Source of the DNA: Octopus vulgaris
Lineage: Eukaryota
Direction: 5' to 3'
Assembly (NCBI GenBank): GCA_951406725.2
Contig: OX597831.1
Span: 46,934,001 to 46,998,000, forward strand
DNA length: 64,000 nt
The translations under genes were made by a program, and so were the position numbers. Below, piece by piece: positions 1-64,000 of this stretch (position 1 is the first letter of the stretch; each line of letters starts with the position of its first letter). The notes beneath the pieces were generated by a model. The model had not been told where the DNA came from and did not search any database. It worked only from the letters and a program-made list of their open reading frames with translations.

Positions 1-425
1 TCGAACATTAAGTTGTACATTAAGTTAACTGATTCGAAGTTTCAGATTAATTGCCGTCATCAGACCGTAACTAAGGTCGTTCATACCTTGTATATAGTTT
101 TTTTTATAGCGTAAATGTCATCTGCTGGGTGGAGCAACGTTATTTGCAAATTAACTGCAGTGTGAATGTATTTGTAGGAATAAAGGGAAGTGATTGCATA
201 TGAAGAGAAGGCAGAGTAAGAGGAGAAAAGTATGTGTTTATAGGGTGGAGCTGGAGAAAAAGGATAGTAAACATTTTTCTTTGTCAAAATGGTTGTGCTA
301 GTTTGAGAGCGTCTCTTAGCTGGTTGTATATTTAGTGTTAGAGATTGTTGTTTATTAATATGTTGTTGTGTGTGTTCACTGGAGCATGTATGTAAAACCA
401 GGCGAAGGGATATATATATATATAA

Positions 426-462
<37 letters not shown>

Positions 463-549
463 GAGAGAGATTGTTTACACAATATGAATGTAGAAGCTTC
501 GAAAATGGTGCAATAATTAGTGTTAAACTGTTTAATTCAAACTGTTAAA

Positions 550-607
<58 letters not shown>

Positions 608-610
<3 letters not shown>

Positions 611-738
611 ATCCAAACATGAAAACACAATGAGAAAACACAACAACGCCAGGACGTGGAACAAGTATAGCATTATTGGACGCTCAGGAAAGAAGGAGGG
701 TTTAACGTTTCGAGCGGAGCTCTTCGTCAGAAACATAG

Positions 739-742
<4 letters not shown>
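608..742 (-). mobile_element. Penelope-like element terminal (pLTR) fragment carrying a minimal hammerhead motif
   Basis: Lies between (TA)n and (CA)n tracts; minus strand reads gtttCTGACGAaGAGCtccGCTCGAAAcgttaaac, the minimal hammerhead layout known from PLE pLTRs. Confidence 0.6.
700..734 (-). ncRNA. Minimal type I hammerhead ribozyme motif
   Basis: Core CUGACGA and GAAA, stem II GAGC/GCUC, stem I GUUU/AAAC, loopless palindromic stem III (ACGU), GUU triplet. Confidence 0.6.
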
Positions 743-823
<81 letters not shown>

Positions 824-825
824 CT

Positions 826-1130
826 TGTATAAAGATTTATACACAGTGAGAAGATCTTTGACGGGATTCTTTACATACTAAAAAGGGCAGTTAAAGCCCA
901 AACCACGAAAAAGTGAATTCATAAGGCACGCGGTTAATGACACTAGAGTCAATAAAATTTTTTATTTCTTTGGCTATTAATAGTGAAACTCGAGTACAAG
1001 ATTAACTAATTCATATTTGTTCACTCTAGTGTCATTAACAGCGTACCTTATGAATTCTTTTTTTCGTGGTTTGGGCTTTAACTGCCCTTTTTAGCATGTA
1101 AGGAGTCTCTTGTGTATAAATCTTTATACA
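826..1130. repeat. Imperfect inverted repeat (about 826-956 vs 1016-1130), probable PLE end with inverted 5' copy
   Basis: aaaagggcagttaaagcccaaaccacgaaaaa is the reverse complement of ttttcgtggtttgggctttaactgcccttttt; the spacer contains GAAACTCGAGTA. Confidence 0.7.
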
Positions 1131-1424
1131 CTCTTACATTTAAAAATATGTTATGTCTTGTGACTTTTATTACGCATGCTAACCATTGGTAATAAATTAT
1201 TTTAATTTAATTCCGGATGAAATAGAAGACAGGTATTATGTTGGGAGGAAAAGAGTGACAGAATGGATGAGTGAGTGTGTATGTGTATGTGTGTGTGTGC
1301 TTGCGCGCGCACGCGTCTTCACAGAACGATCAAGCGATCGTTTCAGTCTACAAAGGTATTTTCAAGAGCAATTAAAAATCCACTCTGTAAGTTGAACCGA
1401 TCATACTGAAGCATCTTGAATAAT

Positions 1425-2297
<873 letters not shown>

Positions 2298-2485
2298 ACA
2301 CGCATGCTGATTCCACTCGAGGATCACATGTGCAAGTATCTGTAGAATATTCAGCTTCGTAATACTGTGAACAAAGTTCTGTTGATTAGACAACCGCACA
2401 ACTCGAATATACAACTCGAATATACATCGACAAAACCCGTTCGTAGAGGCATGAGCCTTTCATGAGCATTGATAGATTTGAATAG

Positions 2486-2548
<63 letters not shown>

Positions 2549-3289
2549 CATAAGCGGACATGTGAACGTGGTGTGTTTAACTATGTGTTATCATTTAGAT
2601 TTCAAGTGCATAATGATGTATTAGAGCGTATCTGTTTGTATGTATATCTGTATAAGTATGTGTGTGTGTGTGCGTGTATGTGTGCGCGTGCATATACGTG
2701 TGTATATGTATTTGTGCTTATAAGTGAATATACGTGTGTGTTTTGTGATAACATTTTTTATCTGTCAGATTCTTTATTTAATTAGCATGCTAGTTCGTAT
2801 ATACTTAGATGGATGTATCTGCTCTGAAAAGTGGGTAGGGATACCTTAACACAATATATGTTTTCATGTAGAGACACGCAAAAGAGAAAAGGTCAATATT
2901 GTGTGATTAAATTTCAGGGTCGCTTCTGTGTCAGTGGTAAGTTATCATTTCACGAAAAATTTCCAGCGAACGATTTGCAAAGTGCCAGTAATTTAAGGTC
3001 GATTGTACTTAATCGAAAAAACATAACTGAATTTGTAAGCTTAAAAGTACAATTTGGTTTCATAAAAATCACTTAACTGTTCGTTCAGAGAGGTAATTTT
3101 TTTTTAAATGAGCGAAGTAAAATAAGTGAAGTAGACGAGTGACTTTTATTTGAATAAATAATTTTTGGCCGATGTATTGAATAATGTACAGAGGAAAAAT
3201 TTCTAAATAAACTAACTGGAATTTTCCTTTCGAATAAAAAATATATATCACGTGTAGGATTAAAAGAAATTTCCAGTTCAACACATACT

Positions 3290-3673
3290 GGGAAGCACTC
3301 CGTCGGTTACGACGACGAGGGTTCCGGTTGATCCGATCAACGGAACAGCCTGCTCGTGAAATTAACGTGTAAGTGGCTGAGCACTCCACAGACACGTGCA
3401 CCCTTAACGTAGTTCTCGGGGATATTCAGCGTGACACAGAGAGTGACAAGGCTGGCCCATTGAAATACAGGTACAACAGAAACAGGAAGTAAGAGTGAGA
3501 GAAAGTTGTGGTGAAAGAGTACAGCAGGGATCACCACCATCCCCTGTCGGTGCCTCGTGGAGCTTTAGGTGTTTTCGCTCAATAAACACTCACAACGCCC
3601 GGTCTGGGAATCGAAACCGCGATCCTATAACCGCGAGTCCGCTGCCCTAACCACTGGGCCATTGCGCCTCCAC
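3290..3673 (-). mobile_element. tRNA-derived SINE, family A (about 385 bp), full length
   Basis: Head GGCCCAGTGGTTAGG...GGTTTCGATTCC (A/B boxes); 12-bp TSD tcaacacatact; near-identical copies at 10962, 37981, 40949 and 49515. Confidence 0.9.
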
Positions 3674-3972
3674 TCAACACATACTACGTAGTAAATTAAA
3701 AAGGAGAGTTACGTATGTAAACCATATATATTTACACTTACGATCGCGAGATCGTGGTTTCAAATTCTATACGGGGCAGTGCATTTTGACATTGAGCAAA
3801 ACACTTCTCACGTTATTCTGCGATCAGGTACACCGTGCACCTGTTTAGGCAACGTCGATTTGATAGAGAGGGTGAGGTATCGTGCAGCACATATATTTGA
3901 CCTCTATGAACAAATCATTTGTGCAGGTCGTTCGGCGTTCAACGGGAGAGTCCATGTTATATGTATATATAA

Positions 3973-4283
3973 CCGTGATCACCGTGACCGACCAGGCTAT
4001 CAGATGTTGCTACACATCGCTGGTCACAATGCGCCTCGCATTGTTTTAGCGCCTTCAGATGACGCCACCCCGCTGGCGAAGTGAGCCGGCCAACAGAAGA
4101 AAGAGTGAGAGAAAGTTGTGGCGAAAGAGTACAGCAGGGAATGCCACCACTCCCTGCCGGAGTCTCGTGGAGCTTTTAGGCGTTTTCGCTCAATAAACAC
4201 TCACAATGTCCGGTCTGTGAATCGAAACCGCGAACCTACAACCGCGAGTCCAATGCCCTAACCACTGGACCATTGCGCCTCCA
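3973..4283 (-). mobile_element. SINE family A-related subfamily
   Basis: Same head and body as family A with a different 3' end; a related copy lies at 28520-28853. Confidence 0.8.
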
Positions 4284-4430
4284 CACACACACACACACAC
4301 ACACATATATGTATATACATATATATATACATATATACATATATATATATTCATATACATATATACATATATACACATATACATATATATACACATATAC
4401 ATATATACACATATACATGTATACATCTAT

Positions 4431-4551
<121 letters not shown>

Positions 4552-4969
4552 TTTACCCTTTTCGGAGGCAATAAAATAAGAACCATTTGAGTACTGAGGT
4601 CGATGTAATATTGATTTACCACCTTCCCTGAATTTGCCTGCCTTCTGTCAAAGTTTGAATCCAATATTCCTTGCAATAACAGGCGAAACCTCTACAGCTA
4701 TTCTTCTTTTCGGTTAACCTTGTATATTGTTTTAGCAACATCACGTCGCCCTTGGAGGTTATACCGTGTTAACACTTTTGGAGGGCAGCTGCTGACCACA
4801 TGTGTGATGTCTCCCACAAAAATGTGTCATAATCGAACCTCACCATATGTATTAATCTCAATGACTCACATAGATTGTTGTTGTTGTTGGTGGTGGTGGT
4901 GGTGGTGGTGGTAGTGGTGGTTGACAGAAGTATTCCAGCCTCGAACAAGATATCTGGGACTACATAACC

Positions 4970-5409
4970 CTGTGTTTGTCAACCGGAGTCCATAAGACCC
5001 TTGGGAGCCATATGACCCTTAGCGTTCACATAATATTTTGCTGCTAAAATTTATGTGCAATCTATCGGTTATACTTCTACAATACACAAAACATTTTAAT
5101 AATTTTTCTATACATTTTCCTAATATTTAATTGTAATTAAAATATAATAGTTCATTTCATTGCTGGGGCGCAAGGTAGTTGTCTTATGTTTCCTTTTGAG
5201 TTCAAATCTGCTGAGTAACCTGCCAACGAATCACCTTCATTCCATCATTCCATGCTTTTCGTATGCAAGCCGGCGGGGCTCGACCTTGAGCACTCTAATT
5301 TTTTCACGGCTAACGTACAAGCCGCCTCGGACATAGCTCATCGAAGACTATGTGGGTCCACACGGGTAAAATAGAAATCAAAGGGGTGAAAAATGGTTGA
5401 GAGCCACTG
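4970..5409. mobile_element. hAT-like MITE (decayed) containing an rRNA-derived insert
   Basis: Ends ctgtgtttgtcaacc ... ggttgagagccactg resemble the TIRs of the MITE at 42139-42647. Confidence 0.5.
5239..5333 (-). rRNA. 18S rRNA fragment (V4 region), dispersed pseudogene copy 1
   Basis: attccatcattccatgc...ttgagcactctaattttttcac matches the reverse complement of the conserved 18S stretch TGAAAAAATTAGAGTGYTCAA...GCATGGAATAATGGAAT. Confidence 0.75.
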
Positions 5410-6169
5410 GCGTTCTTTTATTTATTCAGACAATAAGAGTATGATTTGATGTAGAGTTACTTGGTATTTCTACCAATTCAACCTGCTACGTAGTTTTCCC
5501 TCATTATTGGGTACTTTGATTTTTGGTGTTGTTATATTTGTTTAGTTCCAGCTCAGTCTTATTAAACCAAAAATATGGCCAATAGTATTCCAACTGTAAA
5601 CATCCTATTTTTCTTCAGCCATACGCTATATCGACGACTACAATTACAAATGCAGCTTCGTTCACTAAAAAGAGGTGAGGTGTGATTTGAAAATTTGGCA
5701 ACTATTTCTAGGAGGTGGAACAAACTCCTCCGGATAGACTTAAATCCCTGCTCGATGTAGATGGCGCTCGTGATGTTCAGTAGAATTAGAAACGACTCCC
5801 ATCATCAACATCAACGTCAGTAACAACCTTAATTACTGGAAACCTATGACAATGCATTGATCCAAATTGGTTTCCAAAGATTTCAACAATAATTCGATAA
5901 TTTATTTATTTATTTATTTATTTATTTATTATGCGTTACATTTATCATTTTTACAGATTTTTCTAAAAAACAAAGTGTCACAGATTTCTAAATCCATGTT
6001 AATATTTATTTATTTATTTATTTATTTTTATATTATCGGTAGCCGAGTAGCTGAGTGGGTCTATTGATTTTTATGAATGTGTGCTGTTTTTTTTAGCTAT
6101 TTTTATTGATGCTGATAATTGCTTCTTTTATTTTTGTTCATGAGGTTATGTATAAGTGCGTGCATTCAA

Positions 6170-6670
<501 letters not shown>

Positions 6671-6924
6671 ATCGAGAATACTATAGCCTGACTGATATGT
6701 ACGGATATTATGCACTTCTGTATGCATGTATGTGAATGTAGGCTAACAGACACGTGTCAAAACAATTTGAATATTATACACAATTTGGACATTTCGTGTC
6801 AGTTAAGTCAGAACGTCAACATTTCAATTGTATTAGGCTTACTAAATTTAAACTGATCCATTCCCGGTATTTTATTGAAATATGCTAATATTTGCGATTT
6901 CCACGCAGAGGTCATATAAAATGT

Positions 6925-7242
6925 TTTTGTTGTTGTTGTTGTTTGTTCCTTCTCGAGCCACGCCTGGCTCCTAGGGCCGGTTTCCCGGTATCCTTGGCGT
7001 ATAGGCTCCCCCACCTGGACAGGACGCCGGTCCGTCGCAGGTGAGCTGCAAGATGCAGGAGGAAAGAGTGAGAGAAAGCTGTGGCGAAAGAGTCAGCAGA
7101 AGTTCGTCATTACCTTCTGCCGGAGCCGCGAGGAGCTTAGGTGTTTCGCTCGTAAACACACACGTCACCCGGTCTGAGATTCGAACCCGCGATCCCTCGA
7201 CTGCGAGCCCGCTGCTCTAACGACTAGTCCATGTGATTCCAT
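6925..7242 (-). mobile_element. tRNA-derived SINE related to family A, (CAA)n tail
   Basis: Minus strand has GGGTTCGAATCTC B box, the shared ctttctctcactct body and a (caa)n tail. Confidence 0.75.
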
Positions 7243-7644
7243 CACAATTTTAGTAAGACCACTTAATGCAGGATCTAGGTGAGATTTAACCCTGCCTGGG
7301 ATGGTCAATGTGGTTGTCTAATTATATCTCTACCCATGACACCCAACCATATAAAATGTAGTATCCCAAAAATATTAAAAGACAATATCTGAACATCCAA
7401 GTCATACAATCACAAAGAAGAAAACTGTACAAAAATTTCAGTTAGTACTTGACAGGAGCTCCTTTCATTTCAATGACTTCCTGAATATATAGTGGCATTG
7501 AGGAAAACAACTTGTGATATTGTTTGGGTGTGATCGAAACCCAGTGGTCTCCATAGCTCATTTCATTGCTGGGGCGCAAGGTTGTCGTCTTATGTTTTCT
7601 TTTGAGCTCAAATCTGCTGAGTAACCTGCCAACGAATCAACTTG

Positions 7645-7870
7645 ATTCCATCTTTCTATGCTTTTCGTATGCAAGCCGGCGGGGCTCGGCCTTGAGCACT
7701 CTAATTTTTTCACGGCTAACGTACAAGCCACCTCGGACACTCAGCGGAGAGCACCTCAGAGGAATTGTGCAAGCCAAAACGACCGGGGAGGTTGACGGGA
7801 TACCGCAATGCGGACGGCGACGCCCAACCACACCTGCCTCGTGACTCCCGACTGACCCGCGCGAGCGGGG
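7645..7870 (-). rRNA. 18S rRNA fragment (V4 region), dispersed pseudogene copy 2
   Basis: ttgagcactctaattttttcac...ggacactcagcggagagcac parallels the 18S reverse complement; the GC-rich continuation is probably V4 expansion sequence, so the right boundary is uncertain. Confidence 0.7.
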
Positions 7871-9382
7871 AAACTAATCAGCAAACAAGACAGTAGATAT
7901 TTTCTGACTGTACAAGTTCCAAATCTGGCAAGAACAGAAATTATGCATCAAGAGTTGGCTCGTCGGCAGGTGGAAGCCGTTAATGCCTCAAGATCTCTTA
8001 GTAGATTGCTGTGTAGTCTGTGAATCAGAAGAAGCACAATCGTCAAGCACTTGCGTCTGACATGACACTCCAAACCATTACCGACGACGAGGACTTGATG
8101 CTGGTCTACAAGCACTTTAAGGTACCAATGCCTCTCCAGCCTTCTTTTAAACTCTGAAGCTTTGGTTTCTAAATGAGCCAGAAAACATTCTCGTTCACAG
8201 CTACTCAACACTTTGCTTATTCTTCTCCTTTGTCTTTACAGCTACTCAACACTTTGCTTATTCTTCTCCTTAGTCTAAGACAACCTCTAATAATACCGCT
8301 TGTTGCTGAGAAGGAGCTTGGGGTTAGATATTAGGCTGCTGTGCACCACCTTTTGAAGCTGTCTGTGTGTGGTGACACATAATACATTAACGCCTGCCTA
8401 TGTTCCCTCTTCCATATTATCAGACCGTCTCTTTTTTTGCAGTTGCCCCTTTTGCTGGTGCACCTCTTTCTGCAAAACCTTTCCTATATAGGTGATCTTC
8501 TAAAGCGACACTTAGACGGACGACCTTGAAAACAGCGTTTTTAGTGATAGCCAAAAGTTTTTTGTTCTTTTAATGATAATCGTTTTGACAATTGTTAGAT
8601 CAGGAGTCTCGTGTCTGATTAAAGCCCAAGCATTTATAGCAACCAAGTACAATATTAGTAGACTCACCATGCATTTAGAACAAGATCAATTGCAACGCAC
8701 TACACCACACGCCATAAAGAAAAGTTTATATTAAGGGATAACAGATCCGTATATTGTAGAATTACCTAAAAAGATGGAATGCTCATATCGTTACATAAAG
8801 CTACATTTAACATACAAATTTGATGACAGAACACTGAAGGCCAAAATATGAATATGATAACGTGGAACCCTGGCACTCAGAAGATCAAACTGTGGATGTC
8901 AAATTTACATAAACAAAATTCTGGTGCTATAATCTGCATGAACATAAGCCGCCTGCTATAAAGAAGGGAAAGTACAGAGCCATCCCCATGCTATATCATG
9001 ATGATGAGGCAGCGGTGGAAGAACAGAAATATTGATAAAATGCATACAAGAAATTTATTGTTCCAAACGAACCACAAGGGTCTAAACGAAAAAGCCTACT
9101 GAAGAAAATTAAATTAGAACATAGTCGTGTTTCCCATATATAATAACTAAAAGAAAATCTGCTCACAATATATACAAGTATATATATATATATATATATA
9201 TAGAAATTCGGGGTGAGTACTTGATAATTATAAGCACCTGTGTATACCGTTTGGTGGTGTAGGTGGTGGAGTAAATTGATCAAAATAAAATAAAAACATG
9301 ATGCGAAGGATTCAGCGGTATATATATATATATATAGCAATAATAATTCTCTAAACGAGGTATAGACAGTAACTGCTCCATA

Positions 9383-9779
9383 ACATAAGGGACGTTAGCC
9401 ATCCGAATGTGGCTAGGGACAGGGCAGGGCGGTGGGGGTGTTACTGATGCATTTAGCCCCAGGCGATCATCAACGTCACCAGGAGGGGCTGACGCCATCA
9501 CGGCGTCCTCTAGCCTGCAAAGGGAGATCATTCCCCGAAGAAGCGGATGCCACATACGGACCCAGGTTTCAAGGTGTTTGCCTATTATCAACACCTTGAA
9601 ACCTGGGTCCGTATGTGGCATCCGCTTCTTCGGGGAATGATCTCCCTTTGCAGGCTAGAGGACGCCGTGATGGCGTCAGCCCTCCTGGTGACGTTGATGA
9701 TCGCCTGGGGCTAAATGCATCAGTAACACCCCCACCGCCCTGCCCTGTCCCTAGCCACATTCGGATGGCTAACGTCCCT

Positions 9780-9784
<5 letters not shown>
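9383..9784. repeat. Near-perfect long inverted repeat: 196/195-bp arms, 11-nt loop
   Basis: 9383-9578 is the reverse complement of 9590-9784 apart from one G/C indel; loop tgcctattatc; (TA)n nearby on both sides. Confidence 0.95.
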
Positions 9785-9842
<58 letters not shown>

Positions 9843-10245
9843 TTCGCTTTGAGTTCGTGTGTTGAAGCATATTCTGTTGTGTCTAGAGAGAGTCATTTTC
9901 TTTTTGTGTCTTATAATGTAACACATTCACAGGTAAAATTTCCACTTATTTGTTATTTTTATTTTCCTAAAATTTTCGTTGCGTCTTGCAATCTTTTCAA
10001 TAGTCAAGACTAAGAAATAAGTGGAAATTTTACCGGTGAGTGTGTTACATTATAAGGCACAAAAAGAAAATTATTCTCCCAAGTGCCTGTGCACATACGT
10101 ATGCGTGCGTGTTTGTATGCCTATGTGTCTGCTTTTATCTTTTTAAAGATCGATTTATCGCTGTATTTGAATGAATAAATGAAAAATTCAATAACCCTCA
10201 GCAACTACCCACAGGAGTCCACAATGAATTTGCTTGTTTCATATA

Positions 10246-10500
10246 TACGAGGTCCGTTCAAATATTATCAGACTTTATTTTTCCCACCAAAACTAATTTC
10301 GCATCGGCAAAATCCTTTGGATGGGAAGTGACACCACCATTTCTGCGCATGCGTGAAAAGTTTCGCGCTTATAGGTGGCGTCAGTTTCCGGCTGTTACGC
10401 CTAGAGTGCGCGCTTGTCGGATTTTCGTTTCCCCACAAGATGATCGAATGCATCGAGCAGAGACCATAAGCCCATATCTTATCACTAGCGATGAGGGTCT
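10246..10500 (+). mobile_element. Possible Tc1/mariner-derived fragment
   Basis: Starts TA-cgaggtccgttcaaatatta, a mariner-like TIR start; partner TIR not found. Confidence 0.35.
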
Positions 10501-10873
10501 TCATGGAGTCTTAGTGATGGTTTTCTCAGACCACCATATCCTAAGTGATTTCCTTGCGGAGTTGTTGCGCAGTGGATTTGAAAAAGATATTAATGTACAA
10601 GCAGTGAGACGCATGCTGGATTGGTCTCGTTGTTTGTATATTTATTCTATGGCGTCCCTGTTGATAACGACTTCACCAAGTGAATAATGATTTTTAGTTA
10701 CTAAAATAGGTCAGAAACCAAGGTCCAGGAATTAGATGGTAAATGTTTTTTATTTTTCATTCCCTTCGAGAATTTATCCCTAATTAGTGGTTTGGATTTT
10801 AACTGTTTTTTCTAACGTAATGGATTCCTATGATGGAAGCCTCTTAATGTGTTTTAATGTACACTGTATTTAT

Positions 10874-10961
<88 letters not shown>

Positions 10962-10966
<5 letters not shown>

Positions 10967-11342
10967 GGCGCAATGGCCCAGTGGTTAGGGCAGCGGACTC
11001 TCGGTCGTAGGATCGCGGTATCGATTCCCAGACCGGGCGTTGTGAGTGTTTATTGAGCGAAAACACCTAAAGCTCCACGAGGCTCCGGCAGAGATGGTGG
11101 TGATCCCTGCTGTACTCTTTCACCACAACTTTCTCTCACTCTTACTTCCTGTTTGTGTTGTACCTGTATTTCAAAGGGCCGGCCTTGTCACTCTCTGTGT
11201 CACGCTGAATATCCCCAAGAACTACGTTAAGAGTGCACGTGTCTGTGGAGTGCTCAGCCACTTACACGTTAATTTCACGAGCAGGCTGTTCTGTTGATCG
11301 GATCAACCGGAACCCTCGTCGTCGTAACCGACGGAGTGCTTC

Positions 11343-11345
<3 letters not shown>
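10962..11345 (+). mobile_element. tRNA-derived SINE family A
   Basis: Full-length copy matching 3290-3673. Confidence 0.9.
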
Positions 11346-11390
<45 letters not shown>

Positions 11391-12199
11391 TATTATATAT
11401 ACATAAATATGTGTGTGTGTGTAGAGTGGAGAGAGACATATATAAATATACATATATTTATATATGTACATAGAAGTATGTATGCACGTGGGTTTGTATT
11501 CTTATTTTTATTTACTCCAAAATAGATTTGTCGCTCGAAACATTAGAATGAATAAATGAATATTGAATAACTGAATTAAATGTTAAAATCATTCGTAATT
11601 AAAAGCTGATATTTTTAGAAATAAATTAATTATTTGATACATATACGAAAAAGTACCGGAAATTTTCTCTTTTTTCCTCACAGAATTTTATTCTATTTCC
11701 ATTGAATTTGTGATTTTATTTTTTTTTTCTGATTTATCAAGTCTTTTATTTTTGTTGTTTTTGTGTCTGTCTTGTTTTGATTCCATTCTTGTGTATATAT
11801 GTCTGTGTGTATGTATGTAGTGTGAGTGTGTGTGCGCGCGTTCTAAACTTTGCTAAAAATAACTCTCCATTATTAATGTGGCTAAATATACTTTCCTGTA
11901 CAAATATATATTACCGATAACAAAATTTTATTTTAGATTATTTTTTTTTCTTCTTTACATAACTACAAACCCACACATTTATAAATGAAAGATGCTTTTC
12001 CGGTTTAATTGAAATGTAATACATTTTGCATATACTCTATCTATTCTCACCTCTTACCCAATGGAAAAGAAAACTTGCACGCGGAGTGGATTTGAACTCG
12101 TGACGTGAAAGGAAGTAACAAAATGCTTCTAATGCATTTTGTCGGACTCGATCACACTAGTTTAACTAATTAATTAATTGACCAATTTTAATAATAATC

Positions 12200-15100
12200 A
12201 TTTCTACTATAGGCACACGGCCTGAAATTGGAGGGAAGGGGATAATCGATTGCATCAACTCCAGTGTTTTACTGGTACTTAATTTATCAACCCCCAGAAA
12301 GGATGAAAGGCAAAGTCGACCTCGGCGGAATTTGAACTCGGAACGTAAAGACAGACGAAATTTCTTTACTACCCACAAGCGGCTAAATACAGAGGGTGCG
12401 AATAAGAACAGACAAACGGATTAAGTCGATTATATCGACCCCAGTGCGTAACTAGTACTTATTTAATCGACCCCGAAAGGATGAAAGGAAAAGTCGACCT
12501 TGGCGGAATTTGAACTCAGAACGTAACGGCAGACGAAATACCTATTTTTTTACTACCCACAAGGGGCTAAACATAGAGTGAACAGACAAGGACAGACAAA
12601 TGGATTAAGACGATTACATCGACGCCAGTGTGTAACTGGTACTTAATTTATCTACCCCCAGAAAGGATGAAAGGCAAAGTCGACCTCGGCGGAATTTTAA
12701 ACTCAGAACCTAGTGGCAGACGAATTACCTATTTCTTTACTACCCACAAGGGGCTAAACATAGAGGGGACAAACAAGGTCAGACAAACAGATTAAGACGA
12801 TTACATCGATCCCAGTGCGTAACTGGTACTTATTTAATCGACCCCGAAAGGATGAAAGGCAAAGTCGACCTCGGCGGAATTTGAACTCAGAACGTAACGG
12901 CAGACGAAATATTTATTTCCTTACTACCCACAAGGGCTAAACACAGAGAGGACAAATAAGGACAGACAAACGGATTAATTCGATTATATCGACCCCAGTG
13001 CGTAACTGGTACTTATTTAATCGACCCCGAAAGGATGAAAGGAAAAGTCGGCCTTGGCGGAATTTGAACTCAGAACGTAGCGGCAGATGAAATACCTATT
13101 TCTTTACTGCCCACAAGGGGCTACACACAGAGGGGACAGACAAGGACAGACAAAGGGATTAAGTCGATTACATCGACCCCAGTGCGTAACTGGTACTTAT
13201 TTAATCGACCCCGAAAGGATGAAAGGCAAATTCGACCTCAGCGGAATTTGAACTCAGAACGTAACGGCAGACGAAATACCTATTTCTTTACTACCCACAA
13301 GGGGCTAAACATAGAAGGGACAAACAAGGTCAGACAAACGGATTAAGACGATTACATCGATCCCAGTGCGTAACTGGTACTTATTTAATCGACCCCAAAA
13401 GGATGAAAGGCAAAGTAACCTTGGCGGAATTTGAACTCAGAACGTAGCGGCAGACGAAATATCTATTTCTTTACTACCCACAAGGGACTAAACACAGAGC
13501 AGAGAGGACAAATAAGGACAGACAAACGGATTAATTCGATTATATCGACCCAGTGCGTAACTGGTACTTATTTAATCGACCCCGAAAGGATGAAAGGAGA
13601 AGTCGACCTTGGCGGAATTTAAACTCAGAACGTAGCGGCAGACGAAATATCTATTTCTTTACTACCCACAAGGGGATACACACAGAGGGGACAGACAAGG
13701 ACAGACAAAGGGATTAAGTCGATTACATCGACGCCAGTGCGTAACTGGTACTTAATTTATCGACCCCGAAAGGATGAAAGGAAAAGTCGACCTTGGCGGA
13801 ATTTGAACTCAGAACGTAACGGCAGACGAAATACCTATTTTTTTACTACCCACAAGGGGCTAAACATAGAGTGAACAAACAAGGACAGACAAAAGGATTA
13901 AGACAATTACATCGACGTCAGTGTGTAACTGGTACTTAATTTATCTACCCCCAGAAAGGATGAAAGGCAAAGTCGACCTCGGCGGAATTTAAACTCAGAA
14001 CCTAGTGGCAGACGAATTACCTATTTCTTTACTACCCACAAGGGGCTAAACATAGAGGGGACAAACAAGGTCAGACAAACAGATTAAGACGATTACATCG
14101 ATCCCAGTGCGTAACTGGTACTTATTTAATCGACCCCGAAAGGATGAAAGGCAAAGTCGACCTCGGCGGAATTTGAACTCAGAACGTAACGGCAGACGAA
14201 ATATTTATTTCCTTACTACCCACAAGGGCTAAACACAGAGAGGACAAATAAGGACAGACAAACGGATTAATTCGATTATATCGACCCCAGTGCGTAACTG
14301 GTACTTATTTAATCGACCCCGAAAGGATGAAAGGAAAAGTCGACCTTGGCGGAATTTGAACTCAGAACGTAGCGGCAGATGAAATACCTATTTCTTTACT
14401 GCCCACAAGGGGCTACACACAGAGGGGACAGACAAGGACAGACAAAGGGATTAAGTCGATTACATCGACCCCAGTGCGTAACTGGTACTTATTTAATCGA
14501 CCCCGAAAGGATGAAAGGCAAATTCGACCTCAGCGGAATTTGAACTCAGAACGTAACGGCAGACGAAATACCTATTTCTTTACTACCCACAAGGGGCTAA
14601 ACATAGAAGGGACAAACAAGGTCAGACAAACGGATTAAGACGATTACATCGATCCCAGTGCGTAACTGGTACTTATTTAATCGACCCCAAAAGGATGAAA
14701 GGCAAAGTCGACCTTGGCGGAATTTGAACTCAGAACGTAGCGGCAGACGAAATATCTATTTCTTTACTACCCACAAGGGGCTAAACATAGAGCAGAGAGG
14801 ACAAATAAGGACAGACAAACGGATTAATTCGATTATATCGACCCAGTGCGTAACTGGTACTTATTTAATCGACCCCGAAAGGATGAAAGGAAAAGTCGAC
14901 CTTGGCGGAATTTAAACTCAGAACGTAGCGGCAGACGAAATATCTATTTCTTTACTACCCACAAGGGGATACACACAGAGGGGACAGACAAGGACAGACA
15001 AAGGGATTAATTCGATTACATCGACGCCAGTGCGGAACTGGTACTTAATTTATCGACCCCGAAAGGATGAAAGGCAAAGTCGACCTCGACGGAATTTAAA

Positions 15101-15357
15101 CTCAGAACGTAGCGGCAGACGAAATACCTATTTCTTTACTACCCACAAGGGGCTACACCGAGGGGACAGACAAGGACAGACAAACAGATTAAGTCGATTA
15201 CATCGACGCCAGTGCGTAACTGGTACTTAATTTATCGACCCCGAAAGGATAAAAGGCAAAGTCGACCTCGGCGGAATTTGAACTCAGAACGTAACGGCAG
15301 CCGAAATACTGCTAAGCATTCCGGCTGGCGTGCTAACGATTCTGCCAGCTCGCCGCC
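12200..15357 (-). repeat. Tandem concatemer of SINE family B bodies (17 x about 185 bp) with one head and one tail
   Basis: 17 recurrences of the ggatgaaagg..aagtcgacct motif; single tRNA head ggcggcgagctggcagaa at 15357; distinct tail at about 12200. Confidence 0.92.
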
Positions 15358-16562
15358 TAACAATTCTGCCAGATCGAGTGGAGTACGACTACAAGCCTAT
15401 GGGGGAGGAGTACAGACAAATCAATGGAACCTGAGACATAAGTGGAAATTATTTATCGACCCCTATAGGGAATTATAAACTAGAAACAGAGTTCACTCCT
15501 TAGAAGAATTTGAACTTATACCTGTGAAGGAACGAAGGAGATAGCATAAAGTAAACTTTTATTAACGCTTTGCTTTCTTCTCTTTTGTGAATTCTGCTCT
15601 AACTTTCACCTATAGCTAAAAATAAAAATTGAGGTAATCTATTCGTCATGGATATATGTCTTTATATAAATGATTCAAATATAATCTTGAATCAACAGGC
15701 AGATATCTTCAACTGTCAAACAGAACTTCCATTCAATGAGAACAAATTTATCTGGCCAAACTTCATTCGGATGCATCAGAGTCCGCTCAAAGTAAGATTT
15801 CTAAATTCCCTGTTGTCTCTACGAACCACTCTCGTCACTGCAGGTTTCTGCATATTTCTCGTGTCTCACCTAAATATTTATAAATTGATCAGATGTTTCT
15901 AGACTAGATAAGAACAGGAACTTAGTACTGCCTGATCGACTCACATGTGAGGATTAGTGTCACGAGATAAAGTATGATTTAATAATCACTTACGGCGCAC
16001 GGCGACGTCACGGGCACTTGAACTTTATGTCAATTAACCAACCAGGAAGAATAGTTCCCAAAATATATCACATAGAAGAAAAATTGTTTCTTTCTCTCTC
16101 TCACACACACACACACATCACGCATATATGCATACATACACGTATATTCATACATGTATGCGTTGTGTATGTATGTATATGTTGTTTTACAGGCCTGGCC
16201 AAAACTTCGAAGTCACTTTCAACAACATTCTTGTTTAAGGATAATAAATATATACGAATATATGGGGTGCTTAAAAGTTCCTGGCTTTAAAAGTGTTGCG
16301 AAAGGCCTAGTTGGAGGCCAGACCTTCCGAGTTGCTTTACAGGAATCTTGAGCAAGTGTCTTCTACTATAGCGTCGGATCGATCAAAGCTTTGTGTGTGT
16401 GGATTTGGCAGGTGGAAACTGAAAGAGGCCCGTCCTATCTCTCTATACCAGTTATACACTGGGGTCGATGTAATCGACTTAATCCGTTTGTCTGTCCTTG
16501 TTTGTCCCCTCTGTGTTTAACCCCCTGTGGGCAATAAAGAAATATATCTATCTATCTATCTA

Positions 16563-16596
<34 letters not shown>

Positions 16597-16659
16597 AATA
16601 TACATATGTATGTATATATCTATGTGTGTTTATCATTGTTTGTGTTAGTTCCCTCATCA

Positions 16660-16775
16660 CAGAAGAAGAAGAAGAAGAAGAAGAAGAAGAAGAAGAAGAA
16701 GAAGAAAAAGAAGAAGAAGAAGAAGAAGAAGAAGAAGAAGAAGAAGAAGAAGAAGAAGAAGAAGAAGAAGAAGAA
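16660..16775. repeat. (GAA)n microsatellite
   Basis: Read directly; source of the poly-K/poly-E/poly-L ORFs. Confidence 0.98.
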
Positions 16776-17392
16776 AGGAAACACAGTGAGAGAGAGAGAG
16801 AGAAAAAAACGGAGAGTAAGTGAGAGAGAAAGGAAGGGAGCGAGAAAGATATTTTAATATTAAATTATTCCTTTTCTGCATGTCTTCTCGGTGATAACTA
16901 TGTCGTTAAATTCGCATACCAGACTGCAGCTGTTCAAATTTTATTACAAGAATTGTGAAATTAGCGCAGCATCACTAACAGCCTCCACCAATATTATTAA
17001 TAAGCTTCACACAGATCCATTAAGTACACATCAAATGGCATGTATGGTGCAGAAACCTGATTATATCGATAATTTGTGGTAAAAAATAACACACCAATTT
17101 TAAGAAATTAGTTTGGTAGAAATGAAACAAATAGCAAAAAATGGTGTCTTGATTTGTAGAAAAATGGGCGACATTTTGAATATTTGCTATAATTACACAA
17201 TACTTGAATGCCTGCATGTCTCCTGTTAAAGATTCTCTATTTTTGGTGTTTGAAATAATAGTTTTCTTCAGCATACAATTAGAGCTAACACTATATGTAC
17301 ATGTATATATATGTGTATATGTACATGTATATATATGTGTGTATGTATATATATATATGTATATGTATATGTATATATATATTTGTGTGCGT

Positions 17393-17645
17393 GTGGAGGC
17401 GCGTGGCTCAGTGGTTAGGGTGTTGAACTCATGATCCTAAGGTTGTGGTTTCGATTCCTGGACCGGGCGATACGTTGTGTTCTTGTGCAAAACACTTCAT
17501 TTCACGTTGCTCCAGTCCACTCAGCTGGCAAAAATGAATAATCCTGCGACGGACCGGCGTCCCGTCCAGGTGGGGAATTTTTATGCCACTGAAAACGGGA
17601 AACCGGCCCCTATGTGCCTGGCATGACTCCAGAAGGAACATTTAT
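17393..17645 (+). mobile_element. tRNA-derived SINE family C
   Basis: ggcgcgtggctcagtggttagg...ggtttcgattcc head, then ttgagcaaaacacttcatttcac body; copies at 18283, 45546 and 57561. Confidence 0.85.
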
Positions 17646-17651
17646 TTTATT

Positions 17652-17710
<59 letters not shown>

Positions 17711-17775
17711 TGTATGTATATTTTTTATTGTACACACGCGCGCACATACATACATACATACATGCATACATACAT

Positions 17776-17817
<42 letters not shown>

Positions 17818-18206
17818 CTGTAGGGTTCATTAGATCTAACATTATGTGTATGTGGTGTTTTCCGTCGCGTGACGACGAGGATTCAGTTGTTCAATCGCTT
17901 GAATTACTCGCTCAGGAGTAAAGTTAACACGTAACTTTAACTTAATTCTCAACCCTAATCAGAATGTACATTGTTGTACTGTTTGAATTACGGGTTCGAA
18001 CCACACGACAAGCTTGTACATGATTTTCATCTACCTAATTTTATTGATACAGTATGGTCAACCTCAACAATCTGATGTGGCAATGTTCCTACAGCTGGAT
18101 GCCCTTCCTAACGCTAGCCACTCCGAGAAGGTAGTGGGTGCTTTTTACGTGCCACCAGTACGAGAGCCAGTCAGGGGACACTGGATCGACCACTTTAGGA
18201 TGGTGC

Positions 18207-18252
<46 letters not shown>

Positions 18253-18282
18253 TACACACATATATATATATATATCGTGGAT

Positions 18283-18520
18283 GAGTGTGGCTTAGTGGTT
18301 AGGGTGTCAACAGCATGATCTTAAGATTGTGGTTTCGATTCCTGGACCGGGCGACGCGTTGTGTTCTTGAGCAAAACACTTCATTTCACATTGCTCCAGT
18401 CCACTCAGCTGGCAAAAACGAGTAACGCTGTGATGGAGTGGCGTCCCGTCCAGGTGGGGAACACATACGCCATAGAAACCGGGAAACCGAGCCCATGAGC
18501 CTGGGTAGGCTTTAAAAGGG

Positions 18521-18522
<2 letters not shown>
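18283..18522 (+). mobile_element. SINE family C
   Basis: Matches the 17393 copy. Confidence 0.85.
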
Positions 18523-18593
<71 letters not shown>

Positions 18594-19102
18594 AGAGAGA
18601 GAGAGAGAGAGAACAATAAACACCATACCGTGAGCGAAGTAGTTATGGCAGTGCAAAAGAAACAAAATCAGTCCCAATTTTTTTCATTTTTATTCTTTTA
18701 ACGGCTTGCCCCACCCAATCATTCGGAAAGGTGTGGTAAAAAATTTTTGAAAATTTTCCCGTCAAACGTATGTGGCTGTGCTATTCCGTAGTTCCCCAAA
18801 GGCATTTTATTATGAAAACTTTCTTTATTGGCCACTCAAGGCTGAACGCAGCGGGGACAAATACAAATGTAGAGCTTTTTCTTCGGAAAATGAAAAAAGG
18901 GGGAAAATAAGAAAGAAAAATTCCGATCAAAAGGGATCGGGGGAAAAAAACAGCAAGAAAAACGATCAAAAGGGATCGTATATCACAGAAAAGTTTTTAA
19001 AATGTAAAAAGTAAGATTAGGCTTATCCGTGGAAAGAAAAGCCTACGGAAAAGACCACGGTAACCTCAGGCAGGGAGGGAATAAATACATGAGAGGAAAG
19101 TG

Positions 19103-19147
<45 letters not shown>

Positions 19148-19264
19148 TCCCCCTCTCTCTCTCTCTCTCCCTCTCCCCCTCCCTTTCTCTCTCTCTCTCT
19201 CTCTTCGATTTACAGGATCATGCTCAAAGTTGTTTTGTCATTCGCACGCACCATCTTTGCTACA

Positions 19265-20227
19265 TTCACCCACCTTTTTTGAAACTTTCACGAGACAAAA
19301 CCTGCCTTTCCATTCTCACCTTCCTTTTCAAGTGGTACTTGAAAACGTTGACGAGCAATTGGCCTGGGAGGTAGGTGTTTGTCTCTAATCCTTTCGCTCG
19401 AGTCCACCACACACATTCTTTCACCATGGCCACCAGTACGCTGAAGACTGCTTTGCCTTCCCGGTTGAGGGAAGGTGGCGGAGCAATTGTCATAATAGAC
19501 TCGGCCGACAGGCAGACTCGTCCCACACGTGACAGCAGCCGTTCGGCATAAGCCCACAGGTCCGAAATGGTTGGACACTGCACGAGTGCGTGCAGAACGG
19601 TTTCATCGCTCTGACCGCATCTCGGGCAAGTCGGTCCGGCATTTCTCGAACCGTGCCTGTAGAGCTTATCCCAAACGGGTAATGCTTCTCGATAGCACTG
19701 TCAAGCCAGGGATCTTTGATGATTGACCATAGGTCCCGGCCCGAAAGTTTTCCTGAACAGGCGGGTCAGGTGTCCCTCTTCGACGCCCGGATTCTGCCCG
19801 AGAACGTCGTCGCACCTCCCCTCCACTAATTCTCTATAGAACGCCTTTGTTGTAATGAAGTCGCACAAGTTTGGTCCCGGACGGCAGAGTTGCTTGAGAG
19901 CAACGTGACACACGCGGTGCCATTCGCTTAGCCTCGGTCTCTGTTTGATCTACGACTGCGGTTCAGCTAAGGAGACGAGCTGCGAGAAAGCACGCCACAC
20001 AAACAGCGACCACACCTGTTCACCGTTGTCTATGAAGCGCCGGAGATGTCGCAGTCTCAGCGCATGCCTGCGCATCATCAACCATGGCATGCCTAGCCCT
20101 CCATTTAGCAGGTGTTGACAGCAAATGGATCGCCCAACCATCGGAACGCTCCCTTCCACATGAAGCGGAAGAGTAAGCGTTCTAGTTTGGTGATGGTAGG
20201 GTCGGGACAAGGCACGACGGTCAGACG

Positions 20228-20228
<1 letters not shown>
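19265..20228 (-). mobile_element. L1/Tx1-clade LINE ORF2 3' fragment (frameshifted); 3' UTR probably extends to about 18612
   Basis: NGGLGMP motif and the C-terminal zinc-knuckle region ending CPTISDLW...VKECVWWTR, typical of L1/Tx1 ORF2. Confidence 0.8.
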
Positions 20229-20300
<72 letters not shown>

Positions 20301-20606
20301 CTGCCGTAAATCCTGTGACGATTAACGGGTTATATTTTTGTTTCATTTTAATATTGCTGTATTTTGTTTGCGGCAGGAAACCTTATGTTTTTTCCTTTTA
20401 TGTTTTATTCTTTACCTTCTTATGTTTTATTTTTTCTATTATTTTTAATCGTTTTGCCTCGATCCTACTGCTTCTTGTATTTTTTTTTTAGTTCTTTATT
20501 TTGTAAAACGACTTCCACTTCACAATTCATAGGACATTGACTTCTTTCGATAAATTTTGGCTACTTTTCCTGGATCAAAGTTGAACGGTTTCTGTCTTAA
20601 ATAACG

Positions 20607-20643
<37 letters not shown>

Positions 20644-20653
20644 CCTACCCGAC

Positions 20654-20707
<54 letters not shown>

Positions 20708-20757
20708 CATTGGGATGTTCTAGCTTTACGTATATATATATATATATTATATATATA

Positions 20758-21095
20758 TGGCGCATGGCTCAGTGGTTAGAGCGTCGAGCTTACGATCGTG
20801 AGGTTGTGAGCTCGAATCCCGGACGGGGCTGCGTGTTGTGTTCTTGAGCAAGGCACTTTATTTCACGTTGCTCCAGTTCACTCAGCTGTAGAAATGAGTT
20901 GCGACGTCACAGGTGCCAAGCTGTATCGGCCCTTGCCTTTCCCTTGGACAACATCGGTGACGTGGAGAGGGGAGGCCGGTATGCATGGGCGACTGCTGGT
21001 CTTCCATAAAACAACCTTGCCCAGACTTGTGCCTCAGAGGGTATCTCTCTAGGTGCAAACCCATGGTCAGTGCCTGACCGATGGGGATCTTTACC

Positions 21096-21097
<2 letters not shown>
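20758..21097 (+). mobile_element. tRNA-derived SINE (family C-related, longer 3' part)
   Basis: ggcgcatggctcagtggttagagc head, ttgagcaaggcacttt body, tttaccc tail. Confidence 0.8.
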
Positions 21098-21140
<43 letters not shown>

Positions 21141-21415
21141 TAAGAGAGTGGTCACTATATTGCTCACTCTAGCACCAGTTAATCCAAAAGGTTTCAACCA
21201 CGAAAATACATGTTTCCCATGATCTAATTCTCTCACCCTTATTAATTAATTATAATTATGCTGCATTTATTTCTAAATGCTGTATTTGTTTTCCGTGAAA
21301 GTTTGGCGCGCCGTTGGTTGGGGCATTTGAATTATAACGTCGGATGTAATCAATTGAACCACACGCGTATTTATCGTTATGGTAAAATCTGGCGTGTGAT
21401 TGAGTGGATTTCATC

Positions 21416-21510
21416 CAGATAGTCTTGGCTGACGAGCTACAAATGGATTTTTTGTAAGTAATATTACATTTAATTCATTAATAGCGAAACAATTGTCCCA
21501 AAATAATCTG
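21416..21510 (+). ncRNA. Type I hammerhead ribozyme, copy 1 (predicted cleavage after C21497)
   Basis: Stem I UUGG/CCAA (extends to CAGAU/AUCUG), CUGACGA core, stem II GCUA/UAGC, GAAA, stem III AC-AAUU-GU, GUC triplet. Confidence 0.9.
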
Positions 21511-21949
21511 TATTTTTGTTATTTTTTATTTGCCCTGTCCGTGTGAGCTAACAATCGTACTGACTTTCATGGGAAACATGTATTTTCGTGGTTGAAACCT
21601 TTTGGATTAACTGGTGCTAGAGTGAGCAATATAGTGACCACTCTCTTATATTTATTTTGTAAAAATATTATAATATGTTATAAAATATTATAATAATCCA
21701 GGTTTCTCGTAGCACTAGGCCACTTGGTGTTGAATAAATATACTATTAAATTAGTATCTAATTCTCTCACCCTTATTAATTAATTATAATTATGCTGCAT
21801 TTATTTCTAAATGCTGTATTTGTTTTCCGTGAAAGTTTGGCGCGCTGTTGGTTGGGGCATTTGAATTATAACGTCGGATGTAATCAATTGAACCACACGC
21901 GTATTTATCGTTATGGTAAAATCTGGCGTGTGATTGAGTGGATTTCATC

Positions 21950-22044
21950 CAGATAGTCTTGGCTGACGAGCTACAAATGGATTTTTTGTAAGTAATATTA
22001 CATTTAATTCATTAATAGCGAAACAATTGTCCCAAAATAATCTG
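21950..22044 (+). ncRNA. Type I hammerhead ribozyme, copy 2 (cleavage after 22031)
   Basis: Identical to copy 1, +534. Confidence 0.9.
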
Positions 22045-22483
22045 TATTTTTGTTATTTTTTATTTGCCCTGTCCGTGTGAGCTAACAATCGTACTGACTT
22101 TCATGGGAAACATGTATTTTCGTGGTTGAAACCTTTTGGATTAACTGGTGCTAGAGTGAGCAATATAGTGACCACTCTCTTATATTTATTTTGTAAAAAT
22201 ATTATAATATGTTATAAAATATTATAATAATCCAGGTTTCTCGTAGCACTAGGCCACTTGGTGTTGAATAAATATACTATTAAATTAGTATCTAATTCTC
22301 TCACCCTTATTAATTAATTATAATTATGCTGCATTTATTTCTAAATGCTGTATTTGTTTTCCGTGAAAGTTTGGCGCGCTGTTGGTTGGGGCATTTGAAT
22401 TATAACGTCGGATGTAATCAATTGAACCACACGCGTATTTATCGTTATGGTAAAATCTGGCGTGTGATTGAGTGGATTTCATC

Positions 22484-22578
22484 CAGATAGTCTTGGCTGA
22501 CGAGCTACAAATGGATTTTTTGTAAGTAATATTACATTTAATTCATTAATAGCGAAACAATTGTCCCAAAATAATCTG
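22484..22578 (+). ncRNA. Type I hammerhead ribozyme, copy 3 (cleavage after 22565)
   Basis: Identical to copy 1, +1068. Confidence 0.9.
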
Positions 22579-23017
22579 TATTTTTGTTATTTTTTATTTG
22601 CCCTGTCCGTGTGAGCTAACAATCGTACTGACTTTCATGGGAAACATGTATTTTCGTGGTTGAAACCTTTTGGATTAACTGGTGCTAGAGTGAGCAATAT
22701 AGTGACCACTCTCTTATATTTATTTTGTAAAAATATTATAATATGTTATAAAATATTATAATAATCCAGGTTTCTCGTAGCACTAGGCCACTTGGTGTTG
22801 AATAAATATACTATTAAATTAGTATCTAATTCTCTCACCCTTATTAATTAATTATAATTATGCTGCATTTATTTCTAAATGCTGTATTTGTTTTCCGTGA
22901 AAGTTTGGCGCGCTGTTGGTTGGGGCATTTGAATTATAACGTCGGATGTAATCAATTGAACCACACGCGTATTTATCGTTATGGTAAAATCTGGCGTGTG
23001 ATTGAGTGGATTTCATC

Positions 23018-23112
23018 CAGATAGTCTTGGCTGACGAGCTACAAATGGATTTTTTGTAAGTAATATTACATTTAATTCATTAATAGCGAAACAATTGTCC
23101 CAAAATAATCTG
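23018..23112 (+). ncRNA. Type I hammerhead ribozyme, copy 4 (cleavage after 23099)
   Basis: Identical to copy 1, +1602. Confidence 0.9.
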
Positions 23113-23406
23113 TATTTTTGTTATTTTTTATTTGCCCTGTCCGTGTGAGCTAACAATCGTACTGACTTTCATGGGAAACATGTATTTTCGTGGTTGAAAC
23201 CTTTTGGATTAACTGGTGCTAGAGTGAGCAATATAGTGACCACTCTCTTATATTTATTTTGTAAAAATATTATAATATGTTATAAAATATTATAATAATC
23301 CAGGTTTCTCGTAGCACTAGGCCACTTGGTGTTGAATAAATATACTATTAAATTAGTATCTAATTCTCTCACCCTTATTAATTAATTATATATATATATA
23401 TGTATG

Positions 23407-23438
<32 letters not shown>

Positions 23439-24432
23439 CATTTTATTTTATTTTATTTATTGATTGCTTTTTCAAATTGTTAATTTGCAAATATTATACT
23501 AATGTTTTTTTCCTGCAGAATTACATTTCATCAAAAAAATTCCATCCAAAGATGAATGTTTGGAAAGGGTGACAGTACATTTTATATTCTAAAAAGAAAG
23601 AACGAGGGAAAAAGAAGGGGAAAAGGGGAAGAGAGAGAGAAAGCAAATTGACTTTCAGTGATGACCAAACCGCACCTGTTTTTTTTAAGAAGTCACCATC
23701 CTTAAACCCATTCCAATACAATAGTAAATGACTAAATAGATGAATGAATGGTGAATAGGGAGGGGGATATCACCTTCTCTCTCTGTTTCCCTCTACCTAT
23801 CTGTCCATCTGTCTGGCTATCTATCTATCTATCTATCTGTCTGTCTATCTATATATCTATTTAGCAATCTATCTATCTATCTATCAGCCTATCTACCCAC
23901 CTATATTTCTATCTCTCCATCTCCATTGTCATGGAACCTCACCCAAAACAAAAAAAAAACAACCAAAAATAATGTTCTCTTCCAAACAAAACATCTCGCC
24001 CGATTCTTTCTCCCTTTCGCTATCTACTTTCCTTTCCCTACAGTAAACATAATCGAACACACAGATACAGACCTTTCAACTCACAGCTGTCAGTTTTCTG
24101 ACTTCTACCCATCCACAAACACAATCACGCATTCAGACACACACATACACACATTAAGACAGTTATATACCGTCACACACACAGGCACTCATTCACAAAA
24201 GAAATCATTTAAACCCACCATTCTTTTGACCACCTGCACTCTCTCACCTTACTATTCTTATGCCTCCCTCCTCCTACTTCGCTTGAACTCTTGAACCTTT
24301 AGAAACTTCTAGATTCTTCTACATTCAGCCACTTTGACGTCACTCATTATAAAGAGACACTCATTATCGCCATGGGCTCCTTGGGAGCGGTCAGCTAAAA
24401 GTTTTTTGTGCATTTTGATGTCTACATAAGTT

Positions 24433-24527
24433 CCTTGATTTTCCTGATGAGAAATCTGCATAATGTACTTCTTATTCCTTCGGAATTAGGAATATGCAGC
24501 CTTCGAAACATATGTGGAGAATAAAGG
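24433..24527 (+). ncRNA. Type I hammerhead motif with long stem II and a GUG (likely inactive) cleavage triplet
   Basis: ccttgattttc-CTGATGA-GAA..CTGCATA...TATGCAG..TTC-GAAA-CATATG-TG-gagaataaagg. Confidence 0.7.
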
Positions 24528-24567
24528 ATATTTGTTAACTAGTCGTTCAACTCCATTCTTTCATATA

Positions 24568-24568
<1 letters not shown>

Positions 24569-24661
<93 letters not shown>

Positions 24662-24898
24662 TATATACATATATATACATATATATACATATATATACAT
24701 ATATATACATACATATATATACATATATAGACATGCATATATATATACATATATATATATACATACATATATATATATATACATACATATATATATACAT
24801 ATATATATACATATATATATATACATATATATATACATATATACATATATATATATATACATATATATATATACATATATATATACATATATATATAC

Positions 24899-24979
<81 letters not shown>

Positions 24980-24995
24980 AATGTATGTATGTATA
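24569..24995. repeat. (TA)n/(TATACA)n microsatellite
   Basis: Read directly. Confidence 0.97.
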
Positions 24996-25209
24996 ACTTA
25001 CAAATATCTGATATTCGTTACCTTTACCTGATAAATAATTAATACGCAGTTTTCGTTGCACCCAGAATCGAAACTGCAAACTTGATATCATTGATTGAAG
25101 ATCTCTGAAGATAAGACCACTACTCAATATGTTACATGTTTTATTTGTAAAGGTTATCTTTGCCTTTGGAAAGTTCTTCGCAGAATTTGTTGTTGTTGTT
25201 GTTGTTGTT

Positions 25210-25240
<31 letters not shown>

Positions 25241-25586
25241 ATGCTGATGTTTATGCTGTTGCTGATGCAATTACTATGGTGGTATTAAATCAGTTAAAAG
25301 CTTTCAGAAACGTCACACTGGAAATATAAGATTTTGTAAGATGCCTTCGTGTATGGAGGTAAGTAGATTAGTGAGTGGGAGGAGAATAATGAGGTGGAGC
25401 ATGTATGGAGGTAGAGGAGGCATAGGTTTGGTAGTGTAGGTGAGGAAAGTTTGGGAGTGAAGCGGAAAGTGGATTAGATCGAATGTATTACTAGGTGAGG
25501 GAAATTGTTATAACTAGAACCATATATTATAGTTGAGTTGTGAGGGAAGAGAATAAAAAAGACGTATGTGCACTGAGAAATACAGG

Positions 25587-25634
<48 letters not shown>

Positions 25635-26297
25635 AGGGAGAGAGAAACAGACAGAGATGCAGACTAGCAGAAAAAGATGTGAAGTGAGGGATAAGAAGCA
25701 GAGTAGTCATTACAATTATGACGACATCAATAGCAAATATAACGCCAAATGCAATAGCAACGATAGCAACAATGACAACAATATTGGTAACAAGACAAAC
25801 AGCTATAGCAAATAACTTCAAGATGAACAACTAGAACAAGGCAACAAGAACAACAATAACAACAACAACAACAACCAGCATATAAGACTAAGAGTGGTAC
25901 CTCCGGCAAACTGAGAATATTCCGTTTCTAGGAAGGGAAGAGGGGAAAAATGAGTGCCATTCTTTCTGGAATGGTTCCAAAGCTAACTTGGAAGCCGTAC
26001 AAGTCACAACAGAAATATCAATAACAACATCAACAACAACAGCAACGATAATGATAGTGCTGTTGATGATTGCTTTTATTTTCTAAAAGGATGACGGATG
26101 GGAGAACATTTCACACTCAGGTTACAAAATGTGTGGATATTTTTTTGTTGATAATAAATGAAAAAAAAGAACATTAAAGTGTAATTGTACACAGTATACG
26201 ATATTCTATAATGTTTTTAAACGAGGACAATCATCCAGAGGTAGTCAATGAACCCTACAGATCATGGATTACCCTGACTACCAAAGGTAGAGTCCTT

Positions 26298-26520
26298 AGC
26301 TGGCAGACACGTTAGCGCGCCGGGCGGAATGCTTAGCGATATTTCGTCTATCGTTACGTTCTGAGTTCAAATTCCGCCGAGGTCGACTTTGCCTTTCATC
26401 CTTTCGGGGTCGATAAATAAAAGTACCAGTTTCGCACTGGGGTCGATGTAATCGACTTAATCCCTTTGTCTGTCCTTGTTTGTCCTCTCTATGTTTAGCC
26501 CCTTGTGGGCAATAAAGAAA
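26298..26520 (+). mobile_element. SINE family B monomer
   Basis: gctggcaga..gttagc head, gagttcaaattcc B box, gcctttcatcctttcggggtcgat central domain. Confidence 0.85.
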
Positions 26521-26827
26521 TATATATGCACATACTTAGAGTAGACTTGTTCACTTGTCATATTCGCTACCCACCTGGTTTTTTTTAAAACAATTACTAT
26601 AGTGCGAAAAATCCCATCCCCCGCTCCTAAACTGTAACTAAATATAGAACTTGGAAATATCGGTTATTACTTGGTGGCAGAAGATGAAAGTATCTGCCTG
26701 CGGCTCTTGCAGTCGTACGCCTACTTTCCCTATAATCACTCGGAATAGTTTTCCCTGTGGCAATAGTTGTTTGGTGCTCCAGCATGGCCGCAGTCAAATG
26801 ACTGAAACAAGTAAAAGAGTAAAAGAG

Positions 26828-27092
26828 ATGTGTATGTGTGTGTGAGTGTGTTGTGTATGTATGTATGCATGTATGTATGTATGTATGTATGTATGTATGT
26901 ATGTATGCATGCATGCATGTATGTATGTATGCATGTATGTATGTATGCATGTATGTATGTATGTATGTATGTATGTATGTATGTATGCATGCATGCATGT
27001 ATGTATGTATGTATGTATGTATGTATGTGTATGTATGTATGTATGTATGTATGTATGTATGCATGTATGTATGTATGTATGTATGTATGTGT
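26828..27092. repeat. (TATG)n/(CATG) microsatellite
   Basis: Read directly. Confidence 0.97.
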
Positions 27093-27807
27093 AATATTGT
27101 GGACAATAGTTGTTTGACAAATCTTCACCCAATAGTATTAAATAGTGCATGTGAACCGAAATCGTTGCTCCGCTCACATCTTAAACAGGCCCAGATAACA
27201 GCCCTTTTTATGTCTGTTGAGTGTGTCGTAAACTGATAATGCTCTCCTCCGATAGCATTGTCTGTCCGGGACTTCTGGAAGTTACCCATAGTCCCCAAAC
27301 TAATTTTGGCGGGGTGGGTTGGGGTGGGACCACCTTCAAAGGAGAGATCTTTTGCAGAACCTCTTACTGTATCTGTTGGTCTTCTAACTGCGACTGATTT
27401 TGCTTCAGGCGATTTCTACATCCATTGTAAATGTCACAATAGTAGTGGTGGTGGAGTCGGTCAACAGAACTGGTGTCAACGTCATAGTGGTGGAAGCACT
27501 GGTGATTGGGAGTGTGCTATTATCGTTGTTGTTGTTGCTGCTACTGCTGCTGCTGCTGTTTTTGCTCTCTCTTAAGACTGGCAATGTCAGGAATATAGAA
27601 TTGAAAGTTGCTGCAGTTGCTGTTGTTAGTGGTGGCGGTAATGGTGGCGATGGATTAATTTTTGTTGTTATTGTTACTGCTCGTAACACTTGGCATGTTG
27701 TTGTTGGTGTTGGTGGTGGTGGTAGTGGTGGTGGCGGCGGTGGCGCTAGTGGTGCTAGTGATGATGATGGTGATGTTATTGTTGCTGCCTTCTGTGAAAA
27801 AATTATC

Positions 27808-27895
27808 TATCTTGGGCAAGTGCCTTCTACTATAGCCTCGGGTCGACCAAAGCCTTGTGAGTGGATTTGGTAGACGGAAACTGAAAGAAGTTGGT

Positions 27896-27969
<74 letters not shown>

Positions 27970-28230
27970 AGTTGTGTGTGTGTGTGTGTGTGTGTGTGTT
28001 TATATGTTTGTGTGTCTGTGTTTGTCCCTCCCCCAACATCGCTTGATAACCGATGCTGGTGTGTTTACGCACCCGCAACTTAGCGGTTCGGCAAAAGAGA
28101 CCGATAGAATAAGTACCAGGCTTACAAAGAATAAGTCCGGGGGGGTCGATTTGCTCGACTAAAGGCGGTGCTCCAGCATGGCCACAGTCACATGACTGAA
28201 ACAAGTAAAAGAGTAAAAAGAGAGTAAAAG
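27808..28230 (+). mobile_element. SINE family D (5'-truncated) with internal (TA)n(TG)n
   Basis: cttgggcaagtg...gacggaaactgaaagaag-[microsatellite]-cttagcggttcggcaaaagagacc...gactgaaacaagtaaaagag. Confidence 0.85.
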
Positions 28231-29257
28231 AGTATATAAAGCGTCTTTTACTCTTTTCTCTTTTTTTTTCCTCTCAGTAAAACTTTCCGAGCACATGTTA
28301 AATTCAACCTTACTGCTCCCACGGCCGTCGAGTTTTCCCCTCACCACCGCTTCTTGAAAAGAAGAATAATTAACGAAGAACACTAACACATGTTTAATAA
28401 AGACACGGAAATAAGAAAATTACAACAAACCCAGGCATTTATAAATACCGAAGGATCAATAAACTAAACATTGTGCAACACACATAAATGAAAGAAAAGG
28501 TTAGGGTAGAATGTTATTATCACCGTGATCACCGTGACCGAGCAGGCTATCAGATGTTGCTACACATCGCTGGTCACAATGCGCTTCGCATTGTTTTAGC
28601 CTTCAAATGACGCCACCCCGCTGGCTACGCCAGCAGGCCAACAGAAGAAAGAGTGAAAGTTGTGGCGAAAGAGTACAGCAGGGACCGCCCTCGTAGAGCT
28701 TTAGGTGTTTTCGCTCAATAAACACTCACAACGCCCGGTCTGGGAATCGAAACTGCAATCCTACAACCGCGAAACCTCAATCCTACAACCACGAAACCGC
28801 AATCCTACAACCGCGAGTCCGCAGCCCTCACCACTGCGCCATTGTGCCTCCACAGAATGTTATTATAGACGCGTTAAATTAATTCTTAAAACAAATCTAA
28901 ATGCAAACATTAAAAATAACAGGCATCAATACTTTAGCTCTAGCAGTAATAAGTTATGGTTATAATATTTTGAATAGAATGCTAAACTAGCGAGACTAGG
29001 CAGAAAAAAAAAATCAAGAAAATAATTACTGCATTTAACCCTTTAACGGAGGACATCATCAATTGAGTTTTTTTTTTCATTAGAGAACAGTGGACATCAA
29101 CAATTGATGTTTCAAAAATTTTACATGGATATGGTCATCATCAAAGGAAAGGGAATACGTTACGGCACTTTTTGATAATGAGATTTTAAATTTTATTGTG
29201 CGAGAGACTAACAATTATTGTAGTCTTTGTACTTATTTAAAGGGAAAATAAGTATAA

Positions 29258-29296
<39 letters not shown>

Positions 29297-29299
29297 CGT

Positions 29300-30130
29300 T
29301 TGGCAGACATTCATGCAACCCTTTCCTGCTTTCACCAGAAGAGATCCTTGGTAATAGTGAGGCCCAGCGTTTTGGGGAGTCTGTGTAGGCTTTAGATGAG
29401 TGTTGCTGATGGTTAGATGGAATGGTGTAACGGTGTTTTCTGGATATGGATAGAGCTTGAGGTTTCCGCTGTTATAAGAAACACGGTTTGAAGGCCTTCC
29501 TGGAGGGTGCTTTGAAAAACTTCTCTAAAGTAAGAACATTACAGTGAGTGGCAAAAACGAGTAAATCTTTAATGAATCTAGCTCTGCGGAAGCAGTTTTG
29601 GTTATCATTGAGAAGGGAGAGAGAGAGAGAGAGAGGGGCAGGCAGACAGACAGACAGAGATTTAACGTGAGACATCACTGTTAGTGGCTGTCTTCATTAA
29701 TATGGAAAAGTTGGAGCAATGAGACATTAATGTGTCGAAGGGACTGCTTGTCGAAGGGACTGCTTGTCGAAGGGACTGCTTTCTTTTAAACAGGACATAC
29801 TCTGAAGCTGCTTCCCCGTAGAGAGTGAGGAGTATGTTCTGTGGAAGGGGGTAAATTTGAAAGGGATTGGTCTTGGGTGTGTAGTGTGAAGTTGGGTGCA
29901 AGACTGACAGCAAAGTAGAGGCTTTGACCATTGAGGTATAGCTTTTTGAGCCATCGTTGTTTAGAAGAGGAATAAAAAAAGGACTCCATAAAGTTGGTGG
30001 AGATTCGTTTGACAAGGGGTCAGGCGGATTGGCTGTAATTTGGAAAGTAGGAAAGCTTGGGGTTCGTATGATTTATGAAAGCATTCTTTGCACACCAAAT
30101 AGGAGCCTCCCAGGAGTTGCGCTGGCCTGA
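29300..30130 (-). mobile_element. Decayed retroelement fragment, possibly PLE RT C-terminal region; related copy at 39800-40000 (+)
   Basis: Both copies share EAASE-VLFK-KQSLR and MSHCSNFSILMKTA; HYTPKTNPFQ and QRGY resemble PLE RT thumb motifs. Confidence 0.4.
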
Positions 30131-30839
30131 TTTCCCGGACATTGATTGCCTTTTTTACTTTTTGTCCCCTGAACAGCTGCAGCGCAGATTTATAAGCAGT
30201 TAAGATTCACTACAGGGCAGTAATCCAGTTGAAAATGAAACACTTTTCGTTGCGTCTGAAAGAGTGAGATGAGTCATTAAGAGCGGGATTAACTTTTTCT
30301 AATGGTCCACTTTTGATGCATGTAGATTTGCCATAATATATAATACATAATATATGTAGATTTGCCATATTATATCATATTCTACATATATAAAATACCA
30401 CCGTGTATCTCATTCATTCACAGCAGGGTAGCAGTCCTGTTGAAAATGAAACGCTTTTCCTTACGTCTTGAAGAGTGAGATGAGCCATAGAGTAGGAGCG
30501 GGATCAACTTTTTGTAATGGTCCACTTTTGATGTGCATAGATTTGCCATAATCTACATAGATATTATATTATATTTTACCTATATAAAATGCCACTGTGT
30601 ATCCCATTATTTCCATCCATATCTATTCTTATGTAAGAAAAAAATTAAACAAATCGTGGACCAAAAGACTACCTAAAAGCAATCAACTGCTCAATGGTCC
30701 ACAAACACATTAAATTAGAAAATGTTTTTAGAAAGGTCCCATACACACAGGGAACACCTCAGTGGTTCAGCTATTGCCGAGAACACTACAGACCAAGAAG
30801 TGATGACTGGGGTGGCCGAGACTCCAACACTGTATATCG

Positions 30840-31066
30840 ATGAGCTGGCAGAAACGTTAGCACGCCGGGTGAAATGCGTAGCCGTATTTCGTCTGCCGCT
30901 ACGTTCTGAGTTCAAATTCCACCGAGGTCGACTTTGTCTTTCATCCTTTCGGGGTCGATAAATTAAGTACCAGTTACGCACTGGGGTCGATATAATCGAC
31001 TTAATCCGTCTGTCTGTCCTTGTTTGTCCCCTCTGTGTTTAGCCCCTTGTGGGTAGTAAAGAAATA
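30840..31066 (+). mobile_element. SINE family B monomer with 16-bp TSD
   Basis: tgtatatcgatgagct at 30831-30846 and 31067-31082. Confidence 0.9.
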
Positions 31067-33467
31067 TGTATATCGATGAGCTATTCTTGCCCGTTTGTTT
31101 ACCATGTGGTAAGACAGCAAGCATTAAGCGTATTGGCTATACCAATAATACCGTATCGATGACGCGATGCAGTACCAATCAATTTGCCCTGTATAAAATG
31201 TTAACTAAATACTATTTCCATGCTGCACAAAGATAATTCATTAATGATTCACCAAGCAATAAAAATATCATGAAACGAACTTAGAGAACGTGAAGAAGAA
31301 ATCAAGCAAACGATAAATTACACCAAGATACAAAAATATATTACCAGGTTTATACTAAAACGAGAGCTGAAGCAAAAAGCTATAAATCGATAGTTTGTAT
31401 CCCGTCACCAAAGCTGCATTATGAGTATGAAAGATTTAATTTTTATTAACTCAGTTCATTTAGATGTGCAAGACTATGGCACTATATATAAATGAGCGCC
31501 ATAGTTATGCACAGTTCACCACTATGAGCAGCATACGGATTACATAGTATTTTGTGTGTTTATATCGTTGATCTGAGCTGAGTTTATGTTTTCTCATAAG
31601 GAAAAAATGTCACCTTTTTTGTATTTTGCTTAATCCACGAATTTACGGTACAAACCACAGCCTACCTGTGCCCTGCAAGATGCTGTCTGCAAGACAAAAT
31701 AATTTGCAGATAGAAAATTTCAGTCTAGTTCTTGGGAGATATCTCTCACCTACTTAACATCATCGAGTAAGTCTGAAGACAACATAACACACTCTGGTAA
31801 ATGTAGTGAATAAGAGAGAAACACGTTTCCTTTTTTCTAAAAACAAAATATGTTGTAGATGCTGAAATATTAAAGCTATAAATAAAAATATTTACTAAAT
31901 TGAAAGCACAACAACCACAGCACAAACTAGATTTTAATATAAGCTACATATCTATCGATTCAAAACAGAATAACAGAATGACAAACAACATAATGAACCA
32001 GTAAAGCATCTCTATTAACAAAGGCAACATAAATTCTTTGTCGTGAAAACACAATACGTAAACAGTAAAGGGAACTTAAGAATATGTTATAAAATGGATG
32101 GATCAAACATTTAAAAGAAAAACTTGTGCTGATAACGACGAAAGTAAAACCTTCCAAGAATAAAGCGAAAGCAATAAATATGGTTGTAACCGAGTTATGA
32201 GGAAATCTTTGAGAAATATCGAAATTGACATTAATGGTTTAAACCGGTTAATGCGTGGCACAATCTCAATTATTACGAAAATGTTATGGTACTACTTAGA
32301 AGGAAATTGAGACAAACCAGCCAAAAGAAGAATAACAAAGAACTGGAAAGAAAAGAAAACAAAATTAATCATAAAAGGAAAAGACTACGATCTTTAGCAA
32401 AATCGATAGACAACGTTCAAAGAGAGAGAATTGAATCCTACAAGAAAATAATACAAAACATTTTTTTTTAAATCCCATTTTGAAAAGAAGCATTAAGACA
32501 AAATAAATTGACATTATCGCAAAGAATAAGATGCTTGGGGGAAAAAAAAACGAAACTGTAATAACAACGCTTGTATGAACACAAGTCAAGTGTTCACCAA
32601 TGATCTGCAAAAGTTATTTTATTCCGAAAGACAAATAAACCAAAAAACTAATAAATTACGCAATCGCTATCGTAAAAGAAATTGAAAGGTTATAGGAATT
32701 GAAAAGTTATCCATGGATAAAGCAACAGCAGCGTTCAATAAAGCTAAAAATCTCCGTAGATCCACAAAAGACAGAAAATAAACAAATCAGAGAACAAATT
32801 GAAATTCGACATTAACTGCATTAATGCCTGTTGTTGCCCTCTCCATTTACTTTGGAAGGATCTAAGAACAAAAATAAGGCCACTAACCTCCGTCTCCAGA
32901 GTACACAATCCGATTGGTTGAATGCCCTACGTTCACAACCGGCATAGCGCAAGATAAGAAAACAATAAACAGCCATTGCTGGTAATCTCTTATATAACGA
33001 ATCAACAAAAAATGCCTTTACACGATCACTAGACCTGCTAGAAATTACAGTTAAATTTCCCTCAAATCGCATTGCACTTTGTTGTCTTAAATAAGAACAG
33101 ATATGCTGGGCAATATAGTTCCTGAAGAGAGGCGATATTCACAGTTTTGATGCCTTTAATAATTAGTTCTCAGCATAAGGGTTAATCTAGGGTTTAACTC
33201 AACAAACATTTTGCCTCCAACAATATCACGATGCATTGACTACGAAAATATTGTTGCAACACTATGCCTCCCCTATTCATGAGCAATCCTTCGAGTACGT
33301 TCTACATCACATGACCTTTGATAGTGGTCAAATATAAATAATAGCCAACACTGATTCTCAAAGGCCTTGTGTGCCCTATTGTTGGAGTCAGAAACTTCTT
33401 CGACTCTGCTTAGCCTATACGAAACACGGGTGCGCTCTACTATAGAGTAATATTCGCACAAATGTTA

Positions 33468-33850
33468 AGGCGGCGAATTGGCAGAAACGTTTGTACGCCG
33501 GGCGAAATGCTTAGCGGTGTTTCGTCTGCCGTTACGTTCTGAGTTCAAATTCTGCCGAGGTCGACTTTGCCTTTCATCCTTTCGGAGTCGATTAAATAAG
33601 TACCAGTTACGCACTGGGGTTGATGTAATCGACTTAATCTGTTTGTCTATCCTTGTTCGTCCCCTCTGTGTTTATCCTTTTGTGGGTAGTAAAGAAATAG
33701 GTATTTCGTCTGTCTTTACGTTCTGAATTCAAATTCCGCCGAGGTCGACTTTGCTTTTCATCCTTTCGGGGTCGATAAATTAGGTACCAATTGCGTACTA
33801 GGGTCGATCTGATCGACTGGCTTCCTCCCCTAAAGTTTCGGGCCTGTGTT
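33468..33850 (+). mobile_element. SINE family B dimer
   Basis: One head, two bodies joined at aagaaatag|gtatttcgtc, then the alternative tail. Confidence 0.85.
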
Positions 33851-35671
33851 ACACATTCAAATTTGTAGAATGAATTCAAAAGAAAAGGTAATCCGTCTGC
33901 TTAGAAAAACTTACTAGCACACTACAACACCATCCTACTGACATGATGTGTTCTTCTGTATCATCAATAGTTATCACTCGATTCCGGCTCTTTTAAACTA
34001 GTTATCTGTGTACCATCATCACCCTACAAGTCTCCTATTCTCCCATCTCTCGCTCTCCATTCTTCTCTGTTCTTTCATTTCCAAAACCAGACAGTAAACA
34101 CTTCTCTAAACCCTAATCCCCAGAAATGCAACTTCTTGAACTCCCTTCCTGTCCCACGATTTTTCCCCCACAGAGGAGACGAACAAGGACAGACAAACGG
34201 ATTAAGTCGATTATATCGACCCCCAGTGCGTAACTGGCACTTATTTAAGTCGAAATTGCAGCTGAGTATCAAACTTGACCTCACCAGTCTGGATATAATG
34301 TCTCCTAGGAATAAATGCAGAAAAGAAAATCACCAGTTATTGCCGTACTTACTTCAGTTCTTTGTGACCTCATTCAATTATGGTTTCGTTCACGTTATAA
34401 TGGCATCGACTGAAGCAGAAAAGGTGCAATGATTAAGCAAAATTCAATGAATTCGATTATAAGCAGTTTGAAATGACGCAATGATACGAACAAATAAGCA
34501 AACTTTACGGTTCAGTACTTCACTATAAGCCGTACTATCAACTTAGATATATGGTCGGCTAACGTACCTAATACCTCTCACTTGCAATGTCAGTCTTCTT
34601 TTTACGTTTTAATTTTTTAATAAAGCAAAAAAAAATATACTGTTAATTCTCAGCATGGCCTGACCGGTGTGGAAGAAAAACCAGGAGGTATAATCAATAT
34701 ACATTCTTGTCATGAAAATGGCACAAACGATTCCAGTGACCCGTCAATGTTCATAATTTCTTTTTAAATCACCTCAGAGCTCTAATTCACATTCCGTAAC
34801 TAACAAGATTCTAACATTGCAACGCAGGTTAAACATTTTAATATGAATATACACGAGGTGGGTATATATTGCTAAAAATATCAAGCTTATATAGCTAAAA
34901 TTATATATAATCTACGTGAAAATCTACACCCCGCATATACACTCGCATATATACACATAGACACACGTACACGAAAAAAAGAAAGAAACAAAAACTTTTG
35001 GCTTTCTCCATTAAAGTAGGAAACAGTTTAAAATAGAGGAAAATCGATTCCTTTGATTCCGTTTAAATATAAAATCAATAATTGCTGGAATCTTCGTGAA
35101 AACTTGAAATATTTCGTGTTTATCACTTGATTGTTCTATAGTAAACAATGCAGGTTTGGTAATGTTGTGCTGTGATCTTACTGAGGACGCCGTAGCGTAA
35201 CAGTCACACGCTTGGAAAGCTAAGACGGCCTCACAGTTTCAAAGCATTTCGCTTCTTCGCTTACACTAGTGGTTCACAACCTGGAATCATATACTACATA
35301 TGAGTGTGAGAAAGGGAAAAGATGGGAAGAGGGAGAGATTCAGAGTACCAATACTGAGTAAGTTATGAATGAATATAAGGAGTCTTTCAATGACGTATCT
35401 ACTCACCCTTAATGTAATTAATGCTTAATGCTTCGAGCAGCGTGAATATTTTATTGAGGTTGTATTTCATCATCTCCCCACTTTTGGTTATTCGCCAGTA
35501 CTCAGCTGGTATTATCTTTATCGATCCCGAAAGGACAAAATAAAAAAAAAATGAAAAGCCTTGTTGACATGTGCAGAATTTGAACCCAGAACGCAGAAGA
35601 CCGAAACAAATACGTATCGCATTTTATGCGACGCTCTAACGTATAGAAGGTATACACTTATCGTAATTGAA

Positions 35672-35900
35672 GACGGCGAGCTGGCAGAAACGTTAGCGCG
35701 CCGGGCGAAATGCTTAGCGGTATTTCGTCTGCCGTTACGTTCTGAGTTCAAATTCCGCCGAGTTCGACTTTGCCTTTCATCCTTTCGAGGTCGATTAAAT
35801 AAGTACAGTTACGCACTGGGGTCGATATGATCGCCTTAATCCGTTTGTCTGTCCTTGTTCGTCCTCTCTGTGTTTAGTCCCTTGTGGGTAGTAAAGAAAT
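35672..35900 (+). mobile_element. SINE family B monomer with about 21-bp TSD
   Basis: aggtatacacttatcgtaatt on both sides. Confidence 0.9.
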
Positions 35901-36559
35901 AGGTATACACTTATCGTAATTATTCTGTGACGAATATTTTTTTGATGATTACAAAACGGAGAACATTCAGCAGATAAAGTGTTTAGGATCTATTAATTCT
36001 GATAACAATAAACGGTTACAACATTATCTCTGATTATATTAAGCGGTTTCTATTGCATTCTTTCTGCTGTGGCCTGACACAAGCATGCTAAGGAACCATG
36101 TGCTCACGTGAACAGCCATCCGCCTACACACACACACACATACACACACATATTCATACATATGCAAACACAGTGTTTAGGAGATACACATACATCTAAC
36201 GATATGAAGTGATAACAGGCGAACCAATGGGTACGCTTCTACATGGCCGCTCAGTCTGTTAGAAATCGCATCTAAATTTCCTTCAAATCATACCCCTAAA
36301 GTCTTAAAAAAAAGGACTCGTTGGACAGTGAGGTCATTGGTTCCTTGCACATTGGTGAAAAAAGCAGGGCCTCGATTAGAATACCTTTAATCATAAGTTT
36401 GTTTCATCGGAGCGGACCTAGTGCTAGACCACAAAAACAATAACAGCAACTGATAACACTCTAGCGTATATCTATTATGACGTCATGGAGCAGGATTCAG
36501 AGACTGCCTAGTTATCGGTGCATGGATAACACATAGGCTTTCTCACGCATATACAGATA

Positions 36560-36915
36560 GATGTGTTGTAAGAAGCTTACTTCCCAAACAACTGGGTTCC
36601 GGGTTCAGTCCCACTGCGTGGCACCTCGAGCAAGTGTCTTCTACTATTGTCTCGGGCATGCCAAAGCCTTGCGAGTGGATTTGGTAGACGGAAACTGAAA
36701 GAAGCCCGTCGTATATATGTGTGTAGGGGGAGTGTTTGTGTTTGTGTTTTTCCCCCGTCTTCGCTTGACTTGTGTTTACGTTCCCGTAAATTAGTGGTTC
36801 GACAAAGAGACAGATAGAATAAGTACTAGGACTTAAAAAAACACTTCAAGACGGTGTTCCAGCATGTCTGCAATCAAATGACTGAAACAAATAAGAGAAT
36901 GAAAGAATAAAAGAG
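36560..36915 (+). mobile_element. SINE family D
   Basis: Matches the 51345 and 60669 copies. Confidence 0.8.
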
Positions 36916-37583
36916 TTACACTCGCTCGCGAAGACACCCATGGAGTCATGACCAGAATGCGGCCAGACCCCTTAGAGTGTAAGAAGTTAAGGGCTGAAAT
37001 ACTTTCCTGGGGTGATGGGGGTTCTTCTCTGAAGAACTCAAGCAAGAGTGGCTACCCAAGGACAAAAACCGTGTTACACTGTGTTATAATAGTATTTCAT
37101 CATGCAGGCTTTTCAATAAACCAAAAAGCCCAACACCAACGCCATCCCACTTTCTTCATCATAAGTCCAGTGATGAAAGAGAAAGAGGTGACGAAGACAG
37201 GTAGAAGATGTTCCTGGGAGTCTTCATCTTGGACCCTAGACACAGGCGGTCATAGACTTATGACTTACTTGGAGTTGTGTCTTGCTGAACCTTTATTCGT
37301 CGAAGCGACGAGAAAGTCCGGATAAGTAGCTTAGTTATTACGTTAAACACTCACAAAGCAATCCTCGTGGAGAATCAAAGTGATAATCTGGGGGATAACT
37401 CTAACACTTTGAACTGAAAATAAAACCCATAACACAAGCTTCTACAGTTTCACTCAGTTTTACTCGATCCAAGGCTATGAAAAAAAAAAGACATTTGGCT
37501 AAGACGAGATGCCATCTAGTGGGATAAAGATCAAACTTCTTACCTTTTCCTTTGCTGCATCCATTTTCGTATAGAAGCACATG

Positions 37584-37651
<68 letters not shown>

Positions 37652-37980
37652 TACATACATACATACATACATACATACATACCTATACACTCACACATAC
37701 CCAACATATACTTTCACTCCATTTACACATACAGGCACATTACATCAACATTCGCATACATATAATATACGTATATATATATGCACAACCAAATAAACAT
37801 TTGCATATGTTTGCAAAACACCTGCAAACACAAACGTGTATATACATACAGTGAGCCTTAAAATGAACCGCATGAAAACGAAATGCATGCTGTGTGAAAA
37901 CGTAGCAAAAAGCCGAATGGTGGTAGGGAAGCGAAGAAAGCGAGGAGATAAAAGAGAACATCAATTTGGTAACACTATGA

Positions 37981-38347
37981 GTGGAAGCACTCCGTCGGTT
38001 ACGACGATGAGCGTTCCGGTTGATCCGAATCAACGGAACAGCCTGCTCGTGAAATTAATGTGTAAGTGGCTGAGCACTCCACAGACACGTGCACCCTTAA
38101 CGTAGTTCTCGGGGATATTCAGCGTGACACAGAGAGTGACAAGGCCGGCCCCTTGAAACACAGGTACAACAGAAACAGGAAGTAAGAGTGAGAGAAAGTT
38201 GTGGTGAAAGAGTACAGCAGGGATCACCACCATCCCCTGCCGGAGACTCGTGGAGCTTTTAGGTGTTTTCGCTCAATAAACACTCACAACGCCCGGTCTG
38301 GGAATCGAAACCGCGATCCTAACCACTGGGCCATTGCGCCTCCTGGG
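37981..38347 (-). mobile_element. SINE family A with 10-bp TSD
   Basis: aacactatga on both sides. Confidence 0.9.
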
Positions 38348-38349
38348 AA

Positions 38350-38705
38350 CACTATGAATATATACTGAGACATGGATGCTGAAATCTCGAGGAGAATAAA
38401 ATTAGGATGGAAGGCTTTACCTCAATGCAAGGCCAGAACAAGAATCTACGTGCCAGTCTCTTTAATAGCATTGTCTCTCCTGGGCTCTTATACATCAGTG
38501 TTACATGGGATACTACAAAGAAGGAAGAAAACCAACTGGCTACGAAGAAAAGGGCCGTGGAAAGATCCATGCTAGGAGTAGCATTGTGGAAGCTTATATG
38601 AAATCAGGTAATTTGAGAAGGGGGTGAAATGAACGACGTGATCGTAAAACATCAAAAGCACTAAAGGTTTACAGACAACAGGTGGGCCCGTGCAGTTGCT
38701 GAGTA
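38350..38705 (+). mobile_element. RTE-clade LINE RT C-terminal fragment (frameshifted)
   Basis: DAEISRRIKLGWKAF...ASLFNSIV.PGLLY...TW...ERSMLGV. Confidence 0.75.
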
Positions 38706-38709
38706 GTAT

Positions 38710-38942
38710 ACCTATTTCTTTACTACCCACAAGGGGCTAAACACAGAGAGGACAAACAAGGACAGACAAACGGATTAAGTCGATTTTATCAACCCCAGTG
38801 CGTAACTGGTACTTAATTTATCGACCCCGAAAGGATGAAAGGCAAAGTCGACCTCGGCGGAATTTGAACTCAGAACGTAAGAGCAGACGAAATACGGCTA
38901 CGCATTTCACCCTGCGTGCTAACGTTTCTGCCAGCTCACCAA
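38710..38942 (-). mobile_element. SINE family B monomer
   Basis: Reverse complement of the family B consensus. Confidence 0.85.
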
Positions 38943-39267
38943 GGTTTAATACTTAGTTTTGTTTTTGTTTTTTTTTTCTTGTGTAAAAAAAAAAGAATAA
39001 TGTTTTTAGAGAAGCAAAAACTCGGCGAGCGTTTTTTGTCTTCTCCCATCAATATCATCCTTTTTCATCATTCATCTCATCAATGTTTTTGTCCAGCCCG
39101 CAAGCTACTCTGTGTCACGCTCTTTATGGCAAAATTTTTAAATAGAGTAGTATATAAGAGGTCGGATAAGAGCCCTCGGAAAGCCTCCACAACGTTGAGA
39201 AGATGATTTTTGTAAAAATATTTGAGCCAAGATGGAAAAGAATGGCGCGATCAAGAAAGAATTGAAA

Positions 39268-39692
39268 AGGCGGCGGGCTGGCCGAAACGTTAGCGCGGCG
39301 GGCTGGCCGAAACGTTAGCACGCCGGGCGAAATGCTTAGCGGTATTTCGTCTGCCGTTACGTTCTGATTTCAAATTCCGCCGAGGTCGACTTTGCCTTTC
39401 ATCCTTTCTGGGGTCGATATAATCGACTTAATCCGTCTGTCCTTGTTTGTCTCCTCTGCGTTTAGCTCCTTTGTGGGTCGTAAAGAAATAGGTATTTCGT
39501 CTGTCTTTACGTTCTGAGTTCAAATTCCACCGAGGTCGACTTTGCCTTTCATCCTTTCGGGGTCGATAAATTAAGTACCCCCAGAGTTCAACTGGTACTT
39601 ATTTTATTGACGGAATTTGAACTCAGAAGACAAGCGAAATGGTGCTAAGCATTTTGCCCTGCGTGCTAACGATTCTGCCAGCTCGCTGCCTT
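39268..39692. mobile_element. SINE family B dimer (+, duplicated head) fused to an oppositely oriented head
   Basis: gcggcgggctggccgaaacgttagc occurs twice; a minus-strand head ends at about 39692. Confidence 0.75.
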
Positions 39693-40023
39693 CCGTATTT
39701 ATTACAATATTAAGTAATAGACTGTGATAGAAGACGGTTTTTAAGTGTTATTTCTAGCAAATGGAACAACCATGAAGGGTCTCTCTCTTAAACAGTGAGC
39801 CACAGAACACTCCTCAAACTTCATAACTCCTCACTCTCAACGGGGATATACCAAGACATTTGGAAGCAGCTTCAGAGTGTGTCCTGTTTAAAGGAAAGCA
39901 GTCCCTCCGACCAAGCGAGCTAATGTCCCATTGCTCCAACTTTTCCATATTAATGAAGACAGCCGCTAACAACAATGTCTCCCATCACTTTAAATCTCTG
40001 TCTGTATGCTTGTCTGTCTGTCC

Positions 40024-40073
<50 letters not shown>

Positions 40074-40948
40074 GGCTCAGTTGGAGCTGGAGTTTGTCTC
40101 TGTGATAGTTAATGTTTCTTAGCAACTGTGTAATTCCCTGTTGCTTCAAGTATTTGTTCACATCTTAACTGGTGAAGAACTGTAGCATAGTAAGTTTCCA
40201 TTCTATTATGAAATTACTTTCCGATGAGCTTATTTTGTTTTCCAGGGTTTCCCTTGAGATCAGACATTATAAGTTTTACACCAGGTAGCTTAGTATCCTC
40301 ACTGATAAGAATTTCGCTGCTCAATCCTCGTTTTCTGTTAGTCGTCCCTTTCAAAACAGATGTAAGGTTTTTCAGTAATCCTAGCAGAACAATGTACGGT
40401 AAATTTTCACGTCGGAGGCTCCAAAACAAAATTTCCTCTCACAATGTGTTGTATGACTTTATCATGGTTATTGTTTTTGCTTTTTTTTTATATTATGATT
40501 AGCGATTTTGAAATATTTCATTAATTTTCGTTTTCCTTATTTTTTTTTGGGGGGGGGGGTCTTTCTTTCTTCCTTTGTTTTTGTTTTTTGCGGTACGGTA
40601 GCTTTAAATTTCTTATCAAAAGGTCAAATGTTTTTGGGGTTTTTTTTTGCTTTGTTTTCGCACCGGCACTGAAATTGGCTTTTACTATCAGGTTAAAATT
40701 TTGGCTCAAGACCTGCAATTTCGGGGGAGGGCTTAAGTCGATTACATCGACTCCAGTGCCCAACTGGTTCTTATTTTATCGACCCCAAGAAGATGAAAAA
40801 CAAAGTCGACCTCGGCGAAATAAATCGGATTTTTTAATATTCATTTGACATTTCCATTTAGCTTCCGCCCAGACTATCTGTCTTTGTCTGTCGGTGGTGT
40901 GTGCGCATTCAGCTGTATATAGTATCTTGGTATATTGGTATGTATGTG

Positions 40949-41336
40949 TGTGGAGGCGCAATGGCCCAGTGGTTAGGGCAGCGGACTCGCGGTCATAGGA
41001 TCGCGGTTTCGATTCCCAGACCGGGCATTGTGAGTGTTTATTGAGCGAAAACACCTAAAAGCTCCACGAGGCTCCGGCAGGGGATGGTGGTGATCCCTGC
41101 TGTACTCTTTCACCACAACTTTCTCTCACTCTTACTTCCTGTTTCTGTTGTACCTGTATTTCAAGGGGCCAGCCTTGTCACTCTCTGTGTCACGCTGAAT
41201 ATCCCCGAGAACTACGTTAAGGGTGCACGTGTCTGTGGAGTGCTCAGCCACTTGCACGTTAATTTCACGAGCAGGCTGTTCTGTTGATTCGGATCAACCG
41301 GAACCCTCATCGTCGTAACCGACGGAGTGCTTCCAT
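40949..41336 (+). mobile_element. SINE family A
   Basis: Full-length match to the other family A copies. Confidence 0.9.
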
Positions 41337-41491
41337 CATGTATGTGTACATATGTGTGTGGGAGTCGCATATAAATGTTTACGTATGTGAATCCCAATAT
41401 GTGTTTGTTTCAGTGTCTGCCTGTGTGTATATGTGAGATATGTGAATGTCTATATCTGAACATGCATAGGTATGATTGAGTGTGTGTGTAT

Positions 41492-41527
<36 letters not shown>

Positions 41528-41833
41528 ATCTGGTGTTAATGACTTGATATTGAGAAAAATAAGTGTTTGAGAAAACAAAAAATTGTGAGAAAAATTACGT
41601 GTTAGAGATATTTATATGAAATATATTTACATAAAAGTTACGTTTGAGAAAAATTTACTTAGCAAATTGTGGAACACATGAATTCATTTACTCTATTTAA
41701 GTATGTATACTTAGTCTAGCTTTGCGCTAAAACGATTTTACATCGCCCGACCAACTTGAAATAGCAGCAAAATCGTGAAAAAATGGGAAGGACTAACCGG
41801 ATCGTGTAGCCTTAATTATATTCTTTACAGTCA

Positions 41834-42066
41834 AAGGCGGCGAGCTGGCAGAAACGTTAGCACGCTGGGTGAAATGCTTAGCGGTATTTCGTCTGTCGTT
41901 ACGTTGTGAGTTCAAATTCTGCCGAGGTCGACTTTGCCTTTTATCCTTTCGGGGTCGATAAATTAAGTACCAGTTATGCACTGGAGTCGATGTAGTCGAC
42001 TTAATCCCTTTGTCTGTCCTTGTTTGTCCCCTCTATGTTTAGCCCCTTGTGGGTAGTAAAGAAATA
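41834..42066 (+). mobile_element. SINE family B monomer with 15-bp TSD
   Basis: tatattctttacagt on both sides. Confidence 0.9.
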
Positions 42067-42138
42067 TATATTCTTTACAGTTTGAATGCTTTTGACCATA
42101 GGTCTGATAAATCAGAGTACAGCTTAGGCTAAAAAAAC

Positions 42139-42647
42139 CAGTGGTTCTCAACCGAGGTCCATAGGGACCTTGAGGGTCCGTATAAGATTTTTGGGTGTCT
42201 ACGCCACAAAACAGTAAATTGGGGATCCACAATAGCATTTTAAGGACCCCTGAAAAAGATTATGCTTTAGATGTATGTATTGGTATGTATTTCAAGAAAC
42301 AACTTGGTTTCTTTCTTGAACATTTTACATAGTTTAACCTACACAAGTTAATGTGTGAAAAACAAAATAGGAACTCTGTAAAACGTTTCTATAAAACTAG
42401 TTTTATAGAGATGCAACACGTAATTTTGTCAGTGAACAGGTCGCGGTCTCAAAGCGACGAAAATATTTTGGCAAATTAAATTTAAATGTTGAAGTGAATC
42501 TAATGGTTTTTGTGTGTTTCTTAAATGGCTTATAAACACCTTCCTCGCTGCAATAGTTTTTAAACATCGAATGTTTATGGGGTCAACAAGAATAAAATTG
42601 TAATCAAAGGGGTTCATAGATAAAAAAAAAATGATTGAGAAACCCTA
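42139..42647. mobile_element. hAT-like MITE with a nested repeat (about 42410-42560, also at 53535-53710)
   Basis: TIRs cagtggttctcaacc / gattgagaaacccta; flanks ggctaaa(aaaa)c / ggctaaac resemble an 8-bp TSD. Confidence 0.65.
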
Positions 42648-43323
42648 GGCTAAACAATATATATACTTTATAATAAGTCTTTTCATAGATCTGACCGTGG
42701 AAAGGCATTAATAGATGACGAGAATTCAACAACCGCAGTATAGTTACTTCAGCTCATTGAAACATACGTTAGGATTTCATATGTTATGTTATTTTCTTCA
42801 TATATTGGCACAAGGCCAGCATTTTCGTGGAAGAGTGTTATTCGACCTCCAATGCTCAGCTGGTACTTATTTTATCGATCCGCAAGGATGAAAGGCAAAG
42901 TCGAACTCTACGGAATTTGAACTCAGAACGTAAAGACAAACGAAACACCGCTACGCATTTTGCTCGGTACGCTAACGATTCTGCCATCTCGTTACCTATT
43001 ATTATCTTTATTTTGGTTTCAAATTTTGGCACAAGGCTAGTATTTTCGGTGGGGGGTGGAAAGTAAGTCGATTACATCGACATCCCCCCACTATGCGCAA
43101 CTGGTGCTTATTTTATCGACCTGCAAGGATAAAAGAAGTCGAACTCCGTGGAATTTGAACTCTGAACGTAAAGACAGGTGAAATGCCGTTAAACATCTTG
43201 CTCGGCACACTAACAGTTCACCCATCTTACTAACTTTATTTTATTTATATTAGAAAGGGAATTCTCAGCTAGACCGAAGCAGTTTAGAAATTTATTTTCC
43301 TCGCCCATTAATATATCAATAAC

Positions 43324-43400
<77 letters not shown>

Positions 43401-43416
43401 GAGTGTGTGTGTGTGC

Positions 43417-43490
<74 letters not shown>

Positions 43491-43784
43491 GTGTACGTTT
43501 CGATCAGATAAAGAACGTCTCTCGAGCATTACAATGTACAGTTATATTAAGACAATCAACAGTCCATGGCTAATGGCAATGAAATAATTTACTTCCGTTT
43601 ACTTGGCTGATGACCAACTCTTATATTAAAACAATAACTAAGAACACATAACTAACGAATGACAAACAGGTAGGCGTACTGACGTATTGTTAAAGTGAGC
43701 TACGGAGAATCCGAGGATGTCTCCCAATTTCCTCATTACAAATATTTTATTTCACTGACCCAGATAAAAAGAACTTCAGGATAC

Positions 43785-45042
43785 TATTAGTTCGTCAAGT
43801 ATGAATTTTGTAGAAAAGAAAAAAAAAGTTTGCTAATGTTTTATAAATGCAAGGAATAGTTTTATTCATCAAAGTAGGCGTCCATATTGTCAATACACTT
43901 TTGCCATTTCAGCGGTAGCTTGTCCAGCCTGGAACTGTAAAAGCCTCACAATCTAGAATCAATAAAATCTTGGAAGGCCTGTTTTACAACATCGTCGGAA
44001 TTAAATTTTTTTCCCATCAAAAGTTATCCAAAATGGAAGGAGTGGTAATCAGTGGGGACAAGATCAGGTGAGTATGGTAGATGATGGAGAACTTCCAACT
44101 CCAACAACTGTAGTTTCGCCAATGTCATTTTTGCTATATGTGGTCTGGCGTTGTCTTGCTATAAAATAGGGCTGGATCTGTTGACTAATCTAGGCTGGGT
44201 TTTTTTTTTTTTTTTGTAAGTTTCTGCATCATTTGGTCCAGTTGGCTGCAGTATACTTCGGTCGTGATTGATGAGCCAGGTTTAATAAAATAATGGATTA
44301 CACCTGTGAGAGACCACCAAACACACACTGTCAGTTTCTTTTTATAAATTTTGCTTTTTGGAATGTGTTTTGATGGCTCGTCTTAGTCCAACCATTGTTG
44401 TATTGGATCCATTTCTCATCACATTACAATTCGATTAAAAAATGATTCATTTTTGTGACGAGAAAGTAGCATAATGCAGGCTTCCAAACGTTGCTGTTTC
44501 TGATTTTCATTGAGTTCATGTGGAACCCACTTATCCAACTTTTTCACTTTACCGATTTGAACTAGGTGAGTCAATATTGTTTGCTTGCTAACACCAAATA
44601 ACAACGATAATTTACGGGCACTTTGAAATGGATCTGACACGACGGTGGCTTTGAGTTCGTCATTATCCACGTTTGTTTCTGGTCGACCGCGTTGCTCATT
44701 TCTGAGGTCAAAGTTACCAGGACGAAATTTTGCAAGCAATTTGTATAACACTAGAATGAAATACTCTATTAATATTCCGAGCTGTCTGTGAAGCTGTATT
44801 TCCAAGAAAGAACTCATATTTCAAAACTGTACGAATTTTCAATTTATCCATCTCTAAACAAAAATAGCAAAAAACGATTTATAAATACTTTATAAAGCGA
44901 AAATGAGTTAGAATAAAGAAATAGATGTGTCAGCTTTCTAACAAAAAATAAAGATTGTCAAAATATAATAATGGCACGAAATGAGCAGCTGTCAAAATTT
45001 ACCATATACTTTACAACAAATTTCATACTTGACGACCTAATA
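43785..45042 (-). mobile_element. Mariner DNA transposon, full length, decayed transposase
   Basis: TIRs tattagttcgtcaagtatgaattttg / caaatttcatacttgacgacctaata with TA ends; WVPHEL and YSPDLVPTDY motifs; about 1.26 kb. Confidence 0.92.
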
Positions 45043-45545
45043 CAACTTGAATGATAAATGATATTTCATCATCGACACTGGCACATTATTTCTAACAAAG
45101 ATATTTCTCTAATTAAACCATTTTTTAGATTGTAATTAGGCATCGTGAAGTAATTGCGGCCCGTTGATATAAAGATAGCATTCATAATATTGTGTTATTT
45201 TACTATCAACAACACAATATTAGTATCGAGTTATTTTTCAGTGCTGGGTTTAAATTTTGTATTTCAGTTGCAAATCTTCGACAAACCTCGGATGCAGCTA
45301 ATATTCATGTAATGTTCACGTTTCTGTGATTGTAGAGTTCTTACACATAGAAGAATCTAAGACCACGTTCAAAAGAAAGCCATCTCTCAACAGACATTAG
45401 CTAAAATGTTCCTTATTTCTACCATTCTTACCATAGCTACAATATCCTCTCTTCTGCTCGTTATTTCTACTGCCTTACTCAAATCAGATCCGAAGCTAAA
45501 CACATTAGCACCTACGACCCTTATTTCTTCATAGCCTCCAAAGGT

Positions 45546-45805
45546 GGGTGGCTTAGTGGTCAGGATGTTGGACTCATGATCGTAAGATTGTGGTTTCGAT
45601 TCCTGGACCGGGTGATGCGCTGAGTTTTTGAACAAAACAATCCATTTCAAGTTGCTCCAGTCCACTCAGCTGGCAAAAATGAGTAATCTTGCGACGCGAC
45701 GAACCGGTGTCCTGACTAGGTGGGGAATATATATACGCCATAGAAACCAGGAAACTGGCTCTTATGAGTCGGTATGACCCGAGAAAGAAACTTTACCTTG
45801 TTTTA
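45546..45805 (+). mobile_element. SINE family C
   Basis: Matches the 17393 copy. Confidence 0.8.
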
Positions 45806-46349
45806 CCATAGTCTCCAAAACGGATGGGATGAAGGGAGAAAAGTTATCCTTAAACCAAAGACCTGGCCCGATTGCTTGCAACAAAGTGGACTCTAATAAA
45901 GCTGCCCAAAGGTCATACAGTGATGTCAAACTGTGGACTAAACAAACAGAGCAAGACATCCTTCCGGACGATCTAACAATTCAGCCAATCAACCGGTCCC
46001 ATCTATTTTATCAATTCTGAAAAGTTAAAAGTCAAAGTTTACCCGACAACATTTGAAACTCAGCGCAGAGAGACGAGAGAAACACTGCAATGTGTTTTTG
46101 TCCTTAGCTTTAATGACTGTCACTGGATCACCTAATCATTCTCCCTTGGAACTGAAACTATCTAGAAATATTATCTCTGTCCATATTTTTCCAGCAGGCA
46201 CCAACCAACAGAAATTCGAACTAAAGACCAAGCTAATATCACTTTCGACTCTAAAGATCAAAGACGCTATCTTTCCTTTTCCGATTTAACAATTTTTTTA
46301 ATTTATACATTAAACCCATCAAATACAGATAAAGAATTATTATACACAT

Positions 46350-46505
46350 TTTTTACATTTGAGAGATATTTGTCCTCATCTTGTTTGTTGTTAACACAAC
46401 CTTTCGGCTGATATACCCTCCAGCCTTCATCAGGTGTCTTGGGGAAATTTCAAACCTGGGTTCTCATTCCTAAAGTATTTTCCGATATTGTTGTTATTAT
46501 TATTA

Positions 46506-46548
<43 letters not shown>

Positions 46549-47085
46549 GGAATCTTGGGGTTAGTAGCCCGCGCTCTTAACCACCACGCCATATGCCCGT
46601 GGACAATTATTGAGTGAATTTTAGGGCTTATAAATCTAATATTTTTTTATCCTTCCTTAATACCAGTTCCCATATGCTGCTTATATCTGCACTCGGTCTG
46701 CTTAGGAGGTTGTTGTGTCCTAGCATATGTGCTGCTTCTTTTAGTTTTCATAATTTCCAGATGTGTTCTCTGTCTATTATATGTGGTGGTCTCCATTTTT
46801 CATACATGATTAGCTATACCCGATTTATCAATATCTCCTTGTGTCACAGCTCTGCGATGTTCGTCTACCCTTATTTTGAGGGGGCGGCATTTGTATAATC
46901 TACCACAGCTACATGGGATGGAGTACACACAGTCTTTGGTCATATTCTCTTCTGTTGGTGGTTTTACTAGAAGGAGATATTTGCAAAGTGTTGTATTACT
47001 CTTGAATACTGTCCTGATGTCATATGGGCCGCATATCTTTTGTATCTTTTCGGAGAGGCCTTTCACATAGGGTAGACAGTTTATT
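46350..47085 (-). mobile_element. Penelope-like element 3' fragment: GIY-YIG endonuclease + pLTR with hammerhead
   Basis: LPYVKGLSEKIQKIC...VYSIPCSCGRLYK..RPLKIRVDEHRRA...SGIANH..IIDRE..KLKEAAH; stops and deletions present. Confidence 0.88.
46394..46437 (-). ncRNA. Minimal hammerhead motif of PLE pLTR
   Basis: acacCTGATGAaGGCTGgagggtatatCAGCCGAAAggttgtgt; stem I ACAC/GUGU; stem III disrupted (GG instead of CG). Confidence 0.7.
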
Positions 47086-47789
47086 GGTCTTATCCTCTCT
47101 CTTCTTCATAATTGGGTTAGGGTTTGGGTTATGTAACGAAATGAAAAAGTAAATAAAACAAAACATATTTTCTGCCAAGATGATTTACGATTGGGTAAAT
47201 AATGATATTTAGAAATTTTCATGTTTCTAAAATGGAGGGGTTAGATATTAATTTTCATTAATATTTTCGTAATTTTTTAATCGAAAAATATAAAATATAA
47301 TTAATCGGCAATACGTTCACAGATTATTTTGTGATTGAAAGAAGATATTAAAAATAAGGGGGAAAATAAAATTTAGCAATATTATTTTGCTATATAAATT
47401 CATAGCAATGCCAGCATGTATTCAACTACACTAAACATATATGTACGCAAACATCTATTTTTCGATAAATAAACGGAATTTAATAATTTCATTTATTACT
47501 CATTTCTTCTTCGTCTCTCACTTTCACCCTCTCATGTTCAATGCCACGTTCTTAAATTAATTAATATGTGTATAAGAAGCACTTGTATTTATTGCCTGTA
47601 CCACCACACTCATAAATCCGTTTAAATTATATTTAATTTCTTAGTCACTCCGTCCAACATTCTAAAGGCTTCCATAGTCTTTACACAGAGAGAAATTTGT
47701 GTCCACACTATTTTACTTCCGTTTCGGCCCTCCCTTGACCTCGCTCGTTTTCTGCTGATCCTACTTTAAAATTATATATATACAGGAAA

Positions 47790-48365
47790 GCGGCTAGCTG
47801 GCAGAAACGTTAGCACACCGGGCGAAATGCGTAGCCGTATTTCGTCTGCTGCCACGTTCTGAGTTCAAATTCCGCCAAGGTCGACTTTGCTTTTCATCCT
47901 TTCGGGGTCGATTAAATAAGTACCAGTTACGCACTGGGTTCGATATAATTGACTTAAACCGTTTGTCTGTCCTTGTTTGTCCTCTCTGTGTTTAGCCCCT
48001 TGTGGGTAGTAAAGAAATAGGTATTTCGTTTGCCGTTACGTTCTGAGTTCAAATTCCGCCGAGGTTGTCTTTGCTTTTCATCATTTCGGGGTCGATTAAA
48101 TAAGTACCCGTTACGCACTGGGGTCGATATAATCGACTTAATCCCTTTGTCTGTCCTTGTTTATCCACTCTATGTTTAGTCCCTTGTGGGTAGTAAAGAA
48201 ATAGGTATTTCGTCTTTCTTTATGTTCTGAATTCAAATTCTGCCGAGGTCGACTTTGCCTTTCATCCTTTCGGGGTCGATAAATTAAGTACCAGTTACGG
48301 ACTGGGGTCGATCTGATTGACTGGTCCCCTCCCCAAAAATTTCAGGCCTTGTGCGTAGAATAGAA
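47790..48365 (+). mobile_element. SINE family B trimer
   Basis: One head, three bodies and the alternative tail. Confidence 0.88.
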
Positions 48366-48399
48366 TATATGCAGGAGTCACTTTGGCATTTAAATAATA

Positions 48400-48750
48400 T
48401 TCTTTTATTTGTTTCAGTCATTTGACTGTGGTCATGATGGAGCACCGCCTTTAGTCGAACAAATTGACCCCAGAATTTATTCTTTGTAAGCCTAGCACTT
48501 ATTCTATCGGTCTCTTTTGCCGAACCGCAAAGTTATGGGGACATAAACACACCAGTATCGGTTGTCAAGCGATGGTAGTGGGACAAACATAGACAAACAC
48601 ACATACACACACACAGATATATGTACGACGGGCTTCTTTCAGTTTCCGTCTACCAAATCCACTCACAAGGCTTTGGTCGGCCCGAGACTACAGCAGAAGG
48701 CACTTGCCTAAGGTGCCACGCAGTGAGACTGAACCCGGAACCATGTAGTT
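48400..48750 (-). mobile_element. SINE family D
   Basis: Reverse complement of the family D consensus. Confidence 0.85.
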
Positions 48751-48858
48751 GCATAATTTTTTTTTATTATTATTGATTTTGCTACAACTTTCTTTTCATA
48801 TATTTGTAATACTGTCTTCATAATATGACACAGTAATGAAAGAAGACAATGTATCATC

Positions 48859-49087
48859 TACAGTAATCCGTCGCCATATCGCGGTTTACCTATCGCCGTT
48901 TAGTACTTAAGCTTACGCCGATTCCTCTGTGGTGTTGTTTTGCATTTATAATAAAATATATATATACAAATTATAAAAACAATTTTAAAACATACATAGT
49001 TCAGTACCGCTTCTACTTCGCAGATTTTCACCTATCGCGGGGGAGGTTTTAGAGCGTAAAACCCTCGATAGTCGAGAGATCACTGTA
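48859..49087. mobile_element. Tigger/pogo-like MITE
   Basis: TA-cagtaatccgtcg...cgagagatcactg-TA. Confidence 0.65.
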
Positions 49088-49158
49088 TTTTCAATATAAT
49101 AAAAAAGAAAAACAAGCTCAACCGCCAACAAGACAATTTAAAAAAAAAAATCATCGTA

Positions 49159-49441
49159 TAGGCGCAGGAGTGGCTGTGTGGTAAGTAGCTTGCTAACCAA
49201 CCACATGGTTCCGGGTTCAGTCCCACTGCGTGGCATCTTGGGCAAGTGTCTTCTGCTATATCCCCGGGCCGACCAATGCCTTGTGAGTGGATTTGGTGTC
49301 CCCGTCACTTAGCGGTTCGGCAAAAGAAACCGATAGAATAAGTACTGGGCTTACAAAGAATAAGTCCCGGGGTCGATTTGCTCGACTAAAGGCGGTGCTC
49401 CAGCATGGCCGCAGTCAAATGACTGAAACAAGTAAAAGAGT
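49159..49441 (+). mobile_element. SINE family D with the internal microsatellite region deleted
   Basis: ggatttggt joins directly to gtccccgtcacttagc. Confidence 0.85.
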
Positions 49442-49514
49442 ATACCTGCAAAGAACTTAATCTAAAAACCAACAGCGCATATCCAAACACACTTAATTTC
49501 CTTGATGTTACACT

Positions 49515-49899
49515 GGGAATGGAAGCACTCCGTCGGTTACGACGATGAGGGTTGATCCGAATCAACGGAACAGCCTGCTCGTGAAATTGACGTGTAAGTG
49601 GCTGAGCACTCCACAGACACGTGCACCCTTAACGTAGTTCTCGGGGATATTCAGCGTGACACAGAGAGTGACAAGGCCGGCCCTTTGAAATACAGGTACA
49701 ACAGAAACAGGAAGTAAGAGTGAGAGAAAGTTGTGGTGAAAGAGTACAGCAGGGATCACCACCATCCCCTGCCGGAGCCTCGTGGAGCTTTTAGGTGTTT
49801 TCGCTCAATAAACACTCACAACGCCCGGTCTGGGAATCGAAACCGCGATCCTATGACCACGAGTCCGCTGCCCTAACCACTGGGCCATTGCGTCTCCAC
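49515..49899 (-). mobile_element. SINE family A with 12-bp TSD
   Basis: tgatgttacact on both sides. Confidence 0.9.
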
Positions 49900-50284
49900 T
49901 GATGTTACACTATGTTAGCAGTGACAATCTCTACCCCTTCATACGATCCAACTAAAACCCATTATACATTAAGACGAAATTCTAATTACTTACCTTCCTT
50001 TATTAAGATTCTGGATGAGAGAATCAGTATACGCTTGACAAAAGTAGCCTTAGATGAGGTCATTTTTACCAGATCACCGCAATGATATGCTGATACTTAA
50101 AAGGCATGTAGCTTAGTGACGAAGCTGTTGAACTCAGAAGTGTAAAGTTGTAGGTTCGAATCCAGGATCCAATTGTACATTGCATCCTTAAACAAGACAT
50201 TTCATTTTATGTTGCCCTTGTTTATTCAGTAGTATCTACTTGTCTGTCTATCTGCCTGTCTCTCGGTTTATCTATCTATCTATA

Positions 50285-50745
50285 TTAAAGCCTTAAAACT
50301 CTACTCTCTCCAGCGCCGCCGCGAGCGGTACATCATTTGTACGATGTGGAGAATATGCCGCCAGCATTACCCAAATGACCTGTACATTAGTTACAAGGTT
50401 CATCCAAAGCTGGGACCACAGGCCATACGCCCCCTGCCCAATTCAGGATCACAACATATAGGTACACTGCGACATAATTTCTTTTCCTCAACAGGCCCTG
50501 CCCTGTTTAACATTGTCCCAAAACTGATTAAAGAGGAAAAGGATCCCATCACCTTTAAACGGAGTCTGGACAGATTTCTTCAAGGAATACTAGATAAGCC
50601 ACCCATACCTGGATACAACTCACTCAACAAGAACTCACTACTTGAATGGACCATAAACAAAACTTAACTTAAAAAGGATTTAGATAATCCTATCAGGTGG
50701 TGTTTGAACCAATCTTTGGTGGAAACATATCTAAGTTTTTAAGTT
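50285..50745 (+). mobile_element. CR1/Jockey-type LINE 3' fragment
   Basis: LKLYSLQRRRERY...FKRSLDRFL; paralogous to 58620-59095; tail tatctaagtttt. Confidence 0.88.
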
Positions 50746-51004
50746 TTTTTTATCTGTTCATCTATTTGTCTGTCTCTAACTTTATCTATCTATCTATCTA
50801 TTTGTTTGTCTGTCTCTAAATTTATCTATCTATCTACCTGTCTATCGACCTGCCTATCTGTCCGTTTATCTACTTTTATATTTACTTCTATAGCCATAAA
50901 TCTTGTATATATATATTCTTAGTTTCATACATCCATGAACCGTCAAAATTATATTAATAAATTTGTTACGGATAATTAAACCTCCTCATACCTCCTATAT
51001 ATTT

Positions 51005-51236
51005 AAGGCGGCGAGCTGGCAGAAACATTAGCAAGCCGGGCGAAAAGCGTAGCCGTATTTCGTCTGCCGTTACGTTCTGAATTCAAATTCCGCCGAGGTC
51101 GACTTTCATCCTTTCATCCTTTCGGGGTCGATAAATTAAGTACCTGTTCACTGGGGTCGATGTAATCAACTTAATCCGTTTGTCTGTCCTTGTTTGTCCC
51201 CTCTGTGTTTAGCCCCTTGTGGGTAGTAAAGAAATA
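51005..51236 (+). mobile_element. SINE family B monomer
   Basis: Full head and body. Confidence 0.88.
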
Positions 51237-51344
51237 TATATATTTGATATACACAGCAGTATGCAATGTTTTACCAAAAAAGGAAAACTATAATTGTCAC
51301 TAAATATGAGCATACATGTGCCACAGCACGACCGTTACTCTCGA

Positions 51345-51494
51345 GCTGTGTGATAAGTAGTTTGCTTACCAACTACATGGTTCCAGGTTCAGTCCCAGTG
51401 CGTGGCACCTTGGGCAAGTGTCTTCTAATATAGCCTCGGGCTGACCAAAGCCTTGTGAGTGGATTTGGTAGACGGAAACTGAAAGAAGCCCGTC

Positions 51495-51567
<73 letters not shown>

Positions 51568-51810
51568 CATATGTATGTATTTATGTATGTATGTATATGT
51601 GTGTGTGTATGTCTGTTTGTCCGCTCACCATCGCTTGACAACCAATGCTGCTATGTTTACGTCCCCGTAACATAGCGGTTCGGCAAAGAGACCGATAGAG
51701 TAAGTACTAGGCTTACAAAGAATAAGTCCTGGGGTCGATTTGCTCAACTAAAGGCGGTGCTCCAGCATGACCGCAGTCAAATGACTGAAACAAGTAAAAG
51801 AGTAAAATAG
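51345..51810 (+). mobile_element. SINE family D with internal (TA)n
   Basis: Head, microsatellite and 3' domain all present. Confidence 0.88.
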
Positions 51811-51975
51811 TAAAATATGAGACATAGTTAGGTGAGATGAACGTGTCCTGCACGCCACGAAATTTTAACTCACATGGCCTTGTTTCAAACTATTTTTAAA
51901 TGTCTAAATATTTAAATGGATGTGAGTGCTCGCAGGCGTGTGTGTATGTATGTGTCTGTGTGTTTATCTATGTAT

Positions 51976-52133
51976 CAGGGGCGGACTGAGAGTATTAAGG
52001 GCCCTCAGGCATAACTGTTTACCGGGCCCCTTTGAATGTGTGTTTTAGTAGAGTTAATATGTAGAGTGCGGACCCCTCAAAGCTCCGGGCCCTCGAGCAG
52101 TGCTCGATTGACCGACGGCTCAGTCCGACCCTG
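51976..52133. mobile_element. hAT MITE, 158 bp, 8-bp TSD
   Basis: TIRs caggggcggactgag / ctcagtccgaccctg; TSD ctatgtat at 51968-51975 and 52134-52141. Confidence 0.9.
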
Positions 52134-52424
52134 CTATGTATATATGGTTCAAAGTTGGTGAATTTATGTACGCAAAACATAATAACCAAACGAAGTCCAG
52201 TAACCAGATTTTCTTATATTTTTTTCACTATATTTTTCTCATTATATTTCGTGGTATTGAAACCACTGTGTTTCATTTGAATAACATTGATTTTCTTTAT
52301 CTTATCTCACAAAGACAACAATAGAGAATTCGTTATAGGTTAATTTTTAAGTGGTTAATTATTAAGTGCTAAGCCTCTACGCGAATATTCCACATCGTTT
52401 AGGAATAAGAGCAATCAAAAATCC

Positions 52425-52812
52425 TTTCTATTATAGGCACAAGGTCTGAAATTTTGGGGGAGAGGATGAGTCGATTACGTCGACCCCCAGTGTGCAACTG
52501 GTGCTTAATTTATCGACCCCGAAAGAATGAAAGGCAAAGTCGACCTCGGCGGAATTCGAACTCAGAACGTGAGGACAGACGAAATACCTATTTCTTTACT
52601 ACCCACAAGGGGCTAAATACAGAGAGGACAAACAAGGACTGACAAACGATTATATCGACCCCAGTGCGTAACTGGTACTTATTTAATCGACCCCGAAAGG
52701 ATGAAAGGCAAAGTCGACCTCGGCTGAATTTGAACTCAGAACGTAGTGGCAGACGAAATGCCGCGAAGCATTTCGCCCGGCGTGCTAACGATTCTGCCAG
52801 CTCGCTGCCTTA
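52425..52812 (-). mobile_element. SINE family B dimer
   Basis: Same head-body-body-tail layout as the 12.2-15.4 kb array. Confidence 0.85.
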
Positions 52813-53881
52813 GAGTAATCAAATAATGAATGGAAAAGCATACAGAGGTGATTGTAATTTCAGTAGATTTATTCAAGACTTCATATATGAATCTGTCAGT
52901 TATATTCTTAGGATAATTTTAGCGCAAATTTGTGATGCGAAAATTTGTGATACGAAGCAAATTTGCTCCAAAATACACAAGTTAAGTAATGAAATACTTT
53001 TAACAAAAGCTGTATCAAAAATAAGTAGTCTGCTAAGTTATGGGGACGTGAACACACCAACACCGGTTGTCAAGCAGTAGTGGAACACACGCATACACAC
53101 CCACACACACACACACACTTACACGTTCTCCGAGGTAGATTCCGTCCACCTTATTTCTATGGTAGTGTCATAGTATTAGTTACTTGACCAAGGTGCCGTG
53201 CAGGTGGGGGAAAACCAGAATCACTCAACTGAAACGTGACTTTCTTGAGCACACAACTACACCTGTCTTTGTCCTGTAATGAGTTTTCATATCCGGGTAC
53301 ACAATAGTATACCATGAATATCTATCTACATTTTACTTTCTTATTAACATTTCCAAGATACATTTCCAAGAAGACGATATACTCGCTGAAGATCAGTTTT
53401 GACTTAAATTATAGCTATATACAGAGAGAAAGAGACGGCTCAAGAAAAAGATTTTTTGACCACTGGTTTGTACATCACGTGGGTACTTTGGCTATGTAGT
53501 TGCTGCATAGCCAAAGTGCCAACGTAGACTGAAGTAACAGTGAACAGGTCGCGGTCTCAAAGCGAAAATATTTTGACAAATTAAATTTAAATGTTGAAGT
53601 GAATCTATCGGTTTTGTGTGTTTCTTAAATGGCTTATAAACACCTTCTACGCTGCAATTGTTTCCGTTCCAGCACACGATCTCAGATCAAGTCACTCGCT
53701 ACGCAAGTACATCTCTCAACACTGCCTCCGTACAATTAAAACTGTGGCTGCGCACTGCGCCAAAGAAACTTGAATTAACGTGGAACTGAGTCAGAAATTT
53801 TGGTTGGGAAGAGCTAAGTCGGTTACATCGCTTCCCGTACTCAACTGATACTTATTTTATCAAAGCCGAAGAAATGAAAGG

Positions 53882-53931
<50 letters not shown>

Positions 53932-54142
53932 TGTGTTTGTGTGTCTGTGTTTGTGTGTCTGTGTTTGTCCCCACCATCGTTTGACAACCAATGCTGGTGT
54001 GTTTACATCTCCGTAACTTAGCGGTTCGGCAAAAGAGGCCGATAGAATAAGTACTAGGCTTACAAAGAATAAGTCGTGGGGTCAGTTTGTTCGACTAGAG
54101 GTGGTGCTCCAACATGACTGCCGTCAAATGAGTGAAACAAAT

Positions 54143-54204
<62 letters not shown>

Positions 54205-54239
54205 GAGTGAGTGAGTGAGAGACAGACAGACAGACAGAC

Positions 54240-54319
<80 letters not shown>

Positions 54320-54399
54320 GTGTATGTATGTATGTCTCTTCGATTTTTTTATTATTATGAATCTTCCCCTGAGGAGTGAGCCGGTTTCCAGCAAAGATA

Positions 54400-54800
54400 C
54401 AAGGCTCTATCTTTGGAATGTAGTTAACACAAACAAATTCACATTTGGAACTTGAGAAAAGCCTTGCATATTTTTACTATTCCACTCACCGATTGCACAT
54501 CAATCAGCCGATCAATTTCTCTTTCCGAAAATCACAGTTTATCCAGCTTCTCTTTTAAGCATTTACTAATAAAAACCTAATGCTCAAATTATTCGTAATC
54601 TGGATATAGAAGCTGGAGGTTTCGAAGCAGTTGTCCATGGATATCCTCTTTTTCTTTGATTTTCAGAAATATTTATATCTGCAGGGCAGCTAAACTCTAT
54701 GATGTTACATACTTTCACGCCACTGTCCCAAGCAACAATATCCGGCCTGTTATGCTAATATTTGACAGGTTTTGATGGGAATATTCCACCAGTATTCCTT
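54400..54800 (-). mobile_element. Non-LTR retrotransposon REL endonuclease fragment (R4/NeSL/CRE-type), decayed
   Basis: Minus strand reads KEYWWNIP...HNRPDIVAWDSGVKVCNIIEFSCPADIN (RPD...E.SCP.D motif). Confidence 0.7.
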
Positions 54801-56368
54801 AAGTTGGTATGTACGTATGTATGTATGTATGTATTATCACTAGCAATTTTATTAGTACCCTTGCGGATATTGAATTTTAGTGCGATGCTGTTTAACAGAT
54901 CTTCCTTTATCATTCTGACATCTTCCAGTGTGTCCTTTACAGCGAGTATATCGTCTACATATCTAGCGTATATCGTATGCTTATGTCTTAGAACTATGTT
55001 GTTTTCAGTTACGGACTCATATAATGCTGCTACATTGAACCTTATTAGTGAACCTATGGCAACTATTCTCGTGTTTATATAATTTGCCGTGTGGCGGACA
55101 CAATGATAAAGTCTCCAATATACAAAAAGCAGGATGGTCTTGGCCTGTACGCCTTTTTATCACAGGTCTGCTCGATCAAATTTAATCAAGGCTAAACAGC
55201 TCAAACAGCCTCTATGCAGTAGGTGTATCTGCTAGATGTTTCAGCCAGAACTCTCGAAATCACAGCCTATCAGAATGTAGTTCCTAATATATAAAAAGAT
55301 ACATGGTCACGACTGAAAGTTTTCATCACAGATGCCAAAATTTGAAACTGATATTGCTAATGACACACATCAATAGTAATCTACTGAGTAAATGGCTGCA
55401 ACACAACGACATATAAATGAAAATATCTTAACATCAACAAATGTCATGACAGAAAAAGCAAGATTGGGAGAGAAAGTAATAAAATATGAAATTTGCAAAC
55501 ATTATTCTCTTCACACTAAATTAACACTCTTTTCAAAATTCTCTTTTCAAAATATATTGACGTAATAATTGTGCTGAAGCATAATGTATTATCTAGAAAA
55601 CCTCCTTCAAGTTATGAATGAAGGAAACTGAAGTTACAATTATCTCGCTTCATTTGTTTGAAAACGCCCAGTATTTCTGAAAAAGAATGTTTTTACCCAG
55701 TAACGAATAAAGTAGGACACGTTTCGTAACACTCTAATCTTATACTAGAACTAATCAAAAATATATATGAAACTAGAAAAACCATTCAGCTTTGATATTT
55801 GAAGTTGTGTGAAACACTAGATATTACACCACTAATTAACATCTGATTATTTGTTAATAAGTTTTATTTATTTATTCATTACCCTTTGTAAATACTTTGA
55901 CTTTTAATTCATAAATCGATGTCAACATGGAAAGGACAGAAAAACTAATCGAGTAATTTCGTAATTAAGCTTTGGTCAGGAAAATGTTTACAATTGGTTG
56001 TGTATTGAATAAGTTAATTATTATGTACGTTTATGAATGTTTAACATGCAACTGTTGATTAACCCCCAGGTGAGCCCTGGTCGAACAAATCTATAATCAA
56101 AGATTCAAGCAGTGACAATCCCGATATATTTTAACAAAATAAATACCAACAGTCATTTTTTTACCTATTTTAACTTTCAATTTGCTATTACCCGAAGCAC
56201 AGAAATGTTGTTAACATGTTGGATTTGCATGACTTTTTATGAATTTTGATGTTTTAAACCCTATGGTAATTTCCTTGCGTCATATGTTTTCCAAAATCTT
56301 ACGCAACCACCAAGAAATATACTAAAAGATCTATATCAATCCACTCTCAAATAAAAAAAAAACTGACG

Positions 56369-56520
56369 ATCAAATTAAAACAACGTAACTTCAAATTAAA
56401 ACAATGTAATCTCAAATTAAAATAAACGAATTTCAAATTAATACAAATTAATCTCGACTTGAAACAGCTGAACTATGATCTAAATCATATTAACTTTAAT
56501 TTAAATCCGATGTACTTTTT
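56369..56520 (+). repeat. Degenerate 21-bp minisatellite (tcaaattaaaacaacgtaact), about 7 units
   Basis: Read directly. Confidence 0.75.
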
Positions 56521-57522
56521 ATTTAAAACAAATAAATAACAACTTAAAATACATGAAATTCTTATTAAAATAACTACACTAACATCGATGAAAAATATAC
56601 ACAGGCTCTGAGATAGATTCCGTCTACCATATTTCTATGGTAGGGATATAGTATTGGTTATTTGACCAAGGTGCCATGCAGGCGTGGGGGGGACCGGAAT
56701 CACACGACTGAAAAGTGAATTTCTTGAAGGCATAGCAACACATGCTTGTCACAAAGTCTGTGTCCTGAAATGGGCTTTCATTTTAACAGTATAACATGAA
56801 TATCTATCTATATTTTACTTTCTCATTAACATTTCCTAGTTGCATTTCCAAGTATTTCCATACCGAAACGAAACACAAAAGAAGCTATTTTCGCAATAAA
56901 AATTGTAAGCAGAAATAGACGGCCGATTAGGTTGCAGTAATTTAATGCTACTTATTTTATAAAACCTCGCTTTTACAACATATAACAAACCTCGCTATAA
57001 CAACCCTGAATGGATCTGCACACAGACTTGAAAGGGTACTAGACTTAGATACAGCCAAGCCTTTGTGACAGATTTCAAATACAAGCAACAGCAAACAATC
57101 CTCAATAAATAGCTAGGCTTTTTTTAAAGGTTTGTTTGCCCATATTTTTGTTTCCACTAAGAATACGACAACTTCTAAGTACAATCAATAAAACTGAACT
57201 CTGTATATGGGTGGGGTGGGGTGGGTTTTTCTTATGGTGCTCTTTTATCTTTTACTTCCTTAGGTCGTTAGACTACGGCCATGCTGGAGCACCACCTTGA
57301 ACGATTAATTTTTAGTTCAATGAATCGACCCTAATACTTGCTTTTGTTTAGCCCGGTACTTATCCTATCGGTCTTATTTTTTGCTGAACCGCTAAGTTAT
57401 GGGAATGTGAACACACCAACACCGGTTGTCAAGCAGTAATGACGCACACACACACACCTATATACATATACATATGTGTGTGTATGCATATATATATACA
57501 TATATATATATGTATATATATA

Positions 57523-57560
<38 letters not shown>

Positions 57561-57566
<6 letters not shown>

Positions 57567-57790
57567 CGTGGTTTAGCGTTTAGAGTGTCAGCATCATGAT
57601 CGTAAGATTGTGGTTTCGATTCCTGGATCGGGCGACGCGTTGTGTTCTTGAGCAAAACACTTCATTTCGCATTGCTTCAGTCCACTCAGCTGGCAAAAAT
57701 GAGTAACGCTGCGATGGACTGGCGATCACATACGCCACGGAAACCGGGAAACCAGACCCATGAGCGTGGCTAGGCTTTAAAAGGGCGCAT
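57561..57790 (+). mobile_element. SINE family C
   Basis: Matches the 17393 and 18283 copies. Confidence 0.85.
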
Positions 57791-57815
57791 TTATTTATTT
57801 ATTTATATATATATG

Positions 57816-57894
<79 letters not shown>

Positions 57895-57947
57895 GTATGT
57901 ATATATGTATATATATATATATGTGTGTGTGTGTATGTATGTGCATG

Positions 57948-57980
<33 letters not shown>

Positions 57981-57985
57981 GTATG

Positions 57986-58018
<33 letters not shown>

Positions 58019-58036
58019 GTATGTATATATATATAT

Positions 58037-59095
58037 AGGGAACTGTTTTGGGTCCGCTACTCTTCATAATTTATGTAAACGACCTTTCCAGTGTCGTACA
58101 TCACTGCAAAGTGAAAATATTCGCTGATGACACTAAGCTCCAGCAAATCGTCAATGAAGAAGCAGACCGAACTCAACTCCAGTCTGACCTATATGCTGTG
58201 AGTCAATGGGCAGACAGAAACAAAATGCAACTGAATGAGGGAAAATTTGAGCTGATGCATTTTGGAAGAAATTCCTCACTAAAACAACCATACTCTCTTC
58301 CTTCAGGGGAACCGCTCACAGCCTCTAACAATATCAGAGACCTGGGTGTAATTGTTGATGACGATCTCAGTTGGAGTGCACACATCAACAAGAAGGTCGA
58401 TACAGCTCGTAGGATGAGTTCCTGGATCTTAAGAACTTTCCGGTCCAGAGAACAAGGTGTCATCATACCACTTTTTTCATCCTTTGTACGGCCACACCTC
58501 GAATACTGCTGCCCACTGTGGTCTCCTCACACAAGACAAAACATCTCCAGAATTGAGTCACCCCAGAGGGCTCTCACTAAACAAATTGAAGGCATGGCTG
58601 CTCTCGACTATTGGGATCGCCTTAAAGCCTTGAAACTTTACTCCCTCCAGCGTCGCCGTGAGCGGTACATCATTTGTACGATGTGGAAAATATACCGCCA
58701 ACTTTGCCCAAACGACCTAAACATTAGCTTCAAGGTTCATCCGAGACTTGGACCACGGGCTATACGTCCGCTGCCAAATTCAAGATCACAACATACATGT
58801 ACACTGCAACATAATTTCTTTTCCTCAACAGGCCCTGCCCTATTTAACATTGTCCCGAGGAGATCAAAGAGGAAAAGGATCCCATCAACTTCAAACAGAG
58901 TCTGGATGGATTCCTTCAAAGAATACCAGACAAGCCACCCATAATTGGATACAACTCACCCAACAAGAACTCACTACTTGAACAAAACTTGACTTAAACA
59001 GGATTCGAATAATCCTATCAGGTGGTGCTATTAAGTTAGACATGGCCTGGACCAATCTCTGGTCGAAACATATCTAAGTTTTATCTAAGTTTTAT
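58037..59095 (+). mobile_element. 5'-truncated CR1/Jockey-type LINE embedded in (TA)n tracts
   Basis: RT motifs [14 protein letters not shown] and IFADD, RDLGVI, RPHLEY, SLQRRRER; tail (tatctaagttt)x2. Confidence 0.92.
58048..58944 (+). pseudogene. Partial LINE ORF2 reverse transcriptase (298 aa, no true start, frameshift near 58858)
   Basis: FADD catalytic motif; C-terminus leaves the frame of the paralog at 50344-50667 after FNIVP. Confidence 0.88.
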
Positions 59096-59112
59096 ATATA
59101 TATATGTGTATG

Positions 59113-59145
<33 letters not shown>

Positions 59146-59154
59146 GTATGTATG

Positions 59155-59189
<35 letters not shown>

Positions 59190-59191
59190 GC

Positions 59192-59231
<40 letters not shown>

Positions 59232-60159
59232 GACGGGCTCCTGTCAGTTTCCGTCTACCACATCCACTCTTATATTATAGCCCGAGGCTATAGCATGAGT
59301 CACTTGGCCAAGATGCCACACAGTGCGGCTGAACCCTGAATCACTTAGTTTGGAAGCAAGCTTCTTACCACACAGCCACGCCTGCGCTTTCCGTCGGCCT
59401 CTGTTTTTTTTTCACCTCGAACTAACAGTGGGAAAAGGCAAAAAAGGGCGCATCTAAGAAATTGGGGTCAACATTCAAACAGGGAGTGCCGAGTATTGAA
59501 CCACAATTCAAGCTTTTATTCAATAAGAAAAATGTCAGTTAACTTCCTGCATTATGGCGCTCACCACAACTTGTTCTATATTGTTTATCGCGTGTATATA
59601 GTTTCAGTTTACTAAGTTTGTTCTGTAACAAGGATGGTCACTGCAGTATGTTGGCTGATATATATGTGTATGTGTCTTGCGTGTGTATGTGTGTGTGTGC
59701 GCGCTCATGTATGAAAGTCGTACATTCAATCTTAACTTGATAAACGACATAAGTTCCGAGAAAAGAATAAAATAATAAGGTTACAATCCCTTTCTGTACG
59801 ACACAATGCAAGCATATAAATAAATACGTCAATGTATTTATTTATATGCTAGCATATAAGGCCGCAATCTACTCTCACACGCAGCATCTTTCAGAGCTTG
59901 TCTCTAATTCACTTATTAACCAAATTGAAAACTGTTAACATTTTTGAAGAGGACTGATCCCTAGCTACATTTTGGCATAAAAAAATTGTGATTTGATCCA
60001 ATAGAAAAAAGTTTACGTTAAAATTTGTAGCAACGTTGTAGGAGAGTAAGACATTTTGGGGACCTTTGGTTTGTGCTAGGGATCACGGTGCTCTCACATC
60101 CTTGGACCTGCGACTCATTTTGGCACCAGACATCTTGTCCTGACTTGTCTCTGGATAAT

Positions 60160-60220
<61 letters not shown>

Positions 60221-60240
60221 GCATATATACACACACACAT

Positions 60241-60277
<37 letters not shown>

Positions 60278-60363
60278 GATACATGTATGTATGTGTGTGT
60301 CTTTTGTCTTTGTGTACCCCAACCACTGTTTCACAACCGCTGTTGGATTGTTTACCTCAGTAA

Positions 60364-60436
<73 letters not shown>

Positions 60437-60466
60437 CATACATACATACATACATACATACATACA

Positions 60467-60499
<33 letters not shown>

Positions 60500-60668
60500 T
60501 AGCTGAGTATCCCGTCGTTGCCGGGACTTTCGGACTAGCACACCCACATAAATTATATTTTCTCCATTTTGACAGGGATTTTTCAAATTTTTTTCCACCA
60601 CACCCTTGCAAAAGATGGGTGAATGAGAAGCTTCTGTATGAAAAGCATTTTTGAAATGTTATGAATCG

Positions 60669-61075
60669 TAGGCGTTGGAGTGGCTGTGTGGTATGTAGCC
60701 TGCTTACGAACTAGGTGGTTCTGAGTTCAGTCCCACCGCGCGGCACCTTGGGCAAGTGTATTCTACTATAGCCTCGGGCCGACCAAAGCCTTGTGAGTGG
60801 ATTAGGTAGACGGAAACTGAAAGAAGCCCGTCGTATATATGTATATAAATATATGTATGTGTGTGTATATGTTTGTGTGTCTGTGTTTGCCCCCCCCCCT
60901 CCAACATCCTTTGACAACTAATCATGGTGTGTTTACGTCCCCGTAACTTAGCGGTTCGGCAAAAGAGTACAATAGAATAAGTACTTGGCTTACAAAGAAT
61001 AAGTCCTGAGGTCGATTTGCTCGATTAAAGGCGGTGCTCCAGCATGGCCACAGTCAAATGACTGAAACAAGTGAA
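60669..61075 (+). mobile_element. SINE family D, full length
   Basis: aggcg..ggagtggctgtgtggta head through gactgaaacaag. Confidence 0.88.
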
Positions 61076-61453
61076 ACATGAAACAATCCTCTCTCCCTAC
61101 CCCATCCCCTACCAGACCGGTTTTGTCCAATTTTTATTTTTGTACTACGCACTTAAAAAGAATGTGAGGCGCTTTTTGGGTTAAAAGAAAAAAAGAAGTT
61201 TCATCACTTTCACAGACCAATGACGAAAGCATTGAAAGAATAAAAACAATATTTGTAAACACCTGAGAGTGAAGAAGAAAAGAGAATATCGACAGTAGCG
61301 TTACTCCGAGTTTTTCGTTTGCGCGGAGTGAAACTAAACTTTGAATCAGATGGCTGCCTGGGAAACTATTGTATTAGGTTAAGTCACAAATAATCCCCGA
61401 TTCTGTTAATCACCTCTACTCATGAAAAATTTTTTACAAAGATTTATTTTCAA

Positions 61454-61856
61454 CTAGCAGTATCGCCCGGCGTTGCTCGGGTTTGTAAGGGAAATAACTA
61501 TATAAGCATTTTTAGAGAGTTATAGCCAAAAAATAGCAAAAAAATGCATTCAAAATGGAAAAAATAATTATGGTAATTTTTGTTTTAAATCGTTGACTCA
61601 TCGTAGACATTTTTAGAGAGTTACTTCCCTTATATAATAGCGAAAAAATGCATTAAAATGGAAAAAAATTATGGTAAATTGTTTTTTAAATCGTAGACTC
61701 ATCGTAGACGCGCGCTAATACCTAGAAGGGCTCGATATGAATCACGACTATAAGATACCCGGTTTTGGTTAAACTGCACCGCAAAATGTGGGAGTAGTTA
61801 GGAATTTAAATCGTAGGAGACAGACACTCACACAACTTCACTTTTATATATAAAGA
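61454..61856 (-). mobile_element. Non-autonomous Helitron
   Basis: Minus strand A|TCtttatatataaaag ... cccgagcaacgccggg hairpin ... CTAG|T. Confidence 0.85.
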
Positions 61857-62895
61857 TTATCAATATAGTTGAACAATATCTTGAATGATATCTTGCCATT
61901 TATCAGCTAGCTTTTTGATTCCTCTTGAATAAAACTCAGCTAGCTTCGACATGAAAAAGCTTTCCACATACGTCTTCATCTGATCTTTTTAAGAAAGATT
62001 TTTCCCCCTCAGTGCATTTTGCAGAGAACGAAAAAGACAGAAATCAATTCACGCAAGTTTTGGTAAATATGGTGGATGGGGTAGAACAGACAAACCAAAA
62101 TACAATATTTCATCCTGCGTCATTCTTGCTGAATGTAGTTTTCCGTCATCATGAAGACGCTAAACGTTTCTCCTATTGACGAGTGCAGGGCATTTTCTTA
62201 AAAGATTTCCATGCAGACGTTGCAGCTGTTGAAAGTATAAGTCGGCATTAAGTGTTTGATTGTGGTTTAAAAACTCAAAATGAATAATATCGCGGTGATT
62301 CCACCGTACACACAACATAACCTTTCCATGGAGCTCAGCTTTTGAGGTAGGTTGTGAAGATTTATCTTTGTCAATCCATTGCCTTTTGCGTTGAACGTTG
62401 ACATAAAAGACCTATTTTTCATCACCTGTAATATTATTGAGAAACGGGTCATTTCTCTGCCTTGAGAAAAGACTTGTCTCTATGGACATGCGATCTTCCC
62501 TATTCTTCGCACTAAGAGTACGGGGAACCTATACCCCCCAGCTTGCTGACTTTTCCTATCTTTTCCAAGGGGCGGCAGATGATGGATTGAGAAGTGTTGA
62601 GGCCAATTGCTAATTCCTGTGTACTTTTACGAGGATTGAATTCCACTCATTATCTTAAAGCATCTTGAGCGAAGTCTGATGAAATTTCAGGTCTGAGTTG
62701 ATCTCTCATTGATAAATCTCCGGAACAAAACTTTAAAAACCAATTTCTCACTTGCCGGTCAGTAATGACACCATGACCATAGTCACTACATATTTTCTTA
62801 GCTGTTTCTGTGGCGTTTTTCCCATTCTTAACCCCCCACAACAACATATGTCGAATATATACTTTCAGTTCATCCATTTTAGGTGGGGTGAAATT

Positions 62896-63116
62896 TATGA
62901 GGGGGTGCTGAAAAGTTCATTGCTTTAAGGGTATCGCGAAAGGCCTGGTTGAAGGCCCAACCTTCCAAGTTCTTTTACAGGGCTTAGAAAAACTGAAGGA
63001 CCACTACAATAAGTGAGTGAATCTGAGAGGGGAATATGTTGAATAAAACTGTAACTAACTGATCCTCCTGTATTTTCTTTTACCCAAAGCCAAGAACTTC
63101 TCAGCACGCCCTCGTA
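62896..63116. mobile_element. Mariner-type MITE (partial related copy at about 16260-16345)
   Basis: TA-tgagggggtgctgaaaagttc ... gaacttctcagcacgccctcg-TA. Confidence 0.85.
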
Positions 63117-63566
63117 ATATTAAACTATGATGTGCACGTTTTCACTTCTTAAATATGAATGACAAACGAAGCTCTTTTAAAAACGGTAGTTTCCATTTCA
63201 ATTTTAAACAAGTAAAATTCGAAATGCATCTTTACAATTTACTTCCAAAAAAAGCTCGACCTAATACAATAAAATCTACGTTTTGCTCAGAGCATTCCGA
63301 ATAAATATAAAACAGATGCAAAGTTTCTTTCGAAGGTCATTAATGCTATAAATGAACAAACCTGAAAATATCTCCCACTGGGAAATGAAACCATATCCCT
63401 GGTTGGTCTAGTTGGCAGTTTTGATAACTGACAGAAAGCCTCTAGCTACTTCGATTTACAAATATCGATTCATACGCTAGGAATGCTTCCAATTTTATCA
63501 ACAACCGTGTTATGTCATCTGTAACTGTGTTTATGTGAGCATATCTATCTATCCTATCTTGCTCTC

Positions 63567-63569
<3 letters not shown>

Positions 63570-63606
<37 letters not shown>

Positions 63607-63871
63607 CTCGCATATATGTATAAGTATATATGTGTGTATGTTGGTATGTGTGTTGGTGTGTGTGTTGGTGTGTGTGTGTGTACGCATATATGCACGCACG
63701 CATATATATGTATATATGTGTATACACACATGTGCATGTGTGTGTTTAGTTACAAATACAATTACACACGAATGTATGTATATATGTATGCATGTACGTA
63801 TGTATGTATTCATGTGTATGTATGTATTTATAGATGGATGGATGGATGGATGGACGAATAGATGGATGAGT

Positions 63872-63908
<37 letters not shown>

Positions 63909-64000
63909 TGTATGCTCGCATATATGTATAAGTATATATGTGTGTGTTGGTATGTGCGTTGGTGTCTGTGTTGGTGTGTGTGTGTGTACGCATATATGCA
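63570..64000. repeat. (TG)/(TA)-rich low-complexity block with a 308-bp internal duplication
   Basis: gtatgctcgcatatatgtataagtatatatg at 63602 and 63910. Confidence 0.85.

Follow-up and report, generated by a model that had tools for sequence, protein, structure and literature searches.

A young hammerhead retrozyme family of Octopus vulgaris whose two-armed insertions in (TA)n point to Penelope-like mobilization

The window, a 64-kb (64,000-nucleotide) stretch of Octopus vulgaris DNA, contains a tandem array that a preliminary description had proposed as a retrozyme built of near-identical 534-bp units with no long open reading frame. We confirmed the period, which covers 4.06 units as assembled, and the near-identity of the units, whose sole mismatch is the C/T difference at 21312. 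The unit has a GC content of 32%, and neighboring units abut directly, with no LTR arrangement. A protein-coding unit was ruled out, as the longest stop-free frame across three joined units amounts to 72 amino acids, in line with the earlier claim. The limits first given, 21222–23390, hold for the forward array but miss an exact inverted copy of part of the unit at 21132–21222 and the (TA)n microsatellite present on both outer flanks. The inverted arm and the (TA)n on both outer sides set the extent of the element at 21132–23390 and indicate that it consists of two head-to-head arms inside a microsatellite (Table 1).

The two arms overlap by 1 nt (21222). The inverted arm ends 3' at what we call the inner site, adjoining the (TA)n; the forward arm starts at an arbitrary unit position and ends 3' at the tail site. 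The stretch between the two sites forms a tail that is present on the forward arm and absent from the inverted arm. Both sites lie within the predicted monomer, at about nt 161 and nt 291. There was no sign of a host function for this locus, which is one of many.

Table 1. Features of the element and its target in the window (q, numbering on the unit at 21756–22289)
Feature	Position	Strand	Remarks
(TA)n microsatellite, target left side	21099–21131	.	
Inverted arm	21132–21222	−	91 bp, exactly unit positions 346–436
Forward arm	21222–23390	+	4.06 head-to-tail 534-bp units
Unit 1	21222–21755	+	one private substitution at 21312
Unit 2	21756–22289	+	reference unit (q1–q534)
Unit 3	22290–22823	+	
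Unit 4	22824–23357	+	
Type I hammerhead 1	21422–21504	+	core from 21429; predicted cleavage after C21497; helix I 21422–21428 with 21498–21504; palindromic 3-bp helix III
Type I hammerhead 2	21956–22038	+	core from 21963; predicted cleavage after C22031
Type I hammerhead 3	22490–22572	+	core from 22497; predicted cleavage after C22565
Type I hammerhead 4	23024–23106	+	core from 23031; predicted cleavage after C23099
534-nt monomers, predicted (inferred)	21498–22031, 22032–22565, 22566–23099	+	
Tail, ~130 nt	23261–23390	+	inner end site (q437) to tail end site (q33)
(TA)n microsatellite, target right side	23387–23437	.	

Our type I hammerhead descriptor matched exactly four sites on both strands of the 64-kb window, one per unit, with cleavage positions as initially described; none of 2,000 dinucleotide shuffles of the unit gave a match. 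The hammerhead search suggested at the outset was productive with our own descriptor but not with Rfam, which returned no match in the window at gathering thresholds. The description of the motifs as intact is correct for the core nucleotides but not for helix I, which in the window copy forms four pairs followed by a C-A mismatch; a T that restores all seven pairs is carried by 16 sampled loci. The fold of the monomer has a z-score of −6.3, with no equally good fold in 100 shuffles, and the active ribozyme fold is not among the minimum-energy local or circular folds of the window copy. Helix III has three pairs with a palindromic loop. This short palindromic form is of the type predicted to need a dimer (PMC4209133, available sections), and in the available text of 10.64898/2026.07.22.740005 cleavage in vitro was seen for only one of nine predicted dimers of frog retrozymes. 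Type I topology, a palindromic helix III, and a G10.1-C11.1 pair are common to the window motif and the PLE-type and canonical metazoan hammerheads in the portion of PMC4209133 at hand; unlike these, the window motif lacks an additional nucleotide separating core position 9 from helix II and has a long extended helix II region.

We found that a 20-mer of the ribozyme has 2,403 exact copies in the genome, compared with none for a control, and that the 534-bp unit has 937 candidate places, of which the best 40 were scored; the full-length units listed are 96–100% identical. The first 100 matches of the 20-mer fall in 32 loci, giving an estimate of ~800–1,200 loci. We read 68 loci, comprising the 40 best matches including the window, which were picked for near-identity to the window unit, and 28 from the first 75 Mb of contig 1. 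These matches establish dispersed arrays rather than a single genomic locus, as had been expected. Other loci have up to 13 units per arm. Only 70 of 91,773 sites differ within arrays, indicating that the insertions are recent. In addition, 20 public runs from nine studies, with four organism labels, each contain at least half of the unit's words.

The tandem, non-coding, 32% GC unit with one type I hammerhead and hundreds of dispersed young loci agree with the retrozyme identity originally put forward, and, judged on features at the DNA level, membership of the family in the animal non-LTR retrozymes is supported. In the sections of PMC7229834 and 10.64898/2026.07.22.740005 available, coral, mussel, axolotl, and vertebrate retrozymes share with it non-coding, low-GC tandem units; one type I hammerhead per unit, thousands of motif copies, a short palindromic helix III, and Penelope-like elements (PLEs) in the same genome are further common features of animal non-LTR retrozymes in both. 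The preliminary description took the unit to be longer than those of known metazoan retrozymes; it does exceed the 170–400 nt found in the accessible part of PMC7229834 but lies inside the 51–972 bp in that of 10.64898/2026.07.22.740005. RNA and cleavage are on record for published retrozymes in these texts, whereas the window family is known from DNA. Literature searches found no paper on a cephalopod retrozyme, although the supplementary lists of retrozyme papers could hold one.

The genome also contains an older sister family with a 490-bp unit (L067:7868–8430; L139–L158), for which we found 3,718 candidates with 83–95% identity among the copies listed. Its inner and tail ends are homologous to those of the window family and its build is two-armed, with a tail of ~65–75 nt. 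The sister family has a GUU cleavage triplet and a U-U at the first helix II pair, unlike the hammerheads in the available sections of PMC4209133. Its helix I has a wholly different sequence with the pairing retained. Across 15 sequences of the two families, six of the seven helix I pairs change on both sides, and 92.6% of helix I cells pair, compared with 31–50% in slid controls; this covariation comes largely from the one split that separates the families, and among five measures one failed to exceed the shuffles (419/500). The hammerhead core is intact in 226 of 236 units, and the free position 7 varies between C, A, and G. These data support structural selection on a predicted type I hammerhead in the family. 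Ribozyme activity of the family is likely on these sequence grounds, and cleavage of the window copy is a prediction.

The ends of the insertions proved highly regular. Among 38 recognizable inner ends, 26 lie at q437 (range 433–440), and 38 of 45 tail ends lie at q33, placing the two sites ~130 nt apart. The 3' ends touch (TA)4 in 99 of 107 cases, compared with 8% of random windows. Two arms are present in 39 of the 68 loci, of which 36 combine an inner with a tail end and three combine an inner end with another or degraded one; in none of the 39 is the same end site used on both arms. The 29 one-armed loci divide into 15 with a tail end and 14 with an inner end. By contrast with these 3' ends, fixed at two sites, the 5' ends are scattered (97 ends in 62 loci, with six complex loci left out of the count), so that the circularly permuted start points expected in the preliminary description were found at one end of the arms and not at the other. 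At the head-to-head junction, the arms overlap by 1–7 nt in 24 of 35 loci, as a raw count.

An inverted copy, insertion in (TA)n, and 3' ends fixed at two sites all point to Penelope-like machinery. Together with the one-sided tail, this anatomy makes PLE mobilization well supported, and we regard a PLE-type mobilization of the family as very highly probable. Truncated tandems, an inverted copy, and a one-sided tail are described for endonuclease-bearing PLEs in the available portion of PMC8557442, where the Neptune, Hydra, and Naiad elements share with the window family 5'-truncated tandems, an inverted 5'-truncated copy, the one-sided tail, (TA)n, and a hammerhead, and where non-autonomous derivatives from Chlamys such as MRC1 form multicopy head-to-tail insertions. 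In contrast to the endonuclease-bearing elements of that text, the window family has no reading frame, and its tail is ~130 nt compared with a published 30–40 bp. In the available sections of PMC11167929, the purified protein of the Anolis Poseidon PLE cuts and extends both DNA strands, and reverse transcription initiates from a pair of internal RNA sites by which the tail is delimited; such a pair of sites and an AT-rich target are common to both systems. The Anolis sites, as described there, are not homologous to the target and are the same for both strands, whereas those of the window family have TA-like ends and the two arms never share a site (0/39).

To follow the template, we compared variants with q224–245 and q433–475 masked, which left 55 locus-fixed, 70 single-unit, and eight partly shared variants. 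Eleven locus-private variants, in five loci, are fixed on both arms, and the arms of one insertion agree at all 44 informative sites. A single haplotype thus runs through every unit of an insertion, whichever arm it belongs to. The tree, built from 45 loci after omission of the 23 of 68 without two-unit cover, needs 66 whole-locus changes. Only four single-unit variants recur in two loci; all are C>T or G>A and occur in different haplotype groups, and we therefore saw no inherited mosaic array. One haplotype per insertion, the 66 whole-locus changes, and the absence of an inherited unit mosaic argue for a one-unit bottleneck in the cycle. Arms of 11–13 units are star-like, with ~0.1% divergence.

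The arms also run through the predicted cleavage site, which 86 of 97 cross and 55 cross at least twice; a single 5' end of 97 lies at it, compared with two expected. Among the variants listed for the 40 best loci, no indel or substitution falls at the q276/q277 joint. A linear cleaved monomer copied without jumping was rejected as the usual template, given the 86 crossing arms. Haplotype and continuity data are explained most simply by a covalently closed monomer copied lap after lap, and the proposal that the array looks like a rolling-circle reverse transcript is thereby supported indirectly.

We therefore favor, as probable though with considerable room for doubt, a model in which this young, dispersed, non-coding family of type I hammerhead retrozymes was likely inserted in (TA)n by the enzyme of an autonomous PLE, with one circular monomer RNA likely serving as its template through successive laps begun at two fixed sites. 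The arrays would be transcribed, and the hammerheads, probably as dimers or aided by protein, would release 534-nt monomers that a host ligase would circularize, as in known retrozymes. A PLE endonuclease would then nick both strands of the (TA)n target, which itself is observed. Each nicked strand may prime reverse transcription, one at q437 and the other at q33; both of these sites end in a short TA-like stretch, which might base-pair with the target DNA. Synthesis of the two cDNAs would continue past the cleavage site of the same, presumably circular, template for as many as 13 laps before halting at random, consistent with the scattered 5' ends. Joining of the two 5' ends head to head would give the inverted and forward arms that we observe. 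In the window, the arm from the inner site would have halted after 91 nt and that from the tail site after 4.06 laps.

An alternative that we consider unlikely, but take seriously, keeps the two-site PLE insertion and uses an uncleaved linear multimer as the template, with short insertions re-expanded or homogenized in the DNA by unequal crossover or conversion, so that the ribozyme matters little. It is close to the local-amplification scenario in the available text of 10.64898/2026.07.22.740005. Insertion of the lizard PLE in vitro proceeds without ribozyme cleavage, with unprocessed RNA as the main substrate, and is equally good with a dead ribozyme (PMC11167929, available sections). The best fold of the window ribozyme is inactive, and DNA-level events do occur, as the eight partly shared variants, some adjacent or paired, attest. 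A double variant is found in two of 11 units of L036. In L037 and L044, adjacent units share variants. These patterns show DNA-level duplication or conversion in a few arrays. One unit of L044, a six-segment insertion, has the haplotype of another locus (355G, no 315G), by either a template switch or gene conversion. In L041, one variant is present in four of the 13 units, scattered among the rest, and is absent from every other copy that spans the site; misreading of the template during some of the laps, or conversion, could account for it. Fast local expansion just after insertion would also yield homogeneous arrays. Against a multimer template, however, the 66 changes on the 45-locus tree would need repeated one-unit bottlenecks, the recurrent single-unit variants number four with no inherited mosaic array, the longest arms are star-like, and helix I is maintained by compensatory change.

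Copying of one linear self-cleaved monomer, with the reverse transcriptase jumping from the 5' end to the 3' end on each lap and no covalent circle, would explain a single haplotype as well as a circle does, and both start sites lie inside the monomer. We nevertheless find it improbable, since jumps should gather 5' ends at the cleavage site and leave scars at the q276/q277 joint; the former holds for only one of 97 ends, and the variants listed for the 40 best loci include no scar at the joint.

Returning to the favored circular template, the partner enzyme is likely that of some autonomous PLE, and we searched the genome for candidates. It contains two young autonomous PLE families, the best copies of which are 99–100% identical. 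Family 1 (L109–L138) has a stop-free frame of at least 753 amino acids, ends ~45 nt apart, a (TA)n target, and one end of each kind in all five two-armed loci. Family 2 (L163–L187; L031:5584–7845) has a stop-free frame of 717 amino acids, ends 70 nt apart, a (TA)n target, and one end of each kind in nine of 10 two-armed loci. On the basis of motifs and a weak C-terminal GIY-YIG match, rather than of a tree, we provisionally label families 1 and 2 Neptune-like and Hydra-like, respectively; the label Naiad was dropped for family 2 because the endonuclease is C-terminal. In the 3' region of family 1, we read by eye a hammerhead-like motif that carries U3-A8 instead of C3-G8 and has a cleavage site that looks degenerate. 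Family 2 also has a hammerhead-like motif, in which core position 4 is C, and one of the family 2 copies lies within the (TA)n that adjoins the tail end of a retrozyme array.

For neither family does the sequence shared with the unit exceed chance. Family 1 has only a 23-nt stretch in common with it (E 0.21), family 2 only AT-rich noise, and a third, Neptune-like copy nothing notable. In local alignments of the 40-nt ends, the best uncorrected p value was 0.007 in 54 comparisons, between non-matching sites; the window family shows no similarity to the ends of any of the three autonomous families compared. Another possibility is that the unit is the pLTR of an as yet unseen autonomous PLE and the loci its 5'-truncated copies rather than an independent non-autonomous family. 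In the available text of 10.64898/2026.07.22.740005, frog retrozymes are homologous to pLTRs, and 24 of 57 families match Repbase, nearly all to PLEs; in the octopus genome, PLE-protein candidates number in the tens of thousands, and only ~80 were scored per search. On the other hand, none of the 68 loci has the unit joined in register to a PLE frame, and the PLE frames read near retrozyme loci are separate insertions with their own ends. A reading frame with reverse transcriptase and GIY-YIG endonuclease between pLTRs was found in 0/68 loci, and the family is thus not an autonomous PLE. Moreover, units succeed one another for as many as 13 laps, and the haplotype tree passes through arrays only. 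We consider a pLTR origin of this kind very improbable.

A plain satellite, or an artefact of the assembly, in which a ribozyme-like motif arose by chance might account for almost identical units, the lack of an Rfam match, and a unit count taken from the assembly alone, but we regard it as negligible in view of the motif's absence from 2,000 shuffles, the compensatory changes in helix I, the fixed ends, the target preference, the locus-private haplotypes on many contigs, and the 20 public runs of nine studies that hold at least half of the unit's words.

The retrozyme class and its link to PLEs are already in print. In the available sections of PMC7229834, the return of retrozymes to DNA is stated as open, with PLEs as a strong candidate, and tandem cDNA templated by a circle is drawn as a hypothesis; those of 10.64898/2026.07.22.740005 lean to local tandem expansion and say that the mechanism remains to be found. 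The published link consists, in these portions, of co-occurrence and pLTR homology, whereas here it consists of the scars left by insertion, and no homologue of a pLTR was identified. The available text of both papers is silent on two-armed insertions, on a pair of fixed ends, on (TA)n as a target, and on one haplotype per insertion. The strict pairing of one end of each kind, a tail of 130 nt, and evidence for one haplotype are likewise absent from the sections of the retrozyme and PLE texts compared. The family is young enough to retain its scars, namely two exact start sites, the target, the one-of-each rule, and a one-template signature. With two intact PLE proteins in the same genome and an existing assay, it makes retrozyme mobilization directly testable. 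If the favored model is true, it would provide an animal case of a circular RNA copied into DNA by rolling-circle, twin-primed reverse transcription, and the inverted-plus-tandem shape of PLE insertions would be explained.

We also looked for traces of RNA. Of the public runs listed as containing the unit, none is recorded as RNA. Three runs presumed to be RNA have contigs, which do not show RNA ends, that span most of the unit. In these contigs, A>G changes (q110, 113, 116) and T>C changes form small clusters that the genomic copies examined lack or almost lack. Cephalopods of this lineage are heavy A-to-I editors. The clusters are hints of edited transcripts, not evidence for a circle, and a hint only, since each change comes from one or two contigs from other individuals or species. 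In the genome, locus-fixed variants comprise 15 A>G and 10 T>C (p = 0.068), variants in at most two loci seven and nine (p = 1), and parsimony changes 18 and 11 (p = 0.036, root-dependent); five of 10 sites recurrent under parsimony involve A>G. AT-to-GC transitions are commoner among locus-fixed (25/55) than among single-unit variants (12/70; p = 0.0008), an excess that might also result from selection acting on RNA structure or from misassigned polarity.

A bolder extension, which we offer tentatively and would not yet back, is that every insertion preserves, as a fossil, one circular RNA molecule that two coupled reverse transcriptases of a Penelope-type dimer read simultaneously in rolling-circle fashion, with start sites 130 nt apart, one for each strand of the (TA)n nick. 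The one-of-each rule might then be general to (TA)n-targeting PLEs, and changes on the circle, A-to-I edits included, might be written into the genome as whole-array variants.

Several minor observations concern related sequences. A 3-nt deletion at q449–451 recurs in single units of at least seven loci (L034, L038, L041, L043, L044, L052, L060); it sits in an AT-rich palindrome and is likely a slippage hot spot. A third non-coding hammerhead family (L098:2700–4050 and L065:7640–8300) is two-armed and (TA)n-flanked, with helices I and III resembling those of the window family and a tail of ~120 nt, and several more hammerhead families appeared in the motif scan of the loci.

Finally, the window contains other repeats. 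A common dispersed repeat with a tRNA-like head (20759–21087) lies just left of the target microsatellite. A 184-bp tandem array, which we take to be a SINE-derived satellite, occurs at 12246–15309 and 47837–48312 (16.6 copies, 89% matches), and the same repeat is also dispersed, for example at 52470–52810. A decayed frame at 54755–55156 (−) with an RT-like YVDD motif, possibly an old PLE, matched no Pfam family and has fragmentary relatives only in the genome. By eye, we noticed a mariner-like transposase fragment with no Pfam match at 44419–44820 (−). Fragments of a zf-RVT domain and of a LINE reverse transcriptase (RVT_1) are located at 19266–19700 (−) and 58039–58944 (+), respectively.
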